A stretch of 64,000 nt of DNA, from NCBI GenBank assembly GCA_965238005.1, contig OZ250165.1, forward strand, positions 3,872,001-3,936,000, read 5' to 3'. The position numbers were made by a program, and so were the translations under genes. Source of the stretch: Longimicrobiales bacterium. Lineage in GTDB: Bacteria; Gemmatimonadota; Gemmatimonadetes; Longimicrobiales; Gaopeijiaceae. Positions within the stretch are counted from its first letter, which is position 1; every line of letters starts with the position of its first letter. Below are positions 1-64,000 of the stretch, one piece after another. A model generated the notes under the pieces. It searched no databases and was not told the origin of the DNA. It worked only from the letters and a program-made list of their open reading frames with translations.

Positions 1-1031
1 TGGGTCCCGGGGTGAGCATGGGCGTCGTGCTCATTCTGCTGAGCGTGGACATGGGCTCCCTCCGCCAGGCGGGCCCCAAGATGCTCGGCGCGTTCGGAAT
101 CGGAGCGCTGGGCACGGCGATCGGCGCGCTGGTCGGCGGGCTCGCACTGGCGGGCATGATCGGTCCCGACACCTGGAAACTCACGGGACAGTTCACGGGG
201 ACGTACACCGGCGGCGGCCTCAACTTCGCGGCTCTGGCACAGGCGTTCGACACCCCTAGCGATCTCTTCACGGCGGCGGTGGCAGCCGACGTCATCGTTA
301 CGGCCGTATGGATGATGATATGCCTGGTGGTGCCGCTGCTGTTCTCCAGGGGCGCAGCCAGGTCTCAGGCGACGGCCGGGGCGGATGACTCGGCCGAGGG
401 CGGCGCGGACGGCTCCATGACCGAGAGCGAATCGGGTGCCTCCTCGGCGTCGGGCGACGCCGCCGGATCGCCCTCGCTCGCGCACTCTCTCTACAACTCT
501 GGCAAACCGGTGCCCATCGCCGACACCGCCGCCCTCGTCGTCATCGCCGTGGGTGGGGTGTGGCTGGCCGGAGTCATCGCGGACCGGGTTCCGGTCCTGC
601 CGGAAATCCTTTGGCTCACCACGCTGGCTTTGATCGTCGCTCAGATCCCCGCCGTGAAGTCCCTGTCGGGGGGTGCCATGTGGGGTAACTACCTGATCCT
701 TCTCTTCCTGGCGAGCAATGGCGCGCAGTCGGTGGTGGCCAACATCGTGGAGGTCGGTCCGGCCGTCTTCTACTTCGCCCTCATAACGGTGTCGATCCAC
801 GGGCTCGTCATCTTCGGACTCGGAAGGGCCGCCGGCATCGACGCCCCCACGCTCGCGGTGGCCTCCCAGGCGAACGTCGGGGGCCCCGCGTCGGCCATGG
901 CCCTCGCCAGCGCGAGAGGATACACGGATCGCCTGCTCTCGGGAGTCGCGGTGGGCCTGCTCGGATACGCGGCAGGCAACTACGCGGGCTTCGCGGTGGC
1001 AGCGCTGGCGAGGGTGCTCCTCGGCGTCTAG
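1..1031 (+). CDS. DUF819-family multi-pass membrane protein (5' end outside window)
   Basis: Hydrophobic ORF with GTYTGGGLNFAAL and VASQANVGGPASAMALA motifs. Confidence 0.8.
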   Translation, partial: GPGVSMGVVLILLSVDMGSLRQAGPKMLGAFGIGALGTAIGALVGGLALAGMIGPDTWKLTGQFTGTYTGGGLNFAALAQAFDTPSDLFTAAVAADVIVTAVWMMICLVVPLLFSRGAARSQATAGADDSAEGGADGSMTESESGASSASGDAAGSPSLAHSLYNSGKPVPIADTAALVVIAVGGVWLAGVIADRVPVLPEILWLTTLALIVAQIPAVKSLSGGAMWGNYLILLFLASNGAQSVVANIVEVGPAVFYFALITVSIHGLVIFGLGRAAGIDAPTLAVASQANVGGPASAMALASARGYTDRLLSGVAVGLLGYAAGNYAGFAVAALARVLLGV

Positions 1032-1044
1032 TCCCGCCGGAGCC

Positions 1045-2076
1045 CTAGTAGAGCGTTTCGGTGTCCAGCACGTTCAGGAGCGGCTCACCCGCCAGATATC
1101 GTCTGAGGTTCTCGCAGAACAGATCGGTGATCCTGCCGTTCTCGCGATCGCTGGTGCTGGCCGAGTGTGGGCTCACGATAACGTTGGGCGTATCCCAGAG
1201 CGGGGAGTGGGTGGGGAGGGGCTCCTCCGCGAAGACGTCGAGCGCCGCCCCCACCAGATGTCCCGCCCCCAGGGCATCGATGAGCGCAGCCTCGTGGAGG
1301 AGTGCGCCGCGGGACACGTTGACCACCACGGCGCCCGGGGCCAGTAGACCCAGCTCAATCTCGCCAATCAGCCCTTCGGTCACGGGCGTGTGGGGCGCTG
1401 CCAACACCATGTGCTCCGCTCCCTCTAGGGCCGTATGTAGATCCTCGAACCCGAACAGGGCGTCCAAGCCCAGTTCGTCGGGATCGATTCCGGTGACGGT
1501 CCGTTTGACGCCGACGGTCCGCATGCCGAAAGCGCGGCCTATCCTGGCCACCGCCGTACCGATGGATCCCATGCCAACGACCACGAGGCTGCGGCCTTCC
1601 AGGTCGGTGCCGGCGTAGCGCTCCCAGCGGTGCCTGACCTGGTCGTCGAGGGTCACGAGAAGACGCTTCCGGAACGCCAGCATGGCCATGAGGCTGAACT
1701 CCGCCAGCGGGATCGCGTGGACGCCGCTCGCGGTGGTGAAGACCGTGTCCGGCATGCGCTCCGCGTAGCCCCGGCGATGGACGAGCTGCCCGATGCCGGC
1801 GCTCGTGGCCTGGATCCAACGCACACCCGGAGCGCACTCGGGCAGATCCTCGAAGTGCGTGCGATCGAAATCGAAGAGCACCTCGGCGCTCGCCAGATGC
1901 GAGAGCCAGGTCTCCTCGTCCGCCTCGGACCGCTGGAACGGCGCGCCCGTGTGGTCGGCAGCGTACCGGGGACTGGCGACGAGAGCGGGCTCATAGACCA
2001 CCTCGATCCGGGGGTCCACTTCCCGGATGCGCTCTACGTGATGAGGCTCGAGGTAGCTGGCGATGACGAGGCGCAT
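1045..2076 (-). CDS. D-2-hydroxyacid dehydrogenase family protein
   Basis: VVGMGSIG Rossmann motif, VNVSRG, AALDVF..EP, IVSPHSA. Confidence 0.9.
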   Translation of the reverse strand: MRLVIASYLEPHHVERIREVDPRIEVVYEPALVASPRYAADHTGAPFQRSEADEETWLSHLASAEVLFDFDRTHFEDLPECAPGVRWIQATSAGIGQLVHRRGYAERMPDTVFTTASGVHAIPLAEFSLMAMLAFRKRLLVTLDDQVRHRWERYAGTDLEGRSLVVVGMGSIGTAVARIGRAFGMRTVGVKRTVTGIDPDELGLDALFGFEDLHTALEGAEHMVLAAPHTPVTEGLIGEIELGLLAPGAVVVNVSRGALLHEAALIDALGAGHLVGAALDVFAEEPLPTHSPLWDTPNVIVSPHSASTSDRENGRITDLFCENLRRYLAGEPLLNVLDTETLY

Positions 2077-2105
2077 GGAATCTCCCGAAAGGTGGCCGCC
2101 GGGAA

Positions 2106-2918
2106 CTATGTAGTCTCGCCCGACATGAGTCGCGCAAGGGCGTCCACCGTGAGGTTGTCCCGGCTTCCCTTCGCGATCACGCGGCCACGGCGGAGCACCA
2201 CGAACCGATCTCCGATGGGGTGCGCGTGTTGAGGGTTATGGGTGACAAGGATCACGGCGACGCCGCGCTCGGCGGCGCGTCGGACTTTGTCGAGCACCAG
2301 ATCGGACTGGCGGATCCCCAGCGCCGCCGTGGGCTCGTCGAGGAGCAGGACCCGCGCCCCGAAGTGGAGCGCCCGGGCGATGGCCACGGCCTGCCGCTCT
2401 CCGCCCGAGAGGCTCCCTACCGGCTGGTCCGCATCCCTCAGCTCGATGCCCATTGCACTCAGCTCGCTCACAGCTTCCCTTCGGCATCTTTGCACGTCGA
2501 TACGACGCAGCGGCCCCCAGCCCAGGACTGGCTCGGAGCCGAGATAGAAATTTCGCCACACGCTCATCAGCGGAATCACCGCGAGATCCTGATAGACGGT
2601 GGCGATGCCCGCGGCCAGGGCCTCGCGTGGAGAGGACAACCGGACGGGCTCTCCGTCAACGAGGTAGGCGCCCGTCGTCGGGGTGTGCACGCCCGCGAGC
2701 ACCTTGATGACGGTGGATTTTCCCGCGCCGTTGTCACCGAGCAGACAGGTTACTTCTCCGGAACGCGCGGCGAACGACGCCTCCTCGAGGGCCACTACGC
2801 GGCCGAAGCGTTTCGCTATTCCCCTGACCTCGAGGATCGGAGCATCCGGATCGGTCCCGCCCTCGCCGCCCCGGGTCTCCAGCCCGGAGCTGCCCTGAGG
2901 CACCACGTCGTCGCTCAT
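2106..2918 (-). CDS. Sugar ABC transporter ATP-binding protein
   Basis: Walker [16 protein letters not shown] signature, [10 protein letters not shown] at 2918 overlaps permease stop. Confidence 0.9.
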
Positions 2919-3886
2919 GCCGCCCTTCGTGCCCGACGCAAAGTGTAGGTGTTCACGACCACGGCCACGAGGAGCATTCCGCCCAGGACGACCTGGAACC
3001 AGTCGGCGTCCACACCCGCCATGACGATGCCCTGGCGGACCATCCCGAAGATGAGGGCGCCGAACGCGGCCCCGATGACGGAGCCGTATCCACCCGTGAG
3101 CAACGTTCCACCGATGACCACGGCGATGATCGCGTAGAACTCCTGGAGCTGTCCCCGAAGGGCATCGGCCCCGGTGAAACGCACGGCCTGGAGGATCGCG
3201 ACCAAACCGGCGCACAGCGCCGTCGTCATGAACAGGCCGATCTTCACCCGGGCGACAGGCACACCGACGTTACGCGCCGCCTCCGCCTTGCCGCCGGCAC
3301 CGAAGATCCAATTCCCGTAGGGAGAGCGCAGCAGAACCCATGTAGCGAGTGCCGCGGCCCCGATCCACCACAGGATCGACACACGGAAGCCGGCCACCGG
3401 ATCGGAACCGAAGAGAATTCGGGCCGACTCGTATCCCGGGACGTCGTCCAGCCGCCCGAGCTGCGTGCGGCGAGTCAGGCCGCGAGCGGAGGCGATGGTG
3501 AGGCCACGCACGATGAACAGGGTGGCCAGCGTCACGATGAAGGAGGGGAGCCCGGTGCGGACGACCGCATACCCGTTCAGGAAGCCGATGAGCAGGCAGA
3601 GCGCCAATGTGGCGGCGATGGCCGGCCACACGGACCACCCAAAGTGGGTGGTGAGAAGCATGATCGACATGCCCGCAGCTCCCACAGTTGACCCAATCGA
3701 TAGATCGAACTCCCCACCGATCATTAAGAGCGCCACCCCGACCGATAGAATCCCGAGGGGGGCCGCAGCATTCAGATACGCCGCGGCTCCGTCGAGACTG
3801 CGGAAGGGCGCGCCCGCCGAAACCGCAAAGAGGACCCAGACGAAAACGACTCCCGTGGCCGCGGCCCACTCGGGCCGCGCCATCAA
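2915..3886 (-). CDS. Sugar ABC transporter permease (RbsC type)
   Basis: [33 protein letters not shown] motifs. Confidence 0.9.
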
Positions 3887-3891
3887 GCGGC

Positions 3892-4926
3892 TCAGCGGAG
3901 CCCCCGCTCCGAGAGGCTCATGACGCTCTCGGCGGTCTCCGCTGTGACGAAGCTGGGACCGGTGGGAATCGGGCGCCCACCTCCTGGCACAGTCCCGGTC
4001 TCCAGGTACTTGGTGAGCAACACGATGGGAAGGTATCCCTGCAAGTACTGCTGTTGATCGATGGCGAAGAGCATGTCGCCGTCGCGCACCGCATCCAGGA
4101 CCGTCGGGGACAGGTCGAAGGTGCCGAGGGGGAGGGCGCCTGCCCCGCCGATCTCCTCCAGGGCGCGGAGAGCGGGCTCGGCCCCGGTGGTCCCCAGCGT
4201 GAGGATGCCATCGATGGACGGATCCGCGACGAGTGCCCCGCGGATGCGCTGCTGCGTGTCTTCGGGATCGGCAAGGTCGACCGCTAGAACCGAGACGGAG
4301 CCTCCAGCCTCGGCCATCGCATCGATGAGCCCCTGGCAGCGTAGGTCCAGGGAGACGTTCCCCACCTCCTGGTTCACGCAGAGGGCCCTGCGGACACCGG
4401 TCGCCACGAGGCGCTCGCCGCCCTGATAGCCACCGTCGTACTCGGCCTGCCCGACGTGCGTGAGCACTCCGAGGGCCTGGTAGGAGTGATCCCCCGAGTT
4501 GATGGAGATCACCGGGATGCCCGCGGCCACCGCCGCACGTATGGACGGGCCAAGAGCGTCTTCGTCAGGGATGGACACCACGAGGCCGTCAGGCCGCGAG
4601 GCCACGGCCGCATCGATGAGCTGGCTCATGGCAACCATGTCGAACGTGACGACCGCCTGATAGTCGACATGAACGCCCAACTCCTCGGCAGCGTCCCCTA
4701 CCCCATTGGTGACCACGGACCAGAACGGGTTCGCGGCCACGCCGTGCGTCACGACCACGAATCGGAGATCGGCCCGATCAGGTCGGGCGGGGTCGACATC
4801 TGCCCGTGAGCGATCGGCATCACCGCCGGATCGGGTGCAGCCGATGACGAGTACGCAGAGCGTCAGGATCGAGCAGCCGAGCCGCCCCGTTCGGGGTCGG
4901 TCTCGACCCTCGAGGGTGCTTTTCAT
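3892..4926 (-). CDS. Sugar ABC transporter substrate-binding lipoprotein
   Basis: Lipobox-like VIGC; NPFWSVV and [11 protein letters not shown] motifs; operon context. Confidence 0.9.
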
Positions 4927-5055
4927 GGGCTGAAGAATGCGCGCTCACGGTCTGGAGACCAAGTCCCGTGAGGCCTCGTCCCGGGGGCTCCTGGTACAGG
5001 CGCCCGGTACCGGACCCGGAGGCGAGGGGCGCCGGGCGGACTGGACGGCCGGGTG

Positions 5056-5409
5056 TCAGGCCGGCAGACCGCCCCCTGCGAGTCGATCCGTCTTGGCCGC
5101 CGCGATGAAGTCGTTCTGGTGGAGACCGCCTATCTTGTGCGTCCACCAAGTGATCCTCACGATCCCCCATTCGGTCAGCAACGCCGGGTGATGCCCCTCG
5201 GCCTCCGCAAGCTCTCCCACCTTGTTGGTGAACGCGAGGGCCTCGGCGAAGTCGGGAAACGTGAACGTTCTCTCGAGGCGCTGGATCTCTTCCCGCTCGA
5301 CGATGCTCCAGTCGGGGATCTGGACGCGAAGCCTTTGTGTCTCCTCGGCTGTGACTCTAGGAGCATCGCGGCGACACGCTTCACACTTCATCTGAACGAG
5401 CTCACCCAC
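5056..5409 (-). CDS. phhB: Pterin-4-alpha-carbinolamine dehydratase
   Basis: [29 protein letters not shown]. Confidence 0.9.
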
Positions 5410-5635
5410 TTGCTTGCACCTCTGTCTATCTGTTCAACCCCGAAGATATCGTCCTGGTTTCATGGTTTCGAGGGGAAGATCGTCCGGGTTCCTCATGGCG
5501 ACTCGGTCGCGTCGTGCGTCATTGAGCCGGGTCGGGACGAGGATTCTTCGCATCGATTGCAGGACCGTTGCCGGGGGCATACGATGGGATTGGCCGTTGT
5601 GGCACCCCGCTCACCGGATTGGAAGGAGGTGGCTC

Positions 5636-6616
5636 ATGACGCACCAGACGTCCCTTGCAGCTTTGCTTTGCCTTCTGCTTGGCTGCTCGTCCAGCGACGA
5701 CGCTGCGGGCCCCAACGACGATGACTTCGGCGAGGAAGGCTGCACGTCCGGCTGTGGGAGCTGGAGCGATGCCGCGCCCATGCCGACGGCCCGCTGGGGG
5801 GTGGGAGCCGCATCCCTCGGTGGACTTCTCTACGTCGTTGGGGGAAGGCCCCCCCTCGTCGATGACACTGTAGACGCCGGCTTGACTACACTCGAAGTCT
5901 ACGATCCCCTGACGAACAGCTGGTCCCCGGGCGCGGACTTGCCCGAAGGCCTGAACGAACCGGCTGTGGCCGTTCTCGACGGGAAGCTGTTCGTGATCGG
6001 CGGGTGCTGTGGTCCTTCTACCGCGAACTTCCAGTATGACCCGGTGACCGATCAATGGGCAGCGCGAGCCTCGGCACCCCGCGCACGGCACGGGGCAGCG
6101 GCCGGCACCCTCGGCGGGAAGATCTACGTCGTCGGAGGCCAAACGGGCAGCAACGCCGAATCCTGGGTCGATGTGTACGACCCTGCGACAAACGCTTGGA
6201 CCGCCGCGGCCGCCGATCTCATTGTTCCCCGGGCCGACGTATCGGTTGCAGTGGTAGACGGCCTGCTATACGCCATTGGCGGCGCGGTGCCGGAAGGCGG
6301 CGTGCAAGATCTGGAGCGATACGATCCAGACCTCGATCAGTGGTCCCTGCGAGGTAGGATGCAATTCCTCAGAGGCATAGTGGCGGCCGGCGTCATCGAT
6401 GGGCACATCTATGCCGCGGGGCCTGGGGAGGGTGAGGGCGCGGCCACCGCAGTGTACGATCCTTCAGTCGATGTCTGGACCCGCCTAGCCGATCCACCGA
6501 GCTTCCGCACGGGAGCGAAAGGTGCGGCAGCAGACGGCCGGTTGTTCGTGTTTGGCGGAATTGGGTCGGACGAGGAGGTCCTCGACCGGGTCGAGGTATT
6601 CACCCCAGACGGTTGA
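5636..6616 (+). CDS. Kelch-repeat lipoprotein
   Basis: GGAGG RBS, lipobox LLGC, six kelch repeats (LYVVGG...YDP..W). Confidence 0.85.
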   Translation: MTHQTSLAALLCLLLGCSSSDDAAGPNDDDFGEEGCTSGCGSWSDAAPMPTARWGVGAASLGGLLYVVGGRPPLVDDTVDAGLTTLEVYDPLTNSWSPGADLPEGLNEPAVAVLDGKLFVIGGCCGPSTANFQYDPVTDQWAARASAPRARHGAAAGTLGGKIYVVGGQTGSNAESWVDVYDPATNAWTAAAADLIVPRADVSVAVVDGLLYAIGGAVPEGGVQDLERYDPDLDQWSLRGRMQFLRGIVAAGVIDGHIYAAGPGEGEGAATAVYDPSVDVWTRLADPPSFRTGAKGAAADGRLFVFGGIGSDEEVLDRVEVFTPDG

Positions 6617-6660
6617 AGACCCCAGGCTCGCACCCCCTCTCATGAACCGAAGGGCGTGAT

Positions 6661-9600
6661 TCACGCTCCGGAGACCACATCCGTCGCCACCCGCACGAGC
6701 CCCGGATTCTCCCGGCGCTCCTCCTCGAACATGTTCCGGACGCAGACGGCGAAGTGCTGGCCTCCGGGAGCGGTCCCTGTGACCGCGAGTGGGATACGGA
6801 TCTCGTCCCGCCCCTCGAAGTCCACGCTGAATCGCTTCACGAGCCCGCCGCCTCGCATCCAGGAGAGGCAAGCCGGCAGGTCGACGTGGACGAGGTCTCC
6901 GACCCGGTACCCGTCCTCGAGTCCGACCACCAGGTCGACCCGCCGCCCAGGCTGAAGGAGGCTCGGTCGCCGATCTCCGTTCTCCCGGAGACCCACCCGG
7001 ACCTCGAATCCAGCTCCGTACTCCTCCCAATCCTCCTCCCGAATGGCCAGCGCCTGCACGGCGACGGTGCCTTCGATGGACTCGACCGACTCCACACGAT
7101 CTCCGAGCTCGATCGCTTCGCTGAGGTCCATCTCCTCACCGTTCACCCGCACGCGCGCCTTGCTTGAGATCACGGACCGGATGCGCAGCTGGATCAGAAG
7201 GGCGATGGCCCCCACGGAGTCGACCGTCGAATAGAGGGCCCCGTTCTCCCCGAACTCTCCCACGACGACGTTGGCAGCCCTCAGGCCTCGGGCCACATCC
7301 CCGGCTGCGAGGAGACCCGCGGCGACGTATGCGAGCCCTGCGCGACTCGCCACCGCGTGCCCACCATTCCGGAGGCGCACCTCGTTCCCAGAGAAATCCA
7401 CGAAACGGTCGATGACGGTGAGCGCGTCTGAGCGATTTCCGCCGCCTACCAGAGTAGCGTAGGCGTCGTCCAGGGTAGCCGGCTTCGACGGGATCTTCTC
7501 GATACCGTGGAACGCGCCGGCGTCGTCTGCCATCTCGCTGCCTCTCTTCACCGCGTCCCTGAGACCCGGCGAAAGGTCCGGGATCTCCGCGAGGCGATCG
7601 AGCTTCCAGAGGTACCGGGCCGCGAGTTGGCTGTAGTGATCGCTCACGTGGCCGGACTCGGGGTACATGAGGAACCCTGCTCCCGGCCGGAACATGCTCT
7701 CTTCCCGGGCGATCCCCTTGCGGATGATCCTCTCGGCCTTGGACCTCCGCCCGTCGTCTCCGGGGGAGAGATACATCGCTACTGCCGACAGGATCTTGGC
7801 GGCTGTCTGCTCGCAGCAAAGGTGAGTATATGTGGCGGTGGTCTCGACCAGGAGGTCGAACGGCCCGTCCAGCCCGGGGAGGACCCGCAAGCTCACTGCG
7901 CCTGCGTCCTCCAGGGTGATGGACTTGCCCTCCGAGAGGAGAACGAGCTCCCGAGCGTGCGACCGGAGGCGGCCGGGCTCGGAAACCACGGCTTCCATCG
8001 AGTCGATCTCGCCCGACTCCGGATCCTCGACGCGCACCTCGTATGCCCCAGGAGCGACAGCGAACGTCAGGGCGGCCGGAGCCGAGATCTCTCCCTGCAC
8101 CGTGGCGCCGTCGGCCGATCGAAGCTCGACGGAGTCCCCGTCACGAGTGAGGCTCACGAGCGCTCGCCCCGACGCCGTCGTCACACGGAGCCGGCCGGTG
8201 ACGTCGTCGCCTGCGCGCACCATGGGTGGAATCTCCAGGTCTGCGCGCACGGGCAGGTCGATGACCAGATCACGGACGACGGCCCGCCAATCACCGGCAT
8301 CGTAGGCAAAGGCCTCGATCAGGAACGTACCCGTTCCGTCGCCCGTCCACACGGGGACCTCTGCGCGGCCCTCGACCTCGACCAGGCCGACGAAGAGAAC
8401 CGGCGGGAACTCGGCACGGGGCGGAGGGGCTGCCGCGTCCAGCGGGCTCCCCGCGTCCACCGGGATTCCCACGTCTTCCGTGCCCACCACCTCGAAGGCT
8501 TCGGCGGCCACTTCCCCGAGGAGCTCGGCCATCCCCCCCGCGGTCGCCCCTGCCTCGGCCACGTAGACCTCGGAGGGCTCGGCCATCCCCAGGTCGAGGA
8601 GGACATCCTCCATCGCAAGCCTTGGAATCCCGAATGCAACGGTCGAGGGAAAGAGCTGCTCATGGAGATCCAGCGGTTCGATCCCCCACTCCGCCATCCC
8701 CTCCGTGGCGGACTCGACCCCCCGCTTCAGAGAAGCCGCGAGGCCCGACGACGGCGTGTCGGTCCGTGTCAGGCGGCGGTCGCGCACCGTGAGCAGCACC
8801 GGAACGGCTCGCTCCGCATTCGTCTCGATCTCGAGCGTCACTTCCTCTCTGGGCCGGACCGTCTCGGGCGCCGACACCTCGACCTCCAGACGGCTCGGCC
8901 GCATAAAGGTCGTGAAGCCTTCGAAGGGCTTCCCGCCGACGATGCCTGCCGCCACGACCAGCGTAAGGCCGGAGGGGTTGTCGAGAGGAATCGAATCACC
9001 GGCGACGGCGTCCCCGTGCTCGATCACGTGAGCCACGCCCCCGACGAGGTCGAACACAAGGAGATGGAGCTGAGAGGTATCCGCATGGACCTCGATCGCG
9101 GGCTCCTCGGTGAGAACCGACTCGACGGTGAGCGGAGTGGTGAGCCGATCTCCCTCGGTGAGGTGGCCGCCCCGCATGGGCATGGAAGAGGGCTCGGGAA
9201 GCAGAGAGAACATGAACTCCAGCCCGAGCTCGTTGAGCACCGTGAGCTCACGCTCGGCCTGGCGGGTCCCCGGGATGGACACGGTGGCGATCCGACCGGG
9301 ATCCGTCTCGACCCGGGCTTCGAGGCGGAAGGGCCCTTCGCCCTCCATCTTGAGGACACCTCGGTACCGACCTGGCGCTTCCGGACGCAGCACGGCCGAA
9401 TCGACCGGACGATCGTCATCGAGCAGTGAGACCTGCAGACTCTCACCGCAGGGCTGCTGCCAGCTCTCCACCGAGAGTGCGAAGGAGAGCTGCCCGGCTT
9501 CACGGTCGGCCGCATGCTCGAGCAGTCGGGCGCTCAGGGGGGCGAGTGAGAAGTCGGCCACCGTAAACTCCGCGCGAGCCCCAAGGCGGGCTCCGGCGAC

Positions 9601-10065
9601 TTCCACGTAGGCGCAGTACTGCCCCGCAAGAAGCGCGGCGAGAGGGACGAGCTCCATCCCTTGATCGAGGGCGAGTTCCCGCTCGGCGAACGGCTGACCG
9701 TCGCACTCGACCACGAGCCTGGCGTCCGCGGAGGCGGAGGGCAAAACGACCAGGAGCTGGGCCGTGTCTTCCTCGGCGCGGTAGAGGTCTCGATCCGCGA
9801 CGACCGCGGCCAGCGGCTCCGGATCCATCCTCGAGGCGGTCAGCGTTATCCCCGGTAGGTGGACGGGCCCTGTGGAAATGGGGTACACGCGAAGGCGCTC
9901 CCCCGCCTCCGCCAGCTGAAGCCTCTTCTTTCGGCCGGAGGGCCAAATGCCGCTTCCCTTAATGGGCATCTCCACGAAGAGGAAGTCCCGGCCGGCCCAG
10001 ACGTGGCCGTCGAATTTCTCTACGAGCTTCTGGTTCGTGATCTCGATTTCGATCGGGGACTTCAT
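6661..10065 (-). CDS. Alpha-2-macroglobulin-like protein with CxEQ thioester motif, no evident signal peptide
   Basis: 1134 aa; HLCCEQT motif, PETVRPREEVTLEI and RAEFP MG-like segments, helical TED-like region, C-terminal VRNMFEEE. Confidence 0.65.
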   Translation of the reverse strand: MKSPIEIEITNQKLVEKFDGHVWAGRDFLFVEMPIKGSGIWPSGRKKRLQLAEAGERLRVYPISTGPVHLPGITLTASRMDPEPLAAVVADRDLYRAEEDTAQLLVVLPSASADARLVVECDGQPFAERELALDQGMELVPLAALLAGQYCAYVEVAGARLGARAEFTVADFSLAPLSARLLEHAADREAGQLSFALSVESWQQPCGESLQVSLLDDDRPVDSAVLRPEAPGRYRGVLKMEGEGPFRLEARVETDPGRIATVSIPGTRQAERELTVLNELGLEFMFSLLPEPSSMPMRGGHLTEGDRLTTPLTVESVLTEEPAIEVHADTSQLHLLVFDLVGGVAHVIEHGDAVAGDSIPLDNPSGLTLVVAAGIVGGKPFEGFTTFMRPSRLEVEVSAPETVRPREEVTLEIETNAERAVPVLLTVRDRRLTRTDTPSSGLAASLKRGVESATEGMAEWGIEPLDLHEQLFPSTVAFGIPRLAMEDVLLDLGMAEPSEVYVAEAGATAGGMAELLGEVAAEAFEVVGTEDVGIPVDAGSPLDAAAPPPRAEFPPVLFVGLVEVEGRAEVPVWTGDGTGTFLIEAFAYDAGDWRAVVRDLVIDLPVRADLEIPPMVRAGDDVTGRLRVTTASGRALVSLTRDGDSVELRSADGATVQGEISAPAALTFAVAPGAYEVRVEDPESGEIDSMEAVVSEPGRLRSHARELVLLSEGKSITLEDAGAVSLRVLPGLDGPFDLLVETTATYTHLCCEQTAAKILSAVAMYLSPGDDGRRSKAERIIRKGIAREESMFRPGAGFLMYPESGHVSDHYSQLAARYLWKLDRLAEIPDLSPGLRDAVKRGSEMADDAGAFHGIEKIPSKPATLDDAYATLVGGGNRSDALTVIDRFVDFSGNEVRLRNGGHAVASRAGLAYVAAGLLAAGDVARGLRAANVVVGEFGENGALYSTVDSVGAIALLIQLRIRSVISSKARVRVNGEEMDLSEAIELGDRVESVESIEGTVAVQALAIREEDWEEYGAGFEVRVGLRENGDRRPSLLQPGRRVDLVVGLEDGYRVGDLVHVDLPACLSWMRGGGLVKRFSVDFEGRDEIRIPLAVTGTAPGGQHFAVCVRNMFEEERRENPGLVRVATDVVSGA

Positions 10066-10724
10066 GATATCTCTCCCTGGTCTTTGCTCTCTATTTCCTG
10101 TTCGCCTTCCTGTTCGGTTTCATGTTCGCTCCTGAGTGTCGCGGCCGCCGTCTCGAGCGCCCGAGCGAGCGCTTCCCGTGCGGCCGGGTTCGCGACCGTC
10201 TCCGGTGGGACGTCCAGACTCGCCCCGCCGGGAAGCTCGACCCGCCGGACCGTCCGCCCCGCTAGGGGCCCGCGCGCCGGGGCACTCATCGAGGCACGGG
10301 GCGCAGCTTCACCCGGCTCGGACGGCAGGGCGATACCCTCCGCCCGGCCCTCACTCGTCTGCGAGGAGTCCGAATCCTCACCGAGGAGAAGCCGGAGGAC
10401 GGCCCCATCGTCTGCACCCTCGAGCGTGCTGCTGATCCGCGTGAGCGTGTGATGCTCCGCCTGGAGCTTCTTGATGAGAAGCAGCCTCATGAGGTGGGCG
10501 CCTCCGTAGCGGGCTCGCCCTCCCTCGTAGCCGCTCGCCCGGGGCAGAAGCCCTCGGGTGACGTAGTACCGGATCGTCCGGACGTCTGGACGGTCCGTGA
10601 CCTTGTAGCGCGTTTGGCGGTCGGCGACTAAAGGCAGCAGCCGATCGGCCTCGTCCACGAGGTCGTCGATCGTCATTCCCTGGCGGGACTGAATCTCCTG
10701 AAACACGTCGCGCAGCTCGCTCAT
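10062..10724 (-). CDS. MerR-family HTH transcriptional regulator
   Basis: RTIRYYVTRGLLP...ARYGGAHLMRLLLIKKLQ; ATGA overlap with downstream gene. Confidence 0.8.
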   Translation of the reverse strand: MSELRDVFQEIQSRQGMTIDDLVDEADRLLPLVADRQTRYKVTDRPDVRTIRYYVTRGLLPRASGYEGGRARYGGAHLMRLLLIKKLQAEHHTLTRISSTLEGADDGAVLRLLLGEDSDSSQTSEGRAEGIALPSEPGEAAPRASMSAPARGPLAGRTVRRVELPGGASLDVPPETVANPAAREALARALETAAATLRSEHETEQEGEQEIESKDQGEIS

Positions 10725-10730
10725 ACTTCG

Positions 10731-10759
10731 ATTATAGTATATAGTGTTACTACTGTCAC
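10731..10759 (-). promoter_or_regulatory. Sigma70-type promoter, probably leaderless
   Basis: Minus strand GTGACA-17 nt-TATAAT, then 6 nt to the ATG at 10724; no Shine-Dalgarno. Confidence 0.7.
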
Positions 10760-10781
10760 CGGAGACCCGCTGAGGTGCCTC

Positions 10782-11863
10782 GGCGTTGGTGCACGGCTCC
10801 TGATTTTACCTTCGAGGCCAGACGAAGCCCTCGACCCGGGAGGCGCCACCGATGAGGTATCCGAAGCGAACCCAGTACAAGTATGCGAAGTCTCGATATC
10901 GGGTGCGGAATTGGGCTGAATACGAGGCCGGCCTCCGGAGACGAGGCGACCTGACCGTCTGGCTTTCGGATGACGCGCTCGACTTCTGGCGAGCAGCGCC
11001 GAACGGCAAACCCGGTGGCCAGCGCACCTACACTGACGTCGCGATCGAGGCCGCACTGACGATTCGCATGGTCTTCCACCTTCCGCTTCGACAGACTGAG
11101 GGCTTCCTCCGTTGCCTGGCAGAGATCCTCGAGGTCGATCTCCCAATCCCCGATCACACCACGCTGTCTCGGCGGCTGAAGAAGCTCAGTGACATTCAAT
11201 TTCGCAGGCTACCGACCGATCGATCGATCCACCTGCTCATCGATAGCACGGGACTCAGGGTCCACGTCGGCCATCTGCGGAAACCGCCAAAGAGAAGGGC
11301 TTGGAGGAAGTTGCACCTCGCGGTCGATGCTGCATCAGGTGAGATCGTCGCATCGGATTTGACCGCTCGCCGGACGCACGACTGCACCCAGGTCCCGGCC
11401 GTGCTTGAGCAGATTGCTGATCCCATCGCATCGGTCTTGGCGGACGGCGCGTACGACAGCAAGGCGGTCTACGAAGCCGCCCATGGGCGGGGTGACGGAC
11501 CGGCGGTGCGTGTGCTCATTCCACCTGGACGCAACGCCCAGCTCAGCCCGAAGCCGTCGGCCGCACTCCAAGAGAGAAATCGCAACATTCGCTCGATCCG
11601 AGAACTCGGGCGGCGCGAGTGGCACACGTCCTCAGGCTACAGCCAGCGCAGCCTGGTGGAGAATACCGTCTTCCGATACAAGACGATCATCGGTCGAAGT
11701 ATGCGAAGTCGATCCATCGACGGACAACGAGTTGAGGTGCATCTGGCGAGCAAGATTCTCAACACGATGACCCTGCTTGGGATGCCGGACAGCTACCGCG
11801 TGGAGTGATTTACGCTTGGGGGATGGGGGATCTGTCCTCTGCTCCAAGCCATGCACCAACGCC
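10782..11863 (+). mobile_element. IS5-family insertion sequence (IS903 group)
   Basis: Terminal IRs GGCGTTGGTGCA(C/T)GGCT, 16/17 match; no target duplication seen. Confidence 0.9.
10852..11808 (+). CDS. IS5-family DDE transposase
   Basis: NWAEYEAGLRRRGDLTVW, PDHTTLSRR, IDSTG, WRKLHLAVD, ADGAYD, YSQRSLVE. Confidence 0.95.
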   Translation: MRYPKRTQYKYAKSRYRVRNWAEYEAGLRRRGDLTVWLSDDALDFWRAAPNGKPGGQRTYTDVAIEAALTIRMVFHLPLRQTEGFLRCLAEILEVDLPIPDHTTLSRRLKKLSDIQFRRLPTDRSIHLLIDSTGLRVHVGHLRKPPKRRAWRKLHLAVDAASGEIVASDLTARRTHDCTQVPAVLEQIADPIASVLADGAYDSKAVYEAAHGRGDGPAVRVLIPPGRNAQLSPKPSAALQERNRNIRSIRELGRREWHTSSGYSQRSLVENTVFRYKTIIGRSMRSRSIDGQRVEVHLASKILNTMTLLGMPDSYRVE

Positions 11864-11993
11864 TCCTGGAGGCCAGTGGGTAGCGTTTTTTTGTGCTCAT
11901 TCCGGATGCAAACGGGATGCATTTTGGAATATCGAGGCTGACGAGAGAGGCCCCACAGGGCTAGAAAGCCTTACGGGGCCTCATCTTTCTCAG

Positions 11994-12067
<74 letters not shown>

Positions 12068-12073
12068 GACAAC

Positions 12074-12454
<381 letters not shown>

Positions 12455-12564
12455 TACGTGCCAGTGCGGACGAAGAATCCGACGCCGAAGCCCCGGATCT
12501 CGAACCGCGTAGGTACGTCTAACTCTAAACTCAACCGCGATTTGGAACAACGACCGACCAGTGA

Positions 12565-12780
12565 TCAGAAGGTCCAGAACAACCCTACGGTCGTCTCGTT
12601 GTTGGAGTACGTGACCACCTCGTGGTTGTTCTCACGGAATCGGTATTCCCCTCTGATCCCCAGGTGGTCCATAATCCAAATACGAGGGCCGAACGGGAAC
12701 GAGAAGGTGCTCCGGGAGAATCGCAGGCCTTCGGAGTCGTCGTCGACCCGCGCGGGACTGTCTATAGGGGCCAGCAGCAT
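12565..12780 (-). pseudogene. 3' fragment of an outer-membrane beta-barrel-like protein
   Basis: Amphipathic strands ending TTVGLFWTF*; no N-terminal part. Confidence 0.4.
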
Positions 12781-12885
12781 GGAGCCCTGGCCTCATCCCC
12801 ACCGGTCGTGAATGTTTGGCCCTTCGTGGCGGCGCCCGGGGGGCGGCCCCACGGTTGCCCGTACCGGCGAGGAGCGTTCCGAGCA

Positions 12886-13805
12886 GTGCAGCCGACACCG
12901 TCCTACGACATCGAATCCTGGAGGAGCCGGATCCCTATCCTCCAGACCACGATCCCGATGAACAACTGCTCGCAGGGGCCTCAGGTGGCCTCGGTGCGGG
13001 AAGCGGCCGAGCGCTACCTGGACTCCTGGCGGGACGACGGGATGGACTGGGACCCCTGGGTCGAGGAAGTGGAGAAGGCGCGGGGGGAGTTCGCTCGACT
13101 GATCAACGCCGATCCGGGGGACGTCGCGGTCTGCACATCGGTGTCCCAGGCCACGGCGGCCGTGGCCGGAGCCCTCACGTACGACGCTCCCCGTGACACG
13201 GTCGTGGTGTCTCAGGCCGAGTTCCCCACCGTGGGTCATGTCTGGCAGGCTCACCAGCGTCTCGGAGCCAAGCTTCGCTGGGTGCCTGTGGAGGGCGGTG
13301 AGATCTCTCTGGATCGGTACTCGGAGGCCCTCGAGGGAGACGTCGCTCTCGTGTCGGCGTGCCATGGCTATTACCAGACCGGCTTCAAGCAGGATCTCGA
13401 GGCCCTCGTCGAGCTCGCCCACGGAGCCGGCGCCCTGCTCTTCGTGGACGCGTATCAGACCCTCGGGACCCACCCGGTGGACGTGCAATTGCTGGACGTC
13501 GACCTCCTCGCCTCCGGAAATCTGAAGTACCTCATGGGCACGCCGGGCATCGCCTTCCTCTACGCAAAACGGGAGATCGCCGACCGGCTGGAGCCCAACG
13601 TGACGGGGTGGTTCGGACAGCGAAATCCCTACTCCTTTCGGGTGGATGAGCTCGACTTCGCCCCGGGCGCCCGCCGCTTCGACACGGGCACCCCGCCGAT
13701 CCTGAACGCCTACGTGGCCCGAGCCGGGATGGAGATCATCAACGAGGTAGGGCCGGCGGCGATCCGGGCGTGGACGGAGGAACTATCTCGTCGGCTCATC
13801 GAGCG
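12886..13805 (+). pseudogene. Class V PLP aminotransferase (cysteine desulfurase/kynureninase-like), C-terminally truncated
   Basis: LFVDAYQTLG, ASGNLKYLMG, RFDTGTP; similarity ends abruptly near 13805. Confidence 0.8.
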
Positions 13806-14484
13806 CTGGGTCAGGTGGTCTTTTCGCTGGCCCTCGGTGGCACCTTCATGGTGGTGTACGGATCGTACCTGAACGACGACGACGCCCTGGGGTCAAATGC
13901 CGTCTTCACGGTCCTGGGGGACACGGGGGCCGGGCTCCTCGCCGGGCTGGCCATCTTCCCGGCGGTCTTCGCCCTGGGCCTGGAGCCTCGGAGCGGCCCG
14001 GGCCTCATCTTCGCCACTCTCCCGCAGGTCTTCGACGGCATGCCCGCTGGACACTTCTTCGGCTTGCTCTTCTTCGCCGCGCTGGGTGGCGCCGCCTACC
14101 TCAGCGCGGTGGCTGCCTTCGAGGTACTGGTAGCCGGCTTGACGGACAACACCGACATGGGGCGGCGCAGAGCCGCGAGGCTCGTGGCGGGAACGGTGGT
14201 GCTCTTGGCGGTGCCACCCATGATCAACCTCAAGATCTTCATACCCTGGGACCTGACCTTCGGGACGGGATTCCAGACGGTGGGAGCCTTGGCGGCCGCC
14301 GTCACCGTGGGGTGGGCCCTGAAACGCGGCGAGGCCCTGAAGCAGCTGGCCGGTGACTCCGCTGACTCGAGGTCGGCCCGGCTGCTCTACCTGTTGGATC
14401 CGATTCGTCATCCCGGGGGCTATCCTGGCCGTGGGCATCTGGTGGCTGCTCACCGAGGTGCTAGGCGTGGCAGAAGGCGTGTAG
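13803..14484 (+). pseudogene. 3' half of an NSS-family sodium-dependent transporter, with a frameshift near 14393
   Basis: ALGQVVFSLALGGTFMVVYGSYL, GPGLIFATLPQVF; tail WIRFVIPG is in another frame. Confidence 0.8.
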
Positions 14485-14488
14485 CTCC

Positions 14489-15376
14489 TCAGGTTCTACT
14501 CCCGGCCATCCAGCGGTAAATGGCCCGGACGTTCAGCGGGAACCAGGCGTCGTACTGTCCCCAGTGGCCGAACTCCGGCAGCCGGATCTCCGCCGCCGCC
14601 CGGTCTTCCGACCATCCCGCGTCGAGCGCCTTCCTGACCTCGGACCGGATCTGGTCGTAGTAGCGGATCTGCCGGTGTATGGAGCTCCGGTCCCCCGCCG
14701 GCCCGTGCCCGAAGACCATGGTCTCGAAGTCGATCTCCAGGAGGCGGGGCATGGACTCGAAGAAGTCTGGGAATTGCCAGCCGGAAAGGCCCTGATAGCC
14801 GACGTTCAGGTGGTGGGATACGAAGTCCACGGCGAACGCCACCTTCACGTCCGGGACGTAGACCACCGTGGAGTTGTCGGTGTGGTTCGCGCCCACGTAG
14901 TGGAGCTCGATGTCACGGCCGCCCTGGTTCATGGACATGAACTCCTGGTAGGTGACGGTCGGCACGGGTAGATCCGCGCTGCCGGCCGCCGTGATGGCCG
15001 CCACCGAGTTGCGATGCGCAAGGATGGGCACCGTCTGGCCCATCTCGCTCATGAGCGCCGGAGCACCCGTGGCGTGGTCGGCGTCCTGGTGGCTGTAGAT
15101 GATGGCCAAAAGAGGAGCGTCCGGGGCCACCTTCCTGATCTCCCGGGCGTACTGCATGGCCGCCTCCGGCGAGATCGGGTCCACGGCCACGACCCCGGCG
15201 GGTGTGACCACGAAGAACCCGTTGTGCGCTTGCCAGCGGAACTGAAAGACCCCGTCGGCAATACGGCTCGTCTCGTAGTTGGAGGTCTGGGCCTCGGTCA
15301 TGACGGGGCCGAGAACGACGACGGCCGTCGAGAATATTACGGCCACCAGCAGTGGAATATGTCTCGCTCGCACCAT
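14489..15376 (-). CDS. Secreted MBL-fold metallo-hydrolase
   Basis: Signal peptide; YSHQDADHA, NHTD, VFGHG motifs. Confidence 0.85.
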   Translation of the reverse strand: MVRARHIPLLVAVIFSTAVVVLGPVMTEAQTSNYETSRIADGVFQFRWQAHNGFFVVTPAGVVAVDPISPEAAMQYAREIRKVAPDAPLLAIIYSHQDADHATGAPALMSEMGQTVPILAHRNSVAAITAAGSADLPVPTVTYQEFMSMNQGGRDIELHYVGANHTDNSTVVYVPDVKVAFAVDFVSHHLNVGYQGLSGWQFPDFFESMPRLLEIDFETMVFGHGPAGDRSSIHRQIRYYDQIRSEVRKALDAGWSEDRAAAEIRLPEFGHWGQYDAWFPLNVRAIYRWMAGSRT

Positions 15377-15437
15377 GGGATCCTCCTGGCCGATCCGTCC
15401 CGCGGCCGGCCGTTGGCTGAGTGTTCTGAGGCGAGAC

Positions 15438-16094
15438 CTACGGAATGACGGGCAGCAGGGCGCCGGAGTCCAGCAGGTCCCGGGCTATCGTCGCGTCGAG
15501 GGCGAAGACGACCACGAACCCCCCGACGCCAATGATCAAGGCGAACATGAATACGGTGTACGATATCCGTAGGAGGTTGAACTTCTTCTTGAGCACCTGA
15601 CCGAGCCCGTACAGATCCCTCACCATGTTGATGTAGAGGTGGTCCGGCGTCATCATCAAGTCCCGCATTCCCTCTACGAAGTCTTCTTCCGACAGGTTCA
15701 CGAAGTTCCCGAAGAACAGGATATTGGCGTCGTTTCGCTCGATGTCGTCCAGCGTCAGCGGCTGGTTGCTCACCCGGGGGCGTGCGGCCAGAACCGCATA
15801 GACGAGCGCTATGAGGCACCCCACGAGCAGGATGCTGACAGGCAGGACAAGGAGCGGCAGGCCTCCCATGCGGGGCGCCAAGGCCGCGAGCGTGATGGAG
15901 ATGATCAGTCCGTTCACGCTGATCATGATGTTCGCCTTGGCGTCGGCCAGGCCGACCAGATCCTGGTGGACCCGGTAGCTGGTCCGGCGATCGGGGGCAT
16001 CGGCTCCCACCACGGACTCGGTGCCGCCGACCTCAGCCGTCTCGTCGTCTACGGCTTCCGCAACGTCTCTCGGTTCGTTCCGGTCTACGTCCAT
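15438..16094 (-). CDS. Pycsar-effector-like (DUF5706) transmembrane protein
   Basis: LADAKANIMISVNGLIISI, ARPRV, NILFFGNF, GQVLKKKFNLLRISY; about 3 TM segments. Confidence 0.8.
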   Translation of the reverse strand: MDVDRNEPRDVAEAVDDETAEVGGTESVVGADAPDRRTSYRVHQDLVGLADAKANIMISVNGLIISITLAALAPRMGGLPLLVLPVSILLVGCLIALVYAVLAARPRVSNQPLTLDDIERNDANILFFGNFVNLSEEDFVEGMRDLMMTPDHLYINMVRDLYGLGQVLKKKFNLLRISYTVFMFALIIGVGGFVVVFALDATIARDLLDSGALLPVIP

Positions 16095-16110
16095 GCGCTC
16101 TCACCCTGGG

Positions 16111-18258
16111 TCAACTGGTCCGGACCTTCCCCAACAGTTCTTCCAAGTACCGGTACGTGTCAATCTGGCTGCGCACGGAGGGGCTATCGTCGGCCGTCAC
16201 GAACCGGTTGCTCTGGTCTCCGTCGAGGATGCGCGCCTTGGTGTTGTCGGCGAGCTGGAGCGCCAGAACATGCCGAAGCTCGGCCCTGAGGTCGGGATCG
16301 TAGATGGGAAACGCCACCTCCACCCTTCGGTTCAGGTTCCGAGTCATCCAGTCGGCCGATGCCAGGTACAACGCCTCGGCCCCTCCCGCGTGGAAGAGGT
16401 ACATCCGCGAGTGCTCCAGGAATCGGTCCAGGATGCTTCGGCCCTCGATGGTCTCGCTCAGCTCGCCCACCCCCGGTCGGAGGCAGCAGATGCCTCGTAT
16501 CACGAGTTGAATCGGGACGCCGGCGGCGCTGGCTTCGTAGAGCCGGTCGATGATCCCGCGGTCCTGGAGGCTGTTCATCTTTGCTGTGATCCCAGAGGCC
16601 CGCCCCGCTCGGGCCGCCTCGATCTCGGCATCGATGAGCGAGTTGAAGCCGTCCCTGAGGTCTGAAGGGGCCACCAGCAAGTGCTCGAAGGCCGGCTCGA
16701 CCTCCTCTGCGTCGAGGATGCGGAACACCCGGTGCACCTCTTCGGTGAGCCTCTCGTCGGCGGTTAGCAGACCGTGATCGGCGTAGATCCGGGCCGTCTT
16801 CTCGTTGAAGTTGCCCGTGGCCAGGAAGGCGTAGAGCCTGCTCACGTCGCCTTCGCGGCGACGGATGAGCGCGAGCTTGGCGTGCACCTTGATCCCCTGC
16901 CGGCCGTAGAGCGTTTGCACGCCGGCCCGCTCCATCTGCTCGGCCCACTCCAGGTTCAGCTCTTCGTCGAAGCGGGCCTGCACCTCAACGAAGGCCGACA
17001 CCTCCTTCCCGTTCCGGGCTGCCTCGATGAGGGCTCTGACCACGGCAGAGTCCTGTGCGACCCGATACAGCGAGATCCAGATGGCGTCCACGGCGGGGTC
17101 GGCAGCGGCCTCCTCGAGGAGGCGCACCACGTAGCCGTACGACTGGTAGGGAAAGTGGAGCAGCCGGTCCTTCTCCGAGACCACGTCGAAGAGATTCGGG
17201 GCGCCCTCGAGCGCCGGGTGTGCCAGTGGCTGGAGCGGGGGATCCTGGTGCTCGGGGGCCTCGCCCACAGGGAGCCCGAACAGGTCGTGCAGGTTGTGGT
17301 AACGCCCGCCCAGGATCAGGTCCTCTTCCTGGAGGCCGAGGCAGGCCTTCAGGCGGTTCACCATGACGTGAGGCGATCGCATGTCGTAGAGGAAACGGAT
17401 CGGGATCCCGGTATCGCGCTTCTTCAGGCTCTTCTTGATGGCCTGCTTGAGTCCTTGGTCGAACTCGTCGTCGAGGTAGAGGTCGGCATCCCTTGAGACC
17501 TTGACCGCGTACGCCCCCGTCGCGACCTGGCCGGGGAAGACGCACGGAAGGTTATGCCGGATGACGTCGTCCAGGAATACGACGTAACGCCGGTCACCCG
17601 GAGCCGGGATGGCGATGAACCGTGGCAGGGGCGGGCTGGGAACCTCCACCAGTCCCAACCTCGGCCCAGCGGACCCCACGGCGATGTCCTGGACCGGCTG
17701 GAGCTCCACCACCAGATAGACCGTCTGATCCTTCAGGAACATCGGCTCTCCGACGTCCTCCAGATAGGTGGGCTCCAGGAGTGGCTCGACGTGCTCGATG
17801 AAGTAGTCCTCCAGAGTCGAGCGGTACTCTTCGGGCACTCCGAGCTCATCGACGAGGTCGATCCCGGCCTCGCTCAGCCCCGGGAGGATCTGCTCGCGAA
17901 AGACGCGCCCGAATCGCTCCTGCTGCGCCAGCGCGACGTCAGGGATCTCACGGAGCAGCCCGGTGGGATCCAAGCGGCGTTTCTTGCCCTTCTTCTTCTT
18001 GAGCGAAAGGAGGCTCCGGAGAGACGCCACACGCACTCGGAAGAACTCGTCCAGGTTGGACGAGAAGATGGCGAGGAACTTGAGGCGCTCGAAGAGAGGC
18101 ACCGCCGGGCTTTCTGCCTCCTGAAGCACCCGTTCGTTGAAGGACAGCCAGCTCAGCTCCCGGTTGACGTAGCGCACCTCGGTGGAGGAGACGCCCAGCG
18201 CGGCCTCACTAGGATCCTCCTGCGCCTCGATGACGACAGGACTCGTGCTCTCAGCCAC
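16111..18258 (-). CDS. ppk1: Polyphosphate kinase 1
   Basis: NRELSWLSFNERVL, SSNLDEFFRVRVA, LLHFPY, ARFDEE, KVHAK, TGNFN, RFLEHSR, SADWMTRNL. Confidence 0.97.
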   Translation of the reverse strand: MAESTSPVVIEAQEDPSEAALGVSSTEVRYVNRELSWLSFNERVLQEAESPAVPLFERLKFLAIFSSNLDEFFRVRVASLRSLLSLKKKKGKKRRLDPTGLLREIPDVALAQQERFGRVFREQILPGLSEAGIDLVDELGVPEEYRSTLEDYFIEHVEPLLEPTYLEDVGEPMFLKDQTVYLVVELQPVQDIAVGSAGPRLGLVEVPSPPLPRFIAIPAPGDRRYVVFLDDVIRHNLPCVFPGQVATGAYAVKVSRDADLYLDDEFDQGLKQAIKKSLKKRDTGIPIRFLYDMRSPHVMVNRLKACLGLQEEDLILGGRYHNLHDLFGLPVGEAPEHQDPPLQPLAHPALEGAPNLFDVVSEKDRLLHFPYQSYGYVVRLLEEAAADPAVDAIWISLYRVAQDSAVVRALIEAARNGKEVSAFVEVQARFDEELNLEWAEQMERAGVQTLYGRQGIKVHAKLALIRRREGDVSRLYAFLATGNFNEKTARIYADHGLLTADERLTEEVHRVFRILDAEEVEPAFEHLLVAPSDLRDGFNSLIDAEIEAARAGRASGITAKMNSLQDRGIIDRLYEASAAGVPIQLVIRGICCLRPGVGELSETIEGRSILDRFLEHSRMYLFHAGGAEALYLASADWMTRNLNRRVEVAFPIYDPDLRAELRHVLALQLADNTKARILDGDQSNRFVTADDSPSVRSQIDTYRYLEELLGKVRTS

Positions 18259-18260
18259 GG

Positions 18261-20867
18261 TCAGAATGAGAAGCCGAGGCCAACGAGCAGTCTCGTAGAG
18301 TCGTCGGAGTCCGCAAAGGTCACCGAGATCAACGGTGTGTGCTGCCTGAGGAAGGAGAACCAGAGACCTCCACCGTACGCGCAATGCCACAGGTCCGAGT
18401 CCTCGCCCTCCAGGTATACCCGTCCCACGTCGGTCATGGCATGGACTCCGAACTGGCCCGGCAGGACACTGCTCAGCGCCCCCAGACGGAGCCGTAGCTC
18501 GCTCTTCGCGAAGATCATGGCGTCGCCGGCGTAACGGTCGTCGTGCGTGCCCCGGAAGGTCTCGGCCCCGCCCAGATAGGCAGCACTGAGGTAGGGATAG
18601 ACTCCCCACACCTTCTTGCCCCCGACCTTGAGAGCGAGCACGGGAGACATGGGCATGGGCGCCTGGAGGAAGACCTCCACCGAACCGGCCAGCGTCCCGT
18701 AGTCCGACGTGAGCTCCGTGAACTCAGGGAAGTATGTGGCCTCGATCTCGATCCGGGCGCCCCTCGTCGGGAACCAGTCGTGGTCTCGGCCATCCCACTT
18801 CATCCCCGTCTTGATCCCGAACTGGAAGAGGTCGGAGAAGCCGTAGGGGTTCTCCTGCGCAATGAGGGTCCCCTCGTTCTTCGATCGCGAGTGCAGGTCC
18901 AGCTCGAACAGCGCTCCGCCGGTGATGACGAAGTCGTCGCCGGACCACCACTGAAGCTCCGACTCGAAGCTCAGGATCTGGCGATCGACCCGGAAGAAGT
19001 CGAGCCCGAAATCCGACCTCGTCGTCTCGTTCCCGAAGCCGAAGAAGCGGTAGCGGTCCGCGCCCTGGTAGCGCGCCCGGGCCTCCCCCCTGAGACGAGC
19101 CAGGGGGAAGTTCGTCCGGAGCTCGAGGAGCGGGAGCGGGGTCGCAGTCCCGACTCCGGCGGTGAATCCGAAGGAGCGTTGGTACGGGTAGTGGCGGAAG
19201 CCGAAGCTCTGCCGGGTCGCGCCCATCTGGACGTAGGTGCCTTTTCTTCCGCCGAACTCGAAGAGCGGGAAGTAGGCCCAGACATGGCCCCAGTCCTGCG
19301 GGCGAGCCCCGTAGCTCTCGACCACGTCGGGGGTCCGGTAGTCGTACTCGTGGACTTTCGTGTTCCGCCCCCTGGTGATCTCGTTATTGCCTCGGTCGTC
19401 GTGGAAGTGCACTCGACCCGAGCCGCTGGTTTCGTCGATGAGAACGTCGGCGCGGCCGCCCCCGACGACGCGAACCGTCACGCCACTGGAGGCATCGCCG
19501 CGAACCGTGGCCCGATCCTGCTCTCCCAGCAGGTAGTTGCGAACATCGTCGGTCTCCGAGCCGAGGAAGGTACGGTCGTAGAAGGCCTCGCCCCTGGGCT
19601 CTTCCTGGCTGTTCTTCTCCCAGAGCCGAACCCTCACCCGGTCACCCTCCAGCCATTCGACCAGGGCGTACTCCTCCTGGTCGGTCCCGAAAACGTCCAC
19701 GTTCCGGGCCAGGAGGTCGTAGAAGTCCCGGGCCTGGACCATGAGGTTGTCACGCCGCAGGGTGAGGGCCCGCGTCATGAAGTCTCCGACCCGATCGTAG
19801 TAGGCCGGTGGGAGTCGACCCACGGCGTCCCGGATGACCGCGTCGCTCAACCGCCGCTGGAGATCCGAGGCGATGGCTTCCCAGGTGCTCCACTCGAGAC
19901 CGGTGAGGAACTGACGGTCCAGGGCCCGGCCCGACCACGTGATCGCCAGGGCCGAAGGGTACTCCTCCTCGAACCCCACCAGGTGGGGAGCGACGCCCGG
20001 GGCGATACTCCGGAACCAGCGCAGTATGAGACCGTCCAGCCTGGTCAGGGCCCAATCCCGGTCGCGGGGAACCGGCCTGAAGACCAGGAGATCACCGTCC
20101 TCGAAGCCGGCCCACCGCCACTGATCGGGATGCCGGTCCCAATCTCGCACGAACATGTCCATGAGCCGGGCTCGTAGGAAATCCTCTGCGTCGACCCGGT
20201 TGTCCGGGTCCTCCTCGAGGCGCTCGAAGAGGCGCTCGGAGCTGATGACCCGGGTGGAGCCGGCGAAGCCGGGCTCGCCGTCGGGACCCTCGTCGGGCCG
20301 CTCCTCGGTGAATCCCAGGAGACCGGTGAACTCCTCCCGGAACTCGCCCAGTCGGGGATCGTCGGGCATGACCACGAGAATGGGATCGGGATGAAGCAGC
20401 TGTGCGGCCTCGAGGAGGGGGGCCACCAGGATCGCGGCCATGGGAAAGATGGCCGAGATCTGGTCCTGCTGGGCCCAGGCCACGAAGGTCCGCTGCAACA
20501 GTGGGTCCAACCCCCGCGCCGCGTCCTTGTCGATGGAGCGGAAGTTGTAGAGCACGCCGTCCTCTCCCCGCATCCTCAAGGACGACGTCTGCTTGCCGCC
20601 GCCCCGCCGCACCACTGTGAGCCCCCCGGCGTACTCGTCGAGGTCGAGCACCTGTGCCCTCACGGGGACCCGCCAGAGCTCCCGCCAGCCCCGCCCCATC
20701 ATGGCCGCGCGCAACGGATCTGCGTCGTAGCTCATACGGGGAGTGGCAAGGACCGAGTCGCCCCCATGAGGGGTCTGGGCCGAACCGGCTGGCGGTGGGA
20801 CGAGGACGGTCAGACACAGCAGGCCGAGCATCACCCAATCGCCCCGAAGCCCTTGCCGCGAGCGCAT
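18261..20867 (-). CDS. Secreted atypical-kinase-like domain fused to an Omp85/BamA-type beta-barrel
   Basis: Signal-like N-terminus; GGGKQT, DWDRHPDQWRW, PRDRDWAL; C-terminal LGGAETFRG..DRYAGD and terminal GLGFSF. Confidence 0.7.
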   Translation of the reverse strand: MRSRQGLRGDWVMLGLLCLTVLVPPPAGSAQTPHGGDSVLATPRMSYDADPLRAAMMGRGWRELWRVPVRAQVLDLDEYAGGLTVVRRGGGKQTSSLRMRGEDGVLYNFRSIDKDAARGLDPLLQRTFVAWAQQDQISAIFPMAAILVAPLLEAAQLLHPDPILVVMPDDPRLGEFREEFTGLLGFTEERPDEGPDGEPGFAGSTRVISSERLFERLEEDPDNRVDAEDFLRARLMDMFVRDWDRHPDQWRWAGFEDGDLLVFRPVPRDRDWALTRLDGLILRWFRSIAPGVAPHLVGFEEEYPSALAITWSGRALDRQFLTGLEWSTWEAIASDLQRRLSDAVIRDAVGRLPPAYYDRVGDFMTRALTLRRDNLMVQARDFYDLLARNVDVFGTDQEEYALVEWLEGDRVRVRLWEKNSQEEPRGEAFYDRTFLGSETDDVRNYLLGEQDRATVRGDASSGVTVRVVGGGRADVLIDETSGSGRVHFHDDRGNNEITRGRNTKVHEYDYRTPDVVESYGARPQDWGHVWAYFPLFEFGGRKGTYVQMGATRQSFGFRHYPYQRSFGFTAGVGTATPLPLLELRTNFPLARLRGEARARYQGADRYRFFGFGNETTRSDFGLDFFRVDRQILSFESELQWWSGDDFVITGGALFELDLHSRSKNEGTLIAQENPYGFSDLFQFGIKTGMKWDGRDHDWFPTRGARIEIEATYFPEFTELTSDYGTLAGSVEVFLQAPMPMSPVLALKVGGKKVWGVYPYLSAAYLGGAETFRGTHDDRYAGDAMIFAKSELRLRLGALSSVLPGQFGVHAMTDVGRVYLEGEDSDLWHCAYGGGLWFSFLRQHTPLISVTFADSDDSTRLLVGLGFSF

Positions 20868-21105
20868 CCATGACCCGTCGAGGTGGTGGCGATGTCGCCC
20901 GCACCAGGGCCGGGTCGGCTCCACCCGAATGCGGGCCGACGGCGGATCGATCATTGATGGCTCCGTTGGTATGGCGGGAAGAGAGAGGTCGGTGCCGGTC
21001 AAGTAATGACGTCCCATGCTGTACAGGGCAAGGCGTCCTTGAAGTGTGCCTGCCCCGGACTGATCTTCGTTCGATCCGGCGACCACCTGGCGGAAGGCAC
21101 AGACT

Positions 21106-21627
21106 ATGCGGATCGTTCCCCGTGTGAGCCTCTATGGCGTTCTCCTGGCGACCCTGTTCCTGACCCTACCGAACCGGGCCCGGTCGCAGGGCAACGCCAC
21201 CGTGGTGTACCTCGTGAGGCACGCGGAAAAGGTGGACGACTCCCGGGATCCACCCCTCTCGGAGGCCGGCCGGGAGCGGGCAGCGCTCCTCGCGGAGATG
21301 CTGGGGGACGCAGGGCTCACGCGCCTGCACAGCACGGATCTCGAGCGCACCCGGGAAACCGCGGCTCCCATCGCGCGGCAGTCCGGCCTCGAGGTCCAGC
21401 TCTACGATGGGCAGGACCTCGAGGGCTTCGCCGCGCGACTCCGTGCCACGCCTGGACGGCACTTCGTGAGCGGTCACTCGGACACGACACCGATGCTCGT
21501 GCGACTGGGAGGCGAGAGCTCGGACATCCCCGACCATGAGTACGACCGGCTATACGTGCTCACGCTCGAGCCCGGTGGTGGAGCGAGCACGGTGCTGATC
21601 CGCTTCGGGGCGTCGTCGGGGCGCTGA
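21106..21627 (+). CDS. Histidine phosphatase (SixA/PGM-like), secreted
   Basis: YLVRHAEK, RTRETA, VSGHSDT. Confidence 0.85.
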   Translation: MRIVPRVSLYGVLLATLFLTLPNRARSQGNATVVYLVRHAEKVDDSRDPPLSEAGRERAALLAEMLGDAGLTRLHSTDLERTRETAAPIARQSGLEVQLYDGQDLEGFAARLRATPGRHFVSGHSDTTPMLVRLGGESSDIPDHEYDRLYVLTLEPGGGASTVLIRFGASSGR

Positions 21628-21734
21628 CGGCTGACGGGGCGACCCCATGAGCCCCCCTGGGATCCTGGGGAAGGAACCGCCATCTTGTCTCGTAGTGTAG
21701 TTAGCCTATTCGAAGGATCCTCACCGAGACGCAC

Positions 21735-23327
21735 TTGGCCAGCATCGCCGTAGCAGAAGCCCAACCCGACGTCCTCAAAGCCCTTCGGTCCCTCGGGGGA
21801 CGGGGCACGGTGGGCGACGTCGTATCCGATGCCGGACTCCCCCGCGACCAGGTGGAGGCCTCTCTCAAGGGCCTCCTGGAGACCCACCAGGGACACCTGG
21901 AGGTCTCGGAGTCGGGAGAGCTCGTCTACCTCTTCGACCGGAAGCTGATCCGGCGCGACCGGGTCTCGACGCTGGAGCGCATCAAGAACTCGACCAAGAC
22001 GTTCCTCACGGGTGCGTTCAAGGCATGGATCGTCACCATGCTCGTCGTCTATTTCGTGGTGTTCGTGGCCCTGGTCATCGCGGCCATCATGGCGATGATG
22101 TCCAGAGGCGGCAGCCGAAGGAGCGGGGGGGGGAGCTGGGGACGCGGTGCCGGGAGGCATCACGGCCACTTCCACATCCCGAGCTTCTGGCTGTGGTACT
22201 ACATCTGGACCCCGCGCTGGCGTCTGGGTCGGCCGTACTACGGCCACCGCTGGGAGAGGACGCTGGAGAAGGACAACCGCCCCCCCTTCTACAAGAAGGT
22301 CTTCGCGTTCGTCTTCGGCCCGGACCGGCCCAAGCCCACGCAACAGCAGCTCGACCGCTCGACGATAAGGCTGATCCGGGCGCGGAAGGGCGTTCTGACC
22401 ACGACGGAGCTCATGGAGCACAACGCTCTCCCCCGTCCCGACGCCGAAGAGGAGATGGGGCGGCTGCTGGGATCGTACGCCGGTGAGCCCACCGTGTCCC
22501 GCGACGGAGAGCTGGTCTACACCTTCCCCGAGCTCATGGTGAGCGCTCACGGACCGGTGACCGCCAAGGAGCCCAATCCGGCCTGGCTGCGGCTGCAATA
22601 CCCACTGGAGCTCACGGGCAACGAGAAGAAGCACGACGCCGTCATCATCGGGATGAACGGCTTCACCCTGTTGGCGGGGGCGACGGCGCCTTGGTTCATC
22701 TTTCCGCAACTCGGCATCGCCGGGCCTGCCGCTTTCGTCGGACTCGTCCTGGTACCGGTGGTGTTCAGCGTGCTCTTCTTCGGTGTGCCCCTCCTGCGCA
22801 TGATGGGCGTGCGCCGCGAGAACAAGGCGCGGAAGGCCCGGAACGTGAGACGCCTGGTCCTGGGGATGGTCTATCGCGAGGCCCTGGCCGGAAGAGGGGC
22901 AGTGACGGTGGAGGGAGCCGTAGGCTACGTCCGTAACCGGCTGACGGACCAGCCCTTGGATCATTCCGCAGTGGAGGCCGCGCTCCACGACCTGGCGGCC
23001 GAGCTGGACGCCGACGTGTCCTCCGCGGCCGATGGGGCGCTGGTGTTCACTTTCCCGGCGATCCGACGTGAGTTCGTGGCCAGCGAGACCATCCGTCGGG
23101 AGCTGACGCTCGAGGACCGCGAGCTGGGTGATGTCGTCTACTCGAGCGCCGACACGCCACAGGAGGCCGCCGAGCGCGACATGGCCGACTTTGACCGCCA
23201 GCTCGCCGCCGCGGAAATGGACCTGAGCGGTTACCTTCCCTCCCCTGGCCGCACGGGCTTCGAGGACGACTACGAGATCCTCGCGTTCGATGAGGAGTTG
23301 AGAGGCCGCCGCATCAAACAGGGCTAG
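21735..23327 (+). CDS. Conserved hypothetical membrane protein with three repeated modules
   Basis: 530 aa with TM segments; S.xG.LV[YF].F motif three times. Confidence 0.7.
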   Translation: MASIAVAEAQPDVLKALRSLGGRGTVGDVVSDAGLPRDQVEASLKGLLETHQGHLEVSESGELVYLFDRKLIRRDRVSTLERIKNSTKTFLTGAFKAWIVTMLVVYFVVFVALVIAAIMAMMSRGGSRRSGGGSWGRGAGRHHGHFHIPSFWLWYYIWTPRWRLGRPYYGHRWERTLEKDNRPPFYKKVFAFVFGPDRPKPTQQQLDRSTIRLIRARKGVLTTTELMEHNALPRPDAEEEMGRLLGSYAGEPTVSRDGELVYTFPELMVSAHGPVTAKEPNPAWLRLQYPLELTGNEKKHDAVIIGMNGFTLLAGATAPWFIFPQLGIAGPAAFVGLVLVPVVFSVLFFGVPLLRMMGVRRENKARKARNVRRLVLGMVYREALAGRGAVTVEGAVGYVRNRLTDQPLDHSAVEAALHDLAAELDADVSSAADGALVFTFPAIRREFVASETIRRELTLEDRELGDVVYSSADTPQEAAERDMADFDRQLAAAEMDLSGYLPSPGRTGFEDDYEILAFDEELRGRRIKQG

Positions 23328-23403
23328 TGTTGTACGGGGCTCACATCATGATCCCCGTCGACCCCAGGTAACACGCCGAAGGACCGATACACCCGGAGGG
23401 CAT

Positions 23404-23436
23404 GAGGGCCCCGACCTCCCGCGGGTCGGGGCCCTC
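23404..23436. terminator. GC-rich hairpin between convergent genes
   Basis: 13-bp perfect stem GAGGGCCCCGACC/GGTCGGGGCCCTC. Confidence 0.6.
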
Positions 23437-23437
23437 T

Positions 23438-24469
23438 TCATGCGTAGTAGCGGGACAGCCCCTTCGACCTGACGACTTCCTGGTCCTTCGTCACGATCAT
23501 GGCCTCGGCGTCGGGCAGCCGATCGATCAAGTCCAGTCCCTCCCGGGGCCCCAGAACCATTACCGCCGTGGAGAGCGCATCGGCCGCCATGGCAGACGTC
23601 GTCACCACCGAGACCGCGCTCGTGTGATCGGGGGACCTACCCGTCCGGGGATCGACGATGTGGTGATGGCGCCGGTCCGCCGAGAGGTACTGCATGTAGT
23701 CCCCCGAAGTCGCCACGGACTCACCCCGAAGCTCGAGAACCTCCAGATGCCGGTCCACGGCGCGGGGGTCCTGGATCGCGACCGTCCATCCGTCGCCCCA
23801 CAGTCCGTCTCCCGATGACGACATCTCGCCACCCGCGTTCACCAGGACGCTCTCGGCGCCCCGACCCACCAGTGTGGCCACCGCCCGGTCCACGATGTAG
23901 CCCTTTGCGATGCCGTCCACTGTGATGGCCATCCCCGGCTTACCCAGGGCGATCCTCTCTTCGCTGACCGCCAGCTCGTGGAAGTCCACCAGGGTCAGAG
24001 CCCGCCGCAGGTCCGTGTCACTCGGCGGCCCACCGGTCCTGGAGAAGCTCTCGGAGTACAGGGTCAGGAGAGGGGCCACCGTGACGTCGAAGGCCCCCTC
24101 GGTCATGGCCGAATACTCGACGGCTCTCGACAGCACCTCCACGACTTCGGGAGCCGGTCCCGAAAGGAATCCGTGGCTGTTGAGGCGCCAGATGTCGGTG
24201 CCCTCCCGGTGGCGGCTGAGCAGACCTTCGAGACGCTCTATCTCGTCGAAGGTCGCGCTCATCATCTGCCGGGCCACCGACCCGTCTTGGTGCACGACGG
24301 AGATCTCGACCAGGGTCCCCATCTGTGTGTGGGTCTCGCTTATGCGGTGGAGCCCGGCTCGGCGCACCACGGCCTTCACGAGCCCGCCGCCGGCCAGCAG
24401 GCCCACACCGGACAAGGCCGCGATCCGCAGGACGTGGCGCCTGGAGACGTCGGGACCGGCGCGCTCCAC
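23438..24469 (-). CDS. apbE: FAD:protein FMN transferase
   Basis: Tat-like SRRHVL; MGT, AFDVTVAPL, GIAKGY, ATSGDY, HIVDPRTG, ADALST. Confidence 0.93.
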   Translation of the reverse strand: MERAGPDVSRRHVLRIAALSGVGLLAGGGLVKAVVRRAGLHRISETHTQMGTLVEISVVHQDGSVARQMMSATFDEIERLEGLLSRHREGTDIWRLNSHGFLSGPAPEVVEVLSRAVEYSAMTEGAFDVTVAPLLTLYSESFSRTGGPPSDTDLRRALTLVDFHELAVSEERIALGKPGMAITVDGIAKGYIVDRAVATLVGRGAESVLVNAGGEMSSSGDGLWGDGWTVAIQDPRAVDRHLEVLELRGESVATSGDYMQYLSADRRHHHIVDPRTGRSPDHTSAVSVVTTSAMAADALSTAVMVLGPREGLDLIDRLPDAEAMIVTKDQEVVRSKGLSRYYA

Positions 24470-24480
24470 CCTGTAGCCGC

Positions 24481-26775
24481 CTAGCGTCCCGTCGTCTGGA
24501 GCTGAACCAGCCGCGACTGCACGTCATCCATGTCGTGTAGGCAGACTCCGGCCTTCGTCAGGAGCTTGACCTCGCAGATGTTGCACCGGACGCACTCCTT
24601 GAAGTCCACGTCGGGACCGGAGATGGCGCCAGTGGGGCAACTCTGCTCACACACCTTGCAGACATCGCACTGCTTGACCCGTGGGATGCGGAAGATCGAG
24701 ATGAAGGAGGCGACGCCGAGGGCGGCGCCCAGCGGGCACGCGTACCGGCAATAGAACCGAGGGATGACGGCGGAGGCCAGAAGAATGCTGCCCGCGATGC
24801 TCCACATCAGAACGGAAGAGCTCAGGAAGAACACGGTTCCGAACGGCTCGAAGAACCCATATATGGAGATGTCGCTCCGGACCAGGGCTAGGACGACGAT
24901 GACGGCGAGGATGCCGTACTTGATGTAGATGGCCCGTTCGTGGATTCGCCTGGGCATCTTGCGCTGGAAACGCTTGGGTATCACGCGTTCCATGAAGTCC
25001 TGCAAAGCGCCGAACGGACAGAGGAATCCGCAGAACACCCGGCCCCAGAGCAGGGTCGTCACGATCGTGAAGACGATCAGCAGCAGCATGGCCAAGTCGC
25101 CGAGATAGACCCCTGGCCCTCCGGCGATGCCGCTGGTGATGTGCGATACGGACAGGAACCCACCGTCGACCCAGCCCAGATAGACGAGGGTCCCGCCAAG
25201 AGCCACCCAGCGCGCTGCCACGCCCTTGAAGAGGAATGCGTTCATGGCGAGTCCGAGGATGATGAGCAGTCCGACGACCCGGCTCCAACGGGTCTGCGCG
25301 AGCATCACGGAGAGCGCGGACTCGTCCTCCTCGTCCGAGAAGTCGAACTCGAAGCCCGGGGCGGCCTGGTCCGTCGGAGATTGCGCCGGATCCGCGGCAG
25401 CCGGCGCCGACTCGGCTTCCGGCGCCTCGGGCTGAAGAGTGGCGCCGTCCCCGCTCTCCACGGGCGCCGTGTCCCCTCCGTTCGTCCCGTCGGTGCCGCT
25501 TTTCCGGTCGCTTTCGTTGGCGCCGGTCGTGCCAACTCCCTCGCCGGACTCCGGTCCGGACGCGTTCACCGACGTCGTGGCGACCTCAGCAGCCTTGCTG
25601 TCCGACGATGCCACGGCATCGGTCTGGACGGGAGTCGAGCCTCCCCGAACGAACCTCAGGACGTCCGGGGGCACCGTGTACTCGATGTCGAAGGGATCGC
25701 CCTGCTCGTCATCGTACCGAATCGTGAACGGCTGGCTCAGGTCCACAGCACGGTCCACCAGCAGCATGGCCGAATAGAACACCTGCTCCGCCATCTTCCC
25801 CTCTGCGGGCCGTCCCCAGTAGACGACCTGGTTCCTGGGCAGGGGGTACGACTCTCCACCCTGTAACACCGTGAGGGCCCTGGGCCGGAAGCCGGCGATG
25901 AAGCTCCCGTCGAGTCCGAGGATCATCAGGTGGTAGTCCTCGTGCCGGGGACCCACCTTATGGACCATCGACGCGTACGCGTCGCCGCCGACCAGGATAT
26001 CGCCGAGTCGCTCGTTGCCCACGTACGCGAAGGAGAGGTCGAGCCCGAGGGCGTTATAGCGGACCACCTCCATCTTCGCGATGAGGCCGCTGGAGACCAG
26101 CTCGAGCCAGGTGAACTGCTCGAGCGCGGCGGCGGTCACACCACCGCCGCTGGATGCCGCGATCACCGTGGGTGCGGACCGGCGCAGATAGGCCATGGCC
26201 ACCCGACGAGCCGAGTTCCGGATGCCCCGTGCCATGGCCCCCATGCTGATGGTAGCTCCGCTGATGCCGTCGATGTCCCGGTAGATCCTGAACGCGTCCG
26301 CGACGTACTTGCCCGTGAACTGCGCCTCGACGCCGGGGGCCCTGAGGAAGTCACCCCTGGAGGCGGCCAGCGCCTCGTGGTGCGCGACCACGGCGGCCCC
26401 GGTCAGGTTACCGGTCAGGTCGACTCCCACCAGGACCTGGATGGATCCGCTGTATCCGAACTCCTCCGGGGGCAGGTCGGACGACAGGAAAACGTAGCCG
26501 ATCGATCTCCGGGACGTGCCGTTCGGATCGTCGGCGAAGGCGTGATAGACAGGCGGATCGCCAACCTTGTCGGAGAAGCTCGTAGCACCAGGCATCACCC
26601 TGGTGAGCAGCTCATCGTCGATGCGAAGGGGGATTTGTGCGACGGCGCTTCGTGGCAAAAGCAGGAGTGGCAGAAGCAGGAGAAGAGCCAGGGCCCGAAT
26701 GCCCCACACCTGGAGCGCAGGCCGGATCCTCGAACGACATCTCCTACCCTTCCCGGGCATATTCCTCAGCATCAT
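24481..26775 (-). CDS. NosR/NirI-like FMN-binding and 4Fe-4S membrane protein
   Basis: GYSG, DGISGATIS flavinylation motif, GRVFCGFLCPFGALQ, RFYCRYACPLGA, CxxCxxCxxxCP. Confidence 0.85.
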   Translation of the reverse strand: MMLRNMPGKGRRCRSRIRPALQVWGIRALALLLLLPLLLLPRSAVAQIPLRIDDELLTRVMPGATSFSDKVGDPPVYHAFADDPNGTSRRSIGYVFLSSDLPPEEFGYSGSIQVLVGVDLTGNLTGAAVVAHHEALAASRGDFLRAPGVEAQFTGKYVADAFRIYRDIDGISGATISMGAMARGIRNSARRVAMAYLRRSAPTVIAASSGGGVTAAALEQFTWLELVSSGLIAKMEVVRYNALGLDLSFAYVGNERLGDILVGGDAYASMVHKVGPRHEDYHLMILGLDGSFIAGFRPRALTVLQGGESYPLPRNQVVYWGRPAEGKMAEQVFYSAMLLVDRAVDLSQPFTIRYDDEQGDPFDIEYTVPPDVLRFVRGGSTPVQTDAVASSDSKAAEVATTSVNASGPESGEGVGTTGANESDRKSGTDGTNGGDTAPVESGDGATLQPEAPEAESAPAAADPAQSPTDQAAPGFEFDFSDEEDESALSVMLAQTRWSRVVGLLIILGLAMNAFLFKGVAARWVALGGTLVYLGWVDGGFLSVSHITSGIAGGPGVYLGDLAMLLLIVFTIVTTLLWGRVFCGFLCPFGALQDFMERVIPKRFQRKMPRRIHERAIYIKYGILAVIVVLALVRSDISIYGFFEPFGTVFFLSSSVLMWSIAGSILLASAVIPRFYCRYACPLGAALGVASFISIFRIPRVKQCDVCKVCEQSCPTGAISGPDVDFKECVRCNICEVKLLTKAGVCLHDMDDVQSRLVQLQTTGR

Positions 26776-26901
26776 TCTCCCATGGGCGATCGCGGCCTAG
26801 AAATGGCCCACTGTACTTCTTCAACGGCCTGCTAGACGAACCCGGGCCTAATGGGAGCTTCAACGCGTGGGTCAGGTGTGTCAAGAATCGGCTCGATCTC
26901 G

Positions 26902-28563
26902 CTACCATAGCTTCTCGATCTCGTCCTCCAGACCGGTCATCTCCCAACGAATGAGCGAAACGGGGATCATCCCGGCGGCGTGGAACTCGTCGATGAAGCG
27001 CCCGAGGCTGAACTCGTCACCGAGCTGCTGGGCCCGATCCGCCAGCAACTTGTCGATGGACACCTTCCCGATGACATAGCTGGTCCCGTATGTGGGCTGC
27101 TCCAGGTAGAGCTGCTGCTCACCCCACACCGTGTTGCTCTCCGGGGGCATCCAGCCCCGCGGAGTCCACTTGGCCGCGAAGTCGACAGCGTCCTGGATGG
27201 TGTACTCGTTGCTGTGCATCCTGAGTCCGGCCAGCGCCCGGGCGGCTCGCTGGGCCAGCAGGATGTAGACCAGCTCCTGCGCCCTGGGGAGGTCGTCCAG
27301 GTATCCCGCCCCCATGACCAGCTCCTCCATCCCGGTGGCGAAGCCTTCGGCCCGGGGGGACCAGATGTTGTAGAGGAGCGGGACCCTCCGAATGGGGCTC
27401 GCATGCGGCTCGGCATCCATTCGGGCCAGGTCGAACCAGTGGGTGCCATGGGCCCGCATGGGCAGGAAGTTCCGGTAGCTCACGTTGTTGAAGAACCCGA
27501 CGTCGCCCGTGGGGGGCGAGAATCGCCCCTCCCGAGCCATGAGCGCGGGCGCCGCATAGTCGGGGACGGTGAAGAAGTCCTCCCGATCGAGGAAGTCGAT
27601 GAACGCGCGCACGGCCGCACGGTACTGCCTCTGGTACTCCGCCTCCGCGTCCACCATCTCGAGCTCGGGCAGGTCGCGGTTCTTGTTTTCCAGAAGCTTC
27701 AGGTAGGCCCACGACCGTCCCAGCTCCCGCTCGACTATGGCAACCTGGTCGGCCCACGTGTAGGGCAGGAGCTGAACGTTCTTGAGGTACCAGTCGTATT
27801 CCTCCACCCCCACGCCCGAGAGGGCCGTCATCGATTGGTGCCGCTCTTCGATCCACGCCGTGAAGTCGTCCACCGCGGCCTGGGCTCGCTCCGTGTCGGC
27901 CGAGAGCTCCGGGTTGTCTGCGGCCACCCGCTCCGCCAGGCCTCCCAGCGTCCGGCTCACCCCCTGCATCACTCGGATGCTGAGGAACCAGAGGTCGGCG
28001 GCGTCCACCACGAGGTTGCCCTTGGCCTGCTCGAGGACGGCCGGAATGGCGCGGACACGGTCGTGAAGCTCGGCCGCGCTGGGCTCGGAGAGGGGGAATT
28101 GGTAGGTCCAGAGCTCTATGACGCCGTGCATGACCTCGCCCTCGCGGGCGGGCACATCAGTCTGCGATCCGTGGATGAGCATGTAGAAGGCGGGGTTCCG
28201 AGCCCACGGCCGGAGAACCCGATGGTCGAACTCGAGCCCGTTCATCTCGGCACGGACGATGTGGTAGTCCACCTGCTGGGAGACGGGCCACCCCTCTGGA
28301 TCGATGGCGGCTAAGCGGGTCTGATGGCGGGCCAGCTCCTGCTCCTGGCGGGCCATGGCCGCTGCGGCGTAGTCGGGCACCCCGTCGGTAAGGGTGGGCT
28401 TCTGGACGTCGCGCCAGTCGTCGTGGAGCGTGAGAAGGTACTCGTACCGGGTGCTCTCGGCCGCGTCTTCTCCTCCGGTGCCCGGCGCCCCCTGGCAGGA
28501 TGAAAAGAAGAGCAGGGATGCGAGTACGACGGCGGGGCGGCCCCTCACAGTGCGCGGTTGCAT
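26902..28563 (-). CDS. DUF885-family lipoprotein
   Basis: Lipobox FSSC; AEGFATGME, PTYGTSYVIGK, FSLGRFIDEF. Confidence 0.7.
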   Translation of the reverse strand: MQPRTVRGRPAVVLASLLFFSSCQGAPGTGGEDAAESTRYEYLLTLHDDWRDVQKPTLTDGVPDYAAAAMARQEQELARHQTRLAAIDPEGWPVSQQVDYHIVRAEMNGLEFDHRVLRPWARNPAFYMLIHGSQTDVPAREGEVMHGVIELWTYQFPLSEPSAAELHDRVRAIPAVLEQAKGNLVVDAADLWFLSIRVMQGVSRTLGGLAERVAADNPELSADTERAQAAVDDFTAWIEERHQSMTALSGVGVEEYDWYLKNVQLLPYTWADQVAIVERELGRSWAYLKLLENKNRDLPELEMVDAEAEYQRQYRAAVRAFIDFLDREDFFTVPDYAAPALMAREGRFSPPTGDVGFFNNVSYRNFLPMRAHGTHWFDLARMDAEPHASPIRRVPLLYNIWSPRAEGFATGMEELVMGAGYLDDLPRAQELVYILLAQRAARALAGLRMHSNEYTIQDAVDFAAKWTPRGWMPPESNTVWGEQQLYLEQPTYGTSYVIGKVSIDKLLADRAQQLGDEFSLGRFIDEFHAAGMIPVSLIRWEMTGLEDEIEKLW

Positions 28564-28643
28564 GCCGAACCTCCTAACACAGACGCCTTAGTGTCCCGTT
28601 GCCAAAGTGTCTCGGCCAGTCGAGGGCACATCAGGCGGTCTCT

Positions 28644-29588
28644 TCAGCCTTCACGGCGGGGCGCCGGCGGGAGCGCATCCACGAACTCTTCCATGCGGCG
28701 GCGCATGGTCGCATCGGGCAGTCTTCCGGTGGCCGCTCCGATGTTGTCCACGGCGTGGTGCGCCTTGGTGGTGCCCGGGATCACCGCCGTCACCGAGGGG
28801 TGCGAGACGACGTACTTGAGGAAGAACTGGCCCCAGCTCACGCAGTCGATCTCCGACGCCCAGTCGGGTAGCTCCCGATCGCCGACCCGTGAGAACAAGC
28901 GCCCCCGGCCGAACGGAAGGTTGACGAGCACCCCCATGCCGCGGTCGGCGGCCAGAGGAAGAATGCGGTCCGCGGCGGCCCGTGCGTCGGCGGCATAGTT
29001 GATCTGGATGAAGTCGAGCTCCGCCCGGCGCATGATCTCCTCCATCTCCCCGTACTGCCGGGTGCTCGACGTGGTGACACCCAAGTACTTGATGCGCCCC
29101 TCCTGCTTCCACTCCCGGAGCGTGGGCAGCTGTGCCTCCCAGCCCCGCAGGTTGTGGACCTGCATGAACTCGAAGTGATCGGTGTGCATGCGCTCCATGG
29201 AGCTCTCCATCCGAGCGATGCCCGATTCACGATCTTCCCGGTCCACCTTGGTCGCCAACCACAGGTTCTCGCGGATGCCTAGATCGGCCAGCAGGTCGCC
29301 GACGATGGTCTCGGAGGCGCCGTAGTTGGGCGACGTATCCAGAACTCGGCCGCCGAGCTCGTGAAACGTCTGAAGCGTCTTGCGGAACTCGGCGGTGTCC
29401 TGCGCCCAGCCTTCACCTAGCCGGTAGTTGCGCGCCCCGAGTCCGACGACAGGGACGCGTTCGCCCGAGGACGGTATCGGCTTCGTGATGAGCTCGGATG
29501 TCTGGGCCGGAAGAGGCCGGCAGCCGAGGAACAATGAAGCTCCTGCACCCGCTCCGATCTTGATCGCTTCACGACGCGTGAACTTCAT
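28644..29588 (-). CDS. Aldo/keto reductase with Tat signal
   Basis: TRREAIK; DTSPNYG, LATKV, QVHNL, VIPGT. Confidence 0.9.
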   Translation of the reverse strand: MKFTRREAIKIGAGAGASLFLGCRPLPAQTSELITKPIPSSGERVPVVGLGARNYRLGEGWAQDTAEFRKTLQTFHELGGRVLDTSPNYGASETIVGDLLADLGIRENLWLATKVDREDRESGIARMESSMERMHTDHFEFMQVHNLRGWEAQLPTLREWKQEGRIKYLGVTTSSTRQYGEMEEIMRRAELDFIQINYAADARAAADRILPLAADRGMGVLVNLPFGRGRLFSRVGDRELPDWASEIDCVSWGQFFLKYVVSHPSVTAVIPGTTKAHHAVDNIGAATGRLPDATMRRRMEEFVDALPPAPRREG

Positions 29589-29681
29589 TCTGAGGCGGCC
29601 TCCCAGTTGCAGCCTGGATTCCGGGAGGATATCGTCGGCGGTCCGTCTCCGCCACCGACTCACTGATCCCTCGGAGCGCTC

Positions 29682-30617
29682 TTGGACCTCGTCCTCCTCG
29701 TCCTCGCACTTCTGGCCCTCTGGCAGGGGACCGATTTCGCTATCGAAGGCGCCCTCCGGCTCAGCGAGCGCTTCGGCGTCTCACAGGGATTCATCGGGCT
29801 GACCGTTTTGGCCATCGGGACCGGGCTGCCCGAGCTCGTCGTGGGTGTCGTGGGCGGCATGGAGCAGCTGGGCGGGATCGAGGCGTCGGGGGTCGTCGTC
29901 GGCAACGTTACCGGCAGTGTAGTTGCGCAGGGCGCCCTGGTGCTCGGGTTGTCGGGTCTCTTCACCTACCTGCGCCTCGCTCCCCGCATGATCCGCCGGG
30001 ACGGGATCATCCTGCTGCTTGCCATAGGCCTCTTTACGCTGGTGAGCATCGACGGACGCATCGGTCGCGCTCAGGGGGCGGTCCTCATCCTCGGGTATGC
30101 CATCTATCTGGTCGCCCTCGTCCAGTCCGAGCGAAACGGGGAGTACACCCCGAAGCCATCGCAGCGGCGGGCCATCGTCGACTTCGCCACCGTGGCCCTC
30201 GGCATGGCGACCGTCGTCGTCGCGGCGCACGTGGTGGTCACCCGGGCCGTCTCCATCGCCGAGGCCTGGAACGTCAGCCAGACCGTGATCGGCATCTTCC
30301 TCGTGGGGGCCGGCACCAGCCTGCCCGAGATGGCCGTCTCCGTCCGCGCCGCTTTGAAGGGGCAGGCCAGCATCTCGGTAGGAAACGTGATCGGGAGCAA
30401 CACCTTCGATCTGATGGTCCCGTTGGGCGCGAGCTCCGTGCTCTTTCCGCTTGCCGTCAACCGGGACTCGCTGGTAATCGACGTACCCGTCATGGCGCTG
30501 GTCACCGTGGCGATGCTGATCTTCTTCATCCGGAAGAAGGGTCTCCAAAGGGGCGAGGCGGCGTCACTCGTCCTCATGTACGTGGGCTACCTTGTCCTCC
30601 GGGTCTTCATCGTCTGA
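29682..30617 (+). CDS. Calcium/sodium antiporter (CaCA, YrbG-like)
   Basis: Two alpha repeats GT(G/S)LPE and GNVIGSN. Confidence 0.9.
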   Translation: MDLVLLVLALLALWQGTDFAIEGALRLSERFGVSQGFIGLTVLAIGTGLPELVVGVVGGMEQLGGIEASGVVVGNVTGSVVAQGALVLGLSGLFTYLRLAPRMIRRDGIILLLAIGLFTLVSIDGRIGRAQGAVLILGYAIYLVALVQSERNGEYTPKPSQRRAIVDFATVALGMATVVVAAHVVVTRAVSIAEAWNVSQTVIGIFLVGAGTSLPEMAVSVRAALKGQASISVGNVIGSNTFDLMVPLGASSVLFPLAVNRDSLVIDVPVMALVTVAMLIFFIRKKGLQRGEAASLVLMYVGYLVLRVFIV

Positions 30618-30747
30618 CCTCGGGGGGGGATCGAAGGTAGGGCGTTGACGTGCTGGCACGGCTGCGGCATGGCGGTCCTCCTTTCCTTGCGTGAGGCCGG
30701 TGGCGCGTGCTCCGCGGCCAGTCGAGGGACGGGCTTTCGAGTTCGTC

Positions 30748-33198
30748 CTAGAACACCGGCTGATCCCGTTTCTTCAGGATGAACAGACCCTCCTGCACAC
30801 TCGTGACGATGACCGTGCCGCTCTCGAAGAACGGGTAGTTGCTCCAAGCGCCGCTGAAGCCCGGGCCCGTCTGATACGGCGACGTGTCGAAGGAGCCGAC
30901 CTCACGGGGGTTCTCGGGATCGGAGATGTCCAGAATGTGGAGCCCGTACCGGTAGTTCGCCTGATAGACGTGGCCGTCCTTCACGTACAAGTTGTGTGCG
31001 CTGGCGGTCATGGAGCCCATGAACTGCTTGGTCAGCACCGGGTCTTCCACGTCGCTCAGGTCCCAGATGAGGGTGCGGGTGGTCGGCACATTGCCTCGGA
31101 TCACATCGCTCTCGTCGTCCACGAAGAAGTAGCGGTGGTCCTCAGTCAGCCACCCCTGATGGATGTAGGCCGCGTTGGGGGACGTGGAGCGCGCCACCGC
31201 CACCGGATTGTCCTTGTCCGTGACGTCGGCGATGGCGAAGAAGCTCCCGTTCAGGTTCAGGCAGAGCTCCCGGCCCTGGTAGGCGGCGTCGGGCCCCTGG
31301 TAGATGACGCACTGGGAGTCGTGCGTGCCGCGCTCCTCCACGAAGCAGCCTGCGAACTCGGGATTACGGGGGTCCTGGATGTTGATCATGTGCAGCCCGC
31401 CACCGCACGTCTCGCCGCCGTCCCGGTTCCCCACGGTATAGGCGAAACCAGTCTCCTCGTTGATGATGATGTTGTGGGAGCTGTTGATGAGCGTGTAGTG
31501 CACGTCCGGCTCGAAGAGCTCCGGTGGGTCGGCCACGCTGCGCAGCCGGGTCAGGTCGAAGACCTGCATGCCGTGGGCGCCGGCGCCGTCGGCCACGATG
31601 AAGGCGTGGTCCTTGTAGGTCTTGATGTCGCGCCAAAGCTGTGAGGGTGGCGTGTCGTCGGGCTTTGGCAGGTCGCCGATGAGCACGGGGTTCACAGGGT
31701 CCGTGATGTCGATGAAGGAGGTGCCGTCGTTCCGGCCCACCAGGGCGTACTCGCGGCCGGTATCGGGGTCCGTCCAGCCCCAGTTGTCGTTGGTCCGCAC
31801 GCCGCGCGCGTTGGCCCCCGCCCGCAGGATCGAGTTCGGCACGAAGGCCAGGAGCTCCACGTCGTTGCAGTCGAATGGACCGACGGTGCCGTCGGTGCAC
31901 CTGCGCTCCTCGCCCACCAGCGATCTCAGGGCGTCGGGCGCGCTCACCAGCATGTCGCCGCCCTGCCAGTCGCCGGCCGCGTCACGCTCGTAGACGTAGA
32001 CGGCGCCGGACCGGTGGTGCATGCCCGTGGCCACGACGGCGGCCACGCCACCTCCCGCGAAGATCTTGTCGCCGAAGGCGTCCCTGGTAACCGTCTCCGT
32101 TAGGCGGATCCGGCGGGGGGCGTCGAGCCCGTACGTATCTTCCTGGCCGCGATATACGTACACCGTCCCCATGTCGTTCCCCCGGGGAGCCGGCGCGCCC
32201 ACCCAGACGTCGTTACCGTCGAGGGCTACGGCATCGCCGAAGCGATCGCCAGCGACGCTGCTGAACGCCGCGAGCCGCGACTGCTGGGACCATGCTCCCG
32301 TACCGGGGTCACGGCGGAAGAGGAAGGCGGCTCCGTGGCCCTCCCCACTGCCTGGAGAGCCGATCGCCGCAACGTCGCCCTGCATTGCGATGGAAATCCC
32401 GAAGTTGGCGCCCCGCTCGATTCTGGAATCGAGCATTCCGGTCTCTCGCCACTGGCCGTCCTCCAGGCGGAACTCGTAGACGCGGCCCGCGCCCTCGATC
32501 TTGTCGTCACCGGTGACGCTCCAATTCGGTGCGCCGATGAGCGCTCGCCCGTCCGCGAGGACGATGGTGGCGCCGAAGCGGTCACTCTCCACGCCGTCGG
32601 CAGGCCGTAGGCTCCCCCGCTGGGTCCAGGTACCATCTGCGCCCTTTTGAAACGCATGGACGACGCCGGGCGGAATTTCGGGCAGGGGCTCCGCGGGGGT
32701 ACCTGGGCGACGCCGTCGAGGTGTGGGAATCGTGCCCGGCTCGCCCACCAGCAGCCAGTCGCCATGCGTGGCAAGCTCGATTCCGAACTCGGTGCCGCAG
32801 TACCCGTACTCGTTGCACCCCGGATCCGTGCCGTTCACGCCGTCCCCGGAGACGGTGCCGGTGTGGCGCCAGCGCTGGCCGTCCCTCTCATAGGTGTGGA
32901 GCGGGCCACCCCGCTGACCCACGATGAGCGTGTTCCCGGTGGCGGCCAGGACGGTACCGAAGCCGTCGGCCCGCTCCGTGTCGGGCGCGTGGATCTGCGC
33001 CGCCTCCTGCCAGTCATCGCCCACCTTGCGGTATACGTAGACGGCGCCCGCCCGGAAGTTGGTGTTGGGCTCTGCGATAATCAGCTCGTCATCGCCGACG
33101 ACGATGGCATGCCCAAACGAGCCCGACTGGGCGAGGGTGGGCACTCCCGCCACCGCGAGCAGAGCCAGGGACATCAGAAGTGGGCGCAGTGAACGCAT
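30748..33198 (-). CDS. Choice-of-anchor B family secreted protein with FG-GAP repeats
   Basis: FG-GAP repeats, then NDNWGWTDP..GREYAL, WRDIKTY, HQGWLTED, GAWSNYPFF. Confidence 0.9.
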   Translation of the reverse strand: MRSLRPLLMSLALLAVAGVPTLAQSGSFGHAIVVGDDELIIAEPNTNFRAGAVYVYRKVGDDWQEAAQIHAPDTERADGFGTVLAATGNTLIVGQRGGPLHTYERDGQRWRHTGTVSGDGVNGTDPGCNEYGYCGTEFGIELATHGDWLLVGEPGTIPTPRRRRPGTPAEPLPEIPPGVVHAFQKGADGTWTQRGSLRPADGVESDRFGATIVLADGRALIGAPNWSVTGDDKIEGAGRVYEFRLEDGQWRETGMLDSRIERGANFGISIAMQGDVAAIGSPGSGEGHGAAFLFRRDPGTGAWSQQSRLAAFSSVAGDRFGDAVALDGNDVWVGAPAPRGNDMGTVYVYRGQEDTYGLDAPRRIRLTETVTRDAFGDKIFAGGGVAAVVATGMHHRSGAVYVYERDAAGDWQGGDMLVSAPDALRSLVGEERRCTDGTVGPFDCNDVELLAFVPNSILRAGANARGVRTNDNWGWTDPDTGREYALVGRNDGTSFIDITDPVNPVLIGDLPKPDDTPPSQLWRDIKTYKDHAFIVADGAGAHGMQVFDLTRLRSVADPPELFEPDVHYTLINSSHNIIINEETGFAYTVGNRDGGETCGGGLHMINIQDPRNPEFAGCFVEERGTHDSQCVIYQGPDAAYQGRELCLNLNGSFFAIADVTDKDNPVAVARSTSPNAAYIHQGWLTEDHRYFFVDDESDVIRGNVPTTRTLIWDLSDVEDPVLTKQFMGSMTASAHNLYVKDGHVYQANYRYGLHILDISDPENPREVGSFDTSPYQTGPGFSGAWSNYPFFESGTVIVTSVQEGLFILKKRDQPVF

Positions 33199-33509
33199 GG
33201 TACCTCCAGGATGGCAAACGTGATGTCGACGGCTTACGGGTGGAGACCTACGTCCCCGCCGAGCATCGGTCGATGCGCAAGGTACGGTTGCGTGCCGAAG
33301 ACGGCTAGAACGGCCACTCACGATTTCCGCATCGTGGGGCGAAGGCGCTCAACCACCTCCGACGTGTAGACCGTGCGGAACTCGGCGACGGCTCCCGTGA
33401 GCAGCTTGGCGTTCTGCAGCGCCTGCGTTCTCACGAGCTGGGTCTGGAGTCCCTGGACATGTGCCACGGTGACGGCAATCGCCGCCAGGAAGAGGGGCGC
33501 CGCTCATGA

Positions 33510-33944
33510 TCAGCCACCCGCCTCAGGGAATCGCACCCCGTACTCGGCGCCGATCTCGACGTACCTCTCCGGATCTGCGGCCATCTGAGAGAACATCTTC
33601 TCGATCCCGGCCGGCGCGAACAGAATCAGCATGCGTACGATCTGCTCGGTGCGGTTCTTGAAGTTGTGAACTGCCCCGCGTGGGACATTCAGGAAGGTGC
33701 CAGGGCCGGCCTCGACCTCTTCACCGTCCACCCAGAACGTTACGGTCCCCTCAACGATGAAGAAGCCCTCGTCTTCCCGGGTCTGGACATGCGGCGGCGG
33801 ACCCGCGTCAGGTGGCACAACCGCCTCCATCATGAAGTAGCTGCCGGACGTGTCGCGCCCGGTAGCCAGGTACCGGTACTCGTCTCCCGCGCCCCGAGTG
33901 GTCGTCGCCTGGTCGCCTGGACGTACGACCTTGGCGGTGCTCAC
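33510..33944 (-). CDS. Cupin-domain protein (quercetinase-like)
   Basis: GPPPHVQTREDEGF, VPRGAVHNF. Confidence 0.85.
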   Translation of the reverse strand: MSTAKVVRPGDQATTTRGAGDEYRYLATGRDTSGSYFMMEAVVPPDAGPPPHVQTREDEGFFIVEGTVTFWVDGEEVEAGPGTFLNVPRGAVHNFKNRTEQIVRMLILFAPAGIEKMFSQMAADPERYVEIGAEYGVRFPEAGG

Positions 33945-34032
33945 GCCCCCACCTGTGCAGTTCCGCATTGGGCGTCAGCCCAAGCTTCGGAGCGCCTCCA
34001 CGGACCGGACGGCATCGTGTCCTCCTTTCTAG

Positions 34033-34383
34033 AGGCCTGTTGAAGAAGTGGGGCGAGCCGCGTTAGGAGCGCCGACAAGCGCTAGCGCGCTTGTTACCGG
34101 CCAGATCCTAGGCGGTGCCCCGAAGGCATAGCAATAGCTACGTCGAGGGGCGCCAACAACGGAGATGGCCCCGTGCCGCCCTAACCCGAAGGGCGAAGGG
34201 GGGTTGCGGGCCCATAGCGCGTCTCTCTTCCTCGCCGTAGCCATGCTACGCCTCGTCATCGTTCGTTCTTCGCCTTCGGCTCAGGTGTCGCGGGTCCGCG
34301 ACGTTCTCTGGTCACCGCAAGACCGGGGTACCCGCGCCGAAGGCGTGGGTCGCGCGGCCGCACCCCACTTCTTCAACAGGCCT
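34033..34383. mobile_element. Non-autonomous MITE-like element
   Basis: Perfect 21-bp terminal IRs AGGCCTGTTGAAGAAGTGGGG, flanks CTAG/CGAG, no transposase inside. Confidence 0.75.
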
Positions 34384-34415
34384 CGAGACATGCCAATAGT
34401 TGGCATGCCGACTCT

Positions 34416-35099
34416 TTGGGGAAAGGGCGCCTATTCGAGCAGTCGCTCGCGCACCGCGATCGCTTGCAATTTGCGGGGGCGGGCCTAGCACGCCCGGATC
34501 TCGCATTCGGTGTCGTTTTCTTCGGTAGCCGGCTACCACATCGCCCGAGTATCCGCCAAGCCATCCGCTTCATCGTCCCCTCCCGTGTCGTCTTGTTGAA
34601 TGGACCAGGTCGTTCGCTAGGCGCCACATGGTCCTTCCGGATAGCGCCCTCACGTCCACACCTCGACGTTACCGCGGTCGCCGGGTCGGCCTGCGCGGTC
34701 CTTTCGCTGAGTGGAGCCGGGGTGGTCAAGGCCTTGCGGGGCTCGCCAGCCACGTTCACAACCCTACTGGCCAGTTATGATCGCGACCTGGCGATCGCCC
34801 GTCGCATCGCCGGCTCCTCCGGCTCTTCATCGAGAGCTCGCATTGCCGATGTTCTCCTCGACCTGGCGTATCGCCTCGGCGACGACGACGGCCGTCGGAT
34901 CCGACTCGAGCACTGGTTCACTCACCAGGAGATTGCCGAGCTTGCCGGAGTACACCGCTCGACGGTGACGACGGCCCTGAATAGCTGGATCTACGAGGGT
35001 GTTCTGGTGCAACGGCCCCGGGCACTCATCGCTGCCAAGCGGGGAGCCCTACGCAAAGTGGGAACGGAGGCATCCAGAAAGCGCGCATCCAAGACCTGA
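34416..35099 (+). CDS. Crp/Fnr-family regulator, N-terminus degenerate or uncertain
   Basis: C-terminal HTH FTHQEIAELAGVHRSTVTTALN; RARIADVLLDLA. Confidence 0.65.
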   Translation: MGKGRLFEQSLAHRDRLQFAGAGLARPDLAFGVVFFGSRLPHRPSIRQAIRFIVPSRVVLLNGPGRSLGATWSFRIAPSRPHLDVTAVAGSACAVLSLSGAGVVKALRGSPATFTTLLASYDRDLAIARRIAGSSGSSSRARIADVLLDLAYRLGDDDGRRIRLEHWFTHQEIAELAGVHRSTVTTALNSWIYEGVLVQRPRALIAAKRGALRKVGTEASRKRASKT

Positions 35100-35122
35100 C
35101 TCTCACGAGCCGATCGAGCGGG

Positions 35123-35419
35123 ATGTGTGCGAGCGCGCCGCTGTCAGCCCGCGAGCAGGAGTATCTTCGGGCGATGGCAGAGCTTGGGGCGGGCCCACAC
35201 CGGTCAGGTGACATCGCGGCAACTCTTGGGGTCCCTGTTACCACGGCAGCGCCCATCCGGACGGGCCTAATTCGTAAGGGGATGGTCTGGAGTCCAGCGC
35301 ATGGAGACACCGCCTTCACGGTTCCGATGTTCCATGAGTACCTACTACGGGCAATGCCGAACTGGACATCACAAGACGGGGATGACGAGCCCGCGGTGAA
35401 CTGTGCCGCTGCCGCATAA
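35123..35419 (+). pseudogene. C-terminal winged-helix fragment of an ATP-binding protein
   Basis: LSAREQEYLRAMAELG...LIRKGMVWSP.HG..AFTVPMF; no P-loop upstream. Confidence 0.6.
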
Positions 35420-35764
35420 CAAGGAATTGTAGCTGTCGCGGTGAACATCAGGGTCGCGTGCCGCGTTGCGCGAGGCGGATAGCCGCTTCACGCCCTTGCT
35501 TGTTCGGTCGAAGCCATGGCATGATATCCGCGGGTTCCCGGCTCTCCAGAGGAGTGATACTCCGTTGGACGTTTTCCGACACAGAGTCATGACAGAGGGA
35601 GGTTAGAAATGAGCTGTCTCTTCTGTGGGCAGATGGCGGTGGCGGTTTGTTCACACTGCAGCGTTGCTCTCTGCAGGGAGCACTTGGCGGAGAGAAAACG
35701 GCATCAGATAGGAGGGATGACCTATGGGTGTCCGCACACGGTCCCATCAACCCGTCCTCAGAGC

Positions 35765-35847
35765 GAATGAGTAGTCATTCCAGCCAAGACATGAACGGTC
35801 GTCACCTCTGCAATTCTCAGTAGTCGTCACGCCTGCAATTCTCAGTA
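35765..35847 (+). promoter_or_regulatory. Palindrome plus 25-bp tandem repeat upstream of the dpsL-like gene
   Basis: GAATGA-GTAG-TCATTC (35765-35780); GTCGTCAC(CT/GC)CTGCAATTCTCAGTA twice (35798-35822, 35823-35847). Confidence 0.65.
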
Positions 35848-35859
35848 AAGGAGAGGCAA

Positions 35860-36498
35860 ATGGGTAAGGTTGCACGACAGATGGTCGAGGAAGCCGGGCT
35901 CAACGTCGATGAGCTGCTAGATAAGCTCGTTGCCGCCGCTAGTGCTGAATTCACAACGTTTTACTACTACACGATCTTACGCGTGAATTCGATCGGCCAC
36001 GAGGGAGAAGGCATGAAGGAGATCATCGAGGACGCCCGTATTGAGGACCGAAACCACTTTGAGGCGCTCGTACCCCGGATCTACGAGCTCGGGGGCAAGC
36101 TTCCAGACGACATCCGGACCTTCGCCGATCGCGCTGGCTGTCCGGATGCCTATCTCCCCGACACCCTTGGAGGTGTGCCCACCGAACGGCACGGCTCTGG
36201 CGAGACGGCTTTTGGTGCCTACCCGGGTGCCCAGGCCACCGCTATTCAAGACCTGCTCACAGTGTTAGTGGAGGCGGAGCGCTGCGCCGTCCGCACGTAC
36301 ACTGATCTCTGCAACTACACCTTCGGCAAGGACCACCGGACATATGCGCTTTGCCTCGCAATCCTGCATGAGGAGATTGAGCATGAGGGCTGGTTCGGTG
36401 AGTTCCTCAACGAAGGCCCTTCTGGTCACTTCCGACGGGGCGCGCCGGGGGAGTCACCGTACGTGCGTACCTTCATGACCGCCGACGTTGGGAAGTAG
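35860..36498 (+). CDS. Dps-like (DpsL/thioferritin-type) ferritin-superfamily protein
   Basis: AEFTTFYYYTILR, EDRNHFE, GCPDAYLP, EAERCAV, GKDHRTY, HEEIEHE; strong RBS. Confidence 0.9.
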   Translation: MGKVARQMVEEAGLNVDELLDKLVAAASAEFTTFYYYTILRVNSIGHEGEGMKEIIEDARIEDRNHFEALVPRIYELGGKLPDDIRTFADRAGCPDAYLPDTLGGVPTERHGSGETAFGAYPGAQATAIQDLLTVLVEAERCAVRTYTDLCNYTFGKDHRTYALCLAILHEEIEHEGWFGEFLNEGPSGHFRRGAPGESPYVRTFMTADVGK

Positions 36499-36585
36499 TC
36501 GTAGGGGGATGGTGTCGAAAGGGACGTGAGTCTGATTAAGCGCCCTCGATAGCCTCCTCGTCCCTCCTCCGTCCGGAGCGCAGTT

Positions 36586-36960
36586 GTGGAGCACTCACCG
36601 GGTGACAGGTATCTAAACGTGCTTGCGTCCGGAGACTTGACGCCAGGCCAAATGCGGGAAGTCTTGGCGGGCACTCATCGCGTTGTCGTTGGACGCCTCT
36701 ACGACGGTACGGTGGTTGCCTTCGCGTCTCGCTGTCCGCACGAGGCGGCTCCACTGGTCCAGGGCACTATCCGTGGTGGTTCCATCGACTGTGCTCGGCA
36801 TCATTACATGTTCGATGTGTGCACCGGGGAGAACACCTTTCCGCTACCTATCTACCCAGGCTGGAAGCGTGCTCAGGTCGGTGACCTGAGACTGCCCATC
36901 TTTCCGGTCATCGAGCGAGATGGCTGGATTGCTGTCGAACCTAGGTGTACGCCGAGTTAG
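36586..36960 (+). CDS. Rieske [2Fe-2S] ferredoxin
   Basis: RCPHE and DCARHHYMFD boxes. Confidence 0.85.
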   Translation: MEHSPGDRYLNVLASGDLTPGQMREVLAGTHRVVVGRLYDGTVVAFASRCPHEAAPLVQGTIRGGSIDCARHHYMFDVCTGENTFPLPIYPGWKRAQVGDLRLPIFPVIERDGWIAVEPRCTPS

Positions 36961-37175
36961 TGAGGCCGTCTCCCCGCTCATCCTCGTCACCAACTTCTTC
37001 GAGGAATTGAAGGAGCGGGTGGGGAATTGACCCGTCAGATCCCCTGGCTTCGCGTCTTCGTGGAAGGCGTGGTGATCGTCGGCAAACCCGCTCCGCGACA
37101 ACTTGTTCTTCGAGCCCCCGTGTGCATAAGGTCGGCATACGACGACACAAGGATATTCAGCGTAGAGACTCCATC

Positions 37176-37495
37176 ATGAGCGCATCCTCGACTTGGCGGC
37201 TCTTCAGGCGGACGGTGCTCGTCGCTCTGCTTGCCGGCACCTCCTCGTGCGCGGCACCGCCGATGCGGCTTCCGCTCGCGGTGCCGCTCGCGGCAGTCGG
37301 TGGAAGTCGGTCGGCAACCCCGCAAGGCTTGTGGGCGTTGGCCGAATTCGGGGACGGCGTGTGGGGGCAGGAGCAGGAGCGAGTCGAGGTTTACGGCGTT
37401 GGCGTCGGCTTCGCCATGCGGGACCGGTTCGAGTTCAACGTCTCGGGCTACCAGCCCACCGTGATGCAGACGATCACGCAAAGCCCGTGGGAGTC
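37176..37495 (+). pseudogene. Lipoprotein-like gene truncated by an IS3 end
   Basis: Signal peptide and TSSC; ORF runs into the IS inverted repeat at 37496. Confidence 0.45.
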
Positions 37496-38480
37496 TGGGC
37501 CTACCCCGGTTCGGTGGACAGGTGAACGCTTGTGTGTTTTCTCTCTCTTCAAAGGCCGATGGAGTCAGAGGCTTCCGCAGCGCCAGCGGCGCTGGGGAGT
37601 AGAAGCAAGCCGGGCTCCGCGGAGGTTGTCGTAGGGCCGATGTCCTGGGGAGCCCAGGTGTTCTCGGCCGCGCGCTCGCGGTTGTTTTCGAAGTTGATGG
37701 GCGACTCGTACCCGAGGGCTGAGTGGCGCCGATGCGGGTTGTACCAGCCCTCGATGTAGCGGAATAGCTCCATCCTCGCCTCGGCCGGAGTCCGGAACGT
37801 ACGGCGGTCGATGAGCTCACATTCGAGGCTCGCGAAAAACGATTCGCACATCGCATTGTCGAGGGCGTCTCCGACTGAGCCCATCGAGGGCCGGACACCC
37901 ACCTCATCGCACCGACGTCCGAAGGCTACCGACGTGTACTGGCTCCCCTGGTCGGAGTGGTGGATGACCGCCTCGGGCTTCCTCTGCCACAGGGCCATGT
38001 TGAGCGCCTCGAGCACGAGCTCGGTTCTCAGGTGCGTCGCCATCGCCCAGCCCACGATCCGCCGGCTCCACACGTCCAACACCACGGCCAGGTACAGGAA
38101 GCCCGCCCACGTCCCGACGTACGTGATGTCCGCGACCCAGAGCTGGTCAGGACCGCTCGCCGTGAAGTCTCGATCCACCAGGTCCGGTGCCGGTCGCCGA
38201 TCCTTGCCTCGTACCGTCGTCTTCGCCCCACGTCGTCGACTCACGCCCTGAATCTCCGCCTCCCTCATCACGCGAGCCACCCGATTCTCGCTCGCCGCGG
38301 GGCCTCGCGCCTTCAGCTCCTCCGTCATCCTCGGAGCTCCGTACGTCCCGTCGCTCTCGGCGTGGATCTCATGGATCTCCTCAAGCAACGCAGCATTCGC
38401 CTTCTCACACTCCGAAGGCTCACGCTCGAGCCACGCATAGTATCCGCTGGTGGAGACGCCCAGCACCCGACAGGTGGTCG
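37496..38480 (-). mobile_element. Truncated IS3-family element (orfB and one IR only)
   Basis: IR TGGGCCTACCCCGGTTCGGTGGACA; WVADITY, HHSDQGSQY, DNAMCESFF; orfA and the other IR missing. Confidence 0.9.
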
Positions 38481-38586
38481 TTACTGAAGATTCTTGTCGG
38501 GTGATCACCGGATCATGAATTCATCCGGTGGTCACCTGCACCTTGTCCTGCCTTCTGCTTGGATGAGAGCCCAGCACCCGAACCGC

Positions 38587-40134
38587 TCAATAGGAAATGA
38601 ACCCAACCTTCCGCACATTCCCATCCCTATCAACCGAATATCCATCGGGCTCACCATCCTCCCAGGTCAGATCCGGCAACATACCCTCGAGCACCTGCCG
38701 GTGATCCTGGATGATCTCCTTGTTCACCTTCTTGTATGCCACGTTGTCCCACTCGTTTGGATCGTTATCGTGATCGTAGAGTTCCTCCAGATTGATATCA
38801 GGATAATAGATGTAGCGGTACCGTTTACTTCTCACGGTATGCCCGATGACCGGTTCATCGGTCCAACTGAACTGATAGCTGGTCACTACCGGTGGAGTTG
38901 TTCTTTCCGGATCCTCGAGTTGAGGTACCAGGCTTCTTCCATCCAGGTGTGAAGGCAGATCATATCCAGCGAGGTCAACCAGGGTTGGATAGAGATCCAT
39001 CAAGCTCACCGGCTGGTCGCTTTTCGCTCCAGTCTGGGTCATCCCGGGAGCTGAAATGATCAGCGGTACCCGAGTCGATCTTTCCCAAAGAGTGAATTTC
39101 TCGATATTTTCCTTTTCACCCATATGCATGCCGTGGTCAGACCACAACACCAAGATGGTGTTGTGGGCATGCTCCGAATGCTCAAAGGCATCCAACAATC
39201 TACCCAGTATGGCGTCGGTAAACGTTATCGACGCAGCGTATGCTTGGACCACTTTGTCCCATTGCTGGTTATCCACCACCCACTGGTGGATCCAGCGGCG
39301 ACCATGGTCAAAGGCGTCCTCGAGATCATCCTCTTTGATCTCGGGCAGTACGATGTCCTCCAAGGGATACATGTCGAAATACTTCTGCGGCACCTCCCAG
39401 GGGTCATGCGGTTTCCAGGTTCCCACCGCCAAGAAAAAAGGTTGGTCGTGTTCTTGGCTGAGCTGGTAACGGGCCCAGTCGACGACATGATAGTCAGCCA
39501 TTTTTTCGTCCTGGACCGCCACCGGACCCCAGGTCCACCAGCCGTCTTCTCCACCGGGCCGGGTCGTGTTGTCCACCTCGGGCGGGTAAATCACCTCCTT
39601 GGGAGCCCGGATCTGGTAGGGGTGGGAGATGTAGGAACTCGGGTAATAAAAGTCCCAGTTGGCCGGTTCGACCTGGCTGGTGGGTGCCCATGGTGGGGCC
39701 TGGCTGTGATAGATCTTCCCAGCTCCCAAGGTCTTGTAACCACGGTTTTTGAAAAACTGCTCGAGGGTTTCCACCTCCCTCAGAGCCTCGAATTCCCGCC
39801 ACCTGGGTCCGTCTCCCCAGAAGACGTTCTCCGCCCCTGACCTGGCGTGATGGACTCCGCTGAGAATGGCAGCCCTGGTGGGGGCACAGGCCGGGGCCGG
39901 GGTGTGAGCGTTGGTGAAGACCATGGAGGACGCTGCAAGGCGATCCAGGTTGGGGGTATGGATCGTCATGCCCGGATGACCCTTCATAAACCCAACCCAG
40001 TCGTTCAAGTCGTCCACTGCGATAAATAGGATGTTGGGCTTCGACTCAGTACTTGGGTTCTGAGCGTTTCCGAGGTGGGTATCTACAAGGACCAGGCCAG
40101 CCAGCACGAATAATTTGAGAATACGGAACGTCAT
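38587..40134 (-). CDS. Secreted S1 sulfatase (iduronate/choline sulfatase-like)
   Basis: PNILFIAVDDL, CAPTRAAILSG, GKIYH, KPHDPW, WSDHG; visibly lower GC. Confidence 0.93.
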   Translation of the reverse strand: MTFRILKLFVLAGLVLVDTHLGNAQNPSTESKPNILFIAVDDLNDWVGFMKGHPGMTIHTPNLDRLAASSMVFTNAHTPAPACAPTRAAILSGVHHARSGAENVFWGDGPRWREFEALREVETLEQFFKNRGYKTLGAGKIYHSQAPPWAPTSQVEPANWDFYYPSSYISHPYQIRAPKEVIYPPEVDNTTRPGGEDGWWTWGPVAVQDEKMADYHVVDWARYQLSQEHDQPFFLAVGTWKPHDPWEVPQKYFDMYPLEDIVLPEIKEDDLEDAFDHGRRWIHQWVVDNQQWDKVVQAYAASITFTDAILGRLLDAFEHSEHAHNTILVLWSDHGMHMGEKENIEKFTLWERSTRVPLIISAPGMTQTGAKSDQPVSLMDLYPTLVDLAGYDLPSHLDGRSLVPQLEDPERTTPPVVTSYQFSWTDEPVIGHTVRSKRYRYIYYPDINLEELYDHDNDPNEWDNVAYKKVNKEIIQDHRQVLEGMLPDLTWEDGEPDGYSVDRDGNVRKVGFISY

Positions 40135-40696
40135 TGGTTTGAGCTCATCGCGCGCGACGGCTGAGCGCCTACTGGCCGCCGAGTCCCAGGAGGTCGTCCA
40201 TCCGGTACGATGCACATGAGCCGGTTGAGATGCAAGCCGAACTCTACTCCACCCTCACCCTCTTCACAGTCTCACTAGAGAGAGGCAAAGGCCACCCCCC
40301 AGGGCTCATCCGTCCCCACCTCGAACTCCTCATGCACCCACATCATTGCGAGAAACCAATCATGGGCCTCACGAGCAGTGCGGATGCCGTAGGATGGGGA
40401 GAGTCTGAACGAGACGCATGTGGGCTCTATGCAGTTGTCCGGATACTCGCAGTGGATGGTGATACAAGGAGTGGGAGCCGATTGCTGGACTGAGCCAAAC
40501 CCGAAGCTGCTTCGAGGAAGCTATGCCCATGCGCTCAAGCTATGGGTGATGCTGAGGTTGGGCGATGGCTGGATGGGACTACGACTCAGCGCCCGCGGCT
40601 TGAACCAAGGCGTGAGACCCTATGTTGACCGGCCTGGTCCTCCCCTGATGCAATCGCGACCCGTCAAGGGGCTTTTGTCTTGCCTATCCTTACAGC

Positions 40697-41137
40697 CTAG
40701 TTTGGCTGTGCATCGACCACCACCGACGCCGTCCCAGACTCCCTGACGGTGATGGAATCAGGAAAGGTAGTAACTACACCAAAGAACGTTGCCGTGATCG
40801 TCGCACTCCCCACCTCCACGCCCGTGACCAGACCTCCCCAGCCTCCCTCTGCTGTCCCGACGCTCACTGTAGCTACCAAGTCGTCGCTTGATGACCAGGT
40901 GACCGTTTGGTTGAAAATGCTGCCGGGCACACCCTGCACCGTCGCGAGCAGCTCTACCGTCTGGCCCACCATTATCGTGTCGCTCGACGGGCTTACCTCC
41001 ACGGTCACCCCCACCAAAGGCACAGACTCAGACTCAGACTCAGGCTCAGGCTCAGGCTCTGTTGTGCCCCCTCCACAGGAGAACAGTCCTAGCGCAAACA
41101 CCACAGCCGCAACACGCGGCAACACGGAACGTCTCAT
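40697..41137 (-). CDS. Ig-like (Big_2) domain lipoprotein
   Basis: Lipobox LFSC; VTWSSSDDLVATVS..GLVTGV..GSATITAT. Confidence 0.8.
   Translation of the reverse strand: MRRSVLPRVAAVVFALGLFSCGGGTTEPEPEPESESESVPLVGVTVEVSPSSDTIMVGQTVELLATVQGVPGSIFNQTVTWSSSDDLVATVSVGTAEGGWGGLVTGVEVGSATITATFFGVVTTFPDSITVRESGTASVVVDAQPN
41022..41058. repeat. Hexamer tandem repeat CAG(A/G)CT x6 encoding EPEPEPESESES
   Basis: cagactcagactcagactcaggctcaggctcaggct. Confidence 0.8.
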
Positions 41138-41635
41138 TGACTTGGTCCCAGTTGCGGTGCCAACTGCTGTGTTGGTGCACCCCCTCCCTGGCCCTGGGGA
41201 TGAGGCCCCCGGATGGCAGGGAGATTTGGTAACAGCGACAGCTTGGACGCCGCTTCGATGGCTCCGGCAGTCAGGCCGCGCACCCAGCCCTCGTGATCGA
41301 TTCCTTGGGTCGTCCGGAAACGCACCCGATCATCGATCCGGATTGGGACCGCCTCCTGCGCGCGTGGTGGCGTACCATAGGCCAGGAAGAGCATCCCCAG
41401 ATGAACTGCTTTACGCATGGTCACGTCCGACAGCCTTCTTCTTTACGTACCCTCAACATCCGAGAGCAGTCCAGTATGCGCAAGCAGAAGCCCGTCAGAC
41501 GCTTGCAAATGCGATCTGAGCGTCTTCGGGCTTTATTCCGTATCCTGGGTAGGCTGGAGCGTTCGCGATTCTGCTGCTCGACCAAGATGTCGGCCGCAAG
41601 CGAAGCGCGCACCTGCCGGCCTACTGCCACAGCCG

Positions 41636-41926
41636 CTACGGATCGCGCCGGTCGGAATGACCGAGGTCCTTTTCTGGGGCGATACGGTCGCGGATGAGCT
41701 GCTTGAGTTCCTTCAGCTCGGGGAAGCGGCCGCGCTCCTTTCGCGACCATAGTACGTCGCCGTCAGCTCGGACCTCAAAGATCCCGCCAGTTCGTGGGAC
41801 GAGCACCAGTTGGCCGATCTCGGCCTCGAATGTGGTGAGGAGTTCCTGTGCGATCCACGCCGCTCGCATGAGCCAGCGACATTGGGTGCAATAGTGAATC
41901 TCGACTCGGCTCTTCACGGATGACAT
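41636..41926 (-). CDS. SelT/SelW/SelH (Rdx) family protein, CxxC form
   Basis: YCTQCRWLMRAAWIAQELL, GGIFEV, FPELKELKQ. Confidence 0.9.
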   Translation of the reverse strand: MSSVKSRVEIHYCTQCRWLMRAAWIAQELLTTFEAEIGQLVLVPRTGGIFEVRADGDVLWSRKERGRFPELKELKQLIRDRIAPEKDLGHSDRRDP

Positions 41927-43344
41927 CGCACGGGTTCTCCAGCGTCGCCCAAGGGATCGCGATTCTGCTGTCTGACCACTATGCCGACCAGCGGCGTGAG
42001 CTGGCGCGCGACGTTATCGATTCCCTCGTTTGGGTCCTTCCGCCGTTCCGATCACAAACGCGGCGAGTTCAGCCCAACGGACGGGAGACGGCTTCAATTC
42101 TTCGAGAACCTCGTCGGCAGTCGTGCCTCTGAATGGCCCCTCGTGCCCCTTCTTCGCCTTGTACGCCGCCACAGCACGACGGACGACGGGTTGCTCATCA
42201 GGCGTCAAGTCCATGACCGTAAACCTAACGGTACTCGCCTGTGCCGATGCTGACAGCGACCAGAGTCGAACTCACGGCCTCATGCTTCAGCGGCATGAAT
42301 CTTCTCAGCCTGATTCCTCTGCCGGATCTCCAAAACAATATCCACCGAACATTCTTTTCAGTCGCCCAGGGAGCCTCGCAAGGTCTATGCATATCTAAAG
42401 GGTGCGTATGGGACCCTTTTGGGGGGCATCGGTTGGATTTGAGGAGCGGGATGAGGTTCGGAAGCTTCCCATGCAACCAGACCGAACACACTGCTGAAGA
42501 GGGCTGAGCAGATGCTGCGGTAACCGTCTATGAAGCTTCCTGAGGCTCCCTGCCTCCCCTGCTCTACTCTTGATCGATCCGATACTCCACTACCTCACCT
42601 CTCGGACGATAGTGGCTCGCATGGCCATACGTGTCCTCGATGCGCGCCACGCTCTTGTGCCCCATCTCCTTCGCGACGGTCCAGAGCGCGATTTGCCTCC
42701 CGCCATCTGTGGCCTGGAGACGTGCCGTGGCGTAGGTGTGGCGGAACTTGGTGAGTCGAGGCTCGGGCATTCCGGCTTTGGAAGCGATGATGCCCAACGA
42801 CTTCCGTAGATCGGTGATCATCTCTCCGGTGCGGCTGGGGAAGAGAAGCTCATCGGGACTCTGGCCTAGTTCCTCGACGTATGGCCGAAGAATCTCCTCA
42901 AGCTGTGGCCACAGCGGCACGGCTCGCTCACTCCACACACGCTTGAGCCCGCGATACCGGTTGGGCTGGATGCGAACCAGCTTGTTCTCTAATTCCATAT
43001 CGCTCACCAGCAGCCCGAGCACCTCACTCCGCCTGCCACCGGTAAGCAGGAACGTGGCTATCAACTCGTAATGGAGATCGAGTCTCCGGGCTGCATCAAG
43101 GAACTGGCCAGCCGCATCGATTTCATAGAACTCATCTGTCCGCTGCCGCGTCGGGGCGATGGAGGGCAAGCCGTGTAGCCCCCTGACGGGATTGTATCCG
43201 AGGGGGACAACCTCCATCTCTGGAGCTGTCCCGTTTCAGTGGACGGGTGAACACTGAGGTTTATAGTCTGTCCCCCTCGCTGGGGAGAGGAAAGCTTCCC
43301 CCGCGCAGCGGGGGAGTAAAGGGCAACTTGGCCACGCAGGTTTC

Positions 43345-44196
43345 TCATGCTGCCGCTCCGTGGCGACGCTCGAAGTTGATGGGCGACAGCTGACCCAGTG
43401 CCGAGTGTCGCCTCCGGGGGTTGTAGAAGCCCTCGATGAAGTCGAACACGGCCATCTTCGCCTCGGCCTGGGTCCGGAAGCGCTGCCGGTCGAGTAGCTC
43501 GCACTCGAGCGTCGCGAAGAAGCTCTCGCACATCGCGTTGTCGTAGGCGTCGCCCACGGAGCCCATCGAGGGCCGCACACCGACATCGTTGCAGCGTAGG
43601 CCGAAGGCGATCGAGGTGTACTGGGTTCCCTGATCACTGTGATGGATGACGCATTCGGGCCGGCGCTGCCAGGTCGCCATGTTCAGCGCGTCCAGGACGA
43701 GCTCGGTGCGCAGGTGCGTAGCCATCGACCACCCGACCACCCGCCTGCTCCAGACGTCGAGCACAACCGCGAGGTACAAGAACCCCGCCCAGGTCGGGAT
43801 GTAGGTGATGTCGGCCACCCACAACTGGTCTGGCCCGTCTGCGCTGAAGTCCCGCTCGATGAGATCCGGCGCGGGACGGGCGTCCTCGTTGCGCCTGGTC
43901 GTCTTCGGGCCGCGCCGCCTCCGGCTAGCTCCCACAATCTCGGCCTGCTTCATGAGCCGGCCCACCCGCTTCTCACCGACCCGCTCGCCAGCTTCCTTGA
44001 GGTCCGCGTAGATGCGGGGCCGGCCATAGACCCTTCGGTTCTCGCGCCAGACCGTCTCGATCCGCTCTGTGAGCTCCTCATCTCGCTTCGCCCGAGCCGA
44101 AGGCTCGCGATCCAACCAGGCGTAGTAGCCGCTGGGGGAGAGATCCAGCACACGGCACATCGCCCGCACAGGGAAGTCGGCCTGATTCGTCTTCAT
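43345..44196 (-). CDS. IS3 transposase OrfB (DDE)
   Basis: WVADITY, HHSDQGTQY, DNAMCESFF. Confidence 0.95.
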   Translation of the reverse strand: MKTNQADFPVRAMCRVLDLSPSGYYAWLDREPSARAKRDEELTERIETVWRENRRVYGRPRIYADLKEAGERVGEKRVGRLMKQAEIVGASRRRRGPKTTRRNEDARPAPDLIERDFSADGPDQLWVADITYIPTWAGFLYLAVVLDVWSRRVVGWSMATHLRTELVLDALNMATWQRRPECVIHHSDQGTQYTSIAFGLRCNDVGVRPSMGSVGDAYDNAMCESFFATLECELLDRQRFRTQAEAKMAVFDFIEGFYNPRRRHSALGQLSPINFERRHGAAA

Positions 44197-44507
44197 GAAC
44201 TCGAACCCCGTTCCGGGATCGAGTTGCTCTCCCGAGCAAACCAGGCGGCGGCTTTTTTTAGAATCTCCTGCTCCATGCGCAGACGCTTGTTGTCACGCCG
44301 AAGCTGCCTGAGTTCCCCACGCTCCTCCGTCGTCAGCCCGTCACTGCGACGGCCTTCATCCAAGTCAGCTTGTTTGACCCAGTTCCGTATCGCCCCGTTT
44401 GAGGGCTCGAACTCCCGGGCCAGCTCCTCCACGGAGCGGCCCGACCTGACCAACTCGACCATCTGCCGCCGAAACTCCGGCGGGTACGGCGCATGTGTTC
44501 TTGGCAT
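44193..44507 (-). CDS. IS3 transposase OrfA
   Basis: YPPEFRRQMVEL HTH; ILKKAAAWFA with A7G slippery site at 44259-44252. Confidence 0.93.
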   Translation of the reverse strand: MPRTHAPYPPEFRRQMVELVRSGRSVEELAREFEPSNGAIRNWVKQADLDEGRRSDGLTTEERGELRQLRRDNKRLRMEQEILKKAAAWFARESNSIPERGSSS

Positions 44508-45089
44508 CGTGGACTCCTCCTGTCTCCCTCACTACTGAGGTGTCCACCAAAGCGGGTCAACTCCACTCCTGTGCGTAACCGTAGAGTCCTGAGAGGGCGT
44601 GGAGGTGGTGACGCTGATTGCTCGTCGAGAGGTGTAAGAACCGATTCAGCCACTGGCGGACATCCCTTGGTCGAATCGTCGTCATGGATCGATCCACACC
44701 AAAGTACTCTACAGCCCGCCGAAGCCTGAGCCTGGTCTCCTTCAGCCACCTCTCGGTGACACCCTTGGGGTTGTCTCGAACGAACTGTTCGACGAACGCA
44801 CCCAGCGGCGTCCCGAAGCCTGTGCCCACGGCCCCGCCGAGTGCTCTAATTCGATCAGCGAAGAGTTGAGCGGCTTCGTCGTGGTTGGTGGTTGCCCGAC
44901 TCGATCCGGGCCTCCTCAGCGCCACTTGTCCGCCTCCAAGGTCACGCAAGTCGGCGTAGTAGCGATCCTCCCCGCCCTGATTCCTGGTGTATATTTTCGG
45001 CATCTGGGGCTCCTGTCGTTACTGTCGGATGACCCAAACGCGCAATGGTAAAGGCGGAAGCCCTTTGTATTAAAAGACTTTCAGCAATG

Positions 45090-45131
45090 CCCCGCCAGGG
45101 ACTCGAACCCCGAACCTACTGATTAAGAGTC
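45090..45131 (-). repeat. att site: duplicated 3' half of tRNA-Lys
   Basis: 42 bp identical to 52062-52103. Confidence 0.95.
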
Positions 45132-45248
45132 CGCTAGCAACATATACGCAGAGTGCCCGTGAGGTCCTCTAAGTTGTGGCGAGTTAGGGCGTTAGGGGGT
45201 CGGTTGTTCTCTCGAGCGGCCCGGAGATTCGACCAGTTTCGGGGAGTT

Positions 45249-45269
45249 TGGGGTCCCGGTTGGGGTCCC
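45249..45269 (+). repeat. Putative integrase arm-type site, TGGGGTCCC x2 (period 12)
   Basis: Same doublet at 48518-48538 and 51964-51984. Confidence 0.65.
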
Positions 45270-45491
45270 ATCACGCTGATTATGGCATGGGCTTCCGCCA
45301 CGGTTTCGGAGAGCAGCGGATGGCTGAAAAGGCCTCTTGTCGCGGTGGTAGATTGAGACCAGGTTTCGTCAGCCTTTCTTCGATCTCCTAGCCTTGTGGC
45401 TCGCGCACTACGCCCGCGGTCACCACATTAGCCGCGCAGCAGAAGCGCAAGGCTGTGGGCGGCCCGCGGAGCCGGTGGGGTAAGTGGTGCA

Positions 45492-46355
45492 ATGGCCAAA
45501 ACGATCGCGAGCGCTTTCAGCCAGTTAAAGGCCAACTTGGAGATAACCGGACTACAAACCGCGACGGTGTCTACTCGCCAGAAGTACGTTCGGGAGGCTA
45601 TGGTGGATGGATTTGATATTCTCTCATCCTTCCTTTCAGGCTCGTACTCTAGGGCCACCATGATCGCGCCGCTGAAGCGCAGCGATGTCGACATATTTTT
45701 CGTTCTGCGTTCCAAGTACTTTGAGAAATATACTCCCGCGCAGATTCTCGATCGTGTACGGACTGTTCTTCTTCGGACCTACAGCCAGACGCCCAAGATC
45801 AGCCGCAACGGTCAAGCGGTAACGATCACGTTCAGAGACTTCAAGGTGGATGTGGTGCCCGGATTCAATCGCAGGGGTGGGGGCTATCTGATCCCGGACT
45901 CGATCGCAGGGGAGTGCATTCCGACCGATCCGAAGGTGCACGACACGACGCTCTCCGCAGCCAACAAGACGCATGGAGGCGATCTGGTGCCCCTGGTGAA
46001 GATGCTCAAGGGGTGGAACCGCGGGATCAACGACGGCTTCGTCGGTTTCTACTTAGAACTCCTGGCAAAGAAGGTGCTCACCAATGTCACGATCAGCGAC
46101 CTCTCGAGCGGAGTGCGTTTCGTCCTGGACAAGGGTCAAGACGACGTTCGGTACCAGATCACGGATCCTGCTGGCTATGGCTCTCACATCAACCCTCTGG
46201 CCAACGTCTCAACCGTCGAGGCTGCAGTGAGTCGTTTTGGTACCGCCTGTAATCGGGCCCGGAAGGCGGAGAATTTCGCGGAATCGGGTAAGATACCAGC
46301 TGCGTTTGAAGAGTGGCGCAAGATTTTCCCGCATTACTTCCCTAAATACGGCTAG
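45492..46355 (+). CDS. SMODS / cGAS-DncV-like nucleotidyltransferase
   Basis: SFLSGSYSRATMI..SDVDIF, NGQAVTI.F..FKVDVVPG, YLIPD, LVKMLKGWN, EWRKIF..YFP. Confidence 0.9.
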   Translation: MAKTIASAFSQLKANLEITGLQTATVSTRQKYVREAMVDGFDILSSFLSGSYSRATMIAPLKRSDVDIFFVLRSKYFEKYTPAQILDRVRTVLLRTYSQTPKISRNGQAVTITFRDFKVDVVPGFNRRGGGYLIPDSIAGECIPTDPKVHDTTLSAANKTHGGDLVPLVKMLKGWNRGINDGFVGFYLELLAKKVLTNVTISDLSSGVRFVLDKGQDDVRYQITDPAGYGSHINPLANVSTVEAAVSRFGTACNRARKAENFAESGKIPAAFEEWRKIFPHYFPKYG

Positions 46356-46359
46356 CTCG

Positions 46360-46872
46360 ATGTCCGAATCGGATGCGCTACAGCCCCTCTCCGTGGAGGC
46401 CTCCAGGGTTGAGGAGGATTCGCTCTACTCTGCCCGTGGCCATTTCGAGACCGCTCGATCGTGGTCCAAGACTCACTTGTCGCTTGGAATTCCCACTGCC
46501 GTGATTGCGGGGCTGTCCGGTGTCTCAGCACTGCAAGACGCACCCCTCCTCGCTGGCGGGCTAGCGATCATTGCTGCGGCTCTGGCGTCAGTGGCGACTT
46601 TCGTAAACCCGTCAGAACGTGCGGCCGCACACCACACCGCGGGCACGAAGTTCAACTCTCTTCGAAATCGAGCTCGCATCTTCCGCGAAATTGATCTCCC
46701 CGGTCCACTCTCCATCGGGGAGAAGACGGAACAGCTGAGGACGCTCAGTCAAGAGCGAGACGAAGCCAACGAGACGAGCCCTCAGATTACCCGACGCGCG
46801 TTTAAGAGAGCAAGAAAGGGAATCGAGGCAGGTGAGGCACGTTACGCGATAGACGAAGAGCCAGCGTCGTGA
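46360..46872 (+). CDS. SLATT-family 2TM effector
   Basis: HFETARSW..HLSLGIP, two TM helices, FVNPSERAAAH, PQITRRAFKRARKGI. Confidence 0.85.
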   Translation: MSESDALQPLSVEASRVEEDSLYSARGHFETARSWSKTHLSLGIPTAVIAGLSGVSALQDAPLLAGGLAIIAAALASVATFVNPSERAAAHHTAGTKFNSLRNRARIFREIDLPGPLSIGEKTEQLRTLSQERDEANETSPQITRRAFKRARKGIEAGEARYAIDEEPAS

Positions 46873-47756
46873 ACCCAGTTGCGGTCTCGTTCCAACGCTT
46901 GATCCTTAGGATCCAGCCACCCTCAAGGGCCGTAGCCGCTGCGCGTGGCCAAATCGAGTCTGTTCGGGCGTCGGTCGTCAGACATCTCCGAGCACCAGTA
47001 CGCCGCTTCGTCAACCTAGGAAGCTACCAGAAAGGCACCGGAATTCGCGGGCGCTCTGACGTCGATCTGCTGTTTGTGATTTCTCCGGAACACGTCTCTT
47101 GGGGCGGAGGGCACATCACTTCGACCGTTTAGCTCTTAGAGCGATTCCGTCGAGCGATCTCAGCGACCTACCCTACTACCTCCATCGGTCGGGATGGTCA
47201 GTCGGTGACAGTCCGATTCGCTCGAACCGGTGTGGACCTCGACATCGTGCCAGCAGTCGAAGCCGGAAAGGTCAAGAACGCCAACCTCTATTCCATCCCC
47301 GATGGCTCCGGAGGTTGGATGAATGTCGCGCCTTTGGCAGAACTGAGGCGCTTTAAGGTGGCGGATGGGGGTAGTGGCGGGAAGCTCAGAAGGGCGGTCC
47401 AACTCTTGAAGTGGTGGAAGCATTCTCGTGCAGATGAGGTGCGGATTAGGTCGTATTACGTCGAGCTCGTCCTGACGGTCGCCGGTGTCGCGAACGGTCC
47501 GAAACCGTATTCACATATCCTTTTGGATTCGCTCGGAGTACTTGCCGACCGGGGAGCTGCGGGAATGCGTGACCCTGACGGTCGAGTGGGGGTTACTGCT
47601 GCAGTGCCGCCACGAGGGAGTGCGGACCGGGTCGTTGAATCCTTACGCCGGGCTCGGGATTACGCGGCCGAAGCCGTATGGTACGAAGAACACGGCTCTA
47701 TGGAACGGGCGGTGACCAGGTGGAGGGTATTTTTCAACGGTAAGTTTCCAGCCTAG
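46869..47756 (+). pseudogene. Second SMODS-type nucleotidyltransferase with one in-frame TAG (47130-47132)
   Basis: GSYQKGTGIRGRSDVDLL, then same frame after TAG: RDGQSVTVRF..DLDIVPA, YSIPDG.GGW, WRVFFNGKFP; GTGA overlap with SLATT. Confidence 0.85.
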
Positions 47757-47837
47757 ACCGCCGTCCATCTAACCTCGGGACATGTCCGGGGCCCACCATT
47801 CGAGTACGGAATCTTGGAACAGGACGGGGACTTGCTC

Positions 47838-48386
47838 ATGACGAATTCGGATGACATCAACTTCCTAACGAGACCCCTGATCGACGCGTACCTGGAGACC
47901 TGCGTTGCCCTCATGGTTCTCAAAATACCCCAGGTACAGGACTTGGTCGGCGCCAGTATTCCCGAAGAGGCGGTAGTGTCCACGTCATATGCGGCGGATC
48001 ACGAGAACCTGGTCATCAACGTCAGGGGGATGCTCGAGTCCATGAGGGCCGAGGGGCTGGACGACGTCAGGACCCTTCAACACTCGTTCCGTCAAACGAA
48101 CCGCATCTTCCTCGGCGCAATGTGGGATGCGCTGAAGCAGCATCGGCGTTTCGATGAGATCAAGACGGAACCGGTAGTGGAGTTCCTTAGACATGTTCGC
48201 AACGCGTCCTCGCACGGTGGGCGGCTGAACTTCGGGAAGCTGAAGCGTCCAGCGAATTGGCGAGACAAGGAGATAACCGAGTCGATGAGCGGGACGCCGG
48301 TGTTTCCTGACCTACTGCAAGACGGAGACCCCATCCTACTTGTGGTCGACATCAACAACGACTTCTTCGAGCCGATCAACATATGA
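47838..48386 (+). CDS. Hypothetical protein with HEPN-like RxxxxH motif
   Basis: Helical-looking 182 aa; EFLRHVRNASSHGG. Confidence 0.6.
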   Translation: MTNSDDINFLTRPLIDAYLETCVALMVLKIPQVQDLVGASIPEEAVVSTSYAADHENLVINVRGMLESMRAEGLDDVRTLQHSFRQTNRIFLGAMWDALKQHRRFDEIKTEPVVEFLRHVRNASSHGGRLNFGKLKRPANWRDKEITESMSGTPVFPDLLQDGDPILLVVDINNDFFEPINI

Positions 48387-48916
48387 GGGGGCTGAAGGCG
48401 GTGGGCGCGACCGAGGGCCTCATTCGCGACATGACCTCTCGAGCCGTTCGGAGGCGTGGTCAGGTCACACGAGTTCGCCTCCCATCCGCCGAGTTCCTCT
48501 CACGTAACCCGAGTTTTTGGGGTCCCACTTGGGGTCCCATAGGACACGGGATCGAGCCAGGGAGATCATGACCCGACGGTCCGCGGGCTAAGGTCAGGAA
48601 GTCAACGCCGGCAAGGCGGATGGGGTTTTCGCGGAGCACGGGCCCCCCAAAGCCTCAAATGTCATCCTCAACTTGCCAGATCTCGCAATACAAGCCGCAG
48701 TCCTGACAGCACCTGCCCATCATGGCCTCAAGGCGTACTACAAGTTGATCTGATGCCGCGGTTTCTCCCGGGACGGGCCGGGATCCTTGGAACATCCCGA
48801 ATTGGGATGGTCGCCTTCGCACAAGCTGGCCCAATTCTGGAAAGCCGGTGCGGACTCGCACGGAGTTGTGGGTGCGGCACAAGCCGTCGGCAAGGACGGC
48901 TTGACGACCCACGAAT

Positions 48917-49666
48917 CTACGCGTCGAGCAGCACCTCCAGCAGCTGTGCCTGTTCATGTTCCGAAGCGACGCTCTCCAGAACAACCACCGAGAGGGTTGC
49001 CCATCGCGCCGAGTACAGCCCGAGGCGAGTCACCTCTCCTTCAAGGAACCCGTCGACGCCGTACCGGTTAGCTAGCACCGCGTAAGCCAGCAGTTGGTGG
49101 ACATGGCGATCGGTTGTTCGCGCATCTGTGGAGGTCTTGAAGTCTACGAGCATGTCGTCGATCACGAGGTCAGCGTCGGCTCCCCCGACAGCGTTCGATC
49201 CATCGCCGAAGCTGGGACCGATCACCATCCGTTCATTGTACGAGAAAAGGTTCAGGTCGGTGATCGCCACGAGGGCAGCTACCTCACGACACACGGCCAA
49301 CGCCGAGGTTCTTCTTCCATCCGAGGGGGCATGCCCCCGGGCCCGGTGGTCGTGGTCGGTGAGTGTCATCAGCGCCCGACAGGCAGAGGCCGACCAATTG
49401 TCGGACGCCCAGGCCGTTTCCACGATCGCGATGTCGGGACTCGGATCGGTCTCACAATACCGTTCGAAGGGCAGCGGCCTTACCGGGAGGTCGTGTCGTC
49501 GACCAAGACCGATTCGGAGGGCGTAGTCAAACGCCGTACCTACGCACCGGGGTGGGGCAGTACTCTCAACCCGCAAGGGTTCCGACATGGGCGCAAATGG
49601 GTTGTTAGACAAGGCCTTGAAGGCCTCTTCCACAGCTTCAGTCCGGAGTAGCGCCGTGAGGCTCAT
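48917..49666 (-). CDS. PD-(D/E)XK-fold nuclease
   Basis: VGTAFDY, GGADADLVIDDMLVDFKT, QLLAY; TGATG overlap with upstream ORF. Confidence 0.75.
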   Translation of the reverse strand: MSLTALLRTEAVEEAFKALSNNPFAPMSEPLRVESTAPPRCVGTAFDYALRIGLGRRHDLPVRPLPFERYCETDPSPDIAIVETAWASDNWSASACRALMTLTDHDHRARGHAPSDGRRTSALAVCREVAALVAITDLNLFSYNERMVIGPSFGDGSNAVGGADADLVIDDMLVDFKTSTDARTTDRHVHQLLAYAVLANRYGVDGFLEGEVTRLGLYSARWATLSVVVLESVASEHEQAQLLEVLLDA

Positions 49667-50010
49667 CAGAGATCCATGCCCAGCGCCAAGGAGTAGACCA
49701 ACTCCACCAATTCCTCGATCCTCTCGTCCATATCGGGGATCTCACGCCTCTCGGGCGGCGGAACCCCGCGATGGGACGCCGAGCCGTGCCAGCGCAAGAG
49801 GGCCGAGAGGTCCAGCAGGGCTCGCCTCAGTGCCGCCCGGCGCTCGCGTGGCACCGCCTCGTGCAGATCCCGTTCGATCCAGGCTTCGATGGCCGCAGGG
49901 CCCAGGCCGGGTAGTGCGTTCCGAGCGAGTCCAGACGGCTTGTTTACGGCTCGGACGATTCGCCGTTCAAGTCGGACCCGCTCGACGAACGGGTGCCCGG
50001 CGCTAGGCAA
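49666..50010 (-). CDS. Small helical hypothetical protein
   Basis: 114 aa, TTG start; overlaps the NTase stop and the nuclease start. Confidence 0.65.
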   Translation of the reverse strand: MPSAGHPFVERVRLERRIVRAVNKPSGLARNALPGLGPAAIEAWIERDLHEAVPRERRAALRRALLDLSALLRWHGSASHRGVPPPERREIPDMDERIEELVELVYSLALGMDL

Positions 50011-50716
50011 CTGGCACTACCTCCAGAGATCGATCCAGCCAAGCCTGAATCCGCTCGCACAAGGACAACAGGGACTTGTAGTCGACGGCTGGCCCATGCG
50101 ATCCACGCTCCGAGGCTCGGCGACTCGTCACGAGCGCCTCGTATTCAGCCTCGCTAAGCGGACAACACAGGTGGGAACCTCCCTGGAGTCTAAGTGGAGC
50201 CCAGGGAGAGAAGTCCGGACGGCCCAGGTGGTCCGACAGCACGATTCCGGCATTACGTACTACCGTGCCCAGCACGCCAGTATCGTACTCGCCGCTGAGG
50301 TCGTCCAGGGTCAGAGACTCGACAATGTCCCTCAAGAGATCGCGCAGGGTCGCGAGGTCTCGATGGTGGTGCCGGTATGGTTGAAGCGAGGTGAGGCGAG
50401 TCTTGAGCCAACCGTTTCGGCTCAAGAGCTCCACACCCTCGAGCTTGAGATGAAGAGCAAACAGCGACGGCGGCTCCAGGATCGACTCGATGCCTTCCAA
50501 AGTGTACGTGGAAAAATCCACCGCAGTCGCGGATTCGGGGATCGATCGGCGCAGCGTCTCGACCAGTTCCAGATCGCCCTCGTCGGCCACCACCACCAGG
50601 ACGTCGATGTCGCTGCCGCTATCGCGTGTCCCGCGCGCGTGGGACCCGAACAGCCACACCTCCCATACTTTGTTGGGGAGTCCGAGGCCGCTCAGCTCTG
50701 TCGGATCGAAATCCAT
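50003..50716 (-). CDS. Pol-beta-fold nucleotidyltransferase, Hailong HalB-like
   Basis: WLFGSHARG..DSGSDIDVLVV, DFSTY, SLFALHLKLEG, helical C-terminal domain; overlaps the HalA-like gene. Confidence 0.75.
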   Translation of the reverse strand: MDFDPTELSGLGLPNKVWEVWLFGSHARGTRDSGSDIDVLVVVADEGDLELVETLRRSIPESATAVDFSTYTLEGIESILEPPSLFALHLKLEGVELLSRNGWLKTRLTSLQPYRHHHRDLATLRDLLRDIVESLTLDDLSGEYDTGVLGTVVRNAGIVLSDHLGRPDFSPWAPLRLQGGSHLCCPLSEAEYEALVTSRRASERGSHGPAVDYKSLLSLCERIQAWLDRSLEVVPVA

Positions 50717-51600
50717 CGATAAACGACGGCAGCCAGGACGCCCGTGTAGACGATGCCGAGAACGGCCTGAATCGTGCTTGGGATTTGGAAGTCGCTCGAC
50801 CCTCCATACGTGGCCGACGTCCCGGCGAATCCCCTCGCGCTGTGGAGGAGAGCCTCAGTCGCCGCCCCTACGATCGATGCTGCACTACCGTCAAAACCGA
50901 ACGCGCCAGCGTCGACGCCCAGATACCAACCAGCGAACGCGACCACCAGGACGAGGCCCAGCAAACCAATTTGCAGTAGGCTTTCGCCGTAGCCCCACAT
51001 CCAGCGTTCCATGTGGGAGACCACCAGGCGAAAGAAGGCTCCCACCCGGTCGAAATGACTGAATCGCGTCTTGAAGTAATCTTCCTTGTACCGAACCGTC
51101 GCCCACAACTGGCGCCGTCTCTGGTTCATTGATTCGAACAGGATCGACCGGGCCGAGGTCCCGTCTCCCTGCGTGATCGCATTCGTCCGGAGAGACTCCA
51201 GAACTTCGTGGCATACGTTAGGCCACTCGTATGGTAAGTGTGGACTCAGGGTGGCAAAGGGAATGGCGGTGTCTGACCATCTGGAGTAAGCAAACTTGCA
51301 TGCCGTGAACTGAACTTTGCGGAACTCGCAACCGGTGAACCTGCAGTCCTTGAAGTCGCAATGATCGAACGTCGTATGGCGGAAGTAACAGTCGACGAAC
51401 ACGCTGTGCGAAAAGTCGACGTGCTCGATCTCGCAATCTTCGAAGCGGACCCCCGTGAACAGGGCATACCTTAGAAGGCGGTTCTCTCCCTTCAATTGCA
51501 GCTCGACGTACCGCTCGTCTACAATGGCCGAGTTTTCCGATTCAGCGCCGAAGGGGCTCAGCGAGCCCTCGACCTTCTTCCGGGATCCCAGGTTGATCAC
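50692..51600 (-). CDS. Pentapeptide-repeat plus 2TM ion-channel protein, Hailong HalA-like
   Basis: About 11 Fxxxx repeats; WGYGES-TM1-pore-like segment-TM2; GGAGG RBS. Confidence 0.75.
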   Translation of the reverse strand: MINLGSRKKVEGSLSPFGAESENSAIVDERYVELQLKGENRLLRYALFTGVRFEDCEIEHVDFSHSVFVDCYFRHTTFDHCDFKDCRFTGCEFRKVQFTACKFAYSRWSDTAIPFATLSPHLPYEWPNVCHEVLESLRTNAITQGDGTSARSILFESMNQRRRQLWATVRYKEDYFKTRFSHFDRVGAFFRLVVSHMERWMWGYGESLLQIGLLGLVLVVAFAGWYLGVDAGAFGFDGSAASIVGAATEALLHSARGFAGTSATYGGSSDFQIPSTIQAVLGIVYTGVLAAVVYRWISIRQS

Positions 51601-52059
51601 GCCGCACCCTCCGTCCGGTGACCCTCGCTGGCGTCAGTCCGCATCGTCGAGACCCATGCTATACGCGGCTCATGATCGCATGCGCATTCCCCCACTCGCA
51701 AGGAGGGCGCTTCGCTCGTCATTCGGCAATGCTCTTCACGATCACCACGCCCCTGGCCATTGGTCGCTGTGGGGCGAACGGGGCAGCGCCCAGAGCGGCC
51801 GCATACCGATCATCCAATCCGCCCTCACCCTCGACGGCAGGTCGTTGCCGCCCTGGGGTGGGCGGCGTGTCTCAAAGGGCAACCACCCGTGCCCGCCAGT
51901 AGCCATGAGGTCACCCGAGTCCCCTCCCGTGCCGACCAGTCCCCGCCAGGTAACCGGAATTTTTGGGGTCCCATGTGGGGTACCAAAGCCCCCTTTTCGG
52001 GCCCTAACTCATCGGTACGAAAAGGCGGAAGCCCCTGTATTCCAAGGACTTCCGCCTAG

Positions 52060-52133
52060 TACCCCGCCAGGGACTCGAACCCCGAACCTACTGATTAAGA
52101 GTCAGTTGCTCTAGCCAGTTGAGCTAGCGGGGC
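52060..52133 (-). tRNA. tRNA-Lys(CTT), CCA not encoded
   Basis: GCCCCGCTAGCTCAACTGGCTAGAGCAACTGACTCTTAATCAGTAGGTTCGGGGTTCGAGTCCCTGGCGGGGTA. Confidence 0.97.
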
Positions 52134-52318
52134 AAAACCTTGTTACACAATCACTTAAGGTACTCGTAACACCATTCTCTATCCTACTGTATGTCCAATC
52201 GTATGTCCTAGTTCCGAGCCTTCCTCGTTTTTGTTGTGAATTTGCATGAGTTGTTTCAACTCTCCGAGTCCCCCGACATCGTGTCAGTTGGGTACCGCCA
52301 TGCCCTTTCGACTTGGGC

Positions 52319-52377
52319 GACTAACGTGCAGCTCAGCGGCGCGGCTTGTCCGCGTCCGCTGAAGTGCTTGGTTCGGC
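52319..52377 (-). other. Integron attC site (59 bp)
   Basis: GCCGAAC...CAGCGGAC...CCGCTGA...GTTAGTC imperfect palindrome. Confidence 0.8.
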
Positions 52378-52593
52378 TTCGAATCTCTTCCTTTCCTGTT
52401 TCCAGGATTTCTGTAGAAGGCGGTCCATAAAGGGAGAGACGGCGATTCCGACTCCTGCACCCCAACCGAGCAGAAATCCAGCCGCCGCAGTACCGATAGT
52501 CCACCAAGCAAGCCCGAAGATGAGGCCAAGAGCAATCCCGAGGATTGTTCCTAGGAAAGCCCCCAGGAGACCCAGCATCTCAGGCAACGTCAT
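52333..52593 (-). CDS. Small membrane protein in a gene cassette
   Basis: GAGGTG RBS, 2-3 TM segments, lies between two attC sites. Confidence 0.65.
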   Translation of the reverse strand: MTLPEMLGLLGAFLGTILGIALGLIFGLAWWTIGTAAAGFLLGWGAGVGIAVSPFMDRLLQKSWKQERKRFEAEPSTSADADKPRR

Positions 52594-52621
52594 GTCAAGA
52601 CACCTCTAATCATTCTGTGAG

Positions 52622-52681
52622 GCCGAACGCCTTGGCGATCAGCGGCCGCCGAAGCCGGTCCGCTGAAGCAGTTCGTTAGAC
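52622..52681 (-). other. Integron attC site (60 bp)
   Basis: GTCTAAC...CAGCGGAC...CCGCTGA...GTTCGGC imperfect palindrome. Confidence 0.8.
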
Positions 52682-52738
52682 GGAGCTCGCACGCCCGTTG
52701 CGACCACTCCGTGATAGCACCGGACGATCTTTTGAGTC

Positions 52739-52945
52739 TCACGCCTCAGCTTCGATTCCCCGTGTTCTCGCCCAATCGAGAACGGCAGCCCAAGCGCTCC
52801 TCACAGCCTCCCCTTCCGTCGGTGTCGGCTGCTTTCCCGCATACTCGGCAGCATTCCGCGCCTCGGTGACGACGATCATGAGCGCCACGGTCTCTCGCGG
52901 GATCACGTTCTCATTCTTAAGCCTCGTAATTATCGCCATAGGATA
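52739..52945 (-). pseudogene. 3' remnant of a cassette ORF with HEPN-like RNAAEY
   Basis: Ends shortly before attC; 5' part missing. Confidence 0.4.
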
Positions 52946-53052
52946 ACATGGAGTACGACCCACGGTCCGTCTAGGGTGGTACAATGACGGTGTGTTTCAG
53001 TGGGGTGGGTGGTGAGTGGTCCCCCCATCTGTCATCACATCGCCCGTAACAA

Positions 53053-53664
53053 TCACTTGAAGTTCAAACGCATCGTGAGCCGTCTCACCTTTGAGATCGT
53101 ATTTGGTGAGCAACCCATTAATTTCTGGATCTCTACCCCCTTGTAGCCTCGCTGGAGGTAATCGGTAATCCGCTGGATTCGGGGCTTCCGTAGAAACTTG
53201 GCCCTTCCCTCAACACTTCCGGGTTTCCGACCGACATAGGCCCCTTTCGCCTTCGCAATCGCTATCCCTTCCAGCTGTCTCTCACGGATCTGTGATCGCT
53301 CCATTTCGGCGACGACACCGAGTACACTGATCACGAGTCGAGAAGTAGAGTTCTGACGGCCATCGTCATCGAGAGTACGAAGTCCCTCCTTTTGAATACG
53401 AATGGGGACCTGGTGTTCGGTGAAGAGTTCGATGGTCTTTAGGATGTCGAGCAGATCCCGACCCAACCGGTCCAAGGAATGGACGACCAGTTCCTCTAAA
53501 TCTCCGGTGTTTATCGTGTCCACGACCATTCGTCCAGCTGGACGCTCTTGAAACGGTATTGATCCCGAACACCGATCTTCGAAAACCTTCATGCCCTCGA
53601 TCGACGTGAGTTGCCGATCAGTCTTCTGATCCAGTGAACTGACCCTAGCGTAGAATGCGATCAT
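53053..53664 (-). CDS. Serine recombinase (resolvase/invertase)
   Basis: YARVSS.DQ..DRQ, LDRLGR, AEMERSQIRERQLEGI, C-terminal HTH. Confidence 0.93.
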   Translation of the reverse strand: MIAFYARVSSLDQKTDRQLTSIEGMKVFEDRCSGSIPFQERPAGRMVVDTINTGDLEELVVHSLDRLGRDLLDILKTIELFTEHQVPIRIQKEGLRTLDDDGRQNSTSRLVISVLGVVAEMERSQIRERQLEGIAIAKAKGAYVGRKPGSVEGRAKFLRKPRIQRITDYLQRGYKGVEIQKLMGCSPNTISKVRRLTMRLNFK

Positions 53665-53685
53665 CCAATGTACCTCGTGAATCAT

Positions 53686-53724
53686 TACTATTTTAGGATA
53701 TACGGCCAAAACTCTAAAATAGTA
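53686..53724. promoter_or_regulatory. AT-rich inverted repeat, candidate res site
   Basis: TACTATTTTAG-17 nt-CTAAAATAGTA just upstream of the resolvase. Confidence 0.55.
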
Positions 53725-54146
53725 TATTTTCGACCATATTCCAAGACAATTTTCCTTGGTGGTTTGGTACGACGTTCTATCCTCGGAGGCCCCACGGTCC
53801 CTTGTAGGGGGGAGCTTCAACTCAGTTCATCACTGAATTCTCTACAGGTCGGTCCTGTGGAATTCCCCGAACACCTCGACTCGACAACCAAGCATCCACG
53901 AGATCTTGGTTCACGTTCTCATACCAGAGGGTGGTCTTCTCAAGTTTCTTCCCCTTCTTGAGACTACGACACCGTCCAATCGCCTTTTCCTTCCACCAGT
54001 CCACGACCTCCGGTCGAGGCCCCCTTCCGAGCCCTGTCTCACTGGGAGCGATAGCTCCTAATCCTGGCGCTCGACTGGTGGAAGACCCATGGTATGATCC
54101 GGCTGGTCTCCTTTTCGAGAGCCCGAGTCAGCTCGCGTTGCGACTC

Positions 54147-54225
54147 TACGGGGCCATGGGCGGCGCCCTTCAGCCCCAGCAGCACGTGCAGATCTTCCTG
54201 AACCTCGTCGAATTCGGAATGAACG
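54147..54225 (+). pseudogene. Gamma-glutamyltransferase remnant
   Basis: YGAMGGALQPQQHVQIFLNLVEFGMN. Confidence 0.55.
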
Positions 54226-54322
54226 AAACCAGACGTTCGTACGTCAGTACATGCGCGCGCGATCCGGTCAGGTGGGATTCAGCTGTGGATCCGCAGGTTG
54301 ACCAACTCGACTATGCTTTCGC

Positions 54323-55871
54323 CTATGACTCGGGCTCCGACGGCTTCGCCGCCCGGTGTAGCATCATGTTCAGCATGCGCACGGTCGCACCGACACCGGC
54401 GAGCACCTGATTGGCGCTGACGCCGCGCGTTCTCACGGTGCGCGGGCCGTCCCGCCAGGTGATGAACACCTCGGTCAGCGCGCTGGTGCTACCCCCCTTT
54501 GGGATGCGCAGCTCATAGTCCAGCAGCGTCGGGAATTCGAACCCTGGGGGGAATACCTTGCGGATCGCATCGATGAAGGCGTCGAATCCACCGTTTCCCG
54601 ACCCTGACGCTTCGTGGACCTCGCCGTTCACCTGGACCCCGATGCTCGCCGTTGACGCGTGGTCCAGCTCACTGGTGATGGAGCAGGTCAACACCTCGAT
54701 GTGGCGGAAATCCTTGCGCTCCAACACCGTCGGCGATGATGAACGGGAGGTCCTCCACGGTGATGGTGTGTTTGGAGTCGCCGAGGCTCACGATGCGTTT
54801 CAGCACCTCCGCCTGGTCCTCGGGGGAGAGGCTGATGTCCAGCTCGTCCAGATTCTTCTTCAGCGACGCCTTGCCGCTCATCTTGCCGAGCGCGTAGCTG
54901 CGCTTGCGGTCGAAACGCTCCGGGCTCAATGGCGTGTGATACAGGTCGCCCTTGTAATCGCCGTCGGCGTGGATGCCGCTGGTCTGGGTGAACACGTCGC
55001 TGCCGATCACGGGCGCGTTGTCGGCGACCCGCTTCCCCGAGAAGTTCTCCACCATACGGCTCAGCGCGAGGATCTTGGTCTCGTCAACCGCCAGCGTCAT
55101 TCCCATCTTGTCGCGCAGCGCGACCACTACCTCGGCCAGAGACACGTTGCCCGCCCGCTCCCCAAGGCAGTTGACCGTGCAGTGAATGGTGCGGATGCCG
55201 GCCTCGACCGCCCTCATGGCGTTGGCCGTGGCTAGCCCGTAGTCGTTGTGCGGATGAAAGTCGAACGTCTGTTCGGGAAACCTCGCGATCATGTCCGAAA
55301 CGCTCGCCTGGACGTCATCCGGCGTCATCACGCCCAACGTGTCGGGCAGCATGAGATGCGCGACTCCCGTCTTCCGCAGTCCCTCCACGAGGGCGTAGAC
55401 GTAATCACGACTGTCCCGGTACCCGTTCGACCAGTCCTCCAGGTACACGTTGACCTTGAGCCCCCGCTCGCGCGCGTACTCTACCGTGCGACGAATGTCT
55501 TCTAGATGCTGTTCGAGGGTTCGCCGCAACTGCATACGGCAGTGACGCTCGCTGCCCTTGGTGAGCAGGTTCATCACCCGCCCGCCGGTGGATACGATCC
55601 AGTCCGCACTGCGACGTTCGTCTACGAACCCAAGGATCTCGACCCACCCCAGGTAGCCTCCGGAAGCCGCCCACTCCGCAATCTGGGTGACCGCTTCTTT
55701 CTCACCCGCGGAGACGGCGGCCGAGGCAACCTCGATCCGATCGACACACAGGGAGCTGAGTAAAGCCCTGGCGATACTGATCTTTTCCGAGGTGGAGAAC
55801 GACACGTCGCGAGTCTGTTCGCCGTCCCGCAGCGTGGTGTCCATCAACTGAACGTGATCGCTCGTATTCAT
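54323..55871 (-). CDS. Citramalate/2-isopropylmalate synthase, frameshifted near 54730
   Basis: MDTTLRDGEQ, HPHNDYGLA, GERAGN, TQTSGIHADG; regulatory domain continues in another frame. Confidence 0.88.
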
Positions 55872-55969
55872 ACGTCGCTTTTCGCCACCCGGTCGGTCAC
55901 TCCACGTCACTGAGATTCACCGAAGAAACGCACGCGATGTCCGATCCCATCACCCGCCTGAATGTTTCC

Positions 55970-57530
55970 CTAGAAGACCGTCACAGGCATCGTCAGAAGC
56001 GCCCCGTATAGGTCGATGGCGTACCAGAGATTCGCGATCCGCAGGTTTTCGTCCGGGGCGTGCTTTGTTGTCGTGATTCGCCACTGGAACGATGATCGCC
56101 GGCTTTTGGGCGACTTCCGTGAAGAGGCTCAGCGGGAGCGTACCACCCATGCCGGGAGCGATCACTAATGACCCGGGCCCAAACGCACGGTCCGCCGCCG
56201 CGCTCGCGGCGGCCATGATGTTCTGAGCGAACGGATTCGCCATGGAGGTTCTCGCCGCAACCGATCCGCCTCCACCGGTAACCTTCGCGATCCTGGGATA
56301 GAGCAGCCGGGTCTCCATTTCGGGATCCTCGGTCACGACGTGGAAGCCCTGCCGCCGGATGTGGTCGATCACGAGCCCACGCATGTGCGCCGGGTCGTTC
56401 CCCTTCACGAGTCGAACGCCCAGCGCAGCCACAGCCGTATTGGGAATCACGTTGCGCGCGAGCGCACCGGTGTTTCCGCTCGTGATCCCGCGCACGTTAA
56501 GGGCCGGCACCAAGAGCCGCTCGGGGAGCGCCTCGGGCTCCCCTTCGGTCCACACGAGGCCAAGCTCTCGCTTGAGCTCCTCGTCCCAAGCGGGCATGCC
56601 CTCCAGGGCGGCACGCTCCTCCTCACCGATGGGCTCCACCGTGTCGTACCAGCCCTCAATGAGGACACTCCCCGTGTCATCCTTCATGGAGGAGAGAAGT
56701 CGAGCGAGGATGTTGCCGGTATCGGGTGCCCAGTTCCCGTAGTGCCCGGAGTGGAGATTCCTGCTCGCACCGTAGACCGTGACCTCCATCCCCATCGAGC
56801 CCCGGACGCCGAATACGATCTGAGGCCGGCCACTCGGATGCGCGGGGCCATCGAAGAAGAGCCAGATGTCGATATCCTCGATGCGGTCCTTCCAACGCTC
56901 CATGTACTCACCCAGATGCGGTGATCCCGCCTCCTCCTCTCCGTCCAGGAAGAAGATCAGGTTGGACGTCGGCGCGATGCCCGCCTCGCGAAGGGAGCGG
57001 AGCACCGGAAGGATCGCGGCGATGGGAGCCTTGTCGTCCCCAGCCGAGCGCGCGTAGATCCTCCACTCCGGATCGACCGCCTCCCCTTCCTCGGGAAGCA
57101 TCCGCGGCTCCCCTCCGGCCTCCATCCCCGCCGTATAGAGCGTCGGTTCGAAGGGGGGATGGGTCCAGTTGGTCGGATCCACCGCCTGGCCATCGTAGTG
57201 GACATAGATCCCGAGCGTTCGCACGGCTCCGGGCACCATCAACTCGCCGTACACGATCGGAGGGGCACCCTCGATCTCGAGAAGGTCCGAGTCTACTCCC
57301 TCGGCCAGCAGCTCATCGCGGATGTAGGCGGCGGCGCGGATATCCTCCGTGTCACGAGCGCGGTTCGGATAGGAGAGCAGCTCGGTGAAGTCCCGTAGGA
57401 TCGATACCTCATTGGCCTCACGGAAAGCGCGGGCGACCGCAGGCCCGGATTGGGCCGAGAGCGGAACCTCAATGAGGGTGAACAGCGTCACGAAGACGAT
57501 GAACCTGAAAGGGGAGACAAGAGCTGTCAT
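55970..57530 (-). CDS. M20-family metallopeptidase, frameshift near 56065
   Basis: HYDGQ, ARSAGDDK, GEEEAGS, LHSGHYG; tail HAPDENLRIANLW is in another frame. Confidence 0.88.
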
Positions 57531-57623
57531 CGATTTACGGCATTTGATCCGATAGGCGCTGCCAAGCCGCCGAGGTGGCCCGGGATCGAACCATACGCCG
57601 GAGTCGGCCTGCACGCGCCGAGC

Positions 57624-58535
57624 TCAGCGCAACGTCCGGTTGAAGAAGTCGACGGTCCGCTGCCAGGCCAACGTTGCCGCTGCTTCGTCGTAACGGGGCG
57701 TCGTGTCGTTGTGGAACCCGTGATTGACGCCCTCGTACATGTGCATCGTGTAGGTCTTGCCGTTGGCCTCTAGCGCGGCCTCGTAGGCCGGCCATCCGGC
57801 GTTGATGCGCTGGTCCAGACCCGCGTAATGAATGAGCAGAGGCGCGTTGATTCTGGGTACGTCCTCTACCGCGGGTTGACCCCCGTAAAAGGGAACGGAG
57901 GCGCCCAGATCAGGGATGCGCACAGCCATCATGTTGCAGATCCCTCCACCGTAGCAAAAGCCTACCACGCCCACTGCCCCGCTGCATTCCTCGTGGGATT
58001 TCAGGAAGCCTCCGGCCGCGACGAAATCCTCCTCCATCTCCTCGCGATCCCGCTGGCCCTGAAGGGTACGGCCGTCGTCATCGTTGCCGGGGTAGCCGCC
58101 GAGCGGCGTAAGCGCGTCGGGCGCGAATGCCAGGAATCCAGCGATCGCAGTACGGCGCGCGACATCCTCGATGTGCAAGTTGAGGCCGCGGTTCTCATGA
58201 ACCACGACGACACCCGGCAGGTCGCCGTTCGAATCCGCCGGTCGCACCAAGTATCCGCGCATCGTGCCGGCGCCCTGCGGTGAAGCGTACTCGACGTACT
58301 CTCCGCTTACCTGTGCGTCGTCACTCCTCACCTGCTGCCGTTCGGCGTATTTAGGGCTCAGGCTCTCCAACAGGGCGGTGGCGGAAACACCCCCGACGGC
58401 CAAGAACGCCGCTCCGTCGAGAAACTCACGGCGGTTGATGAAACCGTGAACGTAGCGGTCGAAAAGATCGAGAAGTCCCTGATCGAAGTCGCTTGCCTGT
58501 TTGCGTGTCAAGTCGGTCCTCACTTTTCGCTCCAT
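57624..58535 (-). CDS. Dienelactone hydrolase family (YghX-like)
   Basis: [24 protein letters not shown]. Confidence 0.92.
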
Positions 58536-59058
58536 GGGCGGGTCCCACGCTCGGCGCAATTCACGGCGACTGGCCCGGGCTGGTTCTTTCCGCCGCAAAA
58601 GTAGCTGGGAAGGCCGGAGGGAGCCACACGAGTTACCTGTCGGGCGGGCCCGGCCGCCCCGACGGTTTCGTTCGCCGTGGCGTGGACGGTATGGTTGGCT
58701 CCGATGCCTATCCGGATCCGGACCGGGTCGTTCGCCTCTACGAGATCGCTCCCCCCGAATTGAGGACTGCAGTCTCTCAGGTGGTCACTGAGCCGGAGCG
58801 ACACCAGCTTTCCCCGCCACTTCTCGAGGATTTCAGAACCCACTCCTGGCGCACGATCGAGGTAGTATCGGCCTGGGCTACACTCCAGCCGGTCGAATCC
58901 ATAGTTGTCGCGCAGGTGGACCCCGATCTCCGCTGGTCTCCCCTGCGGGTGGTATGGCCATGGCCCTGGTCGGCGGCGGCTCTGGTCTCTTCGCGACGCT
59001 CGTCCCGGCACTCAGGGCCTCTTTCCCGTCCACGGGTGGACCAGAGCTCCGAAGTCGG

Positions 59059-60243
59059 CTAGAAGGCCGAAAGGCCGGTCACGGCCTGACCCAGGATCAG
59101 CCCGTGGATGTCGTGGGTCCCTTCGTAGGTATACACGGACTCGAGATTCGCCATGTGCCGCATGGAGTGGTACTCCACCAGGATCCCGTTGGCGCCCAGA
59201 AGCCGGCGGGCCTCCCGCGCGATGTCGCACGCCATGTCGCAATTCGCCCGCTTCGCCAGCGATACCTGTTGCGGGGTCACCGTTCCGGCGTCCTTCAGCC
59301 GTCCGAGCTGAAGGCACAGCAGCTGGCCCTGCGTGATCTTGGTCAGCATGTCGGCGAGCCGGACCTGCTGGATCTGCTTGCCCCCGATGGGCCCTCCGAA
59401 CATCACCCGCTCGGTAGCGTAACTCCGGGCTTCGTCGAAGCAGGCCATGGCGGCCCCCACGGCTCCGAAGGCGATGCTATAGCGGGCCTGGGTGAGGCAC
59501 TTGAGGGGGTTCTTGAGCCCCGTGGTCTCGGGCAGGAGTGCGCTGTCCGAAAGATGGACTTCCTCCATGTGTAGCTCGCTCGTGTCGGACGCCAGGAGCG
59601 AGAGCTTGCCCTTCTGGTCGCGGGCCGAGAAGCCGGGCGTGTCCGTGGGCACGATGAACCCTCGAATTCCATCGAGATCGCCGATCTCGCCGATCTGGGC
59701 CCAGACGATGGCCACGTCGGCCATGGAGCCGTTGGTGATCCACATCTTGGTGCCGTTCAGGAGCCACCCGTCGTCGGTCCTCTTGGCCGTGGTGATCATC
59801 CCGCCCGGGTTCGACCCGTAGTCGGGCTCGGTGAGGCCGAAGCACCCGATCTTCTCCGCAGACGCCAGCTTGGGAAGCCACTCCCGCTTCTGCTCCTCGC
59901 TTCCGAACGCGTAGATCGGGTACATGACCAGGGCGCCCTGCACGGACGCGAAGGAGCGGATGCCCGAGTCGCCCCGCTCGAGCTCCTGATTGATGAGCCC
60001 GTAAGCCACGTTGTTGAGTCCGGCGCAGCCGTACTCCTCGGGAAGGTTGGCGCCGATCATCCCCAGCTCGGCGAGCTCGGGGATGATCTCCTTCGGGAAG
60101 CGGCGTTCGATGTACGCTTCAGCGATGAGGGGGATGACCCGGTCTTCCACCCACTCCCGCACGGTGTCCCGGATCATGCGCTCCTCCTCACTGAGGAGGC
60201 TGTCGACGTCGTAGAAATCTATCCCCTGGTACTTGCCTGCCAT
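59059..60243 (-). CDS. Glutaryl-CoA dehydrogenase-like acyl-CoA dehydrogenase
   Basis: ELERGDSG.RSF.SVQ, CFGLTEPDYGS, KMWITNG, TYEGTHDIH. Confidence 0.9.
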   Translation of the reverse strand: MAGKYQGIDFYDVDSLLSEEERMIRDTVREWVEDRVIPLIAEAYIERRFPKEIIPELAELGMIGANLPEEYGCAGLNNVAYGLINQELERGDSGIRSFASVQGALVMYPIYAFGSEEQKREWLPKLASAEKIGCFGLTEPDYGSNPGGMITTAKRTDDGWLLNGTKMWITNGSMADVAIVWAQIGEIGDLDGIRGFIVPTDTPGFSARDQKGKLSLLASDTSELHMEEVHLSDSALLPETTGLKNPLKCLTQARYSIAFGAVGAAMACFDEARSYATERVMFGGPIGGKQIQQVRLADMLTKITQGQLLCLQLGRLKDAGTVTPQQVSLAKRANCDMACDIAREARRLLGANGILVEYHSMRHMANLESVYTYEGTHDIHGLILGQAVTGLSAF

Positions 60244-60292
60244 GGGTTTGCCTCGCAGCTGCGTTTGGTCGGTGGGAACCCGCAGGCTGAAA

Positions 60293-60643
60293 CTAGTGGG
60301 GATCCTGCCCTGGTGGAACGGCCTCAACGGCGTGGCGGTTGCCGATGCGCGCCGTGGCGTAGAGAACCTCCCGCGCCACCCGTGCGCCGACGTAGAAGGC
60401 GGCCAAGACCGTCCCGACCCATCCGCCGATCACGAGGTTGGAGGGTACAACGTAAAGCCAGATCCAGAGGGAGACGATGACGGCGATGACCAAGCCCACG
60501 ACCCAGCTCTGTGAGGTGGCCCGGGCCCGGGCGGCTTCGCGGCAAGCCTCGCACCACAGCATTCGGTCGAGATCCGGCCGTCGCTTCATCTCGAGGCAGC
60601 GGACACAGGCCACCTCGTCCGGGTCACTCGTTCCCCAAGTCAC
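60293..60643 (-). CDS. Small membrane protein with two CxxC motifs
   Basis: CVRC, CEAC, two TM segments; overlaps upstream stop. Confidence 0.7.
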   Translation of the reverse strand: MTWGTSDPDEVACVRCLEMKRRPDLDRMLWCEACREAARARATSQSWVVGLVIAVIVSLWIWLYVVPSNLVIGGWVGTVLAAFYVGARVAREVLYATARIGNRHAVEAVPPGQDPH

Positions 60644-61653
60644 GCCAGAGCCCCCACTACGGCATCGGTGAACTCAGCGGTGGAGGACTCCCCGCCCATG
60701 TCGCGGGTCCGGGCCTCGCCCGAGCGCACTACCCCGTCGAGCGCGGCCCGGATACGGTCGGACACGTCGGGCTGCCCTACGTGGTCGAGGAGCAGGCACG
60801 CCGACAGGAGAAGCCCGGTCGGGTTCGCGACGCCCTGCCCGGTGATGTCCGGAGCGGAGCCGTGCACCGCCTCGAACATGGCGGCGTCCTCGCCGATGTT
60901 GCCGGCGGGAGCGAATCCGAGGCCACCCACGAGCCCCGCCATCAGATCGCTCAGGATGTCACCGAACATGTTCTCCATCACCAGGACGTCGAAGCGGTAC
61001 GGATCCAACACCAGCGCCATGGCCGTGGCGTCGATGATGCGGTCCTCCCACTCGATCTCGGGATAGTCGGCGGCCATCTCGCGCCCGACGTCGAGGAAGA
61101 GCCCCTGGGTGTACTTCAGGATGTTGGCCTTGTGGGCAAGGGTCACCTTCTTGCGACCGTGCTTCCGGGCGTATTCGAAGGCGTAGCGGAGGATGCGCTC
61201 GGCACCGAAGCGCGTCACGATCATCACCGACTCGGCCGCCGCTTTGGGATCTCCCTCCATACCGATGTAGTGCTCGACGCCCACGTAGAGGCCTTCCGTG
61301 TTCTCACGGATGAGGACGAGGTCGATGTCCTCGTAACGGCCGCCCGGCACGATGGTGAGGGCCGGGCGCACGTTGGCGTAGAGGTCGAACTCCTTGCGGA
61401 GCGCCACGTTGATGGAGCGGAAGCCCGAGCCCGAAGGAGTCGTGAGCGGGCCCTTGAGCGCCAACCCGCTCTGGCGCATGGAGTCCAGGGTGGCGTCCGG
61501 GAGAGGGGTGTGCGCGATGTCGAGAGCGGCGATCCCCGCCAGCTGCATGTCGTACTCGAGGTCCGCGTCGGCGGCTCGCAGGATATCGAGGGTGGCGTTG
61601 GTGACCTCCGGCCCGATCCCATCTCCGGGGATGACGGTGACGGTCTTGGTCAT
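60640..61653 (-). CDS. NAD-dependent isocitrate/isopropylmalate dehydrogenase family protein
   Basis: IPGDGIGPEV, IRENTEG, HKANI, NMFGDILSD, EAVHGSAPDI. Confidence 0.93.
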   Translation of the reverse strand: MTKTVTVIPGDGIGPEVTNATLDILRAADADLEYDMQLAGIAALDIAHTPLPDATLDSMRQSGLALKGPLTTPSGSGFRSINVALRKEFDLYANVRPALTIVPGGRYEDIDLVLIRENTEGLYVGVEHYIGMEGDPKAAAESVMIVTRFGAERILRYAFEYARKHGRKKVTLAHKANILKYTQGLFLDVGREMAADYPEIEWEDRIIDATAMALVLDPYRFDVLVMENMFGDILSDLMAGLVGGLGFAPAGNIGEDAAMFEAVHGSAPDITGQGVANPTGLLLSACLLLDHVGQPDVSDRIRAALDGVVRSGEARTRDMGGESSTAEFTDAVVGALA

Positions 61654-61730
61654 GCGACGGATCGTCCTTCAAGCGGAGGCATGCAGCAATGTAATGTGAA
61701 GTCGCAGGGCGGGCGCCGTACTCCGGGCGA

Positions 61731-62258
61731 TCAGCGTCCCACGAACTCGCTGCTGTATTCGAACTCCGTGTGATCCTCACCCCACTTGACGAGATCCTCG
61801 AGGAACGTGGGGAGCCTGGTGCCGTCGCGTCGCGCCTTGCCCGAGATGTTCCTGGCCCGCTTCCAGGTCAGCCCGTTGAGCTGGCTCCGTCGTAGGAACG
61901 CGCGTGCGACCTCGGTGTCCCGCCGACTCGTCTGGGTGATAACACGAACGCCCGAGAGACCGGGGTAGTCCCGGAGCAAGGTCTCGGTCTCTTCGGTGAA
62001 GAGGTAGATGTAGGGTCCGACCTTGGCCCACAGGCTGCCGCCGCGACGGACCTCCTGGAGCGGCTGGCTCACGGTGATCTCCAACACGTTGCCGCTCACG
62101 TGGAAGCTCAACGCCGACGACGATACGTAACGGGCACGCGCCTCGGCCTCGGAGGGCATCGGGAGGTCCGAGACCTCGCACGCCGCACCACCGAGGACCA
62201 TGATGGAGGTCAAGGCCAGGCCGACTTTCGAGAATCTATTCGCAAGCATGCTCTTCAT
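61731..62258 (-). CDS. Hypothetical lipoprotein
   Basis: Lipobox-like GAAC; operon context. Confidence 0.6.
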   Translation of the reverse strand: MKSMLANRFSKVGLALTSIMVLGGAACEVSDLPMPSEAEARARYVSSSALSFHVSGNVLEITVSQPLQEVRRGGSLWAKVGPYIYLFTEETETLLRDYPGLSGVRVITQTSRRDTEVARAFLRRSQLNGLTWKRARNISGKARRDGTRLPTFLEDLVKWGEDHTEFEYSSEFVGR

Positions 62259-62262
62259 TCCG

Positions 62263-62907
62263 CTATCGCATGTACCAAAACAGCATCTCCGCCAGCCTCT
62301 CCACGGCCGAGGCCACTGATCCAAAGTCGGCTACCTGGCCGGGCTGACCGGCCACCACCCCGAACCAAATCACCCGTCCGGTCGTCACGTCAATGATGGT
62401 GGAGACGATCTCTACCACCGAGACTCCTGCCGCCCCTTCGGCTCCCCTGCGCAGAGCCACGGGGATGAACGCCACATCGGCGTTGGCCAGCTCTCCCAGG
62501 CGGCGAACCTGGCCGTAAAGCGGATCCCCCACCCGGTCCACCTCGGCGGCAAGGAACATGCCCACACCCAGCCGGTCCACCGTGCTCTGGACGGCCGGGG
62601 CGCGCCGGAGGGTCGCTCGGAGCTCCTCCGGAAAAACCCAATCGACCTCCCTGCCTTGAGCCCGGAAGGCGAAAGCGATCTCCGGATCCACATCTCCCGG
62701 TACACCCTGCCGGGTCTGCGTCGGGTATACCATGACCCGTCTCCCCCGCAGATCCGGTACGAAGCCGCGGGTGCTTCCAGCCTCGGGAGGCGCCCCGGTG
62801 CCCCGTCCTCCGCACCCCTGTACGAGCAGAGTTGCAAGCACCGTGCCCACCACAGCTACGACGAGAGGGAAGCGAGCGACGTGCTCGAAGGTCTGCTGCG
62901 AATCCAT
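62263..62907 (-). CDS. Hypothetical lipoprotein
   Basis: Lipobox VQGC; IDVTTGRVIW. Confidence 0.6.
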   Translation of the reverse strand: MDSQQTFEHVARFPLVVAVVGTVLATLLVQGCGGRGTGAPPEAGSTRGFVPDLRGRRVMVYPTQTRQGVPGDVDPEIAFAFRAQGREVDWVFPEELRATLRRAPAVQSTVDRLGVGMFLAAEVDRVGDPLYGQVRRLGELANADVAFIPVALRRGAEGAAGVSVVEIVSTIIDVTTGRVIWFGVVAGQPGQVADFGSVASAVERLAEMLFWYMR

Positions 62908-63027
62908 CGGCCTCCCTGTCACGGTCACGAGGGGCGTGAGCACCCCGCTGGCTGAACCGTGAAAAGTATGCAAAGCGCGGAGGACGGTACACCCCGCCCG
63001 CCTGAGGAGAATTCGGGAGGGGTACCG

Positions 63028-63459
63028 TCAGGACTTCGGCTCCGGCTCCCCGGACTCCCGATCCTCTTCCGGCTCCAGAGTCAGGGCAGCGGAGTTGATG
63101 CAGTAGCGGAGGCCCGTGGGCTCCGGGCCATCGGGGAATACGTGACCGAGGTGACCGTCGCACGAGGCGCACAAAACCTCTGTGCGACGCGTGAAGAGGC
63201 CCCGGTCCTCCTCTGTGCCCACGGACTCGCCCTCCACGACGTCGTAGAAGCTCGGCCAGCCGGTGCCCGAGTCGAACTTGGTGTCGGAGTGGAAGAGGGG
63301 GGTGCCGCAGCCGGCACACACGTACGTTCCAGATTCCTTGCTGTCCCAGTACTCACCGGTGAAGGCCCGTTCGGTCCCCTTCTCTCTCAGGATCTGGAAC
63401 TGTTCGGGAGTGAGGGCCTCCCGCCACTCGGTTTCCGTCTTCTCCCGTTTGTGTGACAC
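63028..63459 (-). CDS. msrB: Peptide-methionine (R)-S-oxide reductase
   Basis: [35 protein letters not shown]. Confidence 0.97.
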
Positions 63460-63573
63460 GATCGTCTCCTGGACGGCGGGGGTCGTGATGCGCTCTTTAA
63501 ACTAGCTAGTGTGGTGTTACAGAAGTTCGCGAGCCACCGAGAGTGCCGAGGCGAGCGCGGTTCGCGGCCTCGG

Positions 63574-64000
63574 CTATTTCCCGCGCCAGATCTCGGTGTC
63601 GGGGCGGAACACGCCCCACGCGAACCAGAAGTGGTTGCCGTGAACGATCTCGGCGAGCTGCGTGCCCTCCAGCTCGCCCTTGACGGCCCGGCCCGAGAGA
63701 TTCCACTCCGATCCGGTCTCCCGGTCCCGGAATCGACCGTTGCCGCGGGGTTCGAAGGTCAGCACCCGCCCGTCGACCCGCGGGGAGAACGACGTGGACG
63801 AGCCCACGTCGCGGCCTCTCGCGATGGACGAGTTGTCGACGGCACTCGCGGTGCCGGAAGCCCAGAAGACCACCACGTCCAGGCTCCCCACCTTCACCTG
63901 GGCCACCCGCTCGTCCTTCAGGAGGGAGAACGGCAGGGCCAGGTACTCCCCGTCGCTCTCAAGGGCGACCACGCGCTCCATGGCCGGGAGTCGATCGTCT
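63574..64000 (-). CDS. DUF3179-family protein (5' end outside window)
   Basis: DRETGSEWNLSGRAVKG.L.G, FWFAWGVFRPDT. Confidence 0.8.
   Translation of the reverse strand, partial: DDRLPAMERVVALESDGEYLALPFSLLKDERVAQVKVGSLDVVVFWASGTASAVDNSSIARGRDVGSSTSFSPRVDGRVLTFEPRGNGRFRDRETGSEWNLSGRAVKGELEGTQLAEIVHGNHFWFAWGVFRPDTEIWRGK

Follow-up and report, generated by a model that had tools for sequence, protein, structure and literature searches.

Hailong, which consists of HalA and HalB (Tan et al. 2025, as presented in parts of PMC13434031, PMC13276650 and PMC13586616; PDB 9nyi, 9dbh and 9dbj), belongs to a small number of defence systems that keep an ion channel closed by means of a DNA ligand produced constitutively, and its mechanism has been solved for the two-gene form. 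Passages of PMC13586616 and PMC13434031 describe it as a two-gene operon in which HalA, a pentapeptide and IRK-channel protein, lies upstream of HalB, a nucleotidyltransferase (NTase) and HEPN-like protein, and a passage of PMC13434031 states that HalB primes on a tyrosine. Panoptes, in the part of PMC12657230 devoted to it, is an inhibitory-signal ('tripwire') system with mCpol as its enzyme and a cyclic dinucleotide as its ligand. No three-gene form of Hailong was described in the literature searched, supplements aside, and Rousset 2022 makes no mention of pentapeptide, Hailong or nucleotidyltransferase.

Here we describe a Hailong-like locus in the window, that is, the whole stretch of 64,000 nucleotides that was analysed. 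The locus consists of the following features.

50692..51600, minus strand: gene 1, HalA-like effector, 302 aa
50003..50716, minus strand: gene 2, HalB-like nucleotidyltransferase, 237 aa
49666..50010, minus strand: gene 3, conserved small protein, 114 aa, TTG start
48917..49666, minus strand: gene 4, predicted PD-(D/E)XK nuclease of an unnamed Cas4/RecB-like family, 249 aa
48880..48903, minus strand: GC-rich hairpin, 14 nt 3' of the gene 4 stop, without a T-run

The original prediction of four overlapping minus-strand ORFs agrees with the sequence, from which overlaps of 25 nt (genes 1/2), 8 nt (genes 2/3) and 1 nt (genes 3/4, TGATG) were read directly. Since homologues elsewhere were found for each of the four, they are real genes and not chance ORFs. 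The domain content proposed for them was recovered as well: PF13599 in gene 1, PF01909 in gene 2, no known family in gene 3 and a weak PD-(D/E)XK match in gene 4. The hairpin 3' of gene 4 (-29.5 kcal/mol, z -3.41; 0 of 200 shuffles as good) is likely the end of the transcription unit; it is the sole strong hairpin, and there is none between genes 3 and 4. A scan for consensus promoters and terminators gave nothing above shuffles and did not list this hairpin.

Gene 1 carries pentapeptide repeats (Pfam PF13599, 2.4e-12) and has a hydrophobic C-terminus. In its predicted layout, the pentapeptide repeats form a beta-helix at the N-terminus (about residues 25-110), from which a helical linker leads to a membrane/pore region at the C-terminus, with helices at residues 208-229, 240-258 and 269-301; the pore is K-channel-like and devoid of a conserved selectivity filter. 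Solved HalA (PDB 9nyi) has the same overall architecture of pentapeptide beta-helix, linker and membrane pore, and it was the sole full-length structural match of the predicted structure. The global superposition of the model on HalA is poor (TM 0.31, rmsd 7.9-12.9), and confidence in the pore half of the model is middling (pLDDT 45-69). NCBIfam HalA was the top match for 14/14 members of the gene 1 clade (best E 2.7e-12); gene 1 itself scored 46.6 bits against NF051894 (E 2.7e-12; cut-off 250 bits), in the pentapeptide region only. With the clade profile, generic pentapeptide proteins were matched better (3e-14) than HalA (0.0028), the sequence likeness to HalA being that of the pentapeptide region alone. 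In PADLOC 2.0, neither the gene 1 nor the gene 3 protein received a defence-system call, and the PGAP names of gene 1 and gene 2 homologues in plasmid records are generic only.

Gene 2 is a Pol-beta-type NTase (PF01909, 1.1e-8; PF18765 also matched) whose GS...DxD core (G24, S25, D36 and D38) is invariant in 10/10 clade sequences and is followed by a helical C-terminal domain. Among solved NTases it is closest to HalB: the clade profile matched HalB in the PDB (9dbj/9dbh) at E 3.3e-13, and the next match was a generic minimal NTase at 6e-8. NCBIfam HalB was likewise the top match for all ten clade transferases (best E 4.6e-17), and gene 2 itself reached 39.7 bits (NF051895, E 3.8e-10; cut-off 190) over profile positions 4-95 of 211. 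Outside the catalytic core, the clade and HalB have the block LFxxHLxxEG in common; the C-terminal half of gene 2 does not align to HalB, and Y71, invariant in the clade, is aligned to Leu in HalB. PADLOC 2.0 returned generic candidate NTase models only. Collectively, the profile searches and, for gene 1, the predicted structure indicate that genes 1 and 2 are remote relatives of HalA and HalB, and the likeness originally claimed for them is supported. They are not regarded as equivalogs, because their scores lie far below the NCBI cut-offs.

The pair does not stand alone. In 16/16 loci with the gene 1-2 pair, a small ORF adjoins or overlaps the end of the NTase gene, the loci counted being those with the pair and at least 350 nt of downstream DNA (the window, L001, L002, L029-L033, L036, L039, L040, L045 and L054-L057). 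Several phyla are represented among them, as are plasmids and a viral contig, and the earlier proposal that ORF 3 recurs as an accessory of the pair is not only borne out by them but strengthened. The gene 3 HMM matched 13 of the 16 at E <= 1e-3, and the remaining three share its motif by eye. The family comprises 149 representative clusters, nearly all of 90-140 aa. Its motif, [Y/F]xxRxRxxR, is near-invariant (Y 95/99 or F 4/99, R11 98/99, R13 98/99, R16 99/99) and reads F8-x-x-R11-x-R13-x-x-R16 in the window; Phe at position 8 is found in the window protein, P0046, L001 and L002. The F-type and Y-type subtypes are joined by a moderate profile-profile link (E 4.7e-4, probability 32.5%). The predicted structure is a four-helix bundle with no match to a known fold. 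P0107, which is gene-3-like, continues by fusion or read-through into a sce7726-family domain (NF033832, 2e-30) in which a D...E-I-K...Q..Y pattern can be seen by eye; its C-terminus was considered as a relative of the gene 4 family and rejected, hhalign finding no relation (probability 0.4%).

Records of this branch are Gemmatimonadota-like, alpha- and gamma-proteobacterial and from Bacillota, in addition to the small plasmids and the viral contig, whose NTase gave no tblastn match against phages. On pGLE121P1, a 6.9-kb Pseudomonas plasmid, the gene 1-3 trio is the sole cargo beyond mob and TA genes. A HalB family search for canonical Hailong loci found them in 0 of the 401 genomes of the class of genome G401 at E <= 1e-20, and in G401 and G402 it gave sub-cut-off matches only. 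The locus represents a second, widespread Hailong-like branch, as the 149 clusters of the third protein show. The third gene is never missing at the loci counted, and the branch raises the question of which extra step it needs. The prediction of an undescribed system does not entirely stand: the locus is a variant of Hailong, and gene 3 is what is new in it.

We read the locus as a three-gene, distantly Hailong-like abortive-infection system to which a modular nuclease gene has been appended in this genome, and we give this reading a probability of about 0.6. The sequences themselves show the homology and architecture of genes 1 and 2, the conservation of gene 3, intact catalytic motifs in genes 2 and 4, the lack of conservation of gene 4 and the island setting; the ligand, its gating and trigger, and what genes 3 and 4 do, are inferred. 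In Hailong, tetrameric HalA is a channel that bound oligo-dA closes and that is toxic in the absence of HalB, which makes the oligo-dA without a template. By analogy, the gene 1 channel, with its cytoplasmic pentapeptide-repeat domain and K-channel-like pore, would be kept shut by a nucleic-acid ligand that the gene 2 NTase produces constitutively; destruction of the ligand by a phage nuclease would release the channel, and its opening would depolarise the cell. The Arg-rich four-helix protein of gene 3 would be an obligatory third subunit of the clade. Its partner is most probably the transferase or the product made by it; gene 3 could, for instance, hold or present the ligand, limit its length, or sense a phage factor. 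Gene 4 would be a mobile nuclease module that joins defence systems of different kinds. A bolder version, which we consider doubtful, makes the clade a distinct three-component 'guard' system in which gene 3 is the missing mechanistic piece, either a carrier or primer for the inhibitory nucleic acid of the HalB-like transferase or a subunit that senses phage and broadens the range of triggers; gene 4 would then process the product into the channel ligand and make the system independent of host nucleases. The motif suggests the carrier or primer role: its Tyr is present in 95/99 members and has three invariant arginines as neighbours.

The setting of the four genes is a mobile island, defined by the following features.

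52059..52133, minus strand: tRNA-Lys(ctt), integration target of the island (ARAGORN)
45090..45131, unstranded: left copy of a 42-nt direct repeat of the tRNA-Lys 3' part (repeat search, family D5, 100% identity)
52062..52103: right copy of the 42-nt direct repeat of the tRNA-Lys 3' part (repeat search, 100% identity)
48462..48542, unstranded: 81-nt repeat containing TTTGGGGTCCCnnnTGGGGTCCCAT (repeat search, families D2 and D4, and alignment)
51908..51988: second copy of the 81-nt repeat
45247..45271: shorter third copy of the 81-nt repeat

The two perfect 42-nt repeats bound an island of 6.97 kb that holds genes 1-4, in keeping with the tRNA island first proposed, and a CBASS pair lies within the same island. 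The 81-nt repeats at 48462-48542 and 51908-51988 flank exactly genes 1-4 as one 3.4-kb segment. Genome-wide, this repeat has eight copies, on one strand only, and the reversed control gave none. We considered whether segments bounded by such repeats serve specifically as defence cassettes and rejected this, because similar segments in G853 carry pseudopilin, hydrolase and oxidoreductase genes. Synteny with two same-genus genomes was not recoverable, the matches being repeats and IS-like pieces only. One sequencing run (X2), perhaps the source of the stretch, has contigs that carry the whole of it with 0 differences; other runs hold short fragments only, identical or roughly 88% alike to it.

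Gene 4 matched Pfam PDDEXK_1 (PF12705) at E 0.047 and 14.1 bits, under the gathering score of 22 bits, and matched the PADLOC models PDC-S61 (1.7e-6) and RTasPDDEXK (5.7e-5), which were matched by 9/16 and 15/16 members of its family, respectively. The conserved block is GGADAD(161-166)...D175-F-K177...Q191xxxY195, and D164, D166, K177, Q191 and Y195 are invariant in 16/16 aligned relatives, which gives the D...(D/E)xK and QxxxY signature; the N-terminal MSLT is also invariant in the family. None of the 30 homologous clusters has a Pfam domain, and gene 4 and its family profile found nothing meaningful among PDB sequences and no solved relative. Cas4 has four conserved cysteines of an Fe-S cluster. 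In the gene 4 alignment, no cysteine column is invariant or nearly so, and the PADLOC Cas4 models reached E 0.019-0.064 only. From these motifs, gene 4 is predicted to be an intact Cas4/RecB-like PD-(D/E)XK nuclease.

If all four genes formed one functional system, gene 4 would be integral to it, and could either trim the long transferase product to the short gating ligand or serve as a second, DNA-degrading effector. The local arrangement argues for this: the start of gene 4 overlaps the gene 3 stop by 1 nt, the two genes have no hairpin between them, the single strong one lying 3' of gene 4, and the 81-nt repeats enclose the four genes as a single segment. The domain joined to P0107 points the same way, as do gene 4 relatives at the end of other defence operons; one stands behind an AAA ATPase on a Deinococcus plasmid and another behind cas3'' in a haloarchaeal I-B locus. 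The distribution of the family argues against it. The gene 4 family was found in 1/14 related loci with enough DNA downstream, which is the window alone, and in 1/314 genomes of the same family-level group, which is the source genome only, so that it is missing from the other 13 loci and 313 genomes; the trio occurs alone, without gene 4, on small plasmids, and gene 4 relatives are solitary in 4/4 viral contigs. Moreover, a constitutive ligand-destroying nuclease would be expected to trigger the channel. We therefore consider an integral gene 4 unlikely, and the prediction that ORF 4 is a recurrent part of a four-gene system is not sustained. Gene 4 is probably co-transcribed and translationally coupled here, yet lies outside the conserved system as a lineage-specific modular nuclease; because of the 1-nt overlap and the repeats that flank all four genes, it may be functionally integrated at this locus. 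More broadly, the locus documents a promiscuous Cas4-like nuclease module that is joined to Hailong-like, ATPase, CRISPR I-B and RT systems.

Another explanation places genes 2 and 3 with the MNT-HEPN (type VII toxin-antitoxin) pairs, with the NTase nucleotidylylating the aromatic/Tyr site of gene 3, or the channel, so that a modified protein and no free DNA controls the channel. Genes 2 and 3 fit the order of MNT-HEPN modules, in which the gene after the minimal NTase overlaps it and encodes a helical protein of about 110 aa. MntA was the second-best NCBIfam family for 10/10 clade transferases (best E 4.2e-10), the Tyr at motif position 8 is nearly universal in the gene 3 family, and HalB itself is tyrosine-primed according to a passage of PMC13434031. 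However, gene 2 scored 27.7 bits against MntA, under the cut-off of 60 and below its HalB score, and the gene 3 protein of the window, like P0046, L001 and L002, has Phe at that position. Nor does gene 3 have a conserved Rx4-6H motif or a significant HEPN fold match; H80 of the window protein is aligned with C, S or A in other members. We regard a modified-protein switch of this kind as quite improbable. Least probable is a reading with no defence role, in which a ligand-regulated ion channel and housekeeping regulators lie by chance in a mobile island. The channel is paired here with a HalB-like NTase, and the trio cassette is found on plasmids, on one viral contig and beside CBASS, DRT (RT_UG22, 1e-97) and HEPN genes, with a patchy spread of 4 full-length matches in 401 genomes of the phylum.

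The three-gene, Hailong-like reading can finally be set against the known systems. The locus resembles Hailong in gene order: the effector, a channel with pentapeptide repeats and a K-channel-like pore, comes first, and the coupled NTase, with its helical C-terminal domain, second. Among families and structures, HalA and HalB match genes 1 and 2 best, and mobility and a patchy distribution are further shared features. The locus differs in its very low identity (15-17% in the structural alignments), in scores that reach about a fifth of what the equivalog cut-offs demand, in the nuclease gene present as a fourth gene at this locus, and in that the effector-then-NTase order is kept but followed by a third gene in every related locus, whereas the reviews, in the passages concerned, describe a two-gene operon. 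With MntA-HepT it shares a minimal Pol-beta NTase followed by an overlapping small helical protein, and MntA as second-best family for gene 2; it differs in the sub-cut-off MntA score, in a gene 3 lacking the HEPN hallmarks, and in a unit that includes a membrane effector gene. The gene 4 family shares its D...(D/E)xK...QxxxY block with PDC-S61, RTasPDDEXK (DRT-associated PD-(D/E)XK) and the Cas4/RecB nucleases, and one relative is placed after cas3'' in a type I-B locus, as noted above; gene 4 differs in being without a Pfam-level assignment, an invariant cysteine set or a solved sequence relative. As for Panoptes, as portrayed in part of PMC12657230, the likeness, if the analogy holds, would be one of logic, a constitutive nucleotide product suppressing a membrane effector; enzyme family, ligand and effector are all different, and no homology is claimed.

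The four coupled minus-strand ORFs of the operon lie exactly where the original prediction placed them, and their successive overlaps (25 nt for genes 1/2, 8 nt for genes 2/3 and 1 nt for genes 3/4) were confirmed in the sequence:

50692-51600, minus strand, gene 1, HalA-like channel (302 aa)
50003-50716, minus strand, gene 2, HalB-like NTase (237 aa)
49666-50010, minus strand, gene 3 (114 aa, TTG start)
48917-49666, minus strand, gene 4, PD-(D/E)XK nuclease (249 aa)

A stable hairpin (-29.5 kcal/mol, z -3.4) follows 14 nt past the gene 4 stop, and two copies of an 81-nt repeat enclose the four genes together.

The proposal that genes 1 and 2 are HalA/HalB-like was upheld. Pfam identifies pentapeptide repeats in gene 1 (2.4e-12) and a Pol-beta NTase core in gene 2 (1.1e-8); the best NCBIfam matches of the two genes are HalA (2.7e-12, 46.6 bits versus a cut-off of 250) and HalB (3.8e-10, 39.7 bits versus a cut-off of 190), which also rank top for 14/14 gene 1 clade and 10/10 gene 2 clade sequences, respectively. 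When a profile built from ten relatives of gene 2 was compared with solved proteins, HalB (9dbj and 9dbh, 3.3e-13) beat the next minimal NTase by five orders, with a match that covers the LFxxHLxxEG block beyond the catalytic core. The identity of gene 1 is ambiguous by sequence alone, since generic pentapeptide proteins (3e-14) outscore HalA (0.0028) against the clade profile and the pore region matches KirBac3.1 weakly (0.05-0.09). We conclude that genes 1 and 2 are remote homologues of HalA and HalB, not equivalogs.

The informative feature of the locus is the specific trio of genes 1-3. Genes 3 and 4 had been taken together as an accessory module, and the gene 3 part of this claim stood: an ORF of 97-142 aa overlaps or abuts the NTase stop in all 16 related loci where the pair is followed by 350 nt or more of DNA. 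Three of these loci (L036, L039 and L040) are one sequence copied, leaving 14 distinct lineages; among them are one MAG each of Longimicrobiales and Kiloniellaceae, a viral contig and plasmids of Rhizobium, Pseudomonas, Salinivibrio and Priestia. The family HMM matched the ORF in 13/16 loci (E <= 1e-3), six of the 13 sequences belonging to the HMM's own alignment, and the remaining three (L054, L056 and L057) show the same N-terminal motif as judged by eye. In an exhaustive profile search the family comprised 149 representative clusters at E <= 1e-3 (36 at <= 1e-10), nearly all of 90-140 aa. One match of 326 aa is an NTase reading through into a gene-3-like part; another, P0107 (315 aa), joins a gene-3-like N-terminus (residues 5-99) to a sce7726-family domain (residues 130-306; NF033832, 2e-30, above cut-off), and reflects either a true fusion or a frameshift bridged by the gene call.

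Across the 99 aligned sequences the motif [Y/F]xxRxRxxR is all but invariant (Y in 95 and F in 4; R11 in 98, R13 in 98, R16 in 99), with F only in the window, P0046, L001 and L002. Alignments of the F-type subgroup, to which the window protein belongs, and of the larger Y-type group are linked moderately by hhalign (E 4.7e-4, probability 32.5%, 94 collinear columns), and position and size also support the link. The gene 3 protein is modelled as a four-helix bundle (pLDDT 80.9, pTM 0.75), for which a structural-neighbour search gave no meaningful match, and gene 3 matched nothing in Pfam, NCBIfam, PADLOC, PDB or Atlas.

Gene 1 relatives are rare: nine clusters in a word-indexed search, two loci in a search of genome contigs and four full-length matches in a phylum sample of 401 genomes, 18 more of which match only in the repeat region. 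Metagenomes yielded 13 loci and viral contigs one. A tblastn search with gene 2 matched five plasmid records, of which four were inspected; apart from mobilisation and toxin-antitoxin genes, the 6.9-kb plasmid pGLE121P1 carries nothing but the trio. In two genomes of the window's phylum the trio precedes an RT_UG22 DRT-type reverse transcriptase (1.1e-97) and a DUF5677 protein (L029, 6196-8960) or a DUF5677 protein alone (L031, 5228-6154). A large molybdopterin oxidoreductase gene immediately precedes the trio in L029, L030, L031 and L032, and the insertion site is therefore conserved. In the Salinivibrio plasmid locus (L056, 1858-3552), an IS4 transposase interrupts the gene 1 homologue and the NTase and small third gene are intact, a pattern that would be expected if loss of a toxic effector is tolerated and loss of its suppressor is not.

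Gene 4 did not behave as a recurrent partner of the pair. Its family HMM found no member in the 13 other related loci with sufficient downstream DNA, in agreement with tblastn, and among 314 genomes of the family-level group only the window's own has one. At the other loci the place of gene 4 is taken by an IS3 element, an RT_UG22 reverse transcriptase with DUF5677, a 624-aa uncharacterised protein, small uncharacterised ORFs or a 161-aa uncharacterised ORF ahead of a HEPN_Cthe2314 gene, or it is empty. The 30 homologous clusters of gene 4 lack Pfam domains and informative names; PADLOC models RTasPDDEXK and PDC-S61 match 15/16 and 9/16 family members. Invariant in the family alignment are MSL at the N-terminus, GxAxDYxxR, and the block GGADAD...K...QxxxY; with D175 of the window protein, gene 4 has the complete PD-(D/E)XK and QxxxY signature. 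The N-terminal Met-Ser-Leu(-Thr) is invariant in 16 relatives, phage copies included, at an overall identity of only 26-34%, which is unusual for a cytoplasmic enzyme. Relatives are solitary amid phage genes on 4/4 viral contigs, or lie immediately 3' of an AAA ATPase (Deinococcus plasmid) or after cas3'' (haloarchaeal type I-B locus), so gene 4 is a promiscuous nuclease module. UvrD-helicase proteins of Streptomyces plasmids also match the catalytic block.

The placement of the operon inside a tRNA island was borne out by a tRNA-Lys(ctt) and a perfect copy of its 3' part, which bound 6.97 kb that genes 1-4 share with a type I CBASS pair:

42564-43217, minus strand, tyrosine-integrase fragment (217 aa, 6.1e-12), left of the island
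43345-44196, minus strand, IS3-type transposase (rve 4.8e-25), left of the island
45090-45131, 42-nt tRNA copy, matching 52062-52103
45247-45271, 48462-48542 and 51908-51988, repeat with core TTTGGGGTCCCnnnTGGGGTCCCAT
45492-46355, plus strand, CBASS oligonucleotide cyclase (PADLOC 3.7e-90, SMODS 4.8e-23)
about 46360-46872, plus strand, CBASS SLATT 2TM effector (PADLOC 3.3e-59, NCBIfam SLATT_4 6.5e-38)
46869-47756, plus strand, second CD-NTase gene, directly 3' of the SLATT gene
47814-48386, unassigned 190-aa ORF, after the second CD-NTase gene
52059-52133, tRNA-Lys(ctt)
53053-53820, minus strand, serine recombinase (Resolvase 4.5e-27), just past the tRNA

The CBASS genes (45492-46872, plus strand) are 4 nt apart. 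The second CD-NTase gene is open apart from a lone in-frame TAG (47130-47132), with cyclase-model matches on both sides, and is either a pseudogene or read through. The TTTGGGGTCCCnnnTGGGGTCCCAT repeat splits the island in two, with the CBASS genes in one segment and the four-gene operon in the other; its motif has eight copies genome-wide, all on one strand (reversed control, 0). No integrase was found between the 42-nt repeats. In a same-genus genome (L058, 2465-11891), a tRNA-Lys(ttt) is followed by two segments of roughly 4.5 kb, each ending in a roughly 172-nt copy of the tRNA 3' fragment and spacer. The genes on these segments are for pseudopilin, hydrolase, cytochrome c and molybdo-oxidoreductase proteins and not for defence. 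The repeat may be tRNA-derived and accompany segment gain.

By analogy with Hailong, the gene 2 transferase would produce an inhibitory nucleic acid and the gene 1 channel would act as abortive effector, with a phage nuclease as the trigger. Gene 3, whose translation is coupled to that of the transferase in all lineages and which bears three fixed arginines, most likely works with the transferase or its product; a protein-primer role is appealing for the Y-type proteins, which are the majority, but inconsistent with the window's Phe. Possible roles of gene 4 are those of an independent effector, a second arm or a ligand-processing enzyme. Gene 4 is fused into the operon through the 1-nt overlap and shares the 81-nt-repeat enclosure, as a truly integrated four-gene system would have it; the data, with the family missing from the other loci, favour an add-on rather than a core component, and such integration is rather unlikely.

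A protein-modification scheme of the MNT-HEPN kind is improbable, the NTase itself being closest to HalB. That gene 1 is a channel outside defence is very improbable; the island also houses CBASS.

PADLOC 2.0 assigned the proteins of genes 1 and 3 to no defence system and matched gene 2 only to generic candidate NTase models. The plasmid copies of the trio carry only generic PGAP names. A three-gene Hailong was not found in the literature searched, a scope outside which the supplements and the primary Hailong paper fall, and such a subtype may already have been described. PMC13586616 presents Hailong as a pentapeptide and IRK-channel protein with an NTase and HEPN-like protein. According to PMC13586616, PMC13434031 and PMC13276650, HalB makes tyrosine-primed oligo-dA that closes the HalA tetramer, which stays closed until a phage exonuclease removes the oligo-dA. 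Hailong is described there as a two-gene operon, whereas the clade of the window has the additional gene 3.
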